This document shows, piece by piece, positions 1 to 64,000 of a stretch of DNA of 64,000 nt. Location of the stretch: the sequence record MH791411.1. One strand, written 5' to 3'. The position numbers and the translations under genes are program-made. This stretch comes from Escherichia phage Ecwhy_1. The notes beneath the pieces were generated by a model. The model worked only from the letters and a program-made list of their open reading frames with translations. It did not search any database and had not been told where the DNA came from. Within the stretch, counting starts at the first letter, position 1. The number at the start of each line of letters is the position of its first letter.

Positions 1-1473
1 AATGGAAATGAAGTTCTTGTTATGATTAACATCAAATATACTGCTGAAACCTGGGAATTTGATGCGAATGGCGTTGAATATGTGTTCGTTGGTGGTGATA
101 AAGTTCGTTTTTACTTCGTTTCTTCTAAAAAGATAACTGATATTAGTACTGGTAGTGTTCAAAGTGACAAAATTGAAATTTTATCATCAAATACCACAAG
201 CAATAGTAATGCTGGGTTGACAAGTAACATAGATTTCCAAATTTATGACACAATTCAACAAGAAAACGGGTATCTTGATGGTTCTCGTGTGGTTATCACC
301 TCTGAAAACGTTGATAGTAATGGAATCCCACTAGAACCTAATCAATTCAGAGAAATTGTACCAAATTGGACTGGTGAAGATTCAGTTAAATATGGTGGTA
401 TATTGGTTTTCCAAGAAAACGATGATTTCACTATATCAGTACTGTCATTACCGAATGATACTTTCACTATTCTTGATTCTTCATGGGCTTATACAATGGA
501 TCAAGCACTTGCAGAAACTAATGCGTATAAGAGAAGTGAATTTGTTCGCAACAATGCTATTCGATCAACAACATTGAGTGGTATCTATAGTAAAGGTTCA
601 GGCTTTATAGTTGGCTTTAACTATGATGGTAAATATTACTTCATTGAACAAACTGTTGGTAATAATAATGACCGTTTAAACCAATTAATTGAGAACTTGA
701 CCTATTCTGATGATACAACTGCTGCAACTCCTGAACTTGCGTTTTATCGTGCTATTGTTAATATCGGTACTAATGCTGATGTTAACCAAAAGTTAGATTA
801 TTATGGTTATAAAGATGTAACTTCACAATATACCGTAAAAACGAATGCAAGAACTGGTATTGATTTCCACTGGAAACATTATGCACCAGATGATAATCGC
901 ATTGACCCAAGTAGAACAAACTTGATTGACATGTATGTATTAACCAATTCATACAAAACTGAAGTTGATGTATGGTTGAAGAATGGAACACAAGGTAATA
1001 TGCCTAAACCGCCAACATCTGTTGAATTGAAAGACATTTTTAAAGAAGTTGAACAAAAAATAGTCATCAGTGACAGTATTATTTGGCATAGTGCAGAATA
1101 TCTACCATTATTTGGTGCGAGTGCTGCTGAAGATTATAAAGCAGATTTTAAAGTCGTCAAATTGCCTAACAGTACAATGAGTGATGATGAAATTCGTCAA
1201 AATGTCGTAGCACTAACTAACGAGTATTTTAATGTTGACAACTGGGATTTTGGTGAAAGTTTCTATTACACAGACTTGTGTACATACATTCATTCCCAAT
1301 TAGGACGACATATTAGTACTATTGTTATCGTAGCTCAAAACCCTAACTCTAAATTTGGCTCACTATTTGAAATCCCTTCACGTTCTGACCAGATTTTCTT
1401 AAGTACTGCATCAGTTGATAACGTACAGATAGTCAATTCCTTGGCTAAGAGTAACATTAACATTGGTTCATAA
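1..1473 (+). CDS. Structural protein, 5'-truncated; hypothetical, possibly fibre or tail associated
   Basis: ORF-track frame stays open back to base 1 (NGNEVLV...) so the gene starts upstream of the window. Long ORF with consistent codon usage; contains a DGKYYF motif related to the GDYYY motif in the downstream fibre-like proteins; followed by a hairpin terminator. Confidence 0.6.
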   Translation, partial: NGNEVLVMINIKYTAETWEFDANGVEYVFVGGDKVRFYFVSSKKITDISTGSVQSDKIEILSSNTTSNSNAGLTSNIDFQIYDTIQQENGYLDGSRVVITSENVDSNGIPLEPNQFREIVPNWTGEDSVKYGGILVFQENDDFTISVLSLPNDTFTILDSSWAYTMDQALAETNAYKRSEFVRNNAIRSTTLSGIYSKGSGFIVGFNYDGKYYFIEQTVGNNNDRLNQLIENLTYSDDTTAATPELAFYRAIVNIGTNADVNQKLDYYGYKDVTSQYTVKTNARTGIDFHWKHYAPDDNRIDPSRTNLIDMYVLTNSYKTEVDVWLKNGTQGNMPKPPTSVELKDIFKEVEQKIVISDSIIWHSAEYLPLFGASAAEDYKADFKVVKLPNSTMSDDEIRQNVVALTNEYFNVDNWDFGESFYYTDLCTYIHSQLGRHISTIVIVAQNPNSKFGSLFEIPSRSDQIFLSTASVDNVQIVNSLAKSNINIGS

Positions 1474-1480
1474 CACATTA

Positions 1481-1507
1481 AGGCGTTCTTCGGAACGTCT
1501 TTTTTAT
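1481..1507 (+). terminator. Rho-independent terminator
   Basis: aggcgttc-ttcg-gaacgtct hairpin (8-bp stem, one mismatch) followed by TTTTTT, directly after the stop of the first ORF. Confidence 0.6.
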
Positions 1508-1553
1508 ATCATAAATAAATCAAATGAATGAACGAATTATATGGAGTCCAAAA

Positions 1554-4500
1554 ATGACTAATAATTTTAAGTTTCAACCTACACAGATGGCTGAAGCAGT
1601 ACAGAAGAAGCTTTTCATAAAAAGATTGCCTGAGTGGATGCAAGGCTTAGAAGATATTCAGAAAGTCAGTGATGATGTTATCCAACAATGGTTTAATCCG
1701 GCTGAAAACGAATTAGTTGACGGCTACATTGGTGACATGGGTTCTCCGGCAGCAGCAGGGAACATCTTCTTACACGAGTCAACAGTCGCACGTCAACTAT
1801 ATCAGTTGTCCACTGCGTATGTCTCAAGAAATGATGACTCCAGCATTCGTTCAATTCAATTTTATGATGATCTAGTTGGCTATATGAATCATTACGGTGC
1901 ACTAACCGAAAATGAAAGCCGTTTGTTTAATGGTAAGTTCTATTCATGGACCCCACCAATTAACCCAAATAAAATGAACAACTACAGTTCATACCTATGG
2001 GATTCCAAGAATAGCTATAATATCACAACTCCAGATTATATTGTAATGGAACGTGGTGCAGAAAATGGTAACACTTGGTCACTACAAAACTTCTGGTACA
2101 CATTAGGTGAAACTTTAGAAGATGGTACTATCCTAACTGAAGAACTAATGCAAGATTCCCGTTTTGTTCGTGCTCGTGCACCAATTATCGAATACAATAA
2201 AAATATCGAACTAATGAACTACGGTACTAAATTCCGTGGGACAGTTGATTTGTTCTCTGATATTATTAAACCTGAAGATATCGTACAAAAAGATATTAAC
2301 AGCGGTATACGTATTGATGGTATTATTCCACAAGATGGTATGCGTATTCTTTTCACCAGTATTGGTAACAATGGTGAAAACAACCGAATTTATAAAGTAT
2401 ATGTTAAACGTATGCAAGATGGAACACGTGTGTATGGTCTAGCATTAGATCCAGACGAAGAATCTGAAAGCCGTCCGAGTGGTGAACCACAAGATGGTGA
2501 CGTAGTTCTTATTATCAAAGGTAATGAATTTGGTAACAGTTCCATGTATTGGGACGGTTCTCATTGGATTCAAGCACAGTCTAAAACTTCTGTGAACGTA
2601 TTTCCACAATTCCAATTGTATGACCGTAATGGTGTTAAACTAAACAACACTACTACCTATCCATCAAGTACTTTTACTGGTTCTTCACTATTTGGTTTTA
2701 AAATTAACTATAATTATGCAACTGATAGCGTTTATGGTTATAATATTGAACTAGGTGATTACAATTATTACACATATGAGAATTTCCTACAATCAACTCG
2801 TTATACTTACGAGCATTTGGGTGTGGAAGTTGAAATTGATGGACTATATTACTATAACGTAATTGGTGAAGGTAATACAATGAACCTAGAAACTGATTGG
2901 GTTCGTAGTACTGAATACTCCAAACAATATGTTAAACAAACTCCACAGGTTGAACGTACAGTAATGTTCCGCGTGTTCAGTACTGTTTATGACATGGAAA
3001 GTTTCAAAGACCCAGTTGAAGGAATGTATGCTTATGTAATTGAAGTTGACAGAACTTATCAATATTACAAAGCAGAACGTGAAACATATCTTGATTGGCA
3101 TGTTATCGTTGGTGATGGGGTACAAAGCGTTAAGTACAATCATACATTTGAATTGGCACAAAAAGTACTAGATAATTCTGATGATATTATCGAACTAGTT
3201 GTTGATGGTGTGGAAATAAAAGAATACACCAAAACTGTAGTTAATAATCAAGTACAAAGTATTACAATTGATAGCTCTGTTGATTTGGATGAAGATTCTG
3301 TTGTACAAATCAGAACTTATAGTAGCACTATCACTCCTAATAAAGAGTTGGGTGCATATGAAGTTCCAATTAACCTACAAAATAACCCATATAATTCAAA
3401 CATTGAATACATCAACCAAGGTGATTACACCCTGCACTTCCAAGATATTATTCAAAAGAATATTACATCTGGTTCTGCTGATGACTTTAACAATTACGAA
3501 GAACGTTTGGCTGCTGGTTTGGTTAATAATGGTGTAGGCACTAAAATTATTCAAAACGAAGCGTCCATGTTACCACTAATGGCACATACCGCTAATGAAG
3601 ATATTGATTTGTTTGAATCAATCATGTTTATGCAAGCAGAATACTTCCGCTTCATTAACAAGTTCAACACTCAAATGCTTCGTTTGTATGAAGAAGACCC
3701 AAGTGCTTTTCTTGGTAATAGTGCATCAAACATCGTAGATGCGATTCTAACAGCTATTAATATGGGACGTGATAGTACATTCCCATTCTACTATGACAAC
3801 GTTGCAAGCACTGCTGGGTTTATTCGTGCATTTGTCCCACCAACTCCACAGTTCTTGGGTATTTTGCAAGCTTATACACCACAAAAAGCAACATTCTTAA
3901 CTGCTGGTAGTAAATCTAGCTGTTATAATATCAGTCATACTGGTATTATTTCAAAAGCATACCGTGTTATCAATGGTGTTGATAAAATGGATGACGTAGT
4001 TTTTGAATTGGAAAATCGTATCTTTAATAGTATTGATCTTACTTTCAAGGATATTGATTATAAACCAGTACTAAACAGTGAAGACCTATTCCCAACTCCA
4101 TATTTCACTGGTACTGATTATAGTGCAGAAGAAAAGAAAACTCTATTACTACGTGGTTACATTAACTTCACAGCAACCAATGGCATTAGTAACAGTACTC
4201 ATGATTATGATGCAAATAACTGGAGAACTTGGAACTATACTGGTAGTTATTATGTTGTTGATGGTCAACGTACTGAAATTCCTGCTCGTGGTTCATGGCG
4301 TGCAATCTATACTGACCAATATGGCACATATCGTCCAGCAACCCATCCGTGGGAAATGATGGGCTTCTCTCAACGTCCTACTTGGTGGAACCAAGAATAC
4401 GAACCAACCGCAGTTCAAGTTGGTGAACGTGAGGGTGATGTTGTTTATGTGTATGAAGCACTAGTAATGAATGAAAATGGTGATTTGGTCCCAAGTGGAT

Positions 4501-7500
4501 TGTGGGATATTGATGGTACTATCGGTGATAGCAGTACTGGTACTATTTTGTCAGGTGAACGCCGTGGTCAATATGACAAATACAAGCGTTTCGGTGTACA
4601 GCCATTTAAAATCACTAAGACTGGCGAGAAAACCAGTACTGGTATTGATATTTGTGAAGTTGAGTATATTGCACCTGAAGTTTTAGGTCTTGTTAGTGGT
4701 AATTTAGATCATCGTGCAGAACCGTGGTCTTATGGTGACATGGGTGACATGGAATTCACTTACATGAACACTGCGATGTTTGCTTATGACCAAATGCTTC
4801 TTCTATACAAAGCAAAACCAGCACAGTTTGCAAACTATTACTGGGATACCCGTAATGATAACCTTAAACCAGTTTATACTGATGGTTCACAGTTCCTTTA
4901 TGGTGAAACTCGTAAGCGTCTAAACTTTGACAGTACTACATTAGTACATGGTGAGAAAAACACCCGTACTATCGGTTATCAAATGTTTGTTAGTGACTAT
5001 TTGATGTATCAGAATAAGAACATTACCACCAAATACGGTGACGTTGTTCGTTCTTCTTATGTCAATGTCGCTCACAAAATTGGTGGCTTTACTAAAGCAG
5101 ACCAATTGACATTCACTGCTAAATCTTTCGGTTTGATTTCACAAGAAAACCAAACTATCGGTCTAGTTCGTTCCAATAACATTCGCGATGAGCAAATGAG
5201 TGCAGTAAAAATTACTTGGAATGGTAGTGCATATCAAATTGATGGTTATGATTTAGTTGGTGCTAAATTTAAATATAAAATTCCAGTTAAAAATGGAAGA
5301 AAAGTAACTCTTAAATTGGAAGACAGAACTGTTGTTCATTACAATGAATGGAAATCTGAAGGTACATTAGAATATGGTAAAATATTCAATACATACCAAG
5401 AAGTTTATACTTTCATTTGTGGATATGGTGAATATCTAAAAGAACATGGCTGGATTTTTGAAGATGTAAATGATAGTGGTACTCAACAAGACTGGACAAC
5501 TATTGCTAAAGACTTTGTTATTTGGAGTCAGAATAATTTAAGTACTGGTGAGTTCATCTCCTGCACTCCAAGTGCAGCTAATGCTAAATTTGGTGCGGAT
5601 TTTGGTTCAGTTCAATCTGTTACACAGAATAGTGGTGGTGTTTGGTCACTACTCGATGATGAAAACCAAGGTATCCGTCAATATGAAATCGAAACTTCGC
5701 GTATCGGTAACGTATTCACAGTGAGAACTACATCTGAATCACAAAAACGTATGGCGTTGATTCGTTTGAGCCTAAGTTCATATGAACACGCAGTTGTTTT
5801 TGATGATAAAACTATCTTTGGTGATTACATTTACCAACCAACTTATGGTGCTATTCAAGAATTGATTAAAATGTATGGTTACATTACTGGGTCATGGACT
5901 GGTCGCCTACAAGCACCTGGTTTCATTATCCTAGAAGCAGGAACTTTACCATCATTTGAAAAATTAGTAACTGATTTTGAATTATATTATAATAGTGAAA
6001 CTCCTGTGAGTGATGTTCAGCTTCAAGAGTTATCAAATCACTTGATTGGCTATCAAACTCGTGATTATCTACAACGTATGATTAGTAGTGATGTTAGTCG
6101 TGTTGATTTCTATAAAGGATTCATTCATGACAAAGGTACTAACCAAGTAATGGAAAAAGTACTACGCGTTTCTAAATCTTACGACACTGATGAATATAAA
6201 GCACTTCAGGAATGGGCATTTAAGATTGGTACTTATGGTAATATCAATGGTAAGAAAAATCTACAATTTAAACTAATCAATGACCAATTTAAACAACAAC
6301 CACAGATGGTTTCGTTTGATGTTAATGCTACATCAAATGGTACTGGTAATGGTATTGTTTATTACGGTGAACAAGGGGTTGACTCACGCTGGATTACTCG
6401 TCCAAATGGTAAGTTTTCATTCCCAATGCGTAGTGGAAGAAGTGAGAATATCCAACTTCCAGACATTGGTCCTGTAACACTAGATGAAATTTCATACGTT
6501 ACTAAAGATTTCAGTACTGCATATAATGATCGTATCAATTATATGAATAACAGTGGTGAAATCCCAGATTCTGTATGGATGTTTAAAGATGGTAATGATT
6601 TGTGGAATATTTTCGAACTAGTAGACACTGAAGTTGAGATGCTCTCTATCGTTCCAATTGAAAATACCGATGTATATGCAGAACAATTCTGTAAAGTAAC
6701 TCTAAGTGATGATATCCCACTAAATGATGGTGATTATTATTACTTTGTTGATGAAACTAACTTTATGCCAGATACATTGACTATAGAAAGTCAATATTAT
6801 ACTGCGGGTAATGACCCTAGAGTTATGGTAGTTCCGTTTGACACTTCAATCACTATTGACTTCACTGATCCTGATACTCGCCCACGCTTGTATCGTTATG
6901 TTTCACGATTCAGTACTGAAGAGATGCGTCAGGAATACATTGACAGAAAATATAGTTTTAAAGCTCCACAAAGTACTTTGTTTGACCGCCCAACCACATA
7001 TGATGAGCGTACTAACATTACTGCGTTGTACCTAAACGTGTTTGACCCAATCAACGGTGTTATTCCTGGTGCAGCGATGCAGAACGTTACCTACACATCT
7101 CCAGTTGACCCAGCACAATACAACAGCAATGGTGAATTGATTCAAGCATGGGGTGCTGATAAAGTTGGTCAGGTTTGGTGGAACACCAGCACTGCTTTCT
7201 ACTTAGATTACACTCGTGCAATCTATGATGCTGATGGTAATGTGGATGTTGATGCAACAAATGAATATAAACGTTATAACTGGGGCAGATTGCTACCGCA
7301 CAGTACTGTTGATGTTCTTGAATGGGTATGTTCACCAGTTGAACCATATAACTGGGACAAATACTGCAAAGACGTTGCTAACAAAAATAAAAACAACACT
7401 ATGTACCTACCAAGCGGAACCGCATTGGAAGATAATTATAGTACGTTCTTAGAATATGATAGCACAACTGATACTTATGTTACAAAATACTATTTCTGGG

Positions 7501-10500
7501 TTCGTGATACAATCTATGTACCACCATTGCATTCCAGAACTAAATCTTGTACTGATATTGCTCGTATTATTAAAGAACCAGCACAGCTTAACATTCCTTG
7601 GTTTGCACCAATCAATGAAAGCTCGTTCATTCTAAGTAATATGCAATTTGAAGTCAACGATGACACAAGTATTTTAACTGTTTCTTATTACATGGATAAT
7701 ACTGAAGTTATTAAACATGACCAGTATCAATTATGTAAAGAAGGTGATAGCTATAACTTCAATCCATCAATCTGGACTTCTATGTGGAATTCTATGATTG
7801 GTCAAGAAACTACTGAATCAGGAACTGTTATTGATTTACTATATCCTTTAGTACCAAACGGTTTAGGTTCTAATAAGACTTGGTTCCAAGATGTAATTGA
7901 AGCTCGTAGAAACTTTGTAGAAAGTGCAAATAACTATTATCGCTCACAGAATATAACAACTAACACTGTTCTAATGGACGAAGTGTTTAATGTTAAAACT
8001 ACTGAAGTTAACCCGAATGAAGTATCATATCGTGTACTAACTTACAATAGTGAATTAGTCATTGCACCTGAAAGTGACAAGTTCAAAGAAAACGACGCAG
8101 TACTAGTAAGTACTAGTGGTGTATTACCTAACCCACTATCAACTAGCTCTGTATATTTTGTGCATATTGATGCTAATGGTTATATTCATCTAATGAATAG
8201 TCCATCAAGTGCTGGTAGTGTGGTTACCATTACATTGGAAAACCGTGGTGAAGGTCAACAGAAAATGATTAAACAATCAGACTATGTTGAAGCACTAGGA
8301 ACTTCATTGGACATGACCCAGTACTGGTCACTAGCAGATTGGTATGATATTGGCTACGATAAAAATACTGCATATACACAAGAATCCAGCCTAGAAGATG
8401 CAAACACTAAGAACTATCAAGTTGGTGACATTATCAGAATTACAGATGTTGATGGCATCTGGACATTGTACATTAAAGCACAATCACGTGATTCAGTTTA
8501 CTGGAAAGCAATTGGTCGTGAAAATAGTACAGTTGAATTGAATGATATGTTATACGCTGACTATACAGTTCGTGATGCTAATGGTTCGTTGAGTAATCGT
8601 GAGATTAACGTTCGTAAAGCACTAGCTTTATTGAAGAACTCATTCGACTTACATCAGAGTGAAATTGTGTTTGATATGGTTAAGTATGTTCACGTAGAAC
8701 AAAGCGTTGTTGATTGGGTATTCAAAACATCTTACATTTATATTGTAGGTTTAGAACAATCATTAGTACAGAACTATTCCAACGACAACTTGATTAATCA
8801 AATCGTTGAGTACTTTGAAGAAGTTAAACCATATAGAACTAAGATTCGTTCCCAGATTGAACAGAAAACTTCAGATGATGATTTAATTAAAGGTTTGTGT
8901 AATGATTTAGATCCTAATGGCTATATATTTGCAGATGGGACTTGGGTTAAAACGGAAAAAGACATTTGGGATTATGAATATGCTCAATTCAATGAGGTAA
9001 CTCAACGTTGGGAGCAAGTTGGTGAATTGCCAAGTGATTTCGTAACACCTAATCGCCGTTTCCAAGAAATTGATGTTATCATGCACTACGACAACACTCA
9101 ATGTAAACCAAATGATAATTTGGCAAGTGTTGATGTATTGGAAGAAGTGAATAAGAAATATCAATCTAATGCACAAGATGTTGTTAGTAATTTTGAATTA
9201 CAACGTTACAAATATACATTCCCAGAATACAGTGATGAAGATTTCGACCTATTGGTTGCTTATCAGATGCAATTGTATTACCCAGAATTGAACGTAACTC
9301 TAGGGATTGCTTACGGTGTTAACCAATGGTATGCAGACCATGCAGATGATTTGGTAGCAACCGCAGAATTCACAGAAACGTTGAATCGTGTATATAAAGA
9401 ATCAACACAAAATGAAATGTTTAATGACGTAAATCATTATGTTCAGTATAACACACTCTCTAACCGTTTGAAATTGTACACAGGTGCAGATGATGAAGTA
9501 ATTCATGATGAGGTTGGATGTGGATTTAGTGGGTTAACCTATGATGATAATCCAAGCACCAGACTACCGTTTGGTTATGCATCCAGTACTGATTATAACT
9601 TTGGTTACTTTGAAGTTAGTAGTGAGTTGTATAAAAAGTATGTTTCTTTAATTAAAGAAAACAATACTACTGCAACTGATGATGAAGTTAGAATTATACT
9701 TGAAGTTGAATATGGTGTTTATTCATATCGCCATGTAGATGAAGATGGAAATCAACGATTCTACAATGACGCAATTCATGTATTGTCTGGTATGCGTGGT
9801 TTGTATGACAAAGATGCTACCGACCATTATGAAAAGGCTGAAGAAATACTAAGTAGAATGCCTATTGATATTCATGCATTTACTATGATGCCACGAAAAT
9901 ATGTTTATGTTAATGTTAATGGTGTATACGAGAGTATCCCAGATGACCAAAGCATTGATGATTTCATGGAAGACAAATTCATAACTGACGGTCAACTAGT
10001 TCAATTGGCAGAAATAAATCTTGATGACTTACCTCTTGATAGAAATAACCCAATGTACAGTGATTATCAGCACATCCTAGATAGCATCACCGATGCTAAG
10101 TACTACGATGATATGAATGCATTTGATAACCTAGCACTTGAATCACAAACTTCCGAGTTAAAATGGGAAGTTGAAGGTGACGAAGTAGATCCGTACATAA
10201 TCGACATTTCTGATATTAACCCATCAGGAAGAAAGATTGGTCAGATTCGCTTCACAGTTGATGGTTATGGATTCAATAGTGTTTCACTAGTTCAATTGAG
10301 AGACAATAGTAGATATAAAACTGAAGGTATGGTTATCATCAACCCTTATAAAACAACAGAAGCAATTGTTAGTATTCCTTCTTACGCTAAGATTGAAAAT
10401 GATATTAGTAAATCATACAGTAAGTATGATGAAAAATACTTCTATAAAATTAAATCAATTGTTAGTGATACAGAAGCTGAAGTAATTGACAATACCCTAT

Positions 10501-11525
10501 CTGATGGTGATAAGGTTATGATATTCACAACTGATGGTGAAGATTATGTGAGATACCAAAACAATGCATGGGAAACCATCTTGAGTGTATCAAAAATCAA
10601 AACTGACACCACACCAACCTTGTACACAGTAAGAAACACTGCGAACGGAACTGTAGAACTACTAGATAGTACTGGAGTTGTACTTCGTTATGATAACATC
10701 ACTAAACAACAACAGAATGAACCAGCAATACCTCTAGCATTGAACATCGTTCGTATTAGAACCTTTGCTGATCCAGAATTCTTGGTTGATGGTGTTAAGT
10801 TGTATGAAACAAATAGAAACTATGCTATCGACGCAATGAACTATGAAGTATTCTACGACACAACACTATACGGTGGTTCTTATAATGATGGAATTACACC
10901 AGATGACGTTGATGTTTGGGTAGTGTCTAACGAGATATTTGAAGTTGATGGTGTTACCATTGATAACGGATATAACTTACCAATTACTGGTGCAGGTGTT
11001 CTTAGTGAGTTAGTGAGAACCAAAATGACTGATAGTGTGGAAATTAACGTGTTCGAGTATGATGTTGGTATTATTCAACCAGTACTGAATACTGAAGGGG
11101 TATGGGAATATGCATATCCACTAGTTAGTGATACATATATTGGTGTAGTTGGTGGAACCGTAACTAACATTACTGCTATCAGTGAAGAAAATACTACTTA
11201 TGTTTCACAACCAGATTCAGTTAGTCCATATAGTGTTACTAATAATGTTCTATCTGGTGCTGGTGCAAGTATGAATGATATTATTTCTCTTGGTTTTGAA
11301 AAAGTTGAAGTACGTTTTGCAAATAACTTACTCCGTGGGGTAATGTATAGTGCAGAACACGACTTTAAAGAGAATGTGACATATTCATTTAATGGCTTGA
11401 ACTTAGGTAAAGTTAATTTACTAAAACGTTATAGTGTTAACAGTTATCCAATCGAACTATCTGTTTACTCCGATAGTTTGCAAATAAGTGGTACTGACAT
11501 TAAAAATCTATTAGAAGTTAAATAA
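1554..11525 (+). CDS. Giant protein of about 3,320 aa; putative virion (tail/baseplate or fibre-associated) protein of unknown function
   Basis: One uninterrupted ORF of about 10 kb. The likely start is the ATG at 1554, which has GGAG 10 nt upstream (tggagtccaaaaATGact); the ATG at 1524 has no ribosome-binding site. Sits among structural genes and contains the DGDYYYFVDE motif shared with neighbouring fibre-like proteins. Internal antisense ORFs are short and AT-biased. Confidence 0.8.
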   Translation: MTNNFKFQPTQMAEAVQKKLFIKRLPEWMQGLEDIQKVSDDVIQQWFNPAENELVDGYIGDMGSPAAAGNIFLHESTVARQLYQLSTAYVSRNDDSSIRSIQFYDDLVGYMNHYGALTENESRLFNGKFYSWTPPINPNKMNNYSSYLWDSKNSYNITTPDYIVMERGAENGNTWSLQNFWYTLGETLEDGTILTEELMQDSRFVRARAPIIEYNKNIELMNYGTKFRGTVDLFSDIIKPEDIVQKDINSGIRIDGIIPQDGMRILFTSIGNNGENNRIYKVYVKRMQDGTRVYGLALDPDEESESRPSGEPQDGDVVLIIKGNEFGNSSMYWDGSHWIQAQSKTSVNVFPQFQLYDRNGVKLNNTTTYPSSTFTGSSLFGFKINYNYATDSVYGYNIELGDYNYYTYENFLQSTRYTYEHLGVEVEIDGLYYYNVIGEGNTMNLETDWVRSTEYSKQYVKQTPQVERTVMFRVFSTVYDMESFKDPVEGMYAYVIEVDRTYQYYKAERETYLDWHVIVGDGVQSVKYNHTFELAQKVLDNSDDIIELVVDGVEIKEYTKTVVNNQVQSITIDSSVDLDEDSVVQIRTYSSTITPNKELGAYEVPINLQNNPYNSNIEYINQGDYTLHFQDIIQKNITSGSADDFNNYEERLAAGLVNNGVGTKIIQNEASMLPLMAHTANEDIDLFESIMFMQAEYFRFINKFNTQMLRLYEEDPSAFLGNSASNIVDAILTAINMGRDSTFPFYYDNVASTAGFIRAFVPPTPQFLGILQAYTPQKATFLTAGSKSSCYNISHTGIISKAYRVINGVDKMDDVVFELENRIFNSIDLTFKDIDYKPVLNSEDLFPTPYFTGTDYSAEEKKTLLLRGYINFTATNGISNSTHDYDANNWRTWNYTGSYYVVDGQRTEIPARGSWRAIYTDQYGTYRPATHPWEMMGFSQRPTWWNQEYEPTAVQVGEREGDVVYVYEALVMNENGDLVPSGLWDIDGTIGDSSTGTILSGERRGQYDKYKRFGVQPFKITKTGEKTSTGIDICEVEYIAPEVLGLVSGNLDHRAEPWSYGDMGDMEFTYMNTAMFAYDQMLLLYKAKPAQFANYYWDTRNDNLKPVYTDGSQFLYGETRKRLNFDSTTLVHGEKNTRTIGYQMFVSDYLMYQNKNITTKYGDVVRSSYVNVAHKIGGFTKADQLTFTAKSFGLISQENQTIGLVRSNNIRDEQMSAVKITWNGSAYQIDGYDLVGAKFKYKIPVKNGRKVTLKLEDRTVVHYNEWKSEGTLEYGKIFNTYQEVYTFICGYGEYLKEHGWIFEDVNDSGTQQDWTTIAKDFVIWSQNNLSTGEFISCTPSAANAKFGADFGSVQSVTQNSGGVWSLLDDENQGIRQYEIETSRIGNVFTVRTTSESQKRMALIRLSLSSYEHAVVFDDKTIFGDYIYQPTYGAIQELIKMYGYITGSWTGRLQAPGFIILEAGTLPSFEKLVTDFELYYNSETPVSDVQLQELSNHLIGYQTRDYLQRMISSDVSRVDFYKGFIHDKGTNQVMEKVLRVSKSYDTDEYKALQEWAFKIGTYGNINGKKNLQFKLINDQFKQQPQMVSFDVNATSNGTGNGIVYYGEQGVDSRWITRPNGKFSFPMRSGRSENIQLPDIGPVTLDEISYVTKDFSTAYNDRINYMNNSGEIPDSVWMFKDGNDLWNIFELVDTEVEMLSIVPIENTDVYAEQFCKVTLSDDIPLNDGDYYYFVDETNFMPDTLTIESQYYTAGNDPRVMVVPFDTSITIDFTDPDTRPRLYRYVSRFSTEEMRQEYIDRKYSFKAPQSTLFDRPTTYDERTNITALYLNVFDPINGVIPGAAMQNVTYTSPVDPAQYNSNGELIQAWGADKVGQVWWNTSTAFYLDYTRAIYDADGNVDVDATNEYKRYNWGRLLPHSTVDVLEWVCSPVEPYNWDKYCKDVANKNKNNTMYLPSGTALEDNYSTFLEYDSTTDTYVTKYYFWVRDTIYVPPLHSRTKSCTDIARIIKEPAQLNIPWFAPINESSFILSNMQFEVNDDTSILTVSYYMDNTEVIKHDQYQLCKEGDSYNFNPSIWTSMWNSMIGQETTESGTVIDLLYPLVPNGLGSNKTWFQDVIEARRNFVESANNYYRSQNITTNTVLMDEVFNVKTTEVNPNEVSYRVLTYNSELVIAPESDKFKENDAVLVSTSGVLPNPLSTSSVYFVHIDANGYIHLMNSPSSAGSVVTITLENRGEGQQKMIKQSDYVEALGTSLDMTQYWSLADWYDIGYDKNTAYTQESSLEDANTKNYQVGDIIRITDVDGIWTLYIKAQSRDSVYWKAIGRENSTVELNDMLYADYTVRDANGSLSNREINVRKALALLKNSFDLHQSEIVFDMVKYVHVEQSVVDWVFKTSYIYIVGLEQSLVQNYSNDNLINQIVEYFEEVKPYRTKIRSQIEQKTSDDDLIKGLCNDLDPNGYIFADGTWVKTEKDIWDYEYAQFNEVTQRWEQVGELPSDFVTPNRRFQEIDVIMHYDNTQCKPNDNLASVDVLEEVNKKYQSNAQDVVSNFELQRYKYTFPEYSDEDFDLLVAYQMQLYYPELNVTLGIAYGVNQWYADHADDLVATAEFTETLNRVYKESTQNEMFNDVNHYVQYNTLSNRLKLYTGADDEVIHDEVGCGFSGLTYDDNPSTRLPFGYASSTDYNFGYFEVSSELYKKYVSLIKENNTTATDDEVRIILEVEYGVYSYRHVDEDGNQRFYNDAIHVLSGMRGLYDKDATDHYEKAEEILSRMPIDIHAFTMMPRKYVYVNVNGVYESIPDDQSIDDFMEDKFITDGQLVQLAEINLDDLPLDRNNPMYSDYQHILDSITDAKYYDDMNAFDNLALESQTSELKWEVEGDEVDPYIIDISDINPSGRKIGQIRFTVDGYGFNSVSLVQLRDNSRYKTEGMVIINPYKTTEAIVSIPSYAKIENDISKSYSKYDEKYFYKIKSIVSDTEAEVIDNTLSDGDKVMIFTTDGEDYVRYQNNAWETILSVSKIKTDTTPTLYTVRNTANGTVELLDSTGVVLRYDNITKQQQNEPAIPLALNIVRIRTFADPEFLVDGVKLYETNRNYAIDAMNYEVFYDTTLYGGSYNDGITPDDVDVWVVSNEIFEVDGVTIDNGYNLPITGAGVLSELVRTKMTDSVEINVFEYDVGIIQPVLNTEGVWEYAYPLVSDTYIGVVGGTVTNITAISEENTTYVSQPDSVSPYSVTNNVLSGAGASMNDIISLGFEKVEVRFANNLLRGVMYSAEHDFKENVTYSFNGLNLGKVNLLKRYSVNSYPIELSVYSDSLQISGTDIKNLLEVK

Positions 11526-11560
11526 CAAAAAGGAGAGCAAATGCTCTCCTTTTCTTTTTT
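11526..11560. terminator. Bidirectional intrinsic terminator
   Basis: AAAAA-aggagagc-aaat-gctctcct-TTTCTTTTTT; perfect 8-bp stem with an A-run on one side and a T-run on the other, lying between the convergent giant gene (+) and the ClpA-like gene (-). Confidence 0.8.
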
Positions 11561-13847
11561 ACGCAATAACTTTTTCTACTGCTTTAGTGCGTTTAGGTTT
11601 GATAGCCAATTTACCATCAATCACATCAAACGTCACGTTACCACCATTAACTAGAGAACCACACAACATCTCTTTAGCTAGTGGAACACGGATGTTTTGC
11701 TCAATAGTGCGTTTCATTGGACGTGCACCCATCCCAACTTTAACACCATTTGTTGCCAACCACTCACGTGCCGCTTTAGTCAGGGAAACTTTAACTTTGC
11801 GGTCTTTGATTTGTTCATTCAGACTACCCATGAACTTATCAATGATGCTGTCAATCGCTTCGCTGCTTAGGTCTTTGAATGTCACAATACTATCGATACG
11901 GTTGATGAATTCAGGTGGCAAGAATGCTTTAATAGCTTTATCTTGTGCTGTATCACTACCGCTCATCCCAATACTACGCTTGGTTGAATCTGCTGCACCA
12001 AGGTTAGTCGTCATAATAACAGTTACGTTATTGAAGTAAACAGTTTTACCTTGTGAACCAGTCAAACGTCCTTCGTCCAGAACCTGTAGGAAGGTTAGTA
12101 GTACTTTACGATCAGCTTTTTCGATTTCATCAAGCAACAGTACTGCATTCGGGAACTGCTCAATCTTGTCGAGTAGCAGACCGTTACCAGAATCGTGACC
12201 AACATAGCCTGGAGGTGAACCAATCAGTTTAGCAACAGTATGTTCCTGTGAAAACTCGGACATATCGAAACGAATCAGTTCGGAACCAGTTGCATCAGCC
12301 AGTGCTTTGGTAATTTCAGTTTTACCAGTACCAGATGGACCAACAAACATGAATGCACCTTGAACACTTGATTTATCACGCAGACCAGCACGAGCTACCA
12401 TCACGTTATCAACCAGTTTCTGTACTGCTTCTTCTTGACCGTATACACGAGAACGGAGTGCATCTGGTAGATTACGCATACGTTCACTTTCAGTGCAAGC
12501 AACCACGTTAATATCTAGGTTTGCGATACCTGCAACAACTTCTTGAATCAGTGCAACAGTGATGATGTTATCATCAGTTTCACGAGAACGTACTTTCGCT
12601 GCTGCCGCATCCATTAGGTCGATTGCTTTGTCAGGGAAGTGTTTGTTCTTCAGGAACTTATCACTTAGTGTAATAACTGCATCCATTGCTTCAGTACTGA
12701 ACTCTACGTTATGGAAAGTTTCATAAGTAGATTTCAAACCATTCACAATCGCACGGGTTTCATCAATTGTTGGCTCAACTACATCAATTTTCATGAAACG
12801 GCGAGTTAGTGCACTATCTTTTTCGATGTTTTTACGATATTCATCGTAAGTTGTTGCACCGATTACACGAATCTCACCACGAGATAGTGCAGGTTTGAGC
12901 ATGTTGCTCATATCCATAGAACCGTTGCTTGCTGACCCAGCACCAACCATAATATGGATTTCATCGATGAACACAATAGTGTTTTCACGTTTCTTCAGTT
13001 CTTTTAGTAGGTTATCGATACGTTCTTCGAACTCACCACGGTACTTAGTACCAGCAGTCAGTGCACCTACGTTCAGAGACAGAATTTCAACATCTTTAAG
13101 ATGCTCTGGTACTTCACCATCAGCGATTGCCTGTGCTAGACCATCAATGATTTGAGTTTTACCAACACCAGCTTCACCAGTCAGGATGGCATTCTTCTTA
13201 GTCTTACGGGCCAGAGTTTCAATCAGTGCAGAAAGCTCTTTCTGGCGACCAATCATTGGGTCAAGTTTACCTTCTTTTGCAAGTGCGGTTAGGTTAGTGG
13301 TGTAATCTTCTAAACCTTTTTGTTTGGACGATGGTTGCTGTTGTGCCACTTTTTTCTCCCCAGTTGGCTCATCACTAATGCTTTGAAGGTTGATTCCGTT
13401 GTCGATTGCTTCTACGTGCTTCTGTAGAGTTCGTGCTGCTTCAGTACAAGTGATACCCTCTTCACGCAATGCTGCTTCTAGTGCAGTATTTGGGAAGGAC
13501 AAACACTCAAACAGTACAAAATAAGCATCAATTGAGAAATCATCACGTTTAAGTTGCTCAATTACTGATTTCTTAGAAAGTTCCTGAACTACACGGTTCA
13601 CGAGAAGTGATGTGCGGTTCGCTTCATCACCATCAGCACTTTTAGGTGCATGTGGGAATGTTGTATTCTTCAGATATGCAATCAAACGACCGTGTAGGTT
13701 GTCTGCATCGATGTTCATATCTTCAAATACTGCTTTGATGCTATCGATTGTCAGTACTGTAGCACTTAGATGGTCAATAGTCAAGAATGTATGACCCAGA
13801 GAAGTTGCCAGTTCGTCGCTTTTTTTGAATAATTGGGTAAGATTCAT
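11559..13847 (-). CDS. clpA: ClpA-type ATP-dependent protease ATP-binding (unfoldase) subunit homolog
   Basis: ClpA-like N-domain (MNLTQLFKKSDELATSLGHTFLTIDHL...). Two AAA+ modules with Walker A motifs GEAGVGKT and GPSGTGKT and sensor/arginine-finger regions. KRSIGMSGSD aligns with the E. coli ClpA ClpP-docking IGL loop. The start is the ATG at 13847, preceded by AGGAGA; the ORF track's GTG at 13871 lies inside the promoter/5'UTR. Confidence 0.85.
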   Translation of the reverse strand: MNLTQLFKKSDELATSLGHTFLTIDHLSATVLTIDSIKAVFEDMNIDADNLHGRLIAYLKNTTFPHAPKSADGDEANRTSLLVNRVVQELSKKSVIEQLKRDDFSIDAYFVLFECLSFPNTALEAALREEGITCTEAARTLQKHVEAIDNGINLQSISDEPTGEKKVAQQQPSSKQKGLEDYTTNLTALAKEGKLDPMIGRQKELSALIETLARKTKKNAILTGEAGVGKTQIIDGLAQAIADGEVPEHLKDVEILSLNVGALTAGTKYRGEFEERIDNLLKELKKRENTIVFIDEIHIMVGAGSASNGSMDMSNMLKPALSRGEIRVIGATTYDEYRKNIEKDSALTRRFMKIDVVEPTIDETRAIVNGLKSTYETFHNVEFSTEAMDAVITLSDKFLKNKHFPDKAIDLMDAAAAKVRSRETDDNIITVALIQEVVAGIANLDINVVACTESERMRNLPDALRSRVYGQEEAVQKLVDNVMVARAGLRDKSSVQGAFMFVGPSGTGKTEITKALADATGSELIRFDMSEFSQEHTVAKLIGSPPGYVGHDSGNGLLLDKIEQFPNAVLLLDEIEKADRKVLLTFLQVLDEGRLTGSQGKTVYFNNVTVIMTTNLGAADSTKRSIGMSGSDTAQDKAIKAFLPPEFINRIDSIVTFKDLSSEAIDSIIDKFMGSLNEQIKDRKVKVSLTKAAREWLATNGVKVGMGARPMKRTIEQNIRVPLAKEMLCGSLVNGGNVTFDVIDGKLAIKPKRTKAVEKVIA

Positions 13848-13885
13848 GTATTCTCCTAAATGAGTAGTCACTCTAATTAATAAAC

Positions 13886-13913
13886 ATTATATCACATTCT
13901 TTGCGTTTGTCAA
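13886..13913 (-). promoter_or_regulatory. Sigma70-consensus promoter, TTGACA-N16-TGaTATAAT, reading leftward
   Basis: Minus strand reads ccTTGTTGACAaacgcaaagaatgTGaTATAATg: perfect -35, 16-nt spacer, extended -10. Sits about 33 nt upstream of the ClpA ATG. The same 12-mer (cattatatcaca on the + strand) recurs at 43184 and 55526. Confidence 0.7.
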
Positions 13914-13943
13914 CAAGGTAAATAAAGATATACCCGATTTATT

Positions 13944-15452
13944 TTGGAGACAAACATGGCATATAGAATGTGGAAAAAAGGTAGAACCAATGATTACAAG
14001 TTCATTGACTCTGCCATAGCAGAACAATACAACATCGGTGGTGTTGACATGTGGCTTTATGCCTATGTCGGACCAAAACAAGTCGCTGATAACACTGATT
14101 TATCATACGGCGGTGATTATTATGGATCAGATAGTACCGTTGTGTCAAGCATTGGTGATTTAATTTTTGGTGACACTCCAAGTCGTAACTATAATCTCGA
14201 AGCTATCACCTTAAGTTGCGTCTACCAAGTCCAAGAAGCAACTCCTGACTTGAAAATCCCAGGATTGTTCTTCAACTTTAACACTATGGACATCACAATT
14301 CATTATAACACAATGATTCAGCGTTTGGGAAGAAAAATTATGCCAGGTGACGTAATCGAACTTCCTAACTTACGTGATTTTGATGTACTTGGTAAAGATT
14401 CTGGTTTAAACCGCTTCTATGTAGTACAAGATGGGTTTAGAACGTCAGAAGGTTACTCAGTTACATGGCAACATCACATTTACAAACTCCGTGTTAAACC
14501 TCTTACTGATTCACCAGAGTACTCTGACCTTCTAGGTAACAATAACTACCCTGATGACCCAGATGATCCAAACAACGGCAATGGTAATACTGATGATGGC
14601 TCTTCAGAGAACAGCAGCTATGGTAATGAAATGGATATTATGAACCGTATCATTATGCAAGCTGATGATGAAGTACCATACATTCATTTTACTAACGAAC
14701 ACTTGTTCGATGACAGACCAGATACTGTTGATTTGTCTAAGTATATGCTAAATGGATACGAATTACCAGAGGAACCAGCAAATAAAATGTATTTCCTCAA
14801 GAAAACTTACCCAGTACTGAAAGAACTATCTAATGATACATGGATTTCTGTAGAAGTCAAGCGTGGAACAATCTTTCCTCGCAAACCGATGGATGGTGAC
14901 TTCTTCTTTAAAGAAAACGAGGCTGATGTCACTGGCTTCTCATTGTATCAATACGATAAATCTGCCAAAAAGTGGCTAAATTGTGATGTTGAGTATACTA
15001 CAGAAAGCACACCACCACAAGGGGTTGATGATTTTTATATTGAATACAAAGAACCACACATTTATCAGTACTTAAATGGTAAATGGGGAGAACCAGAAGT
15101 AACTTACGTTAATGACCCATTCACTTCTAATAGTGTTTATGGAAATATCGATTCACAACAAGATTATCGTCCTAAGATTCCTCCAGCACGAGGTACAGTT
15201 CCTGAAGGTAATATGTTCCCAAGTGATGCAGTTGATGGTGATTACTACTATCGTACCGATTATACACCAGTAACCCTATGGGAATACAGTGCGTCCAAGA
15301 ATTCTTGGGTGATTTTCGATTACGGTGGTAGAAAACCGTGGGAAGGTGCAGATCTTGCTCTAACAGAATTTGTTAATAGCCCGAACCGTGTACCATTACA
15401 TGATGCAGTTAAACCTAATACAGCGTATCGTATACATAAGGATTCAGAATGA
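13944..15452 (+). CDS. Structural protein, putative tail fibre or receptor-binding component (hypothetical)
   Basis: RBS tTGGAGAcaaacATG. Asn/Asp/Gly-rich linker (NNYPDDPDDPNNGNGNTDDG). Repeated C-terminal modules carrying DGDFFFKEN and DGDYYYRTDY motifs that are also present in the giant ORF and the 654-aa fibre. ATGA-coupled to the next gene. Confidence 0.6.
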   Translation: METNMAYRMWKKGRTNDYKFIDSAIAEQYNIGGVDMWLYAYVGPKQVADNTDLSYGGDYYGSDSTVVSSIGDLIFGDTPSRNYNLEAITLSCVYQVQEATPDLKIPGLFFNFNTMDITIHYNTMIQRLGRKIMPGDVIELPNLRDFDVLGKDSGLNRFYVVQDGFRTSEGYSVTWQHHIYKLRVKPLTDSPEYSDLLGNNNYPDDPDDPNNGNGNTDDGSSENSSYGNEMDIMNRIIMQADDEVPYIHFTNEHLFDDRPDTVDLSKYMLNGYELPEEPANKMYFLKKTYPVLKELSNDTWISVEVKRGTIFPRKPMDGDFFFKENEADVTGFSLYQYDKSAKKWLNCDVEYTTESTPPQGVDDFYIEYKEPHIYQYLNGKWGEPEVTYVNDPFTSNSVYGNIDSQQDYRPKIPPARGTVPEGNMFPSDAVDGDYYYRTDYTPVTLWEYSASKNSWVIFDYGGRKPWEGADLALTEFVNSPNRVPLHDAVKPNTAYRIHKDSE

Positions 15453-16792
15453 AAATAGATTATTATTATGATGGTCAATTTCGTCGAGTACTGAAACATC
15501 TTATCAGAGTGTTTGGTGAATTTCAAGTACAAAATGGTGTTGATGCTGACGGAAAACCAAAATATAAGAAAGTTCCTTGCCGCTATGCAGATATTTCACG
15601 TATGGCAGCAGCAATTATTAATGGTAACAGTGAGAACGTGCTTCCAACAGCACCAATCATGACCATTAGTGTAAACCAACTTAAACTAGATCGCAAGTCA
15701 GTTCGTTCAAACGCAAATGAAACATTAGTTATGGGGACTAACAAGTCCCCTGGAATTAACGAATATACTAAAGACTTAGATAAACAGTATAAAGTAACTC
15801 GTCATAACCCAGTACCTTGGACATTTACGTTTGATGTTAATATTTGGGTTACACAAACACAAACTAAAATGGAACTATTTGAGCAAATTTCAACATTGTT
15901 TGCTCCTAGTATTCAATTACAACTCTCCGAGAACCCACTGGATTGGACATCATTGAGTGATGTGGAGTTGATTGACTGTCAATTTACTACTCGTGGTTTC
16001 CCACAAGGAACCGATAGTGATTTGGATATAATGGTATTGACATTTGAAACCACAATTTGGTTCTCTTTGCCAGCTATTGTTGAGAAACCAAAACTTATCC
16101 AACAAATCACCACCAATATTAAAGGTGCTCGTGATGAACTTGATTTTGAAATTGGTAATTACTCGGATATCATTACTGATGTATTCACACCAAAGAACTT
16201 ATGTATTAAAGTTGATGAAATAACAAACTCTGAACTTAATATTCCAGATACTTACCAACTCACTCTTGTTAGTCAATCACTATCAGAAACATCACCAAAT
16301 GGTGGGATTTATTCATGGGAAAAATACCTTAAGTACTTGGACCCAGAATATGAAGACAAGACTGTAGGTATTAAATTCCAACAAGCTATAGAAGAGGATA
16401 ACCCACTAAAAGGACATATCTCTTCATTTGGGGAAGGGGCTGATTCTAACAAGATTGTAGTTCAGCTTGATAATAGTAATTATACTGTTGATTATACAAT
16501 ACATGGATTCATTAGTAAAGACTCTTTGTTATATAACGCACTACCTGAACAATATTATGTAAATAATAGCATACATAACATCATTTACAAAGAGACTGAA
16601 ATCCCAGCGAACTATTTGTTTAAAATTACCAATGATGGAGCAGAACTTATTGAGCCATCGCGAGTACACAACTATGTTTATAATATGGAAGATAGTGGAT
16701 ATTATAGATATAATGACAAATTCAAATGGCATAAGAGTATTATGTCAGTATATCGTCAGGGATATTGGAAAATAACTTTCACTGACAAATAA
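15449..16792 (+). CDS. Hypothetical structural protein
   Basis: Start overlaps the upstream stop by 4 nt (ATGA). Long ORF in the same transcription unit as the structural genes. No recognisable catalytic motif. Confidence 0.6.
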   Translation: MKIDYYYDGQFRRVLKHLIRVFGEFQVQNGVDADGKPKYKKVPCRYADISRMAAAIINGNSENVLPTAPIMTISVNQLKLDRKSVRSNANETLVMGTNKSPGINEYTKDLDKQYKVTRHNPVPWTFTFDVNIWVTQTQTKMELFEQISTLFAPSIQLQLSENPLDWTSLSDVELIDCQFTTRGFPQGTDSDLDIMVLTFETTIWFSLPAIVEKPKLIQQITTNIKGARDELDFEIGNYSDIITDVFTPKNLCIKVDEITNSELNIPDTYQLTLVSQSLSETSPNGGIYSWEKYLKYLDPEYEDKTVGIKFQQAIEEDNPLKGHISSFGEGADSNKIVVQLDNSNYTVDYTIHGFISKDSLLYNALPEQYYVNNSIHNIIYKETEIPANYLFKITNDGAELIEPSRVHNYVYNMEDSGYYRYNDKFKWHKSIMSVYRQGYWKITFTDK

Positions 16793-16804
16793 GGAGGTGT
16801 TGTT

Positions 16805-17269
16805 ATGAATGAAGCAGTAGGTGCTATATTTTTATCTAAAAGTACTGGACACATGATGTTAAACTTGAGATCAGAAAGAAGTACGTATTCTAACAACTGG
16901 GCATTTGTTGGTGGGAAGCTTGAGTATAATGAAACTCCGTTACAGGGTCTTATGCGTGAGATTAAAGAAGAGCTAGGTGATTCTATTCCAACGATAATAG
17001 ATATTATACCATTTGATGTATTTTGTACGAAGAATGGTAAATTTAAATATTATTCATTTGTCATTGTAGTTGAAAATGAATTCGTACCTACTTTAAATCA
17101 TGAGAGTTCTGGTTATGCATGGGTTAAGATTGGCTCATGGCCCAAACCATTACATCCTGGTGCAAAAAACACATTACTCAACACAAATTTAATGAAGGAT
17201 TTCTATTCATTGTGGGAAAGTATACGACAAGGTACACAGTTTGTCAACAGCTTACCATATCGATATTAA
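16805..17269 (+). CDS. Nudix hydrolase
   Basis: Nudix box GGKLEYNETPLQGLMREIKEELGD matches GX5EX7REUXEEXGU. GGAGG-type RBS (aaggaggtgttgttATG). Followed by a bidirectional terminator. Confidence 0.75.
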   Translation: MNEAVGAIFLSKSTGHMMLNLRSERSTYSNNWAFVGGKLEYNETPLQGLMREIKEELGDSIPTIIDIIPFDVFCTKNGKFKYYSFVIVVENEFVPTLNHESSGYAWVKIGSWPKPLHPGAKNTLLNTNLMKDFYSLWESIRQGTQFVNSLPYRY

Positions 17270-17278
17270 TAAAAAAAA

Positions 17279-17307
17279 GGAGCCAATGGCTCCTTTTTTC
17301 TTTTTAT
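17279..17307. terminator. Bidirectional intrinsic terminator
   Basis: AAAAAAAA-ggagcc-aat-ggctcc-TTTTTTCTTTTT between the convergent Nudix gene (+) and the 366-aa gene (-). Confidence 0.75.
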
Positions 17308-18404
17308 ACCCCAATTAGTGGGATACCTGTTATATTAAGTAGAACCGATGCTTGAAGCTTAACTGACTCACCTGCCGAAAGGTTGTTTACTATACCATCG
17401 ACGCGGAACCCTAAGTTTTTATTAGAGTTAAGAGAGTTAACCACCCAGTTTTCGTAATCCGCTTTTGTAATACCATTCGGATTTGGGAGAGTTGGGTCAA
17501 CACCATTAATTACCATAGATACATCCCAATTAGGGCGACTACTTGTAATTACATCCTTGATTGATTCTAGTTGTGTTATGCGACGTGGGTCTGGAATCTG
17601 ACTTGCACCAATTGAACCAGGAACAAATGTACCTTGGTTATCAACATAGAACTGACCTTTAATGAAAAATGTTTTTGAATTATACGGAAGAGAAACAATT
17701 TCACCTGATGAATCACTAACTTCACGAATCATAATTTTCAATTCATAAAAATAGTTACTACCAAATTCAAACACACCAGTACCATTTGTAAATGTTGTCC
17801 AGTTATTTGAATCAACCTGTGAAGTACCACCCATATTGAAGTACGCTAATGGCTTAGTACTGTTACTTTGTGTAAATTCAATATATTTCTTACCTGTATC
17901 ATAGTTGATATCAAGTAGTGTGGAGTACTCTTTATTTTCTGGACGAGATGTTTGAATTTCACGCCATTCTTTATTTTTCATTAGGACACGAAGGGAATCA
18001 CCATTACTGGTAAGAACCATACGACCCATAATACTATTTTCACCATCTGGTACTGTGTTGAAAATTGAAATCATTGGGATAGATGCCCAGTCAGCTTCAG
18101 ATGCAGTATCTACTGGCTGACGAGCATTATCAACTAATGCAAGAAGTAGTTCGCCAGTGTTGCCAGTATTTCTGTACCAAATCTGACCATTAACGTTACC
18201 ACGAGGTGCAGTAGCTCCACTGAAGTTCTCAACCAAGTGGAGGAAGTTTTCGTTCCATGCTTGACCGTAACCAACTTTATTTCGACCTGCAAAGTTTAAC
18301 GGTACTGGGTTACTACCAGGTTGGTTTGGTCCTAATATTACGTTATTTGGAATGGTAGCATAAACGCTACCATTACTTCTATAAATTGTATAACTTACAC
18401 TCAT
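17304..18404 (-). CDS. Hypothetical structural protein (tail/baseplate candidate)
   Basis: 366-aa ORF, first of three tightly packed minus-strand ORFs (366/202/165 aa) separated by 9-12 nt. Asn/Gly/Thr-rich beta-type composition. Confidence 0.55.
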   Translation of the reverse strand: MSVSYTIYRSNGSVYATIPNNVILGPNQPGSNPVPLNFAGRNKVGYGQAWNENFLHLVENFSGATAPRGNVNGQIWYRNTGNTGELLLALVDNARQPVDTASEADWASIPMISIFNTVPDGENSIMGRMVLTSNGDSLRVLMKNKEWREIQTSRPENKEYSTLLDINYDTGKKYIEFTQSNSTKPLAYFNMGGTSQVDSNNWTTFTNGTGVFEFGSNYFYELKIMIREVSDSSGEIVSLPYNSKTFFIKGQFYVDNQGTFVPGSIGASQIPDPRRITQLESIKDVITSSRPNWDVSMVINGVDPTLPNPNGITKADYENWVVNSLNSNKNLGFRVDGIVNNLSAGESVKLQASVLLNITGIPLIGV

Positions 18405-18416
18405 ATCATCACCTTA

Positions 18417-19025
18417 TTATTGTAGTTGGACACGAACTGTGTATTTGATTTGCAAAACACGGTTAGCACTTTTCTCAACTGGGTGAAAAATAATATGGGT
18501 AAGTGGAATACCGCTATCACCATTTGTATATAAACCCAATTCGTCAAATACATATGTCCCATCCATGCTAGTACCAGAGCTAACACCTTGGTCAGATGGC
18601 TCACCTAAACCTAATGTACAAATACAGACGATATCAGTGTAAGCTTGACCTGGAATGTGAACAGTTGTAATGTTGTTATATTGTGAATCAATACCAGCAG
18701 AGATACGTGGGTTGATTTTTTTCAGATAAGTCTGAGAATATAGACCACCGAAAGAAGTAACGCGTGGTTTCTTGTATGTGATACGACCAGTACTCAAAAC
18801 TACTGTTCCACCATTACCAAAACGCATCTCACTAATAGATCCAATAGGAATACCAGTACTATCTTGATTATAAGCCAACGCATTAGCAATAGCAGTACTC
18901 ATATTTTCAGGGTGAATTGCGTTTGATTTATCCAAAACGATTTTTTGGTTAGATGGATCAGTAACGTCAGTAATTAGTACATGACCCTTAACAAATAGTT
19001 TTGGTTGTTCTGTTTCTAATTTCAT
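18417..19025 (-). CDS. Hypothetical structural protein
   Basis: 202-aa ORF translationally close to its neighbours on both sides. Confidence 0.5.
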   Translation of the reverse strand: MKLETEQPKLFVKGHVLITDVTDPSNQKIVLDKSNAIHPENMSTAIANALAYNQDSTGIPIGSISEMRFGNGGTVVLSTGRITYKKPRVTSFGGLYSQTYLKKINPRISAGIDSQYNNITTVHIPGQAYTDIVCICTLGLGEPSDQGVSSGTSMDGTYVFDELGLYTNGDSGIPLTHIIFHPVEKSANRVLQIKYTVRVQLQ

Positions 19026-19034
19026 TTCTAATCC

Positions 19035-19532
19035 TTAGTAGTTAATTAAAATTTGTTCTAACTTACCAGCTAAACTTTTTTGTACATCAGATGGATACTT
19101 GCTAATGTAATCACGGTCAATACCAACTTTCAGATAGGTAAAGTTTCCGGTTAAGGTTTCAGCGAATGTACCAGTTGTACCTTGTTCTCTAATAAGGTCA
19201 CCACCATTTGGGTTAAGAATGACATTATCAGTAAATTCAAGATAGAAGTTGCAGCTTTCGGTAAATTTAATTGGGAACCAATCATCGTCAGATGGATTAC
19301 TTGCCAGTGTAGCGAGTACGTAAATTCTACCAATGAAGTTACGTAGGGTAAAGGATATTGTATGTAATCCTGTAGTACTACCATAATAGCCGCCACTAGC
19401 TAATGGTAATGTTTGTTCGTTCCAATGATAATCTAAGTTAGCAGGATACCAGCTATCTGATTCAGGAAATTCTTGCCATGAACCATCTTTAGTTTTTCTT
19501 TTGAAGAGGAAGTCTTTTGATCTTAATGCCAT
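19035..19532 (-). CDS. Hypothetical structural protein
   Basis: 165-aa ORF; first gene of the leftward three-gene unit, divergent from the collagen-like fibre gene. Confidence 0.5.
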   Translation of the reverse strand: MALRSKDFLFKRKTKDGSWQEFPESDSWYPANLDYHWNEQTLPLASGGYYGSTTGLHTISFTLRNFIGRIYVLATLASNPSDDDWFPIKFTESCNFYLEFTDNVILNPNGGDLIREQGTTGTFAETLTGNFTYLKVGIDRDYISKYPSDVQKSLAGKLEQILINY

Positions 19533-19641
19533 TGTTAAGCCCTTTTAGTAGTGAACTTTCATTTATTTATTAATGGCAACGAAATGTATTTTGTACTGAT
19601 AAATATTGGTATATGACATTAACTCATACAAGGGAAATATT

Positions 19642-20769
19642 ATGACAATTTCATTCAACAATGGGTCAGGTGGTTCATGTAATAATTCTGGCATCAAAAG
19701 TTTAGTTATTAACGCTGCTGGACATTTAATTGTAACCTATTCCGACAATACAATCCAAGACCTAGGTCTAGTGGTTGGACAAAATGGTGCTAACGGTAGA
19801 AACTTTTATCCAAATGAGATAGGTTTTGAAGTTCCTAATGAACTCTTCCGTGTTGGTGAAGAACTAGGGTGGTGTTATCTTAGTCTTGCAAATGGCACTA
19901 GTACTTTATATTTCAAATCAAACGATGCACAAGAAGCAATTAGTACTTGGAACCGTGTAGAGTTTGGTAAAGGCGATACTGGTGAAACTGGTAAACCATT
20001 CCACATTGACAGTTCTGGTACGGTGTTTCCAACAACTGGTCTTTTCAATAATTACACATTCTATAATACTGAAGATGGTAAATTATATTTCTATCAAAGC
20101 GTAACTGCAACATGGAGTGATGGTATTCCTTTCCGTGGTGAACAAGGTCTACGTGGTCGTTTCCATATTGATAGTACTGGTAGTCAATTCCCAAGCATTG
20201 ATAATCTACCACAAGATTATTGCTTCTATAACACGACAGATGGTAATTTGTATTATGTCGATATCGTAACTACATCATCAACCCCAACTAAAGAGTGGAG
20301 TGCTGGTATCTTATTCCGTGGAAAAGACGGTGAAGAAGGTAAGCAAGGTGAACAAGGTATTCAGGGTGAACCAGGTAAAGATACAGTTGTTATCATCAAC
20401 ACTATTGATCATTCATGGACTAACGCATTGTTAGTTATTGGTACATGCCCTGCTGGATACCTAGTAACTAATATCGAAGTTGATATTAACCAAGCATATG
20501 ATGAACCAGTAAATGAAATGTTTGTACGTTTCGGTGGTGAAGCACAAGAAGATATTGGTGGTACTGTAATTGCACCTGTTGATTATTTCGATATCAACCG
20601 CAAAATGCGTTACATTGTTAACGAAACCAACCACGAAGTATCAAGTAAAGATGAAATCATTTCTTGTGTATTCAATGATTCCGTAAACAACAGTTCATTT
20701 GGTGAAATGAAGATCGTTTGTACTTTATCATGGCAAGCACCTATTCAGCCTATTCAAGATAACATTTAA
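19642..20769 (+). CDS. Collagen-like repeat tail fibre protein
   Basis: Gly-X-Y triplet run GKDGEEGKQGEQGIQGEPGKD plus shorter runs (FRGEQGLRGR). Two repeated beta modules (FHIDSSGTVFPTTGLF.../FHIDSTGSQFPSIDNL...). Likely start is the ATG at 19642 (aagggaaatattATG); the ORF-track start at 19606 is a TTG. Confidence 0.7.
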   Translation: MTISFNNGSGGSCNNSGIKSLVINAAGHLIVTYSDNTIQDLGLVVGQNGANGRNFYPNEIGFEVPNELFRVGEELGWCYLSLANGTSTLYFKSNDAQEAISTWNRVEFGKGDTGETGKPFHIDSSGTVFPTTGLFNNYTFYNTEDGKLYFYQSVTATWSDGIPFRGEQGLRGRFHIDSTGSQFPSIDNLPQDYCFYNTTDGNLYYVDIVTTSSTPTKEWSAGILFRGKDGEEGKQGEQGIQGEPGKDTVVIINTIDHSWTNALLVIGTCPAGYLVTNIEVDINQAYDEPVNEMFVRFGGEAQEDIGGTVIAPVDYFDINRKMRYIVNETNHEVSSKDEIISCVFNDSVNNSSFGEMKIVCTLSWQAPIQPIQDNI

Positions 20770-20783
20770 AAGAGGGTTGATAA

Positions 20784-22925
20784 ATGGCAGTTTTTTCCAA
20801 TTTAGAAGGGACCATGATGCCAACATTCAAGTTGGGTAAACGTGGTGCTTCTATTAATTTTGTAAACGATTCTGTCGCAATCAAAGACTTTTTAGGCGAA
20901 ACGTTCCTACCTGTTAAGGTGGGAACTCCTAATGACGATGATTCCGCAGTAAACGTTAGGTATCTTGAAGATAACCCAAATGCTTTATTTGGCGTACTTC
21001 CACCAACAAATGACATTGGTAAAAATAACAACACTTATTTTCAAGTTGATTCTGAGGGTATTGTTGATATCTTTGCAAAAACAAATGATGTTTGGGTAAA
21101 ATCATTATACATTAATAAAAATGTCCTTTCCAGTGTTAACGGTGCTGATTATATCGGACTTATTACTGGAGGAACACTTCAACAGGCACAGTTTTACATA
21201 ACTCCAGAAGAGTTTGGTGCAAAAGGTGATGGCATCACTGATGACACGGCGGCGGTTAACGCATGTGCAGTTTATGCTAAAGAACACAAAATCCAAATTC
21301 AAGCTGGTGGTAATTATCGTATCAGAACTGCTGTTTATTTGAATGATATTCAATGGTTTGGTGGTACAATCACTGGTAACGGTGGCACAATGGTATCGGT
21401 ACTGAATAGTACAATCCAACAAGCAACATTAACAGGATGTTATTTAAAATTCTTTGGTGGTAATGGTAAATTTTATTTTAATAAATTTATTAATATTACA
21501 AGTACTGCTGCATTTCTAATGCAAGGTATGACTGAATCAGGTACTATCGACTTCTGCTTTAATGAAATGACACAATGTAAGTACGGTGTTCTTCAGCAAG
21601 GCACTGGTGAGAAAATGACCGTTGGGCGTTATTCATACAACCACATCCATGATATATATGGTGATGCAATTGAATTGAACGTAGTCAACTCACATTACCC
21701 AGACGGATTTGTAATAGAAGGTAACTTGATTGAAAACGTAGATGGTACAAATGCACCAATTCCTCTTTCAAACTGGGGTATTGGTATCGGTGTTGCAGGT
21801 TCTGGTCCTTATGATGTGAATGCTGATGATTCACAATATGTAAAAAAATTCGTTATAAAAAATAACCGCTTGTACAATGTCCGTCAATGTATTCACGTTG
21901 AGTTGGGTAAAGACTTTAAAATTCTCAATAATGAAGTTTATCCATCAACGTTGGTATCAATTGGTACTGGTTTGACAACCGCTGGTGTAATTACTTATGG
22001 TTCTGTTGATTTTATTATTGATGGCCTATCTGGGCATCTATTAAATGATCCATCAGTAACTAACCGTATGGTTTCTATTAACTGGGGCGTAACATCTGGT
22101 AAATTTGCTGGTCCTCCACGAAACTTTAAATTATGTAATCTCCACATTCCTGAGTCGTCTATTATTGTGTATACTTCAGGCTCTGATAATTGGCTAAATA
22201 CTACTGAACTTTCTAATATTACATGTAGTAGAATTCAATGGCGTGGATTGCCGTCATCTTCCAAGTTTAATAATATCAGTACTAAAGAACTTGATGTTAT
22301 TGGACAACACCTTGCAACTGAAGGTGAAGGAGGGGGCTTATATACTCGCTCTAAATATACATATACCAACTGGACTAATTGTGTTGTTCAAGATGATTGT
22401 AACATATCAAAATATAGTTTCTCAAGAATGTATGTTGACCGTATTGACCAATCATCTAATAACTTTAAAGTAACCACTGCAATTGATGGAACGGGTCATC
22501 GTGGACCTGTAGTAATACCTGTAGTTGAACAGTATTACGTGCCTTATGATGTTTTTCCTGGTGGGAGATATTTCCCAGCAGGAACAATTATCCATAAACA
22601 ATCAGGTGGAAAATTTATTGTTACAGTAGGTGGTTCTTTCTTTGGTCGATATGACACAATTAGACAAACAGTTGCAGGACAAACTTATATCGAAGCATTG
22701 GGTGTATCATGGGGTGATAATCAATATGCTAAAGCTGCTGGAACCGAAATCCTAATCACAGGAGCAGGGGAAAATGGCGAAGATTTAAAAACATATATCA
22801 CTAGAGCAGTTTATGTTGTTAATAATGCGTATCGTATCGATATTGCCGATCCGATTGTTACTGCTACCGCAGCAGGGGCATTATTGAAAGCTGCTCAACC
22901 AATAACATATATCACCCTATCTTAA
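20784..22925 (+). CDS. Tailspike/depolymerase with pectate-lyase-like beta-helix domain
   Basis: ITPEEFGAKGDGITDDTAAVNAC is the hallmark N-terminal motif of pectate_lyase_3/P22-tailspike-like beta-helix proteins. Repeated NN.L.N blocks are typical of parallel beta-helix rungs. The N-terminal 11 aa MAVFSNLEGTM are shared with the next gene. Confidence 0.75.
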   Translation: MAVFSNLEGTMMPTFKLGKRGASINFVNDSVAIKDFLGETFLPVKVGTPNDDDSAVNVRYLEDNPNALFGVLPPTNDIGKNNNTYFQVDSEGIVDIFAKTNDVWVKSLYINKNVLSSVNGADYIGLITGGTLQQAQFYITPEEFGAKGDGITDDTAAVNACAVYAKEHKIQIQAGGNYRIRTAVYLNDIQWFGGTITGNGGTMVSVLNSTIQQATLTGCYLKFFGGNGKFYFNKFINITSTAAFLMQGMTESGTIDFCFNEMTQCKYGVLQQGTGEKMTVGRYSYNHIHDIYGDAIELNVVNSHYPDGFVIEGNLIENVDGTNAPIPLSNWGIGIGVAGSGPYDVNADDSQYVKKFVIKNNRLYNVRQCIHVELGKDFKILNNEVYPSTLVSIGTGLTTAGVITYGSVDFIIDGLSGHLLNDPSVTNRMVSINWGVTSGKFAGPPRNFKLCNLHIPESSIIVYTSGSDNWLNTTELSNITCSRIQWRGLPSSSKFNNISTKELDVIGQHLATEGEGGGLYTRSKYTYTNWTNCVVQDDCNISKYSFSRMYVDRIDQSSNNFKVTTAIDGTGHRGPVVIPVVEQYYVPYDVFPGGRYFPAGTIIHKQSGGKFIVTVGGSFFGRYDTIRQTVAGQTYIEALGVSWGDNQYAKAAGTEILITGAGENGEDLKTYITRAVYVVNNAYRIDIADPIVTATAAGALLKAAQPITYITLS

Positions 22926-22939
22926 AGGAGATTATAAAA

Positions 22940-23839
22940 ATGGCAGTTTTTTCTAATTTAGAAGGAACCATGAAGAAGACCTTCATACTTGGTAAAAATG
23001 GTGCACAAATTGCCACTAATGGTAATGTTGTTCAAATCCAGAACTACACGGGTACACAACTTCTTCCTGTTTCAGCAGGTGACCCAACCGCAAATACACA
23101 CTTGGTTACATTGGGTTATTTGAATACACATAGCGGTGGTGGTGGTGGTTCCGGTATTTTACGTGGAACTATTGCACCATCTGAATCAATCGGTGTAGAT
23201 GGTGACGCTTACTTCTTAGTTGACAGTACTAATATTATTCAGATCTATATTAAAGACCTTGGTGTTTGGAAGCCTCTCCAAAGCACAACTCCAGGTACTG
23301 ATAGTTCTTACGTTACTACTGAAATCGTTCCTGTATCGGCATTTACATTAGTTCCTGGAACAACAGATCAATATACTTATTCTTTGCCTGAATCAGTACA
23401 TGGTCGTGGTCCAGATATTATGGTTCAGCTACAGGGTGATCCTGGTAACATCCCACTTGACACTGTATTCCAAACTAACGTCACTGTGAGTGGTATTGGT
23501 GACATTACGATTGATGTTATTGGTCAAATCACTGAATACACAAGTGTCAAAGTCAACATCATAGGAGCAACAACAATGACAGTACCTTATAGTAAATTAA
23601 TTAATATAGCAGATTGGGTAGCATCTGGTGATGATTACACCATTACTGTTCCAGCGTCAGAACATAACCAAACACCTGACAATTTGTATATTTCTATATA
23701 TTCAAATAAAACACCAGGCAGTACAGCAGCATCACCATTTGAACTGGTAATAACCGAAACTCAAATTGATGCAAGTGGTAATGTTACATTCACTTCTGAC
23801 GAAGCGTTTAGTGGTAAAATAGTAATTTCCGGTAAATAA
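22940..23839 (+). CDS. Second receptor-binding protein (short fibre/spike) sharing an N-terminal anchor with the tailspike
   Basis: Begins MAVFSNLEGTMKKTFILGKNGA against MAVFSNLEGTMMPTFKLGKRGA in the upstream gene; about 30 nt are near-identical at DNA level. Poly-Gly linker GGGGGSG. Followed by a terminator. Confidence 0.65.
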   Translation: MAVFSNLEGTMKKTFILGKNGAQIATNGNVVQIQNYTGTQLLPVSAGDPTANTHLVTLGYLNTHSGGGGGSGILRGTIAPSESIGVDGDAYFLVDSTNIIQIYIKDLGVWKPLQSTTPGTDSSYVTTEIVPVSAFTLVPGTTDQYTYSLPESVHGRGPDIMVQLQGDPGNIPLDTVFQTNVTVSGIGDITIDVIGQITEYTSVKVNIIGATTMTVPYSKLINIADWVASGDDYTITVPASEHNQTPDNLYISIYSNKTPGSTAASPFELVITETQIDASGNVTFTSDEAFSGKIVISGK

Positions 23840-23847
23840 AAAAAATA

Positions 23848-23881
23848 GTCCAGACTATGATTCATCTAGTCTGGATTTTTT
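23848..23881 (+). terminator. Rho-independent terminator
   Basis: ccagacta-tgattcatc-tagtctgg hairpin followed by ATTTTTT. Confidence 0.65.
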
Positions 23882-23887
23882 ATATCA

Positions 23888-23913
23888 ATAACTAAATATA
23901 TGTATATTAACAA
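23888..23913 (+). promoter_or_regulatory. Conserved upstream element (putative late promoter) of fibre gene 1
   Basis: aactaaatatatgtatattaacaagg is almost identical to aaactaaatataagtatattaacaaaag upstream of fibre gene 2 at 28971. About 45-65 nt upstream of the respective ATGs, while the 5'UTRs otherwise differ. Confidence 0.5.
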
Positions 23914-23957
23914 GGTCAAATGTATTTTATGCTTTTTGCCTATTTGGAGGGAACTAA

Positions 23958-26900
23958 ATGTACTCGATTAAAACAGATCTCGATATAACTGGTGGTGCAA
24001 CGGTTGCTAAAGATCTTCTTGTGAAAGGCGATGCAGTATTCAATAAAAATCTAACAGTTAATGGAACTGTAACTTTTGCTGACGCTGTATTCACTGCAAT
24101 TGAAGCAGAAACTGTAGACATTTCATCTACACTAGATGTTGCTGGTAAAGCATCATTGAATGGTGGAATTGAAGTTCATGGTAATTCCGTAATTGGTAAT
24201 TTGCCTGTTGGTTCTGATACTGCAACGATTAATTCTAATGCACAATTCCAAAGCCCAGTATCAATGGCAGGTAATCTAACACAAACCGCTGGCACTGCTG
24301 TACTAAAAGATACCCAAGTGGCATCAATGGATGTTCTTGGGACTTCTTCATTTAAAGGTAATATTACTGCTGAAACTGGCACTACCGCAGCATTTGACAA
24401 AATAACTGCAACTGATGCAACATTCACAAACACTGCAACTACTGATATCACATCAACTGGAACTGCAAACTTTAAAGATGTGAATATTTCCGGTACACTA
24501 GGTGGAACATTTAGTCTATCTGATGTTAATGCAACAACTCTAACTGTTTCTGGTTTAACCAGTCTACAAGGTGGTGTTACATTAGGTTCCAACATTACTG
24601 GTGTGAATAGTAGTGCAAACTTCCGTGATATTAAAATTGGTTCCAATGCTGCAAACACTAACTACCGTTTGAGCTTTAACTATTCTGCTCCAAGTCTTCG
24701 TCCAACTGTAATTCTACAGAACGAAATCCAATCAGAATTGATGTCTCCAGCTACCCTAAGTGTATTGAAAACTGCATCTTTTGGTGATTCGTCACTATCC
24801 ACTTTTGGTATTACTGGTAATGGTCTAAACAAACTAGATTACCTAACAGTATCTGGTAACTCTGTTCAAGATCCAACAACTCCACTATTACAAGTAACTT
24901 CAGGTAAAACTAAAGTTCATGATTTCGAAGTAACAGGAACTGCAACTATTCCTAACATTGAAAGTACTGGTACTGCTAATTTTAATAACATCAACGTATC
25001 TGGTACACTCGGTGGTACTTTCAGTCTTGATGATATTGAAGCAAACACACTAACTGTATCCGGTTTAACTAGCCTTGTTGGTGGTGTAACTTTAGGTGCT
25101 GATATTTCCGGTGCTAATAGTACTGCTAATTTTAAAGCAGTAAGTTTAGGACAAAACGCCGCCGATGCTAACGTTAAGTATGGTTTTGCTTATTCTGCCC
25201 CTGGTGCTCGCCCAACTGTAATTCTACAAAATGAAATTCAGTCTGAGCTAGTATCTCCAGCAGTACTTAATGTACAAAAAACTGCAACCTTTGGTGATGC
25301 ATCTCTTGCAACCTATGGTATCACAGGTAACGGTCTAAACAAACTAGATTATCTATCTATTACTGGTAATGGTACACAAAGTCCAGCTACCCCACAACTA
25401 CAAGTTGCTGGTAAATCAGTACTAAATGATGTTGAATTCACTGGTACTGTAACTGGTCTAACTGTTGATGTGAGTGGACAAGATCTAACTCCTAAATCAG
25501 TAGATGCTGCTGAAGCAATCAAAGGTCAAACCCTTGAATCAGTTGGTCAAACCACAGTAGGAACTAACCTACAAGTTGGTGGAACTGCTAATGTTGTTGG
25601 TGCACTAACTGGTACTGCTGCTACCTTCACTGGTGATGTAAGTGCTGCTAAAGGTACTTTCAGTGGTGATGTTAGCGTTACTGGTCAAACTGTAACTGTA
25701 CGTGATTTAGTAGTAACTGGTACAACTACTGGTGTAACTGCCCAAGCTGATGTTGATGGTCTTGATATCGCCCCAAATAAAGTTGATGTTACAACAACAC
25801 TATCTGTTGCTGGGGACACTACTTTAGCTGGCCTAACTGCTAGTTCAGTAACCAGTACTGGTGATGTTACTGGTGCGTCTGTATCTGGTAATACAGTAAC
25901 TGCGGCTGGGGCACTATCTGGTGGTTCTCTTGCAGTAACTGGTGCTGGTTCTATGGCTTCACTAACTGTTCCAAGTATTACTGGTGACACTACTTTTGCT
26001 AATAACGTAACTATTACTGGAACACTAACTCCGAGTAGTATAGATTTAAGCACTACTGATGTAAGTGCTGCTTCTTTAACAACTACTGGTAACGTAACTG
26101 TTGGTGGTTCTCTTGCAGTAACTGGTGCTATTGATTTGTCTGCTGCTGATGTAGTAACAAAATCAGTTAGTGCAACTAACCCAAGTACATTTGGTGTAAT
26201 TAATGCATCTTCTGTTGCCGCAACTGGTGACGTTTCAGGTGGCACACTAACTACTACTGGTGCAGCGAAAGTAGGAACACTAACTAGTACTGGTGTAGTA
26301 TCTGGTTCGCGTTTGTCTTCTGGTACTGCAACAATCACAACTTCTGTAACAGTTCCAACTTTACAAGCTGAAGCTGCTGGTGCTGGTACACTAAATCTAG
26401 CAAGTAATGTTGTCGCGGCAAAAGATCTAACTGTCACTGGTGTATTCAAACCTGAAGGTGGTCTTGATCTAACAACTGTTGATATTACTGCAAACTCACT
26501 AACTACTACTGCTGATGTTAATGTTGGTGGAAACTTAGTAGTTGATGGTACTTTTGACCTAAGTGCTGCTGATGTGTCTGTGAAATCTCTTGCAAGTGCA
26601 GAGACAATTACAAGTGCTGGTGTTATTACCGTTACCGATTCAACCAATACTAGTTCGTTACCTAAAATTACTTCAACTGATGCAACACTCTTTACAGTAA
26701 ATGCAGGTACTATTAATGCAACTGGTAACAGTGTACTACAAAGTGTATCAGCTACTCAAGTAACTGCTAATAGTGCTGAATTTTCTGGTGGTGGCCTTGG
26801 TCTTCAAGTTGATAATGATGCAAACGTTGGTGGTGCATTATCTGTTGGTGGCATTGCAACTGTTGGTTCTTTAACAACAACTGCTGCTTCTCTTAATATT

Positions 26901-28892
26901 GCAAAAAATACTGCAATCACTGGTGATTTAGCTGTATCTGGCACACTAACTGCTGGTTCAATCGACCTAAGCAATACTGATGTAACCGTTAAATCTCTTG
27001 ATTCACTAGGTAACGCACACATTGCTGGTAACCTAACTGTAGATGGTGCATTCGACTTAAGTGCAACTAACCTTGTAGCTGCAAGTCTAGCAAGTACTGG
27101 TTCTACTACTGTTGGAACTGATCTAGTACTAACAACTGGTGTTGTGACTGGTAGCCCAGCTATCTCTGGTAATACAACAATCGGTGGAACTCTTGGTGTA
27201 ACTGGTGCTGTTAACCTAACTGATATTGTTAATATCGGTAAGAAAGTAACAGTGAGTACTGGTGGTATTCAGGTAGTTGATGGTGGTATCAATACTAACA
27301 CAATTAACGTTTCTGGTGCTTCTACTCTAGCAGGAACTTCCATTACTGGAACTTTAGGTGTAACTGGTGCTTCTACTCTAGCAGGTGTATCTGCGACATC
27401 ACTAACAGTTTCTGGTGACAGTACTGTTCAGAAACTAACTGTCCAAGGTGAATTGATCCCACAAGGTGGTCTTGACCTAAGCGGTGCAGACATTACTGCT
27501 AATAGTCTAACTACTGCGACAACTATCAATGCAACTGGCCTAAGTACTCTAAGTGGTGGTGTTAGTACTTCTACTGTGACTGCATCTGGTCTAGCAACTG
27601 TTGGAAGTTTAACTTCTACTGCAAACGCATCAGTTGGTGGTAATTTGGGTGTAACTGGAACTCTAGGTGTTACTGGTGCAACTACTGTATCTTCACTAAC
27701 AGCTACTGGTGCAGTGAAAACTGGTACAACCCTAACTGTTGGTACTCCAGTTGGTGAACAACCTGAAACTGTACAGATCATTCCAGATACTTATATTGCT
27801 GGTAAATTGCGTGTAATCGGTGGTATTAACGCTGAAATCGACGTAAGTGGTCAAACACTAGAACCATATGCAATTGAAGCTGCTGCAACACTATCTGCTG
27901 TTGGTAACATTACTTCTGGTGCAACCATCGTTTCTAAAGCTGCAACAATTGGTGATGTTGGTTCACAAAACAACAACCTAACTGTTAATGGTAACGTAGT
28001 AACTAATGGTGACTTCACCGTTACTGGTGTACTAAATGCACAATTGAACCAAGCAGATTCCGATGTAGCTGTTAAGTCTTTGACTGCAACTAATAACGTT
28101 GCGGCTGGTACTTCAATCACTGCTGGAACATCCATCACTGCATCAGGCTTACTAAAAGGTAATTCGTTAGAAGTCACCACTACTGGTTCATTTGGTGGTG
28201 CAGTAACTATGTCAAGTGGTGCAAACATCACTGGTACTGTTGGTATCACTGCTGGTGACCTAACAGTAGGTGGTAATATCTCTGCAACTGGTACTGCTGG
28301 ATTCGGTGCAACAACCGTTTCTACCATTACAACATCAGGTTTAGCTACCCTTGCAAGTGCATCTGTAACTGGTGCTCTAACTGTAGGTGGTACATTAACT
28401 GCAAATGGTAACACTGTGATTGGTGATGCTGCTGCTGATACTTTAACTGTAAATGCAACATCTACATTTAAAGAGAACGCAACATTTGATAAGAACCTAA
28501 CAGTGACTGGTTCTATTAACACCACCACTGCAAACTTCACTACAAACAACATGGTAACTAAGAAATATTCTGTTATCCCTGCTAGTGTTACTGCTTCTAC
28601 TGCTGCTGTAGGTGGCACTTGGACACCAGATGGTACTACTAACGTATATCGCTTAACTCTTGACCAAAGTGTTACAATGGATTCCATCGCGGGTCTAATT
28701 GGTAGTGGTCAAGCATGTTCAGTGTATATCTATGTAACTCCATCTGTTGCTGATACTACTTTCACCTTCGGTGGTGCATACTCTGTAGTTTCTGGTACAG
28801 TAAGTGCTGTAGTTGGTCAAACAAGTATTATCCAAGTAATCTATGATGGTTTCAGTACTGTGTTTGATACCTTCGTTGCACAACGTGTATAA
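23958..28892 (+). CDS. Giant repeat-containing tail fibre protein 1 (1,644 aa)
   Basis: RBS tttggagggaactaaATG. Thr/Gly/Ser/Val/Ala-dominated beta-strand repeats (…TGT.TV.G.LT…). N-terminal, C-terminal and several internal blocks are collinear with the downstream 1,899-aa paralog. All long antisense ORFs here are codon-bias artefacts. Confidence 0.85.
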   Translation: MYSIKTDLDITGGATVAKDLLVKGDAVFNKNLTVNGTVTFADAVFTAIEAETVDISSTLDVAGKASLNGGIEVHGNSVIGNLPVGSDTATINSNAQFQSPVSMAGNLTQTAGTAVLKDTQVASMDVLGTSSFKGNITAETGTTAAFDKITATDATFTNTATTDITSTGTANFKDVNISGTLGGTFSLSDVNATTLTVSGLTSLQGGVTLGSNITGVNSSANFRDIKIGSNAANTNYRLSFNYSAPSLRPTVILQNEIQSELMSPATLSVLKTASFGDSSLSTFGITGNGLNKLDYLTVSGNSVQDPTTPLLQVTSGKTKVHDFEVTGTATIPNIESTGTANFNNINVSGTLGGTFSLDDIEANTLTVSGLTSLVGGVTLGADISGANSTANFKAVSLGQNAADANVKYGFAYSAPGARPTVILQNEIQSELVSPAVLNVQKTATFGDASLATYGITGNGLNKLDYLSITGNGTQSPATPQLQVAGKSVLNDVEFTGTVTGLTVDVSGQDLTPKSVDAAEAIKGQTLESVGQTTVGTNLQVGGTANVVGALTGTAATFTGDVSAAKGTFSGDVSVTGQTVTVRDLVVTGTTTGVTAQADVDGLDIAPNKVDVTTTLSVAGDTTLAGLTASSVTSTGDVTGASVSGNTVTAAGALSGGSLAVTGAGSMASLTVPSITGDTTFANNVTITGTLTPSSIDLSTTDVSAASLTTTGNVTVGGSLAVTGAIDLSAADVVTKSVSATNPSTFGVINASSVAATGDVSGGTLTTTGAAKVGTLTSTGVVSGSRLSSGTATITTSVTVPTLQAEAAGAGTLNLASNVVAAKDLTVTGVFKPEGGLDLTTVDITANSLTTTADVNVGGNLVVDGTFDLSAADVSVKSLASAETITSAGVITVTDSTNTSSLPKITSTDATLFTVNAGTINATGNSVLQSVSATQVTANSAEFSGGGLGLQVDNDANVGGALSVGGIATVGSLTTTAASLNIAKNTAITGDLAVSGTLTAGSIDLSNTDVTVKSLDSLGNAHIAGNLTVDGAFDLSATNLVAASLASTGSTTVGTDLVLTTGVVTGSPAISGNTTIGGTLGVTGAVNLTDIVNIGKKVTVSTGGIQVVDGGINTNTINVSGASTLAGTSITGTLGVTGASTLAGVSATSLTVSGDSTVQKLTVQGELIPQGGLDLSGADITANSLTTATTINATGLSTLSGGVSTSTVTASGLATVGSLTSTANASVGGNLGVTGTLGVTGATTVSSLTATGAVKTGTTLTVGTPVGEQPETVQIIPDTYIAGKLRVIGGINAEIDVSGQTLEPYAIEAAATLSAVGNITSGATIVSKAATIGDVGSQNNNLTVNGNVVTNGDFTVTGVLNAQLNQADSDVAVKSLTATNNVAAGTSITAGTSITASGLLKGNSLEVTTTGSFGGAVTMSSGANITGTVGITAGDLTVGGNISATGTAGFGATTVSTITTSGLATLASASVTGALTVGGTLTANGNTVIGDAAADTLTVNATSTFKENATFDKNLTVTGSINTTTANFTTNNMVTKKYSVIPASVTASTAAVGGTWTPDGTTNVYRLTLDQSVTMDSIAGLIGSGQACSVYIYVTPSVADTTFTFGGAYSVVSGTVSAVVGQTSIIQVIYDGFSTVFDTFVAQRV

Positions 28893-28911
28893 CATTTTAA
28901 ATTAATAATTA

Positions 28912-28944
28912 AAGCCAACTTTTTTAGTTGGCTTTTTCTTTTGT
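28912..28944 (+). terminator. Rho-independent terminator
   Basis: aagccaact-ttttt-agttggctt hairpin followed by TTTTCTTTT after the fibre-1 stop. Confidence 0.75.
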
Positions 28945-28970
28945 ATTAGATAATAGTGTTTTTGTGAATT

Positions 28971-28998
28971 AAACTAAATATAAGTATATTAACAAAAG
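28971..28998 (+). promoter_or_regulatory. Conserved upstream element (putative late promoter) of fibre gene 2
   Basis: Near-identical copy of the 23888-23913 element. Confidence 0.5.
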
Positions 28999-29041
28999 AT
29001 GGGTTATGAATATATAGTTCATCGTTATAGGAGGGGACTCT

Positions 29042-32000
29042 ATGTACTCGATTAAAACGGATCTTGATGTATCTGGTAATTCCACGGTAGGTAAGGATCT
29101 TTTGGTCAAAGGTAATGCAGTATTCAGTAATGACCTAACGGTTAATGGGGAAGTGTCTTTTGCTAACGCAGTATTCACTGCAATTACCGCTGGTTCTGTG
29201 AATGTCACAGGTGCATTGGATGTTGCTGGTAAGGCAACCTTATCCGGTGGTGCTGATGTTTCAGGTGCTGCGACATTTGCAGGAAACATTACTGCTGCTG
29301 GCGGCACAACTGCAAAATTTGATAACTTAGAAGCTAATTCAGGATCATTTGATTCTGTTGAATCAACTGATATTACTTCAACTGGCACAGCAACTTTTAA
29401 AGATGTAAACATTTCTGGTACACTTGGTGGTACTTTTAATCTTTCTGATATTAATGCTACAACACTTAATGTGTCTGGTGCTTCAGCACTAACTGGTTCA
29501 GTCACATTGGGTGCAAATATCACTGGTCTTGCAAGTACTGCAAACTTCCGTGATATTCGTATCGGGCCTAATGAAGCAGGTCAAGCATATAGACTAAACT
29601 TTGGTTACACCGTTCCAGGACAACGACCAACCGTTCTTCTACAGAACGAAGTTCAATCCGAACTAATGTCACCAGCTAAGTTGAATGTTCTACAAACTGC
29701 AACATTTGGTGATTCTTCACTTTCAACTTACGGTATTACAGGTAATGGTTTAAACAAATTAGATTATGTAACTATTTCTGGTAACGCAATTCAATCACCA
29801 ACCACTCCTTTACTTGAAGTAACTAAAGGTAAAACTAAAGTTGTTGATTTAGAAGTAACTGGTGTAGCAACTATTCCTAATATCGAAAGTTCTGGTACTG
29901 CAAACTTTAACAACATCAACGTATCTGGTACTATTGGTGGTAGTTTTGATTTAGATGATATCCAAGCAACAACATTATCAGTATCCGGTGCTTCAGCACT
30001 AACTGGTGCAGTTACATTGGGTGCAAACATCACTGGTCTAGCAAGTACTGCAACATTCAAAGCAATCAATTTGGGTCAAAATACCGCTGATGCTAACGTT
30101 AAGCTAGGTTTTGCATATACTGCACCTAGTGCACGTCCAACAGTCTTGTTAGCAAACGAAGTTCAATCTGAACTAATGTCTCCTGCTAAGTTGAACGTTC
30201 TACAAACTGCAACCTTCGGTTCTGCTGCACTATCTACCTATGGTATTACTGGTAATGGTCTAAACAAATTAGATTATCTAACAATTACTGGTAACGCAAC
30301 ACAAAACCCTGCTACTCCACAACTTCAAGTTGGTGGTAAAGCAATTCTTAATGATGTTGAATTTACAGGTACTGTAACTGGCCTAACTGTTGATGTGAGT
30401 GGACAAGATCTAACTCCTAAATCAGTAGTTGCTGCTGAAGCAATCAAAGGTCAAACTCTTGAATCAGTTGGTCAAACAACTGTAGGTTCATCTCTACAAG
30501 TTGGCGGTACTGCAACTGTTACTGGTGCATTATCTGCTGCCTCTGGTACTTTCAGTGGTGATGTTAGTGGTTCTAAAGGTATCTTCAGTGGTAGCGTATC
30601 CGGTACAAGTGCAACCTTTACTGGGGATGTTAGCGGTGATAACGCAACCTTTAGTGGCGATTTATCTGCTGTAGCTGGCACTTTCAGTGGTGATGTAACC
30701 GTAACTGGTCAAACAATCACTGTTAAAGACTTGGTAGTAACTGGAACTTCAACTGGTGTAACTGCAATCGCTGACGTTGACGGTCTTGATATTGCTCCAA
30801 ACAAAGTTGATGTTACAACAACTCTATCTGTTGCTGGTGAATCAACTCTTGCTGGTATTACAGCAACTTCAATCAATAGTACTGGTGCAATTGCAGGTAC
30901 TGCAATTTCTGGCTCTACTATTACAGCAACTGGTGAAATTTCTGGTGCATCATCTGTAGTAACTGGTCTTTCTAAATCTGGTAGCGTTGAAACTGGTGCT
31001 CTAAAGGCATCTTCTGTTGAAACTGCAATCATTAGCAACACTGCTGGTGTGTCAATAACAAACAACACTTCCATTGCAGGTAATCTATCTGTGACTGGAA
31101 CTGTTACCCCTGGTGCAATTGACCTAAGCACTACTGATATTGATGCTAAGTCCCTAACTACAACTGAAGGTGCTAACATTGGTGGTAACCTAGTTGTTGC
31201 AGGTACAGTTGATCTAAGTGCTGCTGACGTTGCTGTTAAATCTCTAACCAGTACTGGTGCAGTTATTAGTTCTGAAGGTACTGTAAGTAGTGTTCTACCT
31301 AAACTTTCCAGTACTGAAGCTAATATTACCACAGTAACTGCAACCACTGCAAATGCTACCACACTAAATGTAACTGGTACATCAACTCTAGCTGGTGTTA
31401 ACGCTTCTGGTGCTATTACTTCTGCAACTAACATTACCGCTACTGGTGTATTAAAAGGTGCATCTGTTGAAACTGCGTCAATCAGCAATGCTGATGGTGT
31501 AGCAATTAACAATAACACTACAATCACTGGTAATTTGGACGTATCTGGGACATTGACCCCTGGTGCAATTGACCTAAGCACTACTGATATTAGTTCTAAG
31601 TCTCTAACCACAACTGAAGGTGCTACAATTGGTGGCGATCTTGTGGTAGCAGGTACTGTTGACCTAAGTGCTGCTGATGTGTCTGTGAAATCTCTTGCAA
31701 GTGCAGAGACAATTACAAGTGCTGGTGTTATTACAGTTTCGGATACAGTGAATTCTAGCACTCTACCAAAACTAATTACTACTGATGCAACTATTGGTGC
31801 TGTCCATGCAGCTACTATTGAAACAACTGGTTCAAGTACACTAAAACAAGTATCTGCTACTGAAGTAACAGCTACAAGTATTGTACTAAATTCAGTTGGT
31901 GAAGGTTTACGTGTTGACAATAATGCAAACATTAATGGTATATTAAGTGTTAATAATATTACTTCTACCAATGATACTATTGCAATTGCGAAAAGTGCTG

Positions 32001-34741
32001 CTATTACTGGTGATCTGACCGTATCTGGAACTGTTACCCCTGGTGCAATTGACCTAAGTACTACCGATATTAGTTCTAAATCCCTAAGTACTACTGAAGG
32101 TGCTACAATTGGTGGTGACCTAGTTGTTAATGGTTCAATTGATTTAAGTTCTTCCAATGTTTCAGCAATTACCCTTGCTAGTTCTGGTAATACTACCGTT
32201 GGTGGTAACCTAGTACTAACAACTGGTGTTGTAACTGGCAGCCCATCTGTATCTGGCAACCTTTCAGTTGCAGGTACTGCGGCAGTAACTGGTGCAACTA
32301 CCCTAACTGATATCGTAAATATCGGTAAGAAAGTAACTGTAAGCACTGGTGGTATTCAAGTAGTTGCAGGTGGTATTAATACCGACGCTATATTAGTATC
32401 CGGTGATACAACTTTAAACAACACTACTGTAAACACTACCTTAAATGTAACTGGTCAAAGTACAGTAGCTGCACTAAGTGCTGCATCTTTGAATGTATCT
32501 GGTGATAGTACTGTTCAAAAACTAACAGTTGAAGGTGAATTGGTTCCACAAGGTGGTATCGACCTAACTGGTGCAGATATTTCTGCTAATAGTCTTGCAA
32601 CTGCTTCAACAATCACTGCAACTGGACTAAGCACACTAAGTGGTGGTGTAAGTACTACTAATGTTACTGCATCTGGTACAGTGAATGCTGGTAGTTTGGA
32701 TGTTACTAACAACGCAACCGTTGGTGGTAATTTGGGTGTAACTGGTTCATTAACTTCTGGTCCATTGAGTGTAACAGGTATTGCGAATATTACTGGTGTA
32801 ACAACTGTTGGTTCATTGGTTTCCGGTGCAGTATCTGGTAGTACTGGTACATTTAGTTCAACATTAGGTGTAACTGGTGCAGCTACATTTGACAATGACG
32901 TAACTGTTGAAGGTGTATTCACCCCAGCAGGTGGTTTAGACCTAACAACTTCTGATATTACGGCTAAGAGTTTGTCAGTATCTGAAACTATTCACTCTGA
33001 TGGTGCAGCTTCCTTTGGTGGTAACACAACAGTAGGTGGTACATTGGGTGTAACTGGTGCAGTAACTGCTCCATCGGCAACCCTAAGTGGTACTGGTACT
33101 GCACTAGCAGTAACTAATAATGCAACTATTGGTGGTACATTAGGTGTAACTGGTCAAGCATCACTTGGTTCTATAGTAACTTCTGGCGTTTCTGCAACAA
33201 GTGGCTCTTTCAGTACTACTCTTGGCGTTACTGGTGCTGCGACATTTGGTAACGATGTAACTGTAGTTGGAACACTAACTCCTGGTAGCTTAGATCTAAC
33301 TGGTGCAGATATCTCTGCTAAAACACTAACTCTATCTGAAACATTAAATGCAACAGGTAATACTACCCTTGGTGGAACATTAGGTGTAACTGGTTTAGCA
33401 ACAATTGGTGGAACACTAACGTCTGGTGCAGTAACTGCTCCATCTGCAACCTTGAATGGTTCAGGTACTGGTCTAGCAGTAACTAACAACGCAACCGTTG
33501 GTGGAACATTAGGTGTAGTTGGTCAAACAACACTAGGTTCTGTTAAAACTGGTGCAACTCTAACAGTTGGTACACCATTAGGTGAGCAGCCTGAAACTGT
33601 ACAGATTATGCCAGACACTTATATTGCTGGTAAACTACGTGTTGAAGGTGGTATTAACGCAGATATCGATGTTGGTGGACAAACACTAGAACCGTTTGCA
33701 GTAATAGCATCTGATTCTTTATCTTCTGCTGGTAATATTACTGCTGGTGCAGCAATTATTTCAAGTTCTGCAACAATTGGTGAAGTCGGTTCACAAAACA
33801 ACAACCTAATCGTTAATGGTAACGTTGTAAACAACGGTAACTTCACTGTTACTGGTGTACTAAATGCACAATTGAACCAAGCAGATTCCGATGTAGCTGT
33901 TAAGTCTTTGACTGCAACTAACAACGTATCTGCTGGAACCACATTAAGTGCAGGTACTGCAATTACTGCTGGTACTTCCATCACTGCAACTGGATTACTT
34001 AAAGGTAATACTTTAGAAGTTACTACTACTGGTTCATTTGGTGGTTTAGTAACTATGTCAAGTGGTGCAAATATCACTGGTGCAATGACCACTGCGGGTA
34101 ACATAACAGTGGGTGGCAATATCACTGCAACTGGTACTGCTGGATTCGCTGCAACAACCGTTTCTACAATTACAACAACAGGTTTGGCTACAATTGCAAG
34201 TGCATCCATTACTGGTAACGCAACAGTAGGTGGAACACTAACTGCGAATGGTAACGTAACATTAGGTGACGCAGCGGCAGACGTTCTAACCGTTAATGCA
34301 ACTTCATCATTTAAAGAAAATGCTGTGTTTGATAAGGCAGTAACAGTAACTGGTGCACTAACCACTACTAATGCTAACTTAACTACTACAACAGTAACTA
34401 CCAAAAAGTATGATGTAATCCCAACTCAAGTTACATCATCAGTAATTGCTCCAACCGGAACATGGACTCCAGATGGTACAAGTAACGTATACTTCATCAC
34501 TCTAGACCAAGATACCACGTTGGCTCCAATTACTGGCCTAATTGGTGGTGGTAAAGCTGCATCAGTATACATCTATGTTAAACAAGATACAACTGGTAAC
34601 AGAAACTTTACAACTGATGGTACTTATGCTGTTGTTGATGGTGAACTAAACAAAACTGCTGGTAGTGTGACCATTTACCAAGTAATTTATGATGGTGTAA
34701 GTCCAGTTACTGATTTGTTCATTGCACAACGTACTGCTTAA
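29042..34741 (+). CDS. Giant repeat-containing tail fibre protein 2 (1,899 aa), paralog of fibre 1
   Basis: RBS ataggaggggactctATG. Same N-terminus (MYSIKTDLD...) and C-terminus (…IYQVIYDG.S.V.D.F.AQR) as fibre 1. Carries three internal repeats of about 470 bp (31090, 31545, 32025) encoding SGTLTPGAIDLSTTDI.SKSLTTTEGATIGGDLVVAGTVDLSAADV.VKSL. Confidence 0.85.
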   Translation: MYSIKTDLDVSGNSTVGKDLLVKGNAVFSNDLTVNGEVSFANAVFTAITAGSVNVTGALDVAGKATLSGGADVSGAATFAGNITAAGGTTAKFDNLEANSGSFDSVESTDITSTGTATFKDVNISGTLGGTFNLSDINATTLNVSGASALTGSVTLGANITGLASTANFRDIRIGPNEAGQAYRLNFGYTVPGQRPTVLLQNEVQSELMSPAKLNVLQTATFGDSSLSTYGITGNGLNKLDYVTISGNAIQSPTTPLLEVTKGKTKVVDLEVTGVATIPNIESSGTANFNNINVSGTIGGSFDLDDIQATTLSVSGASALTGAVTLGANITGLASTATFKAINLGQNTADANVKLGFAYTAPSARPTVLLANEVQSELMSPAKLNVLQTATFGSAALSTYGITGNGLNKLDYLTITGNATQNPATPQLQVGGKAILNDVEFTGTVTGLTVDVSGQDLTPKSVVAAEAIKGQTLESVGQTTVGSSLQVGGTATVTGALSAASGTFSGDVSGSKGIFSGSVSGTSATFTGDVSGDNATFSGDLSAVAGTFSGDVTVTGQTITVKDLVVTGTSTGVTAIADVDGLDIAPNKVDVTTTLSVAGESTLAGITATSINSTGAIAGTAISGSTITATGEISGASSVVTGLSKSGSVETGALKASSVETAIISNTAGVSITNNTSIAGNLSVTGTVTPGAIDLSTTDIDAKSLTTTEGANIGGNLVVAGTVDLSAADVAVKSLTSTGAVISSEGTVSSVLPKLSSTEANITTVTATTANATTLNVTGTSTLAGVNASGAITSATNITATGVLKGASVETASISNADGVAINNNTTITGNLDVSGTLTPGAIDLSTTDISSKSLTTTEGATIGGDLVVAGTVDLSAADVSVKSLASAETITSAGVITVSDTVNSSTLPKLITTDATIGAVHAATIETTGSSTLKQVSATEVTATSIVLNSVGEGLRVDNNANINGILSVNNITSTNDTIAIAKSAAITGDLTVSGTVTPGAIDLSTTDISSKSLSTTEGATIGGDLVVNGSIDLSSSNVSAITLASSGNTTVGGNLVLTTGVVTGSPSVSGNLSVAGTAAVTGATTLTDIVNIGKKVTVSTGGIQVVAGGINTDAILVSGDTTLNNTTVNTTLNVTGQSTVAALSAASLNVSGDSTVQKLTVEGELVPQGGIDLTGADISANSLATASTITATGLSTLSGGVSTTNVTASGTVNAGSLDVTNNATVGGNLGVTGSLTSGPLSVTGIANITGVTTVGSLVSGAVSGSTGTFSSTLGVTGAATFDNDVTVEGVFTPAGGLDLTTSDITAKSLSVSETIHSDGAASFGGNTTVGGTLGVTGAVTAPSATLSGTGTALAVTNNATIGGTLGVTGQASLGSIVTSGVSATSGSFSTTLGVTGAATFGNDVTVVGTLTPGSLDLTGADISAKTLTLSETLNATGNTTLGGTLGVTGLATIGGTLTSGAVTAPSATLNGSGTGLAVTNNATVGGTLGVVGQTTLGSVKTGATLTVGTPLGEQPETVQIMPDTYIAGKLRVEGGINADIDVGGQTLEPFAVIASDSLSSAGNITAGAAIISSSATIGEVGSQNNNLIVNGNVVNNGNFTVTGVLNAQLNQADSDVAVKSLTATNNVSAGTTLSAGTAITAGTSITATGLLKGNTLEVTTTGSFGGLVTMSSGANITGAMTTAGNITVGGNITATGTAGFAATTVSTITTTGLATIASASITGNATVGGTLTANGNVTLGDAAADVLTVNATSSFKENAVFDKAVTVTGALTTTNANLTTTTVTTKKYDVIPTQVTSSVIAPTGTWTPDGTSNVYFITLDQDTTLAPITGLIGGGKAASVYIYVKQDTTGNRNFTTDGTYAVVDGELNKTAGSVTIYQVIYDGVSPVTDLFIAQRTA

Positions 34742-34807
34742 TAATTATAATAAAAAAAACGGTGTCATCAATTATGGTGACACCATCTTAACAAGTGAGG
34801 TAGATAT

Positions 34808-35587
34808 ATGTTTACATATGTAAAAGGTAGTTCTAAAGAAAATTATGAATTGGGTAACATCATCTCCAACCCAGTTGGTGTTAAGGGTTTAAAAGAACGC
34901 CCTGGGGCAACTCCAGATGATGAACAAACATATCGTTATTTGTACAGTGATATCCGTGCACTTTATGGTATTTCAAGTAAAGATGGTTCTGAAATTGAAC
35001 CTAATAACGCTGTTCGCAAAGAAGAGGGTTTCTGGTGGTTGGAATATAAGAATGTTGGTAATGTGAACGCAATTAATGAGAATTTGGAATATATTAAACT
35101 ACAAGATAGTAATCAACCAGTCATCACATTCTTAGAAGAAGCAGAAGGTGAATATAAAGAGTTAACAGTACTGAAAACTTATAATTATGTTGATATGGAC
35201 ATTGCAGCAGTTAAATCTGATCTGAAAGCACGCACAGTATCATCTCGTAGTGATCGTATTAATGCTGGTTATATGTTTAACGGTCATCGTTATAGTACTG
35301 ATCTAGCTGGTCGTCAAATGCTTCTTAATTATTATACACAAGTAACTTCCGGTTCTGATAGCGTTTCGATTTTCCTTGATGACGCAATTGTAAAACTATC
35401 TGCTGCTGAAATGACTCAACTATACACTGAAGCATTTGCTATGGTTGAATCCCTATTTGCAGAGTGTAATAAGCAATGTGCTGACATTGATGCAGTTCCT
35501 GATGCTGATGAAGATGCAATTTATAAAGCACAACAGGCGGCTGTATGGGTATATGAAGGTATTGATATTCCTGAGCGTATTCGTTAA
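34808..35587 (+). CDS. Hypothetical protein, putative fibre assembly/chaperone or fibre-associated protein
   Basis: 259-aa ORF immediately after the fibre genes; RBS gtgaggtagatatATG. No catalytic motif recognised. The functional call rests on position only. Confidence 0.5.
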   Translation: MFTYVKGSSKENYELGNIISNPVGVKGLKERPGATPDDEQTYRYLYSDIRALYGISSKDGSEIEPNNAVRKEEGFWWLEYKNVGNVNAINENLEYIKLQDSNQPVITFLEEAEGEYKELTVLKTYNYVDMDIAAVKSDLKARTVSSRSDRINAGYMFNGHRYSTDLAGRQMLLNYYTQVTSGSDSVSIFLDDAIVKLSAAEMTQLYTEAFAMVESLFAECNKQCADIDAVPDADEDAIYKAQQAAVWVYEGIDIPERIR

Positions 35588-35600
35588 TTTATATTTTTTT

Positions 35601-35630
35601 AAAGGTCAACTATGGTTGGCCTTTTCTTTT
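35601..35630 (+). terminator. Rho-independent terminator
   Basis: aaaggucaac-uaug-guuggccuuu (10-bp stem with one G-U pair) followed by TCTTTT. Confidence 0.65.
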
Positions 35631-35678
35631 ATCTAAAATAAATACTTAATATATAATCTATTCTGAGGAAATATTTAA

Positions 35679-37643
35679 ATGAGTATAAATCGAATTAGAG
35701 GTGATGGTGGTGTAATTATAGATAGTCAGGCATTTCTAGAATTACCTAAAGCACCGACTAAAGAAACCGCTGATGTGGTTAGATCAGGGATGATTAGATA
35801 CAATAAAGGATGGAAAGCATTTGAAGGTGTACTAGACTTTGAAGATGGTTCAATGGCATATCGACGTTTTGCAAACCTAGATGCAAACGGTAAACTTCTT
35901 ACTTCCCAATTACCAGATTCAGTAACTAGTGGTTTACAATTTGTTGGTACATATAATCCCATCCCAGATGATATCGATCCACCTTTAGCACAAACTCCAC
36001 TACCAGCACCATCACCATCGCTTAATGGTGATTATTATGTCGTTCGTGGTATAATGGATGCCGCACAAGCACATTATGAAGCAAATAATCCACAAACAAG
36101 TCCTGTTACATTTACACCTACAAATCCAACTGGACAAGGTAATTGGATTGAAATTTTATATTATGTTGACTCTAATCCAAATATATCTGGTGCTAAACTA
36201 GTAACATACGCTTTTGCTAGAATTATTACTGCATCTATTCCCAGTACTGGACATGATGGCCTTGAAAATTTAGCAACAGATACTGACTTGACCAAACCAT
36301 TTGCATCTGGTGTTCCAATGAACCAAACTGCACTTTCAGATGGTGATTGGATTATTATAACTGAAGATAAGAATATACGTCTTCGTCAGTCAAGAACAAG
36401 CATTTCCGCTGCTTCAGTATTATATGACAATACTGTAATGATTGCAAATCATCGCCAATTTAGAACAAACGCAGGGACCGTTCAAACATCCATAGATAAC
36501 GTTGTGATTGAGTGTTTACGTAGAACTGGCGATTCCATGTATAATGATGGAACAGACGGCTCTGGGCGTTTTGGGGTGGTGTATGGCAGTGCAGCAGCAC
36601 CAGCATTGACATTTAATAATAATCCGTTTGACCCAACGAACAACCCAGGTAATGACCCAACTAAGTGGTCCGATGCTAATACTGGTATATTCCATCCAGC
36701 AGATGATGCAATTGGTTTTACAACAGCCGGAACTGAGCGTGTTAGAATTAATAATGGAACATTAACATTATTCCAAACTACCGCTACACCAGCAGCTACG
36801 CCAGTAATACGTTTTGATAATGCATCAAACACAAACGTAGGGATAAGTGCAAGTAGTAATATTATTTCTTTAAGTTCAATGAATAAAGTTCAAGTTGAAT
36901 TTAAAAATGGTGAATCACATTTTCATGGAAATATTATTGTAGATGGATCAACATCACTAACTGGTGATTTAAACGCAGGTAACATCACTGCCAGCGGGAA
37001 TTTAGTTGTTAAAGGTAATACAACACTAGGCGACACTACTGGTGACACTATTACAGTTAATGGTGTTAGTACTTATAATGCAAATACTAATTTCAATGGA
37101 ACTAATAACAAATTCAAAAACATAAACTTACTAGAGAATGGTGTATTCACATTAGAAAGTACTACAAACCAAAGTGATATAAAACTACTTGGTGCAGACT
37201 TACGTTTCACTATGGGAAGTTATGCTGATGTAAGTATATATGATAACGGTGTTATTCGTACTCGTTTCAACCGATATGGTATTCAATTACCAGTACTGGC
37301 TACAATTGATAACTCAGTTGGTGTTGATGGTATGATTGCATACTCAAATACCGAACGTACATCGATGCAGAAGGTCCAAGGACAATGGGTTCCAATTGGT
37401 TCTGGTTCTGTACGTACTGACCCGTTTACTGCGTCAGCGTGGGTTTTAAACGGCTCATATTACACATTAACAGTAACTGCTAGTAACATAGTAACTGCTG
37501 AAATTCAAGAACTCGTAAGTACTGGTGTTTACACTCGTGTTGAAGTTGATAGTGTTACATTCAATGGAACAAGCGTAGTGTTCAGTATTCCTGCAACTCC
37601 TGATGTGAGATTTGCCGGACGTACACTGGTTACATTAAGATAA
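35679..37643 (+). CDS. Tail fibre protein (654 aa)
   Basis: RBS tgaggaaatatttaaATG. Beta-rich segment with NGTLTLFQTT and TGDLNAGNITASGNLVVKGNTTLGDTTGDTITVNG repeats like the giant fibres. SLNGDYYVV motif. Confidence 0.75.
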   Translation: MSINRIRGDGGVIIDSQAFLELPKAPTKETADVVRSGMIRYNKGWKAFEGVLDFEDGSMAYRRFANLDANGKLLTSQLPDSVTSGLQFVGTYNPIPDDIDPPLAQTPLPAPSPSLNGDYYVVRGIMDAAQAHYEANNPQTSPVTFTPTNPTGQGNWIEILYYVDSNPNISGAKLVTYAFARIITASIPSTGHDGLENLATDTDLTKPFASGVPMNQTALSDGDWIIITEDKNIRLRQSRTSISAASVLYDNTVMIANHRQFRTNAGTVQTSIDNVVIECLRRTGDSMYNDGTDGSGRFGVVYGSAAAPALTFNNNPFDPTNNPGNDPTKWSDANTGIFHPADDAIGFTTAGTERVRINNGTLTLFQTTATPAATPVIRFDNASNTNVGISASSNIISLSSMNKVQVEFKNGESHFHGNIIVDGSTSLTGDLNAGNITASGNLVVKGNTTLGDTTGDTITVNGVSTYNANTNFNGTNNKFKNINLLENGVFTLESTTNQSDIKLLGADLRFTMGSYADVSIYDNGVIRTRFNRYGIQLPVLATIDNSVGVDGMIAYSNTERTSMQKVQGQWVPIGSGSVRTDPFTASAWVLNGSYYTLTVTASNIVTAEIQELVSTGVYTRVEVDSVTFNGTSVVFSIPATPDVRFAGRTLVTLR

Positions 37644-37644
37644 T

Positions 37645-37678
37645 AAAAAAGGGAGACATAAGTCTCCCTTTTCTTTTA
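37645..37678. terminator. Bidirectional intrinsic terminator
   Basis: AAAAAA-gggagac-ataa-gtctccc-TTTTCTTTT between the convergent 654-aa fibre gene (+) and thyA (-). Confidence 0.8.
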
Positions 37679-38605
37679 TACAGCCATTGGTGCTTTGATT
37701 GTTGGCATTGGATCGTAATTAACTAATTTGAAAGAATCCATAGTGAAATCTTCAATATCAGTAATAGTAGGATCTAGCCATAATTCTGGTAATGTACGTG
37801 GTTCACGTTGGAGTTGCTCTTTTACTTGTTCAATATGGTTTTGATAGATATGGCAGTCGCCACCATTCCAAATAAATTCACCAACATCTAACCCTGTAAT
37901 TTGTGCAATCATATGAGTTAGTAGTGAGTAACTACTAATATTAAATGGCACACCAAGGAATAGATCAGCACTACGTTGATGAAGAATACAACTTAGTTTA
38001 CCCTGTACAACACAAAACTGCACAAAGCTATGACAGGGTGGCAAAGTCATAGCATCAAGCTCACCAACGTTCCATGCACTTAGAATGTGACGACGACCGT
38101 ATGGATCAGTATTGATACCTTCAATAACTTGTTTTAGCTGGTCAGTTACACGACGCATAATAACACCATGTGAACCAGTATAATCAATAACTTTATACCC
38201 TTTATCTTTTAGTTCTTGAATTTCTTCAGTACTGGAACTGAATTTATAATCTTCCCATTCACGCCATTGTTTACCATAAACTGGGCCAAGCTCACCATCA
38301 GAATACCCAAGGCTTACACCTTGATTAAGGTAGTTGTCTGTCCAAATTGTTTTCTTTTCTACATCACGTGTCCCGTGTAAAATTTCACACAGACGACGCT
38401 CATCGTGAGAACCTTCAATAAACCATAACAATTCTGAAGTCATTGCTTTCCAAGCCAAACGTTTAGTAGTTACTGCTGGGAAACCTTCTTTTAGGTCAAA
38501 ACGCATTTGTTGTCCGATTAGCTTGATAGTGCCAACACCAGTACGATCAACGCTTTCGACACCTTGATCCAGAATTCTTTGATATAGTTCTTGTAGTTGT
38601 TTCAT
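37676..38605 (-). CDS. thyA: Thymidylate synthase (ThyA family, T4 td-like with insertion)
   Basis: Near-collinear with E. coli ThyA: DRTGVGTIKLIGQQMRFDL, VTTKRLAWK, ELLWFI, catalytic PCH, SAWNVGELD, LGVPFNISSYSLLTHMIAQ, GDCHIY, KAP. Contains an insertion of about 50 aa (…EDYKFSSSTEEIQELKDKGYKVIDY…) as in phage T4 td. Confidence 0.9.
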   Translation of the reverse strand: MKQLQELYQRILDQGVESVDRTGVGTIKLIGQQMRFDLKEGFPAVTTKRLAWKAMTSELLWFIEGSHDERRLCEILHGTRDVEKKTIWTDNYLNQGVSLGYSDGELGPVYGKQWREWEDYKFSSSTEEIQELKDKGYKVIDYTGSHGVIMRRVTDQLKQVIEGINTDPYGRRHILSAWNVGELDAMTLPPCHSFVQFCVVQGKLSCILHQRSADLFLGVPFNISSYSLLTHMIAQITGLDVGEFIWNGGDCHIYQNHIEQVKEQLQREPRTLPELWLDPTITDIEDFTMDSFKLVNYDPMPTIKAPMAV

Positions 38606-39198
38606 TTTACGTCCTTGAAAAATGTAATAAAGTGTTCCATGTGTTTTTGTGTAGCATTACGTGAACCAATCCCAGTCCAATTACCGTGTGGTGCTGGTAT
38701 TGAGAATGTTTCAGTAAACTCTTTCAGTACTGTATCATAATAAAATACAGAGCGAGTGTTCATATCATAACAATATATTTCTGGATTGTCAACTGAATCC
38801 ATATACATCTGTACGGCCCATGCAGTTCCACCTGAAACTTGCGTAGGTGATGTAATATTTGCAATACAATATACTCTTTTTGTATTAAGTATCTGGTAAC
38901 TATTCCTTGCAAGTAAGTTATATACATACGAACCAGGCTTAGGAACTTTACGGCGTAAAGAGTAACATGCAATGTTTAATTGTTTTAATATTGAACTATC
39001 ACAAAGGATATTGGGTGGAATTTCTAATATAGTATTTTCATCTACGCTGCTTTGGTGACCCTTGAATGAAAAATTTATTACTTCAAATCCATTGTCTTTT
39101 GCATAGATAGAAAAAAGGCGGTCAGCACCTGCTGCCCCGCCACTGAAACATACATTAGATAAACCATTGATTGCTTCATCTAATTCTATTTTATTCAT
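38602..39198 (-). CDS. DprA/Smf-like Rossmann-fold (SLOG superfamily) protein
   Basis: CFSGGAAGADRLFSIYAKDNGFEV matches the DprA (S)GxAxGIDxxAH glycine-rich loop. LARNSYQILNTKRVYCIANITSPTQVSGGTAWAVQMYMD matches the DprA FPxRNRIIxGLSxxVxVVEAxxxSGSLxTA segment. Stop overlaps the thyA start (ATGA). Confidence 0.55.
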   Translation of the reverse strand: MNKIELDEAINGLSNVCFSGGAAGADRLFSIYAKDNGFEVINFSFKGHQSSVDENTILEIPPNILCDSSILKQLNIACYSLRRKVPKPGSYVYNLLARNSYQILNTKRVYCIANITSPTQVSGGTAWAVQMYMDSVDNPEIYCYDMNTRSVFYYDTVLKEFTETFSIPAPHGNWTGIGSRNATQKHMEHFITFFKDVK

Positions 39199-39203
39199 TT
39201 ATA

Positions 39204-39857
39204 TTATTTTGCTTTACGTTCAGCAAATGCCTGTTTAACTTTCTCAATTGCTTTGGTTTGTGAAATTCCTTCTGGGATTTCAATATAGAAAGTTTTGCTA
39301 TCAGGTGCTACAGGTGTTGCTTGAACTTGTGGACGTAGAGATGGTTCTAAGTTGTAAGCACGTTCAAAGTGCTCTTTAGCCAACTGCTCATAACGTTGTG
39401 CATCTTTAAGTAGTTGCTCAACAATGGTAGCTTCTTCAACAGAAGTATCGACTTCTTGTGGCTTGAATGGGTTGTATTCTTTAACTTTACCATCTTCATG
39501 TTTTTTAGCATCATTATCATTGATTGCGTTGTTTAGAACATCAAGAGAAATCTTACTGTTTCCACCAACATGCATATCAATATCACAAGTACGTGCACGA
39601 CGCAAATGTTGTAGATTATGAAGAACATCTAGCATTTTGCGACCGTCTAGATGACCAATCTTATGCATAACTTCCCACAAATCTACATTCGATTGACCTT
39701 GATTCATTACTAAATCTGCAACAGATTGAGCATATGCTTCAGGAAGTGAGTCGCGATAAACAATGAGACAATGTTCTGGATCATCAGGGAGTGAACGCCA
39801 TACCACAAATACTCGTGAACCCGTATTACGTACTACACCAACGTGACGAATAGCCAT
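39204..39857 (-). CDS. Hypothetical protein (217 aa)
   Basis: ORF in the same leftward operon, 2 nt from the downstream gene and 2 nt from the upstream one. Charged coiled-coil-like C-terminal half. Confidence 0.55.
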   Translation of the reverse strand: MAIRHVGVVRNTGSRVFVVWRSLPDDPEHCLIVYRDSLPEAYAQSVADLVMNQGQSNVDLWEVMHKIGHLDGRKMLDVLHNLQHLRRARTCDIDMHVGGNSKISLDVLNNAINDNDAKKHEDGKVKEYNPFKPQEVDTSVEEATIVEQLLKDAQRYEQLAKEHFERAYNLEPSLRPQVQATPVAPDSKTFYIEIPEGISQTKAIEKVKQAFAERKAK

Positions 39858-39859
39858 TA

Positions 39860-40105
39860 TTATTCTCCTTTATTTTGTTCAGCAGCAGCTTGTGCAGCAT
39901 CAGCTTCTTCTTGTGCTTTGATATCTTCGAGTGCAGAGTTAGCAAACTCAACAAACTTAGATACGACTGGAGCAACATCAACAAGTTCTTCGACTTTAAA
40001 TGAATTACGAGCCACAGCAGCTTCCATGATTTTAGCAGCGTTGATTAGGTCGATTAGGGTTAGTTGAATTTTTTCTGGTTCTTGTTCCATTTTAATACTC
40101 TCCAT
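39860..40105 (-). CDS. Small acidic hypothetical protein (81 aa)
   Basis: The ORF-track start at 40189 overlaps the promoter. The ATG at 40105 (MESIKMEQEPEK...) sits 20-25 nt downstream of the TGaTATAAT -10 element. Acidic and Ala/Glu-rich. Confidence 0.5.
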   Translation of the reverse strand: MESIKMEQEPEKIQLTLIDLINAAKIMEAAVARNSFKVEELVDVAPVVSKFVEFANSALEDIKAQEEADAAQAAAEQNKGE

Positions 40106-40119
40106 GTATGTTGTTACAA

Positions 40120-40140
40120 ATATAATTATATCACCTTTTT
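40120..40140 (-). promoter_or_regulatory. Extended -10 promoter (TGaTATAAT) for the leftward DprA-like/thyA operon
   Basis: Minus strand reads aaaaaggTGaTATAATtatatttgtaacaacatacATG. No good -35, but the TGn extension is present. Located just downstream of the VWA-gene terminator. Confidence 0.5.
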
Positions 40141-40156
40141 CCAAGCTGTCCCGCTG

Positions 40157-40187
40157 AAAAAAGTAGAGAACGGAATTTTCCGTTCTC
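40157..40187 (-). terminator. Rho-independent terminator (minus strand)
   Basis: gagaacgg-aatttt-ccgttctc, 8-bp perfect stem. On the minus strand it is followed by TTTTTT; placed after the VWA/metallopeptidase gene stop at 40200. Confidence 0.75.
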
Positions 40188-40199
40188 ATTATTTAGTAC

Positions 40200-41609
40200 T
40201 TAGCTACGTTGACGCTTTTTGTCAGCTTCATATTCGTAGTGTACAGTTTCGCCAAATGGTGCTTGTTTGTTAGGATTACTGTGGATAACAAACAGTGTCT
40301 TACAGTAATCAGGATCACCCCATGACTGCCACGGCTCACCATCTGTAAACATAATAAGCTGTTTAGGCTTATAGTTGTCATGCTTCATATGAACCCATAC
40401 TGCTTCAAAGTCAGTACCACCACCACCTTTCACTGGATATTCGAGAATCTTACTCTCTTCACCAGTTTTGTAATCTTTCACAGTATAAACTTCAGTATCG
40501 AACGTCATGATACGGATTTTAAATTGTTTAAACTGCTTAGTGATACCCAGTACTTCACTGATGAAATCACGGAGCATATCTTCAGAGATAGAACCGGATG
40601 CATCTAGTGCAATTGCAATATCAATATCATCATCTGGTTTCATACCAGGGAAGATTGGATTCCCGTAGAATGAACCAGAACTACCAAAACCAGCACCCCA
40701 TGAACGACGATTAGGATTTTGATAAGTTGCATCAGACTTCAACCAGCTACGCAGTGTGCGGTGAAGTTTGGAACGCCAGTCAATCTTAGGTTCTTTGAAG
40801 TTGTTAATCATACGTGCGATTTCAGCAGGAGTACCACCTGCACGAGCAGCATTCATCATTGCTGTTTTGAAATCATCCATATAATCACGTTTTTGTTTAT
40901 CACTTGAACCACCTTCTTGACCTTCTTGTGGAACGTCATGCTGGTCGATTGTTGTACCTTTGCCTTTACCATCTTTGATATCACCAAAAGTACCGCGTGA
41001 TTTACCTTCACCCTCACCACTACCAGCCTGTGGATTTCCTTCACCTTCTCCGTCTTGATCCTGCTTATCTTCTTCTTCGAGAATGTTATAAATCTCTTCA
41101 GCAGTCATACCATCGTACTTTTTATCGTACAGCCATTGGCTTTGGATTTTACCAATTTTATCACGAACAAGAATCTGGTTAATTGCATAGTCAGCAGCAC
41201 GGTTATAACGCTGCGGGTCACGCATACCACGACGCAAGAAGTGGTCATATGCACAGTGAAGAATCTCATGACAGATAACTGCAATCAGGTTTTCATCGGT
41301 CAAACCTTCTGTCATTTCTTTAAGTTGTTCTTCAGTTACTTCAGGATGTTTCTCACGAATTGCTTCTTCGTATGCTGACTTTTTGGATTGGTCCTGAATA
41401 CCCATGATGAATTCTACGTTGTAGAATAAATGCTTACCATCTACAGCCAAAGTACGACACCATGTGTTGTTTGCAACTGGACGCAGACGAGAAGCCAGTA
41501 CACCAAAGAATGGGAATGTTAGCATTAAAGATGTGCGAGCTAAGATCAGACGATCTTGACATTCTTTCTGGAGAGCCGGAGTAACATCACTGAAACGTTT
41601 ATCTGACAT
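40200..41609 (-). CDS. VWA-domain protein with N-terminal HExxH metallopeptidase-like domain (DUF2201-type partner of a MoxR ATPase)
   Basis: Zinc-binding motif VICHEILHCAYDH in the N-terminal half. C-terminal von Willebrand A domain with MIDAS motif IALDASGSIS, and …ILEYPVKGGGGTDFEAV…IMFTDGE. Gly/Glu-rich acidic linker between the two domains. Confidence 0.8.
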   Translation of the reverse strand: MSDKRFSDVTPALQKECQDRLILARTSLMLTFPFFGVLASRLRPVANNTWCRTLAVDGKHLFYNVEFIMGIQDQSKKSAYEEAIREKHPEVTEEQLKEMTEGLTDENLIAVICHEILHCAYDHFLRRGMRDPQRYNRAADYAINQILVRDKIGKIQSQWLYDKKYDGMTAEEIYNILEEEDKQDQDGEGEGNPQAGSGEGEGKSRGTFGDIKDGKGKGTTIDQHDVPQEGQEGGSSDKQKRDYMDDFKTAMMNAARAGGTPAEIARMINNFKEPKIDWRSKLHRTLRSWLKSDATYQNPNRRSWGAGFGSSGSFYGNPIFPGMKPDDDIDIAIALDASGSISEDMLRDFISEVLGITKQFKQFKIRIMTFDTEVYTVKDYKTGEESKILEYPVKGGGGTDFEAVWVHMKHDNYKPKQLIMFTDGEPWQSWGDPDYCKTLFVIHSNPNKQAPFGETVHYEYEADKKRQRS

Positions 41610-41632
41610 TTGTATTTCCTCGTTTAGTTAAG

Positions 41633-41660
41633 ATAAAAGAAGGATACCATGTGGTATCCT
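41633..41660 (-). terminator. Intergenic hairpin/partial terminator between the MoxR and VWA genes
   Basis: aggatacca-tg-tggtatcct inverted repeat. On the minus strand it is followed by TCTTTTAT. Lies in the 75-nt gap between the MoxR stop (41685) and the VWA start (41609). Confidence 0.45.
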
Positions 41661-41684
41661 CCTTGTCAACACTCTTTTTAATTA

Positions 41685-43013
41685 TTAACCAAGAGAGCGT
41701 GCTTTACGTACTAGGTCAGAGTACTTCATAACGAAGTCTTTAAACGCTGGTACATCTTTAATCGTAATCGCTACTTTATGAAGCGTGATGGTACGAATCG
41801 CCAGTACTGCCAGTTCTGCTTGAGTTGCAGAGAAGTTATGGTCTAGGAAGGTGATGAAGTTGTTGCACAGCTTACCCCAATCTTCCACTGGTAGACGTTG
41901 TTCTTGCTTCTCATTGTAGAGGTCGATAATTTTGTAAACCAGATTCAGAGTGATGAAGTAGTTCGCGGAAATATCAAGCGAAGCATCAATCTCTTTAATC
42001 TCACCCTGTAGGATGGACATGGTATCTGGTAGTTTAGCTACGTTATCAACATACTCGATGTATTCAGTTGCTACGCCTTCACCAACACGACCTGCAATCA
42101 TCGCACGGAACACTTCTTTATCAATGTTCTTAACTTTCTTCAGATCTTCGTAGCGTGCTACTGCTTCCCATGAACGTGGAGAAGTACCACCACAGTGAGA
42201 AGGATCTTGTGGGCTAAGGGTGTTGAAGTGTTTAGCACCAGTGTTGTTGATGAACGCTACAGTTGCTGGGTTCAAACGCTTACCAATCGCATAATCGTTA
42301 ATCCAATCTTGATGATAAGGAATCATTTCGATGTGGGTCATACGGTCACGCAGTGGTGTAGCTAGAGAGAACGTTACACCGCCATCAGTTTCACGGTTAC
42401 CTGCTGCGAGAATCAGTGCAGTCTTAGGTAGCTTCATCTCACCAACACAACGGTCGAGGATTAGCTGATAAGACGCTGCCTGTACAATCGGCATTGCAGA
42501 GTTGATTTCGTCAAACAGAATAACACCTTTCCAATCTGGAGACAGTTTCAGTACTTTAGGTGCTGCCCACACAACTGCTGTTTCAGCGATGTAATCTTGT
42601 GCACTAGCCAGTTCAGATTCAATCAGTTGCTTACCATCCATATCAAGGAACACTTTCTCTGGAACTGGGATACCGCGAAGGTCACTTGGTTCAATCTGAG
42701 ACAAACGGAAATCGATAAAGTTAGTGTCTTGGTCGATTAGTTTGGCTTCAAACGCTGCCAGTTCACGGCGAAGTTGATCAGCATTTTCAGTATCAGCTTC
42801 GATTTGTTGTTTCATGAACTCAATTTTTGCCACGTTATCTTTACGCAGTGGGTAGTTCTCATCAGCGTATTGACGTGCGATAGCAGATTTACCGATACCA
42901 GGGCTACCCCAAATCATCAGGCTATCTTGAATCATGTCAGCCAGTGCCATTGCTTCTTTAGCTTTCTTAGGAGTCAGTTTTACGTTCAGGATATCGTTGT
43001 TTTGAGTAGACAT
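41685..43013 (-). CDS. MoxR/CobS-like AAA+ ATPase
   Basis: Walker A IWGSPGIGKSAI, Walker B VILFDEINSA, sensor region TALILAAGNRETDGG. A coiled-coil insertion of about 50 aa lies between Walker A and B (EFMKQQIEADTENADQLRRELAAFEAKL). Adjacent VWA partner. Confidence 0.8.
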   Translation of the reverse strand: MSTQNNDILNVKLTPKKAKEAMALADMIQDSLMIWGSPGIGKSAIARQYADENYPLRKDNVAKIEFMKQQIEADTENADQLRRELAAFEAKLIDQDTNFIDFRLSQIEPSDLRGIPVPEKVFLDMDGKQLIESELASAQDYIAETAVVWAAPKVLKLSPDWKGVILFDEINSAMPIVQAASYQLILDRCVGEMKLPKTALILAAGNRETDGGVTFSLATPLRDRMTHIEMIPYHQDWINDYAIGKRLNPATVAFINNTGAKHFNTLSPQDPSHCGGTSPRSWEAVARYEDLKKVKNIDKEVFRAMIAGRVGEGVATEYIEYVDNVAKLPDTMSILQGEIKEIDASLDISANYFITLNLVYKIIDLYNEKQEQRLPVEDWGKLCNNFITFLDHNFSATQAELAVLAIRTITLHKVAITIKDVPAFKDFVMKYSDLVRKARSLG

Positions 43014-43053
43014 GTATATTTTCCTTTTGTTGGATAAAATCGTTTAGGTTTCT

Positions 43054-43082
43054 ATTATAGCCAATCCGTGGGCAAAAGTAAA
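43054..43082 (-). promoter_or_regulatory. Proximal promoter P3 (TTTACT-N17-TATAAT) for the MoxR gene
   Basis: Minus strand reads cTTTACTtttgcccacggattggcTATAATagaaacc, about 40 nt upstream of the MoxR ATG. Confidence 0.4.
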
Positions 43083-43120
43083 GGAACTGTGTTAAAAGAA
43101 TTTTTAACTTATCAGTTCCT
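43081..43120 (-). promoter_or_regulatory. 5'-leader stem-loop
   Basis: ggaactg-(23 nt)-cagttcc inverted repeat in the leader transcribed from the upstream tandem promoters. Confidence 0.3.
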
Positions 43121-43178
43121 TTGTTACTTCATGAATCATCCGTGTATTTAAAAAGGCATTTCTCTTTGCCGTCTTGAT

Positions 43179-43222
43179 GTGGTCATTATATCACATCGTT
43201 CAGGCTTGTCAACAACTTTTTT
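43179..43222 (-). promoter_or_regulatory. Tandem promoter copy 1: TTGACA-N16-TGaTATAAT (minus strand)
   Basis: + strand gtggtcATTATAtcacatcgttcaggctTGTCAAcaactttttt. Reverse complement gives a perfect -35 and an extended -10 with 16-nt spacer. Confidence 0.7.
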
Positions 43223-43269
43223 ATTTCTTTTTCAATCTCACATCTTGTGATTTTGAAAACTTGCTTCGT

Positions 43270-43315
43270 GGTGGTCATTATAACACATCATTCGGCGTTG
43301 TCAACATCTTTTTTT
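43270..43315 (-). promoter_or_regulatory. Tandem promoter copy 2: TTGACA-N16-TGtTATAAT (minus strand)
   Basis: + strand gtggtcATTATAacacatcattcggcgtTGTCAAcatcttttttt. A direct repeat about 91 bp from copy 1 with the same architecture. Confidence 0.7.
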
Positions 43316-43329
43316 CTTTATTTTCGAAG

Positions 43330-43707
43330 CTACATGTGCATCGAAAATAACATTCTAAAATCATCACCACACAATGTTAACTCTGTAACTATCATTGCGT
43401 CCGAGAGGTATATGTACTGCCCTTCTACATAGTAGGGTGAAGTACATATCCTATCAAGCGATGTAAAGATTATAGAACTTTTGAACTCTCTTTGCAAGGG
43501 GATTTTTGTAAATTCGTAAAGAATGTTTTCTTTACAAATTGTATATCCAAACTTGCTAAGTCTTAAACCACCGCCAGTTCTGAAATTTTCAAAAATTGAC
43601 ATCAGAAGCATACGGTCTGTTAATTCAGCGTCTGATCCATGTACTTCTCTAACTTTTAAAAGTACATCGTTTTGAAATTCAGTACTGTTGTGTGGTTCAG
43701 GAATCAT
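43330..43707 (-). CDS. Hypothetical protein (125 aa)
   Basis: ATG lies 4 nt after the stop of the upstream 130-aa gene (tightly coupled). No motif recognised. Confidence 0.45.
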   Translation of the reverse strand: MIPEPHNSTEFQNDVLLKVREVHGSDAELTDRMLLMSIFENFRTGGGLRLSKFGYTICKENILYEFTKIPLQREFKSSIIFTSLDRICTSPYYVEGQYIYLSDAMIVTELTLCGDDFRMLFSMHM

Positions 43708-43710
43708 AAA

Positions 43711-44103
43711 TTACATCCCCACGAAACCCTGTCTTGCTGCATATGAAGGAGCATCTTTAACTTTATAGTCTTGGACACCATCTTTACCAATTTTCGGACC
43801 CATATCTTTGGTTCCGAAGCAGCAATCAGTGGATTCATCAACTTCTTCAGTACTTTCATCATTATATCGAACATCCGATAAAATGTCACACGCTTTTTGA
43901 AGCTTTTCTACGATTTCTTTTTGATCTTCACCTGATTTAACCTTATCCACAATGTGGATAAGGCATTCGGTGATATCTTTAAGTAAATCGGTGGCAACAG
44001 CATCAGAAGGAGTCTCAACTGCAAAACTTTCTTCTTCAGTAGATTCTTCACTAGAAGTGATTTCATCTAATGCTTCAACCAATTCACGATAATTATATCC
44101 CAT
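43711..44103 (-). CDS. Acidic hypothetical protein (130 aa)
   Basis: Start 2 nt after the stop of the 330-aa acidic protein gene. Glu/Asp-rich. Confidence 0.5.
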   Translation of the reverse strand: MGYNYRELVEALDEITSSEESTEEESFAVETPSDAVATDLLKDITECLIHIVDKVKSGEDQKEIVEKLQKACDILSDVRYNDESTEEVDESTDCCFGTKDMGPKIGKDGVQDYKVKDAPSYAARQGFVGM

Positions 44104-44104
44104 C

Positions 44105-45097
44105 TTATTTGTCCCCTAGAAATTGTTGATATTTCTTCTGGAGACTTTCGAAAATGTCTTCGACTTCTTCATCGCTTTCATCTTCTAGTTCTTCGTTACC
44201 TTCCACTGACTCATCACTCTCATTAACATTGAGTGGGTTGTCACCTAGAGCAGTACCTGGAAACTTAGGTTCAAATTTGTGAACACGGTTCTCGTTACCG
44301 TCATTGTCATAGTACTCTGGTTCAGGACGATTGTCAACATCTTCATCAACGACACGTCTCCAGTAGAACTTGTTACCCTTGGTAATAACAACAAAGTGGT
44401 CACCTTCTACACCATTAGTTTTAGCTTGACCGTCACGAACAGCATCAGCTTCAGTGTTGTAAGGACCAAAATCAGTACTGTCACCTTGTTCTTCATCTTC
44501 AGAGATGGTTAGGTCTGGTAGGAAAGTGTTTTCTTCAACTTTAACTTCAGTATCTGGGTTACCTTCTACTGAATATTCATCTTCTGGTTCGTCTTGAAGA
44601 CCAGCTAGAGATAGCATACGACTGAAATCGAATTCTTCTTCGATGATTTCTTCTTCTTCTTCCTCTTCTTCAACTGATTCTAGTTGAGGTTGACCGGAAA
44701 GATCTAAAGAAAACTCTTCTTCATCTGCAACACCAGGCTCTTCGAACTCTGCATCCATACTTACTTCTTCAGAATCACCACCAAAATCACCAGCTTCAGC
44801 AGATAGTGAGTCAGCAGCTACTTCCAATGGGTCTTCAACTGGTGCATCAATCGCACCATCCATTGTACCACCAACTTCTTCTTCAGCACCCGCACCAATG
44901 GAATCCATGTCGAGTGGAGCGATTGGTGGTAGAGAAGGGGTCATAGACCCCATAGAAGGAACTGGAGCAGCAACAGGAGAAGCTTGACGCTCTGCTTGAC
45001 CAGCTAATGCAAGCATACGAGATAGTGTTTCTAGATCTTCAGATTCTAGACCTGCGATATCGATTTTAACTTGTGCTTCATTAATTTTTTTAGCCAT
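44105..45097 (-). CDS. Highly acidic protein with poly-Glu tract (virion assembly/internal protein candidate)
   Basis: EEEEEEEEIIEEEF run and very low predicted pI. Part of a leftward array of small acidic or coiled-coil proteins upstream of the tail tube/sheath genes. Confidence 0.55.
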   Translation of the reverse strand: MAKKINEAQVKIDIAGLESEDLETLSRMLALAGQAERQASPVAAPVPSMGSMTPSLPPIAPLDMDSIGAGAEEEVGGTMDGAIDAPVEDPLEVAADSLSAEAGDFGGDSEEVSMDAEFEEPGVADEEEFSLDLSGQPQLESVEEEEEEEEIIEEEFDFSRMLSLAGLQDEPEDEYSVEGNPDTEVKVEENTFLPDLTISEDEEQGDSTDFGPYNTEADAVRDGQAKTNGVEGDHFVVITKGNKFYWRRVVDEDVDNRPEPEYYDNDGNENRVHKFEPKFPGTALGDNPLNVNESDESVEGNEELEDESDEEVEDIFESLQKKYQQFLGDK

Positions 45098-45119
45098 TTT
45101 AAATAAATCCTTTTAGTTA

Positions 45120-46631
45120 TCAATCATTCTTATTTAATGATTTTAAAATTTGCACTGTTTCATCCTTTTTACCAGATAGTAAAATGTCAGCAGCAATTAG
45201 AGAAACCTCATCACCACGCGTTAAGAGTACTGTAATTTTCTTAGCGTAAGGTGATTCTTTAATTCGTGAAGCCAATGATTGAACTTCATCACCAGGAGCA
45301 GGAACTTCAGGTTCTGGCTCTGATACAGGTTCTGGTTCTTTAGTAGGTTCAGCTTTTGGTTCAACTACATCAGTACTTGATACTTCAGCATCTACTTTCT
45401 CTTCAGGTTCTTCTTCTTTCTTATCAGCATGTTCTGCATCATAACGAGCAAGAATGTCATCAGCAGTTGATTTTGGAATCAATTTACCTTCTGCACTGAT
45501 AAAGCGGTTACCACCGATATAAGAATACTCTGTGCCTTTCTTAGATTTTACTTTAGTTCCGATTTTCATTGCACCAGAACTGTTATGGCGAATTATATCA
45601 CGTTGAGCAGCACGTTCAACACTTTTTGCAGCACTAGAATTTAGTTGTTTTTTAGTTTCTACATCAAACCATGCATTTTTTTGTTTAATGTATGTTTTAC
45701 CTTTATTTGAAGTAATGCGGTAACCATGTGGAACCACAACAGATTCAGTTTCTTCAATCTCTTCATCTGCTTCATTAATGGATTCTTTTGTTGCGAATAC
45801 TGGCTGTTTTACTGGTTGTTTAGGTTGTTCTGGCTTTTCACCTGAACCAAAACGTTGTTCACCTGATTCATGATCACCAGTTAGTGAAGGAAAATCACCA
45901 GGGTTAGCCTTAACAAATTGCTGATATGCATTAAAGATTACATGTGCATTTTGTTCTGGAATTACAACATTACCATCATTATCACAAAATTCTTTACCAT
46001 TCCATTCTGAACGAGTATTACCTTGTACTAATGTAGATTTAATTGGAATTAGTTTGTTTTTTGGTGCTAATTGGCGAGCAATACGCATACCTTCATCGGA
46101 AAGTTTACGTGTCATTGCTGGGTCAACTGGACGTCCAGATTTTGCATCAACAAAACGGTGATTTTTAGGGATGAATTTAAATCCACTAACTTCCATACCT
46201 GCTGGAATAGAAATATCATCAGCATATGGTGGAAGGATATAGAATTTTAGGGAGTTCCATTCTTTTTGTAGAGTTTCTTTTGAAACATTATATACACGGT
46301 GGTCATCTGCCATTAGTTCAGTGATAATTTCACTTTCAGTTAGTAGAATTCCATCTTTAGAATTGAAACGATTTTCACCAAGAAATGTACACTCTTTACC
46401 TTCAAGAATATATTTTTTACCAATTTTATATTCACTAGAAGATAGATTGTGCTCAACAATCTGTTGTCGAGCACTTGCGTACATGGATGGGTATTTTTTA
46501 GGGTCTACCATTAACATATTATTGTCGTTAAACCAGAAACCTTCTAGAAATACATATTTGCCACCAGTGTGAGAAGTATATACATATCCATTAGGTACTG
46601 TGGTAGTTTCAGTACTGAAAAAATTATCCAT
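45120..46631 (-). CDS. Hypothetical protein with three internal YxxTSxxGxxY-type repeats and a Pro/Glu-rich linker
   Basis: Likely start is the ATG at 46631 (taAGGAGAatcaacacATG). Repeats: YVYTSHTGGKYVF, YRITSNKGKTYIK, EYSYIGGNRFIS. Acidic PEPEPV linker near the C-terminus. Confidence 0.55.
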   Translation of the reverse strand: MDNFFSTETTTVPNGYVYTSHTGGKYVFLEGFWFNDNNMLMVDPKKYPSMYASARQQIVEHNLSSSEYKIGKKYILEGKECTFLGENRFNSKDGILLTESEIITELMADDHRVYNVSKETLQKEWNSLKFYILPPYADDISIPAGMEVSGFKFIPKNHRFVDAKSGRPVDPAMTRKLSDEGMRIARQLAPKNKLIPIKSTLVQGNTRSEWNGKEFCDNDGNVVIPEQNAHVIFNAYQQFVKANPGDFPSLTGDHESGEQRFGSGEKPEQPKQPVKQPVFATKESINEADEEIEETESVVVPHGYRITSNKGKTYIKQKNAWFDVETKKQLNSSAAKSVERAAQRDIIRHNSSGAMKIGTKVKSKKGTEYSYIGGNRFISAEGKLIPKSTADDILARYDAEHADKKEEEPEEKVDAEVSSTDVVEPKAEPTKEPEPVSEPEPEVPAPGDEVQSLASRIKESPYAKKITVLLTRGDEVSLIAADILLSGKKDETVQILKSLNKND

Positions 46632-46644
46632 GTGTTGATTCTCC

Positions 46645-47190
46645 TTAAGAAAGCATACGCAAAAGTTGTTCACGCTGCTCTGGACTTAATTTTTGTAGAG
46701 CATCAGGGATACTAGAACCTTGTGCTTTTGGCTGTTCCTGTGGTGCTGGTTGTGGAGCATTGTCAGGTTGAGCTTGTGGTGCAGGACGTTGTTGTTCTTC
46801 ACCTTTATCATCATCACGATAATCATTCATCAAGTCACGTGCTGCTGCCAATAGAGCAGAACCAACATCTTTAGGAGTAAAAGTACGACGACTGTTATTT
46901 CCCAGGTGTTTTATATCAAGGTTATTTCCTTTGAAGAATTGTGCAACATCAGCATATGGTACTGATGGCTGTGCTTTACCGTATTTGCGACCAACATAGC
47001 GTTTAAATTCAGCCCAAAGACGGTTTGCTTCTGCACCAACTTCTTGTGCACCTTGTTCTACTTGACCACTACCGAAAAAGCCTTTTACTTTTCCTTTTGC
47101 ACTATCTACTGCACTTTGTGAACGACTATATGGACGAGCTTCATTTAGCTCTTCATCATTATAGTCTAACATTTCATTAAGTATACTCAT
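46645..47190 (-). CDS. Hypothetical protein (181 aa) with Gln/Pro-rich low-complexity C-terminus
   Basis: QQRPAPQAQPDNAPQPAPQEQPKAQ tract. Start 3 nt after the upstream gene stop. Confidence 0.5.
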   Translation of the reverse strand: MSILNEMLDYNDEELNEARPYSRSQSAVDSAKGKVKGFFGSGQVEQGAQEVGAEANRLWAEFKRYVGRKYGKAQPSVPYADVAQFFKGNNLDIKHLGNNSRRTFTPKDVGSALLAAARDLMNDYRDDDKGEEQQRPAPQAQPDNAPQPAPQEQPKAQGSSIPDALQKLSPEQREQLLRMLS

Positions 47191-47193
47191 GTC

Positions 47194-47727
47194 TCAATCC
47201 TTTTTACCAAAACCAGCACTCATATATTGAGAGTATTTATTGTCACTTTTAACTGCTTCAATCGCATCTTTAACTGCGGTTACAGCACGTTCTTCACCAG
47301 CTAAATCATGGCTGTCTTCTGGTTTGCCAAAATCAACACCAATTACTGGTTCGTAATCGTCAAAGTCAATATCATCTTCGAGTTCGGTCATTTCTTGTTG
47401 ACGTGGTTCATCTTTACTACGTACACGGATTAGAGCTTCAGTCATACTTAGTAGGTTGCCAATTTCATACATTAGTACGTTTGATTGAACACCACGGTGG
47501 CATTTGAAATCAAACATCCAAATTTCACCACAATCTAATTCATAAAAATCTAGTGGTCTTTCCATGAAAATAGTTTTCTTTAGTGCACCAATATCAAATG
47601 CATCATAACGATCCATTAGGCGTTGTGATACTTTACTTAGTTGCTCATTGGTAGGTTCAACTGCAAACTTGACTCGGTATTCAAAAACTGGTTTTTTATC
47701 CGTTAGGATTTGTTGTAATCTATTCAT
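47194..47727 (-). CDS. Hypothetical protein (177 aa)
   Basis: ORF with an acidic C-terminal region; tightly spaced with its neighbours. Confidence 0.5.
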   Translation of the reverse strand: MNRLQQILTDKKPVFEYRVKFAVEPTNEQLSKVSQRLMDRYDAFDIGALKKTIFMERPLDFYELDCGEIWMFDFKCHRGVQSNVLMYEIGNLLSMTEALIRVRSKDEPRQQEMTELEDDIDFDDYEPVIGVDFGKPEDSHDLAGEERAVTAVKDAIEAVKSDNKYSQYMSAGFGKKD

Positions 47728-47754
47728 TTTAATAACTCCATAAGGTCGTTTAAG

Positions 47755-48771
<1,017 letters not shown>

Positions 48772-49866
48772 TTAAAAATCTCCTAATATGTTACCTAATC
48801 CGAATTTTGAGCTTGCAGAAGAAACGATGCTTCCTAAACCAATAGCATTTGCACCTCTTGTCACTGCGGAACCTATGTTTCGGATGGTATCAGGAGTAAT
48901 GTCACCACGAAGGATATCACCAGCACTACTGATTATATCACTAACTGATGTTCCTGCTCGGATAATTTTACCAACTGTCGAAATTCCTTTAGTTTTGTCA
49001 TCAAGTTCACCAAAGTACTTAAAGAATCCACTCACACCAAGACCTTCAGTATCGGTGATGAGTTGTGCAATTTCCATTGTAGGGACACCAATACTCAAGT
49101 ACCCTTCAGGACCAAAGTTGTTACACGCTTCATAACGCATAGTCAAAGATAATAGTGCTGGGTCACCTTCACTTTCCATAGATTTAGTTTCTAATTGTAT
49201 ATCTTCGATGAATACATTTATCATGTTATGAACTGTATAGGTTTCATTATCAATTTCATAGATATTAATTGATTTGAAAAAGTACTGGTTGTCGTAGTTA
49301 CCATTGTTCATTACAGAACGACCCCAGTTTCCACCTAAACCATTGAAATTTTCGGGTGTACTGAGTACGTCATTTCGGTAAGATTGTGGGTTCTTGTCAA
49401 AGAAGTCACCATAGTAGAACTTACGATATGCGTCCATTAGGAGATATCCAGCACCATCAACAGTATCGTAGAAGACAACATTACTTGGTTTATAAACAAT
49501 ATCACCAGTAACTAAACGTTTTTTGTTGTATTGGTTTACGGTTTCAACACTAAAAGAAAAACTAGGAAGTGTTACATCTTTTACAAAGCACGATACATTA
49601 TTAACATCAAAATCAGTATGTGTATCTGGGAGTTGGGTTTTAATAAAGTTCTTTGCGAACGGGGTTAGTACAAATTCGATAATAAAACTGTTCTTAAATT
49701 TTGGTAAATTATAGAATGAAAAACCCATTTCACCTGCTGTACCAAACACACGTTGTGCAGCGTTATAATTCTCAAAAGCTGGTTCTCTAATGATGTTGAT
49801 ATTGTCAATAACACCATTAACTATACTAGTTCCAGTACTGACAAATGAATCAAAAAAATCACTCAT
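48772..49866 (-). CDS. Hypothetical tail/baseplate protein (364 aa; tube-initiator-like by position)
   Basis: Start 1 nt after the stop of the 142-aa gene; lies directly downstream of the two tube-like genes. Gly/Ser-rich C-terminus. The functional call rests on position only. Confidence 0.45.
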   Translation of the reverse strand: MSDFFDSFVSTGTSIVNGVIDNINIIREPAFENYNAAQRVFGTAGEMGFSFYNLPKFKNSFIIEFVLTPFAKNFIKTQLPDTHTDFDVNNVSCFVKDVTLPSFSFSVETVNQYNKKRLVTGDIVYKPSNVVFYDTVDGAGYLLMDAYRKFYYGDFFDKNPQSYRNDVLSTPENFNGLGGNWGRSVMNNGNYDNQYFFKSINIYEIDNETYTVHNMINVFIEDIQLETKSMESEGDPALLSLTMRYEACNNFGPEGYLSIGVPTMEIAQLITDTEGLGVSGFFKYFGELDDKTKGISTVGKIIRAGTSVSDIISSAGDILRGDITPDTIRNIGSAVTRGANAIGLGSIVSSASSKFGLGNILGDF

Positions 49867-49877
49867 GGGTTATCTCC

Positions 49878-50654
49878 TTATAATCCAATGCTACCGAAAA
49901 CACGGTCAATGATATCTAATCCTTGGTTTACGTTTTCAGGTAAAAGTGAATTTATTCTAGTACTGTACATTTCTTCGATATTATCGAATTGGATACAATT
50001 ATCAGGTTTTATTGTAATAACCATTTCAACAGGAGAACTTGAACTATAGTCAAGTGAATCATATGATATATTTTGTATAACACATCCTGTTAGTACAAAG
50101 TACTCCATAACGCCAGCACTATTGTATGATGAACCACCAATGAACTGATCAACAGCGTTGACTAATCCAGTATTGTTGGTAGCGGCAGTTGTTGCATTAA
50201 CTAATGTGTTTCTTCCCAAGTCTTCTAGTGTATCATCAGAGTTGCGACCATTCAACATCTGAATGACAATTCCGAACTTATATGAACCATAATCATGGTC
50301 AGTTCTGGAAGTAATTCTTCGTTGAAAATCTAATTGTTTCTGTAATTGTCTTGACAAGGCTTTTGCTGATGCATTACCAACTGAATCACGGATAGTTAAA
50401 GTAATTGGGTCCCAATCGTGACTACCAATGTAAGATGTATTTGTTGTAAATTGATATAGTTTATGAGTACTGAAAGTAACAGTAGGTCTATCAACTTTAT
50501 CAACATCTAATGCAATGTGATCACGCTCATCTATATCAGTACCGAAATTATATACAATAACACGAAATTTGTATTTTGCTTTCGGTTGTAACATTGAACG
50601 GTTACGTCCTGATGGTAGAGGAACGCCATATTTATTAATCATGTTATTTGCCAT
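49878..50654 (-). CDS. Tail tube-like protein, paralog 2
   Basis: N-terminus MANNMINKYGVPLPSGRNRSMLQPKAKYKFRVIVYNFG is clearly paralogous to the 228-aa gene (MATMLDRYGVPLAGGGRISMKQPKAKYKFRVVFFGFG). Located downstream of the sheath gene. Confidence 0.5.
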   Translation of the reverse strand: MANNMINKYGVPLPSGRNRSMLQPKAKYKFRVIVYNFGTDIDERDHIALDVDKVDRPTVTFSTHKLYQFTTNTSYIGSHDWDPITLTIRDSVGNASAKALSRQLQKQLDFQRRITSRTDHDYGSYKFGIVIQMLNGRNSDDTLEDLGRNTLVNATTAATNNTGLVNAVDQFIGGSSYNSAGVMEYFVLTGCVIQNISYDSLDYSSSSPVEMVITIKPDNCIQFDNIEEMYSTRINSLLPENVNQGLDIIDRVFGSIGL

Positions 50655-50703
50655 AGCAACCTCTTTTATTTTATAAGGTATTATACTTTATTTAGCATAA
50701 AAA

Positions 50704-50732
50704 AAGCCCCGAACTAGTTCGAGGCTTACGTT
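50704..50732 (-). terminator. Rho-independent terminator (minus strand)
   Basis: aagcctcgaac-tagttcggggctt palindrome followed on the minus strand by TTTTTTT, between the two tube-like genes. Confidence 0.65.
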
Positions 50733-50743
50733 TAAAAGAAAAA

Positions 50744-51430
50744 TTAATTTTCGTAGAAGTTACTATCTGGTAGAGTAGTACTACTAATGTTGGTTTGTGC
50801 ACCACTAATAGAGGTAGCAGTGGATGGGTTACCGAAACCAGTAATTTCATCACCGAACGCTTCACCATTAGGACCGAGTTTTGCACAGCCGTCTGGTTGA
50901 ATTGTCATAGAAATAACTTGTGCTTCACTTGAGGAATAATCCCAGTCACCAAAGTTACTAGATTCGATAAAGCAGCCTTGACATACCCAAGTACTCAAAG
51001 TACCTTCAAAAAGGTTAGAAGTGTTTTCACTATTGGAGCCATCTAGCTCTTGAATCCACATTTCAAATTTGAACTGGGAATCAGTCATACGAGATTCTTG
51101 ACTGTAATAGTTAAATTCTTTACGCATTTGGTTATAAAGAGCTTTAGCAGAAGCATTACCAACTGAATCACGGAAAGCCACATCAATAGTATCCCAAGTA
51201 TACTTACCTTTATAGTGAGCAGAACTGTTATAACTATGCACAGTGACGTTTTCATGTGATACAGATACAGCACCAACGGTGTTGGTATCTAGGGTAATCA
51301 TATTGCCATCGTCGTTAGCACCGAAGCCAAAGAAAACAACACGGAATTTATATTTTGCTTTAGGTTGTTTCATAGAGATACGACCACCGCCAGCGAGCGG
51401 AACGCCATATCGATCAAGCATTGTAGCCAT
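50744..51430 (-). CDS. Tail tube-like protein, paralog 1
   Basis: Paralog of the 258-aa protein. First structural gene after the sheath, with its own upstream AT-rich promoter-like element (gataaataatataaag) and RBS caggagaatataaATG. Confidence 0.5.
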   Translation of the reverse strand: MATMLDRYGVPLAGGGRISMKQPKAKYKFRVVFFGFGANDDGNMITLDTNTVGAVSVSHENVTVHSYNSSAHYKGKYTWDTIDVAFRDSVGNASAKALYNQMRKEFNYYSQESRMTDSQFKFEMWIQELDGSNSENTSNLFEGTLSTWVCQGCFIESSNFGDWDYSSSEAQVISMTIQPDGCAKLGPNGEAFGDEITGFGNPSTATSISGAQTNISSTTLPDSNFYEN

Positions 51431-51587
51431 TTATATTCTCCTGTTATGGAATGACATCTTTATATTATTTATCTATTACTTACACTTTTATTGAAGTATC
51501 TCATCAACAGGAAACCAATCTATATTCACACAATACAAGTACTTTTTTTCTTGTTTATGATCTGTATAGTTTACACCAACCGACCAT

Positions 51588-51734
51588 TTACCATTTGTGT
51601 AAACATTGTATTCTCGAATTATACCGACAATGTTCCAAATTTTGTATAAAAGCTTTAAGGATTTTTACGGCATCGTCCTGTGTTGCTACAGTTTTACTTA
51701 CATCTTGTAATGTTTTTTTAAGTATTTCTTCCAT
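51588..51734 (-). CDS. Small ORF (48 aa) between the sheath and tube genes
   Basis: Not in the ORF track (below its length cutoff). ATG preceded by AGGAAtaat; translation MEEILKKTLQDVSKTVATQDDAVKILKAFIQNLEHCRYNSRIQCLHKW. Confidence 0.3.
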   Translation of the reverse strand: MEEILKKTLQDVSKTVATQDDAVKILKAFIQNLEHCRYNSRIQCLHKW

Positions 51735-51788
51735 ATTATTCCTGATCGTTGAATTAATAACATAACGTATTTAATTTTAAACAATAAA

Positions 51789-51812
51789 AAAGGGAACCAA
51801 AAGGTTCCCTTA
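51789..51812 (-). terminator. Rho-independent terminator (minus strand) after the sheath gene
   Basis: gggaacc-aaaa-ggttccc hairpin flanked by AAAAAA (+), which gives a T-run on the minus strand. Confidence 0.75.
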
Positions 51813-51817
51813 GTGTT

Positions 51818-54481
51818 TTATTGAGTCTTTTCAATACGAATAGGTACGTAAATGAAGTTGATAGACTTAGTAGGTTGGATTGCAATATCCATCCAAAGTT
51901 CGTTACGGTCAATACGTTCAGAAGTGTTGTTACTTTCGTCACAAACTACTGCGAAGTTATATAGACCTTGTTGTTGAACGATTTCAGCTAGGAAGCTATT
52001 CACTACACCACTGAATTCCTGACGAGTACTTGGAGTATTCAAACGGAATAGGAATGGTTCAGAGATGATTTCTAGTTGACGACGAATGTAAACAACCAAA
52101 CGAGCAACGTTAACACGGCTTAGTGCAGAGGTTTGGTTAGCAGATAGTGTTTTATCACCATATACTAGCAAGCCACGGTTAGGACGCATTGCAATTGGGT
52201 TAATGTTGTTGGTATACATCACGTCACGTTGACCTTGGTTGTATACTACTGGTTGATATTCACCTTCACTGTTAATGAAACCAGTACTTGCAGCGTTGGT
52301 TACAACACCACGAGTAGTACCAGCAGGTGGATACCACACATAACTAACACTATCACTGTACGCATAGGTACGCATTGCAACAGTACTGCCTGGAACTGCA
52401 ACTTCTTCACCATCAACGTTAGTACTTAAACACCAGCCCATGTACTGAGCAGCATAATCATATGCAGAAGTACGGCCTACTGAACCATTACTTGGTGCGT
52501 TGTTTGCGTTGGTAGCCCATTCTTGAACTGCACTACCGTTTCCGGTTGGGTTCAAACGAGCAGGTACATCAGTTACGATAAACGCTGTTTCTTTACGATC
52601 AGTGTTTAGGGTAATACATTCATCTAGAGTTTCTACATAACCAGGAACACAGATTAGGTTAAAGTTGATGAATTCAGAACGGATATCATCATTACCGATG
52701 ATTACAGCAGCTAGTGCTTCAACGATTAGTTTGCGTTGTGCTGCACGACCGAATAGACCTGCACCATCAAGACTAACACCACTAACAACTTGCCATTGAC
52801 CATTAACCATTTTCTTAACAACACCTTCGGTATTACCGAGGTCAATTGCAAGCATACCATTCTGATAAAGAGCAGCAGAAGCAACTTGTTCAGGGAAGTT
52901 AAAGTCAGCGAAAATCATACCGTTTAGAGTACTTTGGTCAGTATTGTCTAGTTTAACCCACTCACCATCAACGTTACGATAGAAATCATAACCATCAATT
53001 CCTTGAGATAGAGGGCGTACCCAAATTAGACGGTCTGCCGAAGGTTCATCAACTTGAACATATTTGTTATCTTCTTGTACTAGATCCCATTCGTCATTTG
53101 CAACATCTGCAATGTACATGGTAACAGTTAGGTTATCGGAATTACCGAAATCATACCAAATAGTACCGTCTTTAGCAATACTACGTGGAACAGAAGAGCT
53201 AACACGTAAGTTATTAACGTTAACTAGAGAATAGTTGTTACTATCTACAGTTAGTTTAGCTAGTTCATTCGCTGCAAAAATATCATCACCGCTTTGGGTA
53301 ACTTTAAAGCTATAACCTTTGGTGTTTGTAACTACCAAACCGCCATTAGATTCACGTTTGAATTTGAATCCATCATTGATAAGATCAGCACTAACATTTA
53401 GATTATCGATGATAGTTTGAGTATTAATTACGCCACCTTGTGGTACTGCAAGTACTTTAACAGATTTGTTTAGGTAAGCGAAAGTCAAATAACTATTTTC
53501 ACCAGCTTGCTCAATAACAGTTTCACCTAGTGGTACTGCTGGAGCACTAATTGCTGATAGTTTTGCACTTTGAATATAGAAAGAGAAACTCTTACTATCG
53601 TCATCAAAACGGCAAGCAATATAACTGTTGTTTAGTACACCACTCTTAGCTTCAACTTCTTGGAAAGAATTACCAGTATATGCTGGAACGATATTCCAAA
53701 CTTGAGTTAGAGATGCATAACGTTTTAGAACAAAGCGAGTGCCAAAATAGTTTGAACCATTTTGAGTATAACCATCACGAATCCATACGTTACCTTGTTC
53801 AACAGTTGAACCAACTGGAACTTTGTTGATTGGTGATAGATAAGTTTCAACCTGTACTAGACCAGATGCTGCACGTTTGTACATAAGCATTTGACCATTA
53901 CTTGGCTTATAACGTAGAACTAGATCATCAACGTTTAGACCAACTAGGCTAACATCGTCAACTTCTTCAGAACTTACGATGGTAACAGGCTTCAATTGCC
54001 AGTCATAGAAGCTGCTTGGGCTGTCTTTCTTAGCAACATAAGCTTCAATTTGTGATTGAGCAGCATCAAACCATAGAGTACCATTTGGTACTGGACCAGT
54101 TGGTGCAGTTGCACTTGGTGATAGTTGAGCTAAATCGATATCAGCACGAATAACATATGCACGGTTGGTGATGCCTAGATAAGAATACACAGCATGTAGA
54201 CCATATTCGTTTAGTTCGTCACCTTGAACAACTGAACCATTGTTCATTTGGAAAATTGGTGAGCCAAATGTATCTAGTGAGCTTTTCTGTGATGTTAGTA
54301 GCTGTAGTTTACCAGCGTTTGCTTTAGTGGTTCCCGCAGCGATTGCACTGCTACCAGGAACAAGTTTGTCTTCAGCAGTAGCGATTACAAATAGTGGTAC
54401 TGTGCCAGGAGCAGCAGCAGTACTCATACTTTCATCAGTTACTGAAATGGAAACGCCAGGTGAGAGTAGATCTCCTGCCAT
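51818..54481 (-). CDS. Contractile tail sheath protein (887 aa)
   Basis: N-terminus MAGDLLSPGVSISVTDES matches the conserved sheath N-terminal signature (T4 gp18 MTLLSPGIELKE…). Size and position next to tube-like genes fit. RBS tttggaggatttaatATG. Confidence 0.65.
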   Translation of the reverse strand: MAGDLLSPGVSISVTDESMSTAAAPGTVPLFVIATAEDKLVPGSSAIAAGTTKANAGKLQLLTSQKSSLDTFGSPIFQMNNGSVVQGDELNEYGLHAVYSYLGITNRAYVIRADIDLAQLSPSATAPTGPVPNGTLWFDAAQSQIEAYVAKKDSPSSFYDWQLKPVTIVSSEEVDDVSLVGLNVDDLVLRYKPSNGQMLMYKRAASGLVQVETYLSPINKVPVGSTVEQGNVWIRDGYTQNGSNYFGTRFVLKRYASLTQVWNIVPAYTGNSFQEVEAKSGVLNNSYIACRFDDDSKSFSFYIQSAKLSAISAPAVPLGETVIEQAGENSYLTFAYLNKSVKVLAVPQGGVINTQTIIDNLNVSADLINDGFKFKRESNGGLVVTNTKGYSFKVTQSGDDIFAANELAKLTVDSNNYSLVNVNNLRVSSSVPRSIAKDGTIWYDFGNSDNLTVTMYIADVANDEWDLVQEDNKYVQVDEPSADRLIWVRPLSQGIDGYDFYRNVDGEWVKLDNTDQSTLNGMIFADFNFPEQVASAALYQNGMLAIDLGNTEGVVKKMVNGQWQVVSGVSLDGAGLFGRAAQRKLIVEALAAVIIGNDDIRSEFINFNLICVPGYVETLDECITLNTDRKETAFIVTDVPARLNPTGNGSAVQEWATNANNAPSNGSVGRTSAYDYAAQYMGWCLSTNVDGEEVAVPGSTVAMRTYAYSDSVSYVWYPPAGTTRGVVTNAASTGFINSEGEYQPVVYNQGQRDVMYTNNINPIAMRPNRGLLVYGDKTLSANQTSALSRVNVARLVVYIRRQLEIISEPFLFRLNTPSTRQEFSGVVNSFLAEIVQQQGLYNFAVVCDESNNTSERIDRNELWMDIAIQPTKSINFIYVPIRIEKTQ

Positions 54482-54575
54482 ATTAAATCCTCCAAAAATA
54501 ATTGGTTATTCGAATTATATTCGTATAGTCTTATTTATTGAAGGATTTGAATGTCAAGTCCTAATTGTTTTAATT

Positions 54576-55202
54576 TCACTTATTGGCATAAATAACGCTC
54601 AATGCTTGTTGGTGCAACGCTTCAATTGTGCTATTATTTTGTACAATGATATCAGGATTATTGATACCAATCCACGCCCATTCAGATTCATGAACTGATT
54701 CTAACTCAATTGGTTTCATGCTAATATCACCTTTATTAAAAGATGCTGCTAAACCATACCAGTGTGGGAGGGTACGCTGAACTTCAATCACAATACCATT
54801 TAATGAACGAATCATTTTTAGTTCATTTGGAAATCGGCAGTCAGTAATGATAATATTCCCTTCAACAGATTGCATTGACTTCTCTAAGCTATGGACCCAA
54901 ATATCATTATGAAAGTACTTACGCAAAATATTAGTACCGTAATTCTGTAATACCCAACGAGGGGAAACATCATCACGCCCCAACTTCTCACACCAGTACT
55001 GGTCTGGCTCTTCACGGAGTTTACGACTTTCCTTAGTCGAACCCTCAAGCATTTCACGATCCCATCCAAAGATAGCAGCAACTGAATCTTTAAGATTAGT
55101 TGCAAATGACATTCTTGTGTAACCATTATTGATAAAAGTTTCACCAAAAGTATCTTTGCCACTACCGATAGTACCGTTAATTGCAATTATTTGTCTTTCC
55201 AT
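54576..55202 (-). CDS. Deoxynucleoside monophosphate kinase (T4 gene 1-like)
   Basis: P-loop AINGTIGSGKDTFGE (T4 gp1 has FLSGVKRSGKDTTAD). ITDCRFPNE block resembles T4 VPDTRQDHE. Confidence 0.6.
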   Translation of the reverse strand: MERQIIAINGTIGSGKDTFGETFINNGYTRMSFATNLKDSVAAIFGWDREMLEGSTKESRKLREEPDQYWCEKLGRDDVSPRWVLQNYGTNILRKYFHNDIWVHSLEKSMQSVEGNIIITDCRFPNELKMIRSLNGIVIEVQRTLPHWYGLAASFNKGDISMKPIELESVHESEWAWIGINNPDIIVQNNSTIEALHQQALSVIYANK

Positions 55203-55220
55203 AATACTTCTCCATGTATA

Positions 55221-55499
55221 TTATATAAGTACTACTAAATCCTTTCCTACTAAACATTCAAGTAATCCAACTATAAACTCACTCCCATAATATATAGTAA
55301 CATAAGTGATGTAGAATGTTTCTCCATTATCATCACGACATATACTCGCCCACGCGTTTATTCGATCTCTACCGAAAACATCTACGATTGATTCTTTTAT
55401 AAATTTCCAGTTCTTTTCGGTTGATTCATAATCCAATGTAGGTGCTCCACAAGTATATTTGTTATACATTGCATACACTGCATCTATGTTGTTATTCAT
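55221..55499 (-). CDS. Hypothetical protein (92 aa)
   Basis: ORF directly downstream of a TGTGATATAAT element; RBS aaaggaacctgacATG. Confidence 0.5.
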   Translation of the reverse strand: MNNNIDAVYAMYNKYTCGAPTLDYESTEKNWKFIKESIVDVFGRDRINAWASICRDDNGETFYITYVTIYYGSEFIVGLLECLVGKDLVVLI

Positions 55500-55525
55500 G
55501 TCAGGTTCCTTTAGATTAATATTAT

Positions 55526-55537
55526 CATTATATCACA
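55526..55537 (-). promoter_or_regulatory. Extended -10 promoter element TGtGATATAAT (third exact copy of the cattatatcaca 12-mer)
   Basis: Exact 12-mer cattatatcaca on the + strand. No TTGACA at -35 because the terminator hairpin sits there. 28 nt upstream of the 92-aa gene ATG. Confidence 0.45.
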
Positions 55538-55540
55538 ACA

Positions 55541-55570
55541 TATAAAAAAAGACCCCATATAGGAGTCTTT
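55541..55570. terminator. Bidirectional terminator
   Basis: AAAAAAA-gacccc-atat-aggagtc-TTTTTTTT (imperfect stem) after the 263-aa gene. Confidence 0.55.
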
Positions 55571-55578
55571 TTTTTGTT

Positions 55579-56370
55579 TTATCCGATAATCATTCCAAGT
55601 GGGTCACCACCATCTTTGTATCTCTTCAACTGTTCTTTAAGCTGTTCTTGAAGTTGTGCACCTTCATTACGTAATGTATCACCATCCATAGAGAATGTAC
55701 CCTGTGGTCCAGGCAATGTAGCAAATTTAGCACGGTTGCGACCCAACATAATCATAGCTTCAGACAATGCCCAGTCACGTAGCCAAGGATAGCTTTGTTG
55801 ACGTTGGAATAGCAATGGTTCAGGTATATTATGATATACATGTAATAGCACTTCTTCAGTACCGCGAATATCACGATCAATTATTAGTTTTTTGGTCATT
55901 GGGTTGAACTGGAAGATGATTTCTCTACCAAACATACGCCCAACTAATTCTTGGAATTGAAAACTAAAATCATAAGTAGTTAAGTCATAACCACCAGCGT
56001 TACGTGCAGACGTTAAAAGGTAAGTGTTGGTAAATGCGAGTGAAAAAGGGTCTACTGAGTTACCACTACCAGAACTTAGATAACCGTTACCATAACGATA
56101 AATCTGTTTGACAATTTCAACTTCAGTAGGAAGCATGTATACAGATTGTGAATCATAGAATTTCATGTTCAAGAATGCTTCTTCTTTTGAAGCAGAACTC
56201 CATGCTCGGTAGTTTGATACCGCATTATCAATTGCAATTTCCAATTGACCATCAGTAATTTCAACTTCAACTGCACCAGCACCTAACATTTGAGTGATAA
56301 CATCTTTCAGTTTTTCACGATGATCAAAGTTTGGAGCATCTGGGTTTCCACCCATATAATCGTAAGACAT
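55579..56370 (-). CDS. Hypothetical protein (263 aa), possibly virion or neck associated
   Basis: Likely start is the ATG at 56370 (aatGAGGTGcttttttATG); the ORF-track start is 5 codons upstream, inside the SD. Confidence 0.5.
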   Translation of the reverse strand: MSYDYMGGNPDAPNFDHREKLKDVITQMLGAGAVEVEITDGQLEIAIDNAVSNYRAWSSASKEEAFLNMKFYDSQSVYMLPTEVEIVKQIYRYGNGYLSSGSGNSVDPFSLAFTNTYLLTSARNAGGYDLTTYDFSFQFQELVGRMFGREIIFQFNPMTKKLIIDRDIRGTEEVLLHVYHNIPEPLLFQRQQSYPWLRDWALSEAMIMLGRNRAKFATLPGPQGTFSMDGDTLRNEGAQLQEQLKEQLKRYKDGGDPLGMIIG

Positions 56371-56420
56371 AAAAAAGCACCTCATTAATGTTTATATACA
56401 TTATTTAGAGGTGCTAATAG

Positions 56421-56639
56421 TTATTTGGAATTATACAAGCAATACAAGTATACCATAGGAGCAAAATGTTCGGTATCAACTAAGTATATTAACTGGGTGT
56501 CATATATACCGTACAAATCTCGAAATTTATCTCTGTACAGCAACAATGACTTATTGTTGTGTGGGTCAACCCAGTACTTTAAGTCATTGTAGTGCAACGT
56601 GTTATTACGGTAACCTGATAATATTTGTTTTTTAGCCAA
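56421..56639 (-). CDS. Hypothetical protein (72 aa)
   Basis: ORF whose start overlaps the stop of the 125-aa gene by 8 nt. Confidence 0.4.
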   Translation of the reverse strand: MAKKQILSGYRNNTLHYNDLKYWVDPHNNKSLLLYRDKFRDLYGIYDTQLIYLVDTEHFAPMVYLYCLYNSK

Positions 56640-57009
56640 CTTTTTTACAATTACTTAGTAAATGCATGATGGCATCAGCGGTAAATGGTCCCAGTACTAA
56701 AACTTCTTCTCCATTACCGAAGATACTCAATGGTACAGATTGTTGTCCTGCTAGATATTCGATTTGTTCTAATTCGAAAATGTCATCAGCAGCATAAACA
56801 ACCTGTTCCATTTCATTATCTTTAATCCATGACTGCCAATGTTCTTTAAACTGCTTCGCTTCGTATTCCAGTACATAGTTAGGTGATTCTGGATTGTACT
56901 GATGTAGCATTGTCATACCAGCCATAACCAGTTCTTTTGGTGATGGAGTAGAATCTTTCAGTACTACGATAGCTTGGATAGTTTTAACTTTAACGTTTTG
57001 AGCAGCCAT
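56632..57009 (-). CDS. Hypothetical protein (125 aa); weak resemblance to Pth2-type peptidyl-tRNA hydrolase
   Basis: Segments KTIQAIVVLKDS… and …EEVLVLGPFTADAIMHLLSNCK resemble the start and the C-terminal …IGLGP…KITGKYKLL of Pth2 proteins. Judged by eye only. Confidence 0.3.
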   Translation of the reverse strand: MAAQNVKVKTIQAIVVLKDSTPSPKELVMAGMTMLHQYNPESPNYVLEYEAKQFKEHWQSWIKDNEMEQVVYAADDIFELEQIEYLAGQQSVPLSIFGNGEEVLVLGPFTADAIMHLLSNCKKVG

Positions 57010-57021
57010 TAGATACCTCTA

Positions 57022-57339
57022 TTATAGAATGATTTTGTTATCAGGAACAATCAGTGCTGGTTTTTCTTCGATAGCCTTGATTGCTTCAACATAAGCTTCA
57101 ACTAGTGCAGGGTTTGCATCGCTGATGCTAATGATGTTGGATTTATAAAAAATAACGCCTTTTTCAGAACTAATGAATTCTAGATAATCACGTAGAATGA
57201 TTTCACCTTGTTCGTCAGTACCTAGCTGTGCTGGGTAGTTAACTACTACTGCTTCTGGTGCATCATTTTGTAGAATTGCTAGTACTGGGCCAACGCTGTT
57301 GATGTTTAGTAGTTTAACGGTCATAGTCATTTTTGTCAA
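57022..57339 (-). CDS. Hypothetical protein (105 aa)
   Basis: ORF 12 nt upstream of the 125-aa gene. Confidence 0.45.
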   Translation of the reverse strand: MTKMTMTVKLLNINSVGPVLAILQNDAPEAVVVNYPAQLGTDEQGEIILRDYLEFISSEKGVIFYKSNIISISDANPALVEAYVEAIKAIEEKPALIVPDNKIIL

Positions 57340-57349
57340 GTCCTTTTGT

Positions 57350-57829
57350 TTATTTTAGAATGTATAAGTGTTTTTCTGCATTAACCAGTCTGTGGTCAAT
57401 GATTTCTTTGATAACGTTCCAGTTACCACCGCCTAAATCGGCTCCAATTTTCGGGAAGTGTACATGGATCTCTTGTGGTTCATTTTTAATGAATTCATTC
57501 ATCGAGTTAAATGCAAGGTCAATCGCATCATAACTTACATACTTCTTACCATCATTACCATAATACTCTTGTGTAATGCAGTTTGCAATAATTAAGTTAT
57601 TATTTGGTGCTGCATAGACAACTTCACCCAATTTCAAACCATTCTGATTGGTATAACGTGTATGATACACATCATATGCCAATTGGTGACGCTTTCTTAA
57701 TTCTTTTGCAAAACCAGAACCCATCTTACCCTGAGCGTTACAACCATGAGCGATAATATGTAATGCAGTTTGATCAGTAGTAACAGTACTGAATAAATCA
57801 AACAGATTACCACAATGTTCATGTATCAT
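57350..57829 (-). CDS. Macro-domain protein (ADP-ribose binding or processing)
   Basis: HIIAHGCNAQGKMGSGFAKEL matches the macro-domain core (…H.CN…G.MG.GIA…); about 160 aa is typical of a stand-alone macro domain. Confidence 0.6.
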   Translation of the reverse strand: MIHEHCGNLFDLFSTVTTDQTALHIIAHGCNAQGKMGSGFAKELRKRHQLAYDVYHTRYTNQNGLKLGEVVYAAPNNNLIIANCITQEYYGNDGKKYVSYDAIDLAFNSMNEFIKNEPQEIHVHFPKIGADLGGGNWNVIKEIIDHRLVNAEKHLYILK

Positions 57830-57848
57830 TATATTCTCCGAAAAGAAA

Positions 57849-57870
57849 GGACTCTGTAATCAGAGTCCTT
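57849..57870 (-). terminator. Rho-independent terminator (minus strand)
   Basis: aggactctg-taat-cagagtcct, 9-bp stem. The minus-strand T-rich run comes from + gaaaagaaag. Confidence 0.65.
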
Positions 57871-57880
57871 AATTTATATT

Positions 57881-58138
57881 TTATTCTTCTTCACCGAATC
57901 GAATTTTTTTCAATTCTTTTCGTTGTTTGCGAGCAATGGTACTTTTGTGAAGTCTATTACCACGTTTTGTGTCTTTCGTAATGTACCATGAATCTTCTGG
58001 TGCATTATAATCACAATAACCATCTTCTGTAATCGTCCCTAAGAAAGCAGACTTTTTAGGAATGGATGTTTGAGCTTTAGCAGCGAATTGGCCTTTTGCT
58101 AATTGTTCACGAAAACTGAGCATAATAGTATCTCCCAA
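57881..58138 (-). CDS. Hypothetical basic protein (85 aa)
   Basis: Lys/Arg-rich C-terminus. Confidence 0.45.
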   Translation of the reverse strand: MGDTIMLSFREQLAKGQFAAKAQTSIPKKSAFLGTITEDGYCDYNAPEDSWYITKDTKRGNRLHKSTIARKQRKELKKIRFGEEE

Positions 58139-58168
58139 ATTGTTACGAAGAACTTGTGTTCTTCATTA

Positions 58169-58411
58169 TTATTTAGGGTTGCTCGAAACCTCTACTGAAG
58201 CGATGAATGCCAAAATATCATCTTTACTGAAAGCTTCAATAATATAAGCAACCGCTTTATCGTACTGTTCTTTCTTAGTAGTGTATTCTTTCATTTTGTG
58301 AATTTTACGTTGTGCTTTAACTTTTGCAGCTTCCATATCAGGCATTTTAAATTCAACACCCAATGTGTCAGCTAAATGTTTTGCACGAGATGATACTTTA
58401 TCAATATTCAT
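58169..58411 (-). CDS. Hypothetical protein (80 aa)
   Basis: ORF whose stop overlaps the glutaredoxin gene start by 1 nt. Confidence 0.45.
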   Translation of the reverse strand: MNIDKVSSRAKHLADTLGVEFKMPDMEAAKVKAQRKIHKMKEYTTKKEQYDKAVAYIIEAFSKDDILAFIASVEVSSNPK

Positions 58412-58659
58412 TAATTCCAGCGACCTTCTTTAAGACCTTCAACGAAACCAGTACAGCCACCTGGAACGTAAACATCGTTTACGAAAATTTGTGGAACCTG
58501 TCGTACTGGCTCACCACATAGTTCAGATAGTTTAGCACCATCAATACCAGCGGTAACAATATCGATAAACTCCATATCAAATTTGTTATTTTCACATACT
58601 GCTTTAGCAGTGTCGCAGAATTTACAACCAGTAGTGCGACCATAAATTTTAACTTTCAT
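58411..58659 (-). CDS. nrdC: Glutaredoxin/NrdH-like thioredoxin-fold protein (T4 NrdC-like)
   Basis: MKVKIYGRTTGCKFCDTAK has the CxxC active site inside the beta-alpha-beta start of a thioredoxin fold. Overall size and layout resemble T4 NrdC (KVYGYDSNIHKCVYCDNAK). Confidence 0.7.
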   Translation of the reverse strand: MKVKIYGRTTGCKFCDTAKAVCENNKFDMEFIDIVTAGIDGAKLSELCGEPVRQVPQIFVNDVYVPGGCTGFVEGLKEGRWN

Positions 58660-59062
58660 TTCTTTTCCCTTTATTTCGTTGAAACATTGTAACAGCCTTT
58701 ATTATACTGTTACACATTCGTTCAGTCAAATACTTTTGACAATCTAGTACATCAATGTACATGAACTTATCCAATTCTGGGTGACTTCTACCATATCTGT
58801 TTGTGTAAGTACTTTTACACTCCAACTCTTCTGGTATAGGCTTATCTTTGGCTGTATAGAAAAATAAAACTAAACGTTTCCCCTTTCTATACGATACATC
58901 ACCAAGAAACAGAAGATCATCTTCATCGATTTCATATCCTGTCTCTTCGTAGCATTCACGTACAGCAGCCTCTTTAAATGTTTCTGTACCTTCAGTTTTA
59001 CCTTTAGGTAAGTCCCAGTGATTCTGTCCGTGTTGTATGCCCGATAAGTATCTGACCATCAC
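58649..59062 (-). CDS. Nudix hydrolase (second copy)
   Basis: Nudix box LPKGKTEGTETFKEAAVRECYEETGYEI (GX5EX7REUXEEXGU). Confidence 0.75.
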   Translation of the reverse strand: MMVRYLSGIQHGQNHWDLPKGKTEGTETFKEAAVRECYEETGYEIDEDDLLFLGDVSYRKGKRLVLFFYTAKDKPIPEELECKSTYTNRYGRSHPELDKFMYIDVLDCQKYLTERMCNSIIKAVTMFQRNKGKRNES

Positions 59063-59168
59063 GATAAAATATTATACCACAGCTATAACGCATAATCTTA
59101 TCTCTTTATCATCAAGTGATGTTCAGATACTAGTAATTATATCAGAAGATGTTAACTTGTCCCAGCTT

Positions 59169-60284
59169 TTAGAACATTTGCTTGATTGCTTCAATACGCA
59201 ATTCAGCAACAAAATCACGAATCTCCGATGTTTGGAGTTCACCATCTTTCACTAACTGCTGAATATCAGGTAATTCAACATCAGTATAACGATCATAAAC
59301 TTTAATAATCAAATCTTCAAGTTCAGAATCAATTTCTTTGTTCAAAATGAAGTTTTCCAGTACTTTGTAAAGGAAATCTTCACCACCATTGTTTTTGATA
59401 TTCATATCCAGTAAGATTTGTCCCATTTCAACTGGGGTCTTCTTACGGAAGGTTTTAATATCTTCACGGAAACGCTTGATGTAATTACTAAACTTAACGT
59501 ACTTAACTGGAACCTTAATGGAACCGTTAAGTACTGAATCATTATTTACTTCTTCATTTTCAAGAAGTACTGTCCATAAGAAATATGGTTTATATTCTTC
59601 TGTACAATTTGCAGCGATAGAATCAATTAATTCCAGACGTTTCTTGGTAACTGGAACTGTAGTAAATGCCTTTTCGTAATAACCAAATTGTACCAGAGTT
59701 TTGATAAACTTGGAAGGGTTTTCTTCAGAAAGTGCTTTTTCGAATTCAACAAAAACACGATCTGGAACTAGATGGTCTAGTTCACCAGTACTAACCATAT
59801 CTTTACACATTGTCATAGTATCATCATGGATTGTAAAGTCGGAGTAACGCGTAGCGAAACGGGCCAAACGTAGAACACGCAATGGATCTTCTTTAAAGTG
59901 TTCTGATACATGACGAAGTACTTTGTTCTTGATATCAGCTTTCCCGCCATAAGGGTCGATGTGAATCTGGAGTACTGGATCATATGCAATACTATTGATT
60001 GTGAGATCACGACGATATAGATCTTGTTCTAGTGTCACACCTTTTGTATTCACTTCGAAGCCACCATATCCAGTACCAGTTTTACGCTCAGTACGGGCTA
60101 ATGCGTGTTCATTACCTTCTGGACTTAGATATACAGGGAAATCCTTACCTACTTGCTTGTATCCAATACTTTGCAAGTATTTAATATCGGATTCGGTAGC
60201 ACCGACAATAACATAATCTTTGTCTTTTGCACGGATACCCATTAAACGGTCACGAACGTAGCCACCAACCAAATACTTTTTCAT
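59169..60284 (-). CDS. cca: CCA-adding tRNA nucleotidyltransferase (class II, head/neck/body only)
   Basis: MKKYLVGGYVRDRLMGIRAKDKDYV, GYKQVGKDFPVYLSPEGNEHALARTERKTGTGYGGF, RRDLTINSIAYD and EDPLRVLRLARFATRY are collinear with the E. coli CCA N-terminal half. No HD domain. Confidence 0.85.
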   Translation of the reverse strand: MKKYLVGGYVRDRLMGIRAKDKDYVIVGATESDIKYLQSIGYKQVGKDFPVYLSPEGNEHALARTERKTGTGYGGFEVNTKGVTLEQDLYRRDLTINSIAYDPVLQIHIDPYGGKADIKNKVLRHVSEHFKEDPLRVLRLARFATRYSDFTIHDDTMTMCKDMVSTGELDHLVPDRVFVEFEKALSEENPSKFIKTLVQFGYYEKAFTTVPVTKKRLELIDSIAANCTEEYKPYFLWTVLLENEEVNNDSVLNGSIKVPVKYVKFSNYIKRFREDIKTFRKKTPVEMGQILLDMNIKNNGGEDFLYKVLENFILNKEIDSELEDLIIKVYDRYTDVELPDIQQLVKDGELQTSEIRDFVAELRIEAIKQMF

Positions 60285-60285
60285 A

Positions 60286-60408
60286 TCATTCCCCCATCAA
60301 CCAATCACGTAGACGTTCCCAGAAGCCTTTTGGCTGATATTCTGGATATTCATATTCATCTGTTCCTTGCTCGGAAACACCCCAATCTTCTTCTAATACT
60401 GTAATCAC
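60286..60408 (-). CDS. Acidic micro-ORF A (40 aa), translationally coupled to cca
   Basis: Not in the ORF track (below its length cutoff). GGAGG-cattGTG start. Translation VITVLEEDWGVSEQGTDEYEYPEYQPKGFWERLRDWLMGE. Stop TGA lies 1 nt before the cca ATG. A paralog sits at 61418-61543. Confidence 0.4.
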   Translation of the reverse strand: MITVLEEDWGVSEQGTDEYEYPEYQPKGFWERLRDWLMGE

Positions 60409-60419
60409 AATGCCTCCAA

Positions 60420-60857
60420 TTAAATTAATCTATCACGTAGACGGTCGTAATATTTTGCATGTATATCTAGTATACACTGAAATGATGGATAGTCAATACT
60501 AAATGTATCATCAATGAACATGTACTGAAGAAGTGTTTCTGGTCCATTATCAACAACTGGTAATGTCCCTTCTTTTTTTGATAGGGTGTGCCACATCAAC
60601 TCACTTTCAATATGGTGAGTTGCGTATGTCAATTCAATCTTACTTTTTCGTAGTAAAATTAACAATTCATCATTGTCATCGAGTGCATTACGAAATTTAA
60701 TACGAACTGTACCCTGGAAATTATTAGTGTACATAACACGATGATGATTGTATGAAATTAAACCACGTCTTTCAGTACTGATTTCATGTTCAGCAAAGTA
60801 CTTTAACGTTTCATTAAATTTTGGAATTTTACTTGCGTCCACCAATGTAATCCTCAT
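60420..60857 (-). CDS. Hypothetical protein (about 145 aa), paralog of the adjacent 137-aa protein
   Basis: Shares the motif LLQYMFIDDTFSIDY with YLQYQFIDDTFGFDF in the adjacent 137-aa gene. Confidence 0.5.
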   Translation of the reverse strand: MRITLVDASKIPKFNETLKYFAEHEISTERRGLISYNHHRVMYTNNFQGTVRIKFRNALDDNDELLILLRKSKIELTYATHHIESELMWHTLSKKEGTLPVVDNGPETLLQYMFIDDTFSIDYPSFQCILDIHAKYYDRLRDRLI

Positions 60858-61242
60858 ATACATGATATACGTTCATTATACTATTATATAGTTCAAAGTC
60901 AAATCCAAATGTGTCATCAATGAACTGGTATTGCAGATATTCTTCATATGAAGCATCAATTGGTAATGATCCAGCACGAATATCATCTGATTTAAAATCG
61001 TCAATGTATCTTAATGTTATGTCTTCATCAACAGTAATATCTATCATCAACGTATCGTCACTGTACCAAAGGTTATGTATACGGATGTAAAGTTTCTTAG
61101 CACGATTAAAACTAGATACATTGGTATTGCGATGGAGTTTATCTAAGTTGAAGTAAAAACCAGGCTCGTTTTTACTTATGTTTTTCATATGTTCTGCAAT
61201 CGAATCAATTATATAATCAATGTTGAATGTTCTCATAAACAA
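60829..61242 (-). CDS. Hypothetical protein (137 aa), paralog of the adjacent 145-aa protein
   Basis: Tandem duplicate. Its 3' end overlaps the start of the next gene by about 29 nt. Confidence 0.5.
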   Translation of the reverse strand: MFMRTFNIDYIIDSIAEHMKNISKNEPGFYFNLDKLHRNTNVSSFNRAKKLYIRIHNLWYSDDTLMIDITVDEDITLRYIDDFKSDDIRAGSLPIDASYEEYLQYQFIDDTFGFDFELYNSIMNVYHVYEDYIGGRK

Positions 61243-61418
61243 ATCTCATAGCGGTTTGTGTTTGGATTGTAGCAATAGGTATCATTAATTTTAACACCAG
61301 GTTTAAGTGTTATTGTTGTTCCTACTTCAGTACTGGGTTCTGCATCACAATAAATCATCACACCAACGCCACAGATTAAAGCTAAGATACAAATAATAGC
61401 ACATATTGTATATTCCAT
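61233..61418 (-). CDS. Small single-pass membrane protein (61 aa)
   Basis: MEYTICAIICILALICGVGVMIYCDAEP…: one hydrophobic helix followed by a Cys-containing soluble tail. SD gatGGGGGAGtgATG. The ORF-track start is a TTG 6 codons upstream. Confidence 0.45.
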   Translation of the reverse strand: MEYTICAIICILALICGVGVMIYCDAEPSTEVGTTITLKPGVKINDTYCYNPNTNRYEICL

Positions 61419-61543
61419 CACTCCCCCATCAGCCAATCAAAGAGACGTTCCAAGAAGCCATTAGGCTTGTATTCTGGTTCTTTGTTCACGTCGGTTTCTT
61501 GTTCATAAACACCCAAATCTTCTTCAAGTATAATTGTATTCAT
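61418..61543 (-). CDS. Acidic micro-ORF B (41 aa), paralog of micro-ORF A
   Basis: Not in the ORF track (below its length cutoff). MNTIILEEDLGVYEQETDVNKEPEYKPNGFLERLFDWLMGE. Its ATG overlaps the upstream TAA by 1 nt and its TGA overlaps the downstream ATG by 1 nt. Confidence 0.4.
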   Translation of the reverse strand: MNTIILEEDLGVYEQETDVNKEPEYKPNGFLERLFDWLMGE

Positions 61544-61926
61544 TATATATTATACTCTATTATACCATCATCACTTTCACCAGACAACCACTTAATGTAA
61601 TTTACTTTGTAGAAATTAATCAATGCATAAGTGCTGTACTCAATCAACAAGTGATCTCTCAAGAATTCGTCTTGAGCATATCCATCTTCATCCAAATCTG
61701 TTGGAATATCAGTTTCTTTGTCTTGAATGTGTAAAGTTATTGTGTCTTTTGTTATACAAATTGTTATATGATTACAAATAGTAATGATGATTATGCTATA
61801 TGTTCTATTGAAATATATTGTGAAATCTTCATTAATATTATATCTTCGACTTTCTTCATATTTCTGATATGGGTCGAAATGTGATAAATTAACTTTAATT
61901 AATGTATTTCTCAACTTACACCTCAA
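61544..61926 (-). CDS. Hypothetical protein (127 aa)
   Basis: ORF translationally coupled to micro-ORF B. Confidence 0.45.
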
Positions 61927-62307
61927 TCATATAAAGTAATTATACATTTTATTGTACAATATAAAAAGGTCTTTAACATTATCATAAGTAATATCAGATA
62001 CATCATGAATTAATGATAACTGGAAAAATGATGCTTCGTCTATCTCTACTGGGATTATAACATCATAGTCTTCGTCAATTTTATGGGTGTAGTATTTTAT
62101 GTGATCAGCATTCAACACAAGGTTGTATTTTGTATCATCTTCAATTAATCCGACAAATTGAGATTTTTGATTAATAAAAAATCCAATCCCAACACAACGG
62201 TTATCTGGATATGGATAGTACCATCTATTAATAACTAGGTGTTCAGGTAAGTCCATATCATGTGTTGATATTAAAGATTTTACAATTCCCATCCAGGAAT
62301 AATTCAT
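61927..62307 (-). CDS. Hypothetical protein (126 aa)
   Basis: ORF abutting the next gene with no gap. Confidence 0.45.
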   Translation of the reverse strand: MNYSWMGIVKSLISTHDMDLPEHLVINRWYYPYPDNRCVGIGFFINQKSQFVGLIEDDTKYNLVLNADHIKYYTHKIDEDYDVIIPVEIDEASFFQLSLIHDVSDITYDNVKDLFILYNKMYNYFI

Positions 62308-62327
62308 AATTAAAACTCCATAAGAAA

Positions 62328-62349
62328 AGGGACAGAATAATCTCTGTCC
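62328..62349 (-). terminator. Rho-independent terminator (minus strand)
   Basis: gggacaga-ataatc-tctgtccc, 8-bp stem with T/A-rich flanks, after the HPF gene. Confidence 0.65.
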
Positions 62350-62361
62350 CTTTATTATATC

Positions 62362-62694
62362 TTACTCTTCGTCTTCAGTCAAGTCTTCTTGAACTGGATG
62401 TTCGGGGTGGTTACGGCGATGCAATTTGATGCTTTTGTCTTTACCTAAGACAGTTTCCATTTTTTCAAATGAATCACCAATTGCTTTGTATAAATCTGCA
62501 TCATCGGCGGTGACAATCTTACCACCTGATGTTAAAGTTACGGAATATTGATTCTTATGCTCTTTCTTCACATGAACACCGATATAAAGTACTGAAGAAT
62601 CACTAAACTTCGTTAGTGCATTTGCTTCTGCATGAATCGCGTCATTGATTGCTGGAGTAATATCAACATTACCTTGGATAACTAAATCTAGCAT
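62362..62694 (-). CDS. hpf: Ribosome hibernation-promoting factor/RaiA family protein
   Basis: MLDLVIQGNVDITPAINDAIHAEANALTKF…VHVKKEHKNQYSVTLTSGGKIVTADDADLYKAIGDSFEKMETVLGKDKSIKLHRRNH is collinear with bacterial HPF (M.LNITG.HVEITPAL…L.V.G..I.A….D.Y.AID….KL.RQL.KHK). Confidence 0.7.
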   Translation of the reverse strand: MLDLVIQGNVDITPAINDAIHAEANALTKFSDSSVLYIGVHVKKEHKNQYSVTLTSGGKIVTADDADLYKAIGDSFEKMETVLGKDKSIKLHRRNHPEHPVQEDLTEDEE

Positions 62695-62719
62695 AATTTA
62701 CCTACCTTTTTTTTTAGTT

Positions 62720-63646
62720 TTAAAGATTACTAACTAACAATTCTGCACGGTTTCCTACTTGACGATACCATAGAGAATTCTTAATTTCTTTTTTGAACTT
62801 GTTATTATTTTGATTATCAACGCTTTTCCATAATTTATTGAAAGTATTTAACTTATCAACTCCTAATGTAAATGCCATCTCAAATAAAATTCGTTGTTGT
62901 TCAGCCGTAAGGTTTGTTGCATTTCTTTTCTTCAATAATAAAACTAAATCATTATTAGTTCGTTCCATGTCAGACAATAAAAGTTTATGTGCTTGTGACT
63001 TCGTAATACCATTACGATACTTACTTGCATCTGATTCTTTCTTTCCAAGATAATGTCCGTACCCAATAGTGAAGTTACCTTTTATATCACGATACGGATA
63101 AAATTTAGAATTTCGATATGGAACTCCAACTTTCCCACCAAGTAAACGTCGTTTGTTCTTGGACTGAAATTCAATAGAACCTTCAGCTTCTTTGATGTGA
63201 TTGACAATTTCTGGATCTTTATAATCAAACAGTACAGTCACATCTGGTAACAATACGTGCTTCAAATCCTCTTTTGTTGGGATAAAGATACCCTGAGAAG
63301 TATGAAGAGTTGCATTTAAGTTGATGTTCTTCAACAAAATGACATAATCTTCAATCTGTACATTTTTAGGTTTAAATTTCTGTGCAATAGAATAATAACT
63401 ATCACCAGGTTGAACCGTATAATGTTTCTCGCTGCTTGGAACTGCTTTTGGTACTGACACCTGTGGTAGTTCCTGCTTTTGAATTTGCGTAACTTGTGGT
63501 TTTAAATTATGCACCTGACTTTCGTCTAATGATGATGCACGATCACTTTGAGAAAAACCATAAAATCCAATCGCAGCGAATAGGGCTGATGAAACTAATA
63601 CGCCTACGGCAATTTTAGTTTTCAGTTCTTTTTTCGCTTTTTTCAA
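62720..63646 (-). CDS. Peptidoglycan hydrolase: signal-anchor (SAR-like) + LysM + GH24 lysozyme
   Basis: Probable TTG start 4 nt after AAAGGAGG. The N-terminus then reads MKKAKKELKTKIAVGVLVSSALFAAIGFYGF, a basic n-region followed by a Gly/Ala/Ser-rich helix. LysM (YTVQPGDSYYSIAQKF). T4-lysozyme-like core (GNFTIGYGHYLG…ITKSQAHKLLLSDMERTNNDL…ILFEMAFTLG…SLWYRQVGNRAE). Confidence 0.75.
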   Translation of the reverse strand: MKKAKKELKTKIAVGVLVSSALFAAIGFYGFSQSDRASSLDESQVHNLKPQVTQIQKQELPQVSVPKAVPSSEKHYTVQPGDSYYSIAQKFKPKNVQIEDYVILLKNINLNATLHTSQGIFIPTKEDLKHVLLPDVTVLFDYKDPEIVNHIKEAEGSIEFQSKNKRRLLGGKVGVPYRNSKFYPYRDIKGNFTIGYGHYLGKKESDASKYRNGITKSQAHKLLLSDMERTNNDLVLLLKKRNATNLTAEQQRILFEMAFTLGVDKLNTFNKLWKSVDNQNNNKFKKEIKNSLWYRQVGNRAELLVSNL

Positions 63647-63762
63647 AACGCCTCCTTTGTTGGTTGTTAACAATGAGCAATCACAAAGAGGGCAAAGAGG
63701 CCATTTGCAAAAGCCTCATTGGACTTTCTACAGTACTCAGTTGTTCTTTGGAACATTTAAGT

Positions 63763-63790
63763 AGTATAGCATACTTTTTAGTTATATCAA
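63763..63790 (-). promoter_or_regulatory. Candidate sigma70 promoter TTGATA-N16-TATACT for the lysin gene
   Basis: Minus strand reads TTGATAtaactaaaaagtatgcTATACT, about 115 nt upstream of the lysin start. Confidence 0.35.
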
Positions 63791-63813
63791 GACCTATTTA
63801 CCAAATAACCACA

Positions 63814-64000
63814 TTAATCGTAGTATGTTCTACCAATGGTGATGTGATATTTGAAATATTTAGATGCCAAACCCAGTTCATTACGAATATGTGCAATGAA
63901 ATCATCTTCAAACTCTATGATAAAGAATGACCCAGGTTTCTTATTGTCTTTTACTTCTTCGATGAAAGGATCGAACTTAATCTTAACTTTCATACCATCG
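63814..64000 (-). CDS. Hypothetical protein, 5'-truncated by the window edge
   Basis: Open minus-strand frame from the window end to the TAA at 63814 (…FIIEFEDDFIAHIRNELGLASKYFKYHITIGRTYYD*). Only about 62 C-terminal residues are visible. Confidence 0.4.
   Translation of the reverse strand, partial: DGMKVKIKFDPFIEEVKDNKKPGSFFIIEFEDDFIAHIRNELGLASKYFKYHITIGRTYYD

Follow-up and report, generated by a model that had tools for sequence, protein, structure and literature searches.

Rak2-like jumbo phages carry three proteins with lysozyme domains, one of which has a predicted membrane anchor. We examined the gene for this protein in a 64,000-nucleotide window of Escherichia phage Ecwhy_1 (MH791411.1), where its coding sequence occupies positions 62720..63646 of the (-) strand and specifies 308 aa plus stop. 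The source of the window is an Asteriusvirus, a Rak2-like jumbo coliphage, and the gene product is the previously described membrane-anchored LysM and T4-type lysozyme of this phage group. In 2017, Buttimer et al. (PMC5259590) reported the anchor/LysM/lysozyme architecture, and the idea of signal-arrest-release (SAR), for CBB_187, GAP32 gp180, 121Q gp532 and RaK2 gp506. These four are orthologues of the window protein (50-81% identity over the full length) and share with it the N-terminal transmembrane helix, a weak LysM domain, a C-terminal T4-type lysozyme and the gene neighbourhood, with no essential difference between them. Both the architecture and the SAR idea were therefore already known, and our analysis is a rediscovery of a published prediction together with a correct re-reading of the gene start. 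What it newly adds is the conservation of a non-ATG start codon, the family-wide variation in helix hydrophobicity and a conserved element in the 5' leader. Our overall model, to which we assign a probability of roughly 0.55, is that the gene encodes an exported peptidoglycan hydrolase with an uncleaved membrane anchor, most likely one of the lysis enzymes of the phage.

The start codon of the lysozyme gene

Mechanical prediction placed the open reading frame at 62720..63673 (-), a product of 317 aa that itself begins at a TTG (63671..63673). An earlier note on this DNA had argued that such a reading translates the ribosome-binding site as KGG, and indeed codons 6-8 of the long frame, AAA-GGA-GGC, are the Shine-Dalgarno (SD) site itself (AAAGGAGG; 63651..63658, (-)). 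This site stands 4 nt (cgtt) before a second TTG at 63646..63644, which the same note had taken as the true start. Orthologue annotation, codon conservation and profile alignment all agree with that choice. A 927-nt CDS beginning at the downstream TTG is annotated in UE-S1, 121Q, fEgEco12 and phAPEC6 (GenBank), and positions 2-311 (of 311) of the PHROG 15410 profile align to residues 11-317 of the long frame. The upstream in-frame TTG, which we regard as spurious, lacks both an SD site and conservation: the codon is GTC in UE-S1 and ATC in 121Q. Judged from these comparisons, the translation start is TTG 63646.

The use of a non-ATG codon is itself shared among relatives. The equivalent start is TTG in loci from three genera (Asteriusvirus, Mimasvirus and Eneladusvirus), GTG in Munch-like loci and one further locus (L025), and ATG in RaK2 only, while the spacing of GGAGG, 4 nt and TTG is also found in the GAP32-like and Eneladusvirus loci. 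Because 66 of the 71 annotated starts in a 50-kb stretch of fEgEco12, a 93%-identical phage, are ATG, a conserved non-ATG start is not background.

Architecture of the anchored lysozyme

Read from TTG 63646, the protein opens with the textbook n-region and h-region that had been described for it. Residues 1-11 (63614..63646, (-)), MKKAKKELKTK, form a tail of six Lys and one Glu among other residues (net +5) that is predicted to be cytoplasmic. Residues 12-31 (63554..63613, (-)), IAVGVLVSSALFAAIGFYGF, are 20 uncharged residues followed by an acidic flank; from its sequence, this hydrophobic helix is a likely signal anchor or possible SAR domain, and AlphaFold places a helix at residues 3-24 with low confidence. 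By the positive-inside rule, the anchor would have its N-terminus inside and its C-terminus outside. It is followed by a Gln/Ser/Pro/Val-rich linker of ~41 aa (residues 32-72; 63431..63553, (-)) that is predicted to be disordered, with pLDDT <50 for residues 5-71.

A divergent LysM domain with the beta-alpha-alpha-beta order occupies residues 73-123 (63278..63430, (-)) and is predicted to be the wall-binding module. The PF01476 match in the window protein is marginal and partial (21.4 bits, the cut-off being 20.9, over 17/43 profile positions); 16 of the 27 family members match at E<=0.01, the best at 1.3e-6. The fold is modelled by AlphaFold at pLDDT >90, with strands at 75-77 and 119-121 on either side of helices at 84-91 and 98-108. 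Residues ~60-125 match 344 proteins, many of them through 4-10 repeated stretches.

The C-terminal part, residues 145-308 (62723..63214, (-)), is a T4-type lysozyme (GH24) domain. It matches Phage_lysozyme PF00959 at E=1.4e-9 (38.8 bits against a cut-off of 22.3), as do all 27 aligned family members at their own scores, and E155 (63182-63184), G156, D187 (63086-63088) and T193 (63068-63070) are invariant in the 27 sequences, the Glu, Asp and Thr being counterparts of T4L E11, D20 and T26. In a profile search against solved structures, T4 lysozyme was matched with E=4e-16, the alignment beginning at T4L residue 18 and setting YkD..G.yTigYGH against T4L residues 18-31; the Glu was assigned from the EG motif and from the N-terminal helix 145-156 of the model. 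Confidence in the AlphaFold model is high over residues 72-308 (pLDDT >90), and in a Foldseek comparison with the PDB the T4 lysozyme entries ranked first (probability 1.0; target TM-score ~0.6). Profile and model together predict a muramidase with the T4 lysozyme fold and intact catalytic residues, so that the succession of LysM domain and GH24 core proposed in the earlier note holds up. No paralogous lysozyme was found in the window by tblastn.

The best solved-structure match, the T4 lysozyme encoded by gene e, has this fold and the catalytic Glu/Asp/Thr in common with the window protein, but it is a soluble 164-aa enzyme that needs the T holin, whereas the window protein adds an anchor, a linker, a LysM domain and ~21 residues inserted between the catalytic Glu and Asp. 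Viral relatives with the same insertion include soluble forms of ~150 aa as well as forms, on unrelated contigs, with N-terminal Gly/Ala/Ser-rich hydrophobic segments. Since such segments recur in unrelated viral contigs, export of this lysozyme subtype seems to be recurrent. KZ144 and EL188 likewise carry a wall-binding module ahead of the catalytic domain, an uncommon order among phages that infect Gram-negative hosts (PMC5259590); in those enzymes the binding domain is not LysM, there is no membrane anchor and the catalytic family is another one.

Proposed export, tethering and role in lysis

In our preferred model, translation would start at TTG 63646 behind its strong SD site, the Lys-rich tail would remain cytoplasmic and the 20-residue uncharged helix would insert via Sec as an uncleaved N-in/C-out anchor. 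The flexible linker of ~41 residues would present the LysM domain and the T4-type muramidase on the periplasmic side, where the anchored enzyme could cut peptidoglycan without holin-made holes. The catalytic domain lies 113 residues beyond the helix (disordered linker, LysM and spacer), and the tethered enzyme could plausibly reach the wall without release. Like its orthologue CBB_187, for which such a role was proposed (PMC5259590), the protein is most likely one of the lysis enzymes of the phage.

With regard to timing, it is close to an even bet that the enzyme stays tethered and acts by dosage, a mode in keeping with the conserved weak start codon; the trigger could also be a collapse of the membrane potential. 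We consider it possible, if only tentatively, that timing comes from SAR-like release on depolarisation, in which any holin would suffice, and improbable that it comes from signal-peptidase cleavage. Were the timing to be shown, it would widen the known modes of lysis control in phages of Gram-negative hosts and guide the choice among lysozymes for phage therapy and enzybiotics.

A true SAR endolysin would have a marginal helix and a tethered enzyme restrained until depolarisation by a pinholin or holin released and activated it. We regard this as unlikely for the window protein, although its helix has the composition that led the earlier note to draw the comparison. Gly/Ala/Ser/Thr make up 47% of the best 19-residue window, and the sum on a Hessa-type hydrophobicity scale is +1.15, marginally hydrophobic and in the range of P1 Lyz (+0.46) and R21 (+0.78). 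P1 Lyz and R21 likewise place an N-terminal hydrophobic helix before a GH24 lysozyme. The resemblance is not kept by the family, whose medians are 0.06 for the sum and 37% for Gly/Ala/Ser/Thr; the sums of full-length members range from ~-3.0 to +5, the Leu/Phe-rich helices of many orthologues reaching the lower end. In favour of SAR behaviour, the orthologues were proposed to use a signal-arrest system, and CBB_187 is reported, as data not shown, to inhibit growth of E. coli on induction (PMC5259590), a hint of holin-independent toxicity in an orthologue.

The anatomy argues the other way. The helix of P1 Lyz and R21 leads straight into the catalytic domain, and activation involves the helix or a cysteine, whereas in the window protein 113 residues with a disordered linker intervene and tethering gives no obvious restraint. 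P1-type caging is excluded because the protein has no cysteine, and with zero cysteines and this spacing we found nothing that would inactivate the tethered form in the P1 or R21 manner. Release would require six lysines of the 11-residue tail to pass through the membrane, a larger number than is known from classical SAR endolysins. A membrane lysozyme tethered by a long linker and a LysM domain does not fit the mechanics of those enzymes, and SAR behaviour is doubtful on these grounds.

Nor did the neighbourhood supply a partner. No pinholin-like small two-helix gene was found near the lysozyme gene, and within the window no holin lies adjacent to it, as had been noted. The 61-aa ORF at 61233-61418 was considered as a pinholin or holin and set aside, its only match being PHROG 4189, which has no assigned function. 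The same applies to a conserved 43-aa tail-anchored protein encoded upstream in relatives (fEgEco12 g272; PHROG 37784, unknown function), to which the small tail-anchored proteins GAP32_177 and Munch_211 are similar. Among the ORFs around two loci of distant exported relatives (L027 and L030), we recognised neither a holin nor a spanin. The pinholin partner that the earlier note had envisaged is not required by the data; fEgEco12 has a 220-aa holin candidate whose topology is like that of T4 T and, elsewhere in its genome, a separated spanin pair.

If the helix were instead a cleavable Sec signal peptide, the mature LysM-lysozyme would be a classical secreted enzyme, soluble in the periplasm. 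The layout of n-region and h-region resembles a signal peptide, and the helix of many orthologues contains an AAA run. Yet the uncharged stretch, ~17-20 residues across the family, is anchor-like and not a typical h-region, the residues past the AAA run stay hydrophobic (IGFxGF), the run is LFAA in the window protein, and the family alignment contains no conserved small-x-small motif after the helix, all of which makes cleavage a poor prospect. Lys44 of the oenococcal phage fOg44, which infects a Gram-positive host, is a secreted endolysin with a cleavable signal peptide. It is like the window protein in that Sec-dependent export would precede lysis and activity may be held until the membrane potential collapses, and the window protein differs from it in a hydrophobic stretch of anchor length without a conserved cleavage site.

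A rather unlikely alternative, to be taken seriously all the same, is that the anchored protein is not the lysis endolysin and has an accessory periplasmic role, for example in wall remodelling during a long infection or in action against competitors. Lysis would then proceed as in T4, by a T-type holin, a soluble lysozyme and separated spanins, and candidates for all of these are present in fEgEco12. The product of its g406 (220 aa) has a single transmembrane helix at the N-terminus and a large domain at the C-terminus; g331 encodes a soluble lysozyme of 162 aa (PF00959); and g251 gives a match to PHROG 1152 (Rz-like spanin) at E=1e-27, with a lipoprotein encoded by the next gene. These proteins together could amount to a full T4-style lysis system in which the anchored lysozyme has no part. 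The UE-S1 orthologue of the 162-aa lysozyme is muralytic in vitro, and LysUE1 is a paralogue distinct from the LysM lysozyme (PMC12805682). Also in line with an accessory role, the promoter candidate of the gene is of early type, a late-promoter motif is lacking, and in the various genera the gene is surrounded by tk, nudE, grx, cca and hpf. Against it, the holin assignment of g406 is weak (the authors' HHpred match to the T4 holin structure 6PX4 has a probability of 89.9% and E=2.6, and there is no Pfam match), and g331 lies between gp25-like and gp5-like baseplate genes and may be tail-related. The accessory function has no direct support, and an exported active muramidase is lytic by nature.

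Finally, as the earlier note also considered, the protein could be a wall hydrolase that the virion carries for use at infection. Some GenBank records (for example Munch and G17) name orthologues tail lysozyme or baseplate hub, and PHROGs match weakly over the lysozyme parts of tail and internal virion proteins; the names in the records rest on the shared lysozyme domain only. The phAPEC6 orthologue, Gp293, was not detected by virion mass spectrometry (PMC7247149), and the table of CBB structural proteins (PMC5259590) does not list CBB_187, whereas the 96-kDa gp5-like hub lysozyme was detected in virion proteomes. An N-terminal membrane anchor would moreover be unexpected in a tail component, and we consider a virion role very unlikely.

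Transcription and the 5' leader

A candidate sigma-70-like promoter, TTGATA-16-TATACT with TG (63763..63790, (-)), matches the consensus and has counterparts at the same position in UE-S1, 121Q and RaK2. Since the number of sigma-70-like sites equals the shuffle expectation, its support comes from position and conservation. A late promoter was considered and rejected: TATAAATA is absent from the window, and the ATAAATA late-promoter motif occurs upstream of structural genes in the window and not upstream of the lysozyme gene. A dedicated late lysis gene would not usually have a sigma-70-like promoter without ATAAATA; T4 gene e, like the window gene, also lies in an early-type region, away from other lysis genes. 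We found no usable transcriptome paper on the timing of the lysozyme gene.

The 5' leader contains a conserved element with two hairpins (63693..63731, (-)). In it, GUAGAAAGUC (63731..63722) can pair with its complement GGCUUUUGC (63715..63707), GAGGC (63717..63713) and GCCUC (63701..63697) make up an alternative hairpin that overlaps the first, and the segment GCCUCUUUG (63701..63693) is complementary to the SD region. The two-hairpin leader is kept in at least five lineages of Rak2-like phages and within the window is unique to the lysozyme gene, the exact motif occurring once. The stem formed by GUAGAAAGUC, with GRCUUUGUGC, is almost invariant, and the other stem shows compensatory changes. 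Outside the window, 45 matches to the motif in viral contigs are about the chance expectation for 16-17 specified bases, the recognisable ones being the same Rak2-like contigs, and an Rfam scan of 63500-64000 at E<=1 returned only a chance RsaD match far below threshold.

It is conceivable, though we would not expect it, that leader pairing and the conserved non-ATG start place the lysozyme gene under gene-specific post-transcriptional control. Mutually exclusive leader pairings, one of them covering the SD region, might then form a timing device comparable in function to translational masking in T4 gene e, and together with the non-ATG start would cause an early-transcribed, exported and intrinsically lytic muramidase to build up slowly or late. 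In eight leaders, the minimum-free-energy fold places the SD region in a paired state. We do not claim that the leader masks the SD site: the folding energy of the window leader is unremarkable (z=-0.89, with 41/200 shuffles folding as well), and its SD pairing probability ranks 19th of the 29 SD-start sites in the window.

Downstream of the lysozyme gene lies an HPF/RaiA-like gene (62362..62694, (-)), with no terminator-like site between the two, and they are probably co-transcribed. A terminator-like hairpin at 62326..62353 (-) would close this lysozyme-HPF unit, and a terminator is annotated at the equivalent place in UE-S1.

A predicted anchored lysozyme with a conserved non-ATG start

The lysozyme gene (62720..63646, minus strand; 308 aa) encodes a typical member of an already known protein family of Rak2-like phages. 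The window DNA shares 96% identity with Escherichia virus TH47, 93% with fEgEco12, and 83% with 121Q and PBECO4, all of them Asteriusvirus genomes of Rak2-like jumbo myophages (~350 kb). In phage CBB, the orthologue CBB_187 is the predicted endolysin, with homologues GAP32 gp180, 121Q gp532, and RaK2 gp506. Its published description gives it a transmembrane domain at the N-terminus, a weak LysM, and a lysozyme at the C-terminus, invokes signal arrest as in P1 Lyz and phiKMV gp45, and notes that E. coli growth was inhibited on its induction (data not shown; Buttimer et al., 2017, PMC5259590). Interpretation of the N-terminus as an anchor or signal-arrest-release (SAR) element was therefore already published, in silico, for these orthologues. 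A search of 5.8 billion proteins returned 77 full-length relatives, all ~300–320 aa (a few truncated) and many on ~350-kb contigs.

The mechanical ORF call begins at an upstream TTG (63673..62720, minus strand; 317 aa). On the coding strand this region reads ...ttg tta aca acc aac AAA GGA GGc gtt TTG aaa aaa gcg..., and the earlier note was exact in observing that the long ORF translates its own ribosome-binding site as K-G-G, with AAA GGA GGc in frame. Its proposal that translation initiates at the in-frame TTG (63646..63644, minus strand), 4 nt past the Shine-Dalgarno (SD) site AAAGGAGG (63658..63651, minus strand), is backed by GenBank annotations, codon conservation, and the alignment to PHROG 15410. 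Four GenBank records (UE-S1, 121Q, fEgEco12, and phAPEC6) annotate a 927-nt CDS from this codon, and positions 2–311/311 of PHROG 15410 match residues 11–317 of the long ORF. No SD site precedes the upstream TTG, which is not kept either, being GTC in UE-S1 and ATC in 121Q. In another 18 full-length loci taken from viral contigs, TTG occupies the equivalent position in Asteriusvirus, GAP32-like, and Eneladusvirus sequences, always arranged as GGAGG, 4 nt, and TTG; Munch-like loci and one further locus, L025, have GTG instead, and RaK2 alone has ATG. Since ATG accounts for 66 of the 71 annotated starts in a 50-kb stretch of fEgEco12, the phage with 93% identity to the window, and the TTG or GTG is kept, the non-ATG start is a conserved peculiarity of the lysozyme gene. 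SD-to-start spacing in the same 50 kb peaks at 6–8 nt. For an extended UAAGGAGG-type site, 4 nt is reportedly still a workable spacing.

The reading of the remainder as LysM plus a T4-type (GH24) lysozyme core also held, with Pfam, invariant catalytic residues, AlphaFold, and Foldseek in agreement, and the Pfam LysM match in the window protein marginal and partial. The Phage_lysozyme match had E=1.4e-9; PF01476 was matched by 16 of 27 family members, and residues ~60–125 gave several hundred protein matches via 4–10 repeated stretches. E155, G156, D187, T193, Y196, and G197 are invariant in the 27-relative alignment. The top solved structure in the profile search was T4 lysozyme (E=4e-16), with YkD..G.yTigYGH matched against T4L residues 18–31, so that D187 corresponds to D20 and T193 to T26; the EG motif closing helix 145–156 is the counterpart of E11, and the Glu-to-Asp interval holds ~21 extra residues. 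The AlphaFold model (pLDDT >90 at residues 72–308 and <50 at 5–71) contains a beta-alpha-alpha-beta unit at 75–121 followed by a lysozyme fold, for which Foldseek against the PDB returned T4 lysozyme entries (probability 1.0). No further lysozyme domain was found elsewhere in the window. The lysozyme subtype with the ~21-residue Glu-Asp insertion (EG..YQ....NGKFYPY.D) also occurs in the viral contigs L027, L030, L046, and L028–L043 (23–47 kb, where length was noted), either as soluble forms of ~150 aa or fused to N-terminal Gly/Ala/Ser-rich hydrophobic segments and linkers.

Release or tethering of the enzyme

The N-terminal tail MKKAKKELKTK (six Lys, one Glu) is followed by 20 uncharged residues, IAVGVLVSSALFAAIGFYGF, and then by SQSDRASSLDES. 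Application of the positive-inside rule to this Lys-rich tail predicts an N-in/C-out topology, which would put LysM and lysozyme on the periplasmic side. With Hessa scale values simply added up over the best stretch of 19 residues, the window protein helix reached +1.15 (Gly/Ala/Ser/Thr 47%), P1 Lyz +0.46 (53%), R21 +0.78 (63%), the lambda Rz anchor -2.46 (32%), and the family median 0.06 (37%), with full-length family members ranging from about -3.0 to +5.

The helix of the window protein is thus weakly hydrophobic and SAR-like in composition, a likeness in composition that the earlier note had pointed out. However, weak hydrophobicity is not shared family-wide, and the family consensus helix is Leu/Phe-rich (LLVGFLLLAAAIGF), so the SAR-like composition belongs to the window's own clade rather than being a conserved property. 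The family alignment contains no conserved small-x-small site after the helix. In P1 Lyz and R21, both mechanistically understood SAR types, the catalytic domain directly follows the helix, and the helix or a cysteine takes part in switching it; the window protein, in contrast, has no cysteine and has 113 residues between helix and catalytic domain, comprising a ~41-residue disordered linker, LysM, and a 21-residue spacer. Release would furthermore require the 11-residue tail with its six lysines to be carried across the membrane. Fully extended, the linker would be on the order of the membrane-to-wall distance, and the tethered enzyme may therefore act without release. These features lower the probability that the window protein is a SAR endolysin to about one in three, and its activity may be controlled by tethering, release, or cleavage. 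The interpretation in the earlier note is supported in part.

Its presumed pinholin partner is required by no observation, and fEgEco12 contains a T-like holin candidate, a soluble lysozyme, and spanins among four lysis-relevant genes outside the range of the window (g251, g252, g406, and g331). g251 matches Rz-like spanin PHROG 1152 (E=1e-27) and is directly followed by g252, with the lipobox LISGC; both lie ~9 kb upstream on the same strand, in line with PMC6139136, which lists separated spanins for PBECO4 and 121Q. g406 (220 aa) has a single transmembrane helix at the N-terminus and a large domain at the C-terminus; HHpred by the fEgEco12 authors matched it to the T4 holin structure 6PX4 (probability 89.9%, E=2.6), and Pfam did not confirm it as a holin. 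g331, a soluble 162-aa lysozyme, is flanked by a gp25-like gene and an 887-aa gp5-like hub, and its UE-S1 orthologue, LysUE1, is muralytic in vitro (PMC12805682). Given these candidates, holin, soluble lysozyme, and spanins may form a T4-style set that exists in parallel to the anchored lysozyme.

The 61-aa protein at 61233–61418 (minus strand), with a Cys-rich N-terminal hydrophobic segment (MEYTICAIICILALICGVGVMIYC...), found no support as a holin, its sole match being PHROG 4189, of unannotated function. In Asteriusvirus, GAP32, and Munch, genes for small tail-anchored proteins (43–46 aa, C-terminal hydrophobic segment) stand upstream of the lysozyme, a few genes away: fEgEco12 g272, just past the window end (17349–17480 in the fEgEco12 stretch L007), which matches PHROG 37784, of unannotated function, and others at 1654–1794 in locus L003 and 1746–1886 in L005.

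As to the virion, CBB_187 is not among the entries of the CBB structural proteome table (PMC5259590). The orthologue in phAPEC6, Gp293, went undetected in virion mass spectrometry (PMC7247149). Some orthologue records call the protein tail lysozyme or baseplate hub, which reflects the shared lysozyme domain only.

Expression, leader and gene neighbourhood

A sigma-70-like promoter candidate, TTGATA-16-TATACT with a TG, lies at 63790..63763 (minus strand) and has counterparts in UE-S1 (TTGACT...TATAAT), 121Q, and RaK2 (TTGACA-17-TAAAAT). Shuffled sequence would be expected to give as many such matches as the 3-kb region does, so it is position and conservation that support the candidate. ATAAATA, proposed as a late promoter of Rak2-like phages (PMC5259590), is depleted in the window (10 sites observed vs 25 expected; TATAAATA, 0 vs 7). 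It is found 36–51 nt before the gene starts at 51430 and 54481 (e.g. 51466–51472 and 54532–54538, minus strand), a placement before structural-gene starts that fits the proposed role, and is absent upstream of the lysozyme gene. Directly downstream, and apparently co-transcribed, is an HPF/RaiA-like ribosome hibernation factor (62362–62694, minus strand); no terminator-like site separates the two genes, and a terminator-like hairpin after HPF (62353..62326, minus strand) closes the unit. With a sigma-70-like site present and ATAAATA absent upstream of the lysozyme, the unit looks early or middle, not late.

The stretch that separates the promoter candidate from the SD site contains, in all lineages, GTAGAAAGTCC (63732..63721, minus strand; its sole occurrence in the window), directly followed by G(A/C)GGCTTTGTGC. 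This lies in a two-hairpin leader (63693–63760, minus strand) kept in at least five lineages of Rak2-like phages (also loci L003–L006 and L009–L023). The long stem identified by RNAalifold, GUAGAAAGUC with GRCUUUGUGC (9 pairs), is almost invariant; a short upstream hairpin is present in most lineages, with compensatory stem changes (TAGTA/TACTA, TAGTC/GACTA, TTAACTC/GAGTTAA, TAGTAC/GTACTA, and CAGTAT/ATACTG), and is degenerate in the window's own clade. Across 16 sequences, 93.8% of cells pair vs 28–50% with partners slid, and the observed covariation score was reached by 0/500 shuffles. Because these sequences represent no more than some five clades and variation in the long stem is slight, the covariation is suggestive of conserved hairpins rather than proof. 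An alternative hairpin, GAGGC with GCCUC, overlaps the 3' arm of the long stem, and its own 3' arm, GCCUCUUUG, is complementary to the SD region; thermodynamic tests of SD masking by the leader were negative. The leader had no match in Rfam.

The gene neighbourhood is kept in five lineages (Asteriusvirus, Mimasvirus, Eneladusvirus, Alcyoneusvirus, and the unclassified phage Munch), in the order lysozyme, HPF/RaiA-like gene (in most lineages), CCA-adding enzyme, Nudix hydrolase, and glutaredoxin, with thymidine kinase upstream of the lysozyme in Asteriusvirus and RaK2 loci. The upstream neighbour, an ORF cut by the window end (63814–64000, minus strand), is 2H-phosphoesterase-like, with two HxT/S motifs and a weak Pfam 2H-SAK match; its HHpred match, according to the fEgEco12 authors, is the anti-CBASS nuclease Acb1 (7T26, probability 97.6%). 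Farther downstream, an apparent repeated two-gene module (60286–61926, minus strand) pairs a very acidic ~40-aa protein (60286–60408 and 61418–61543, minus strand; both ending ...ERL.DWLMGE) with a ~125–147-aa protein (60420–60863 and 60829–61242, minus strand) bearing a Q(Y/F)xFIDDTF motif, and a related motif also occurs in RaK2 gp505.
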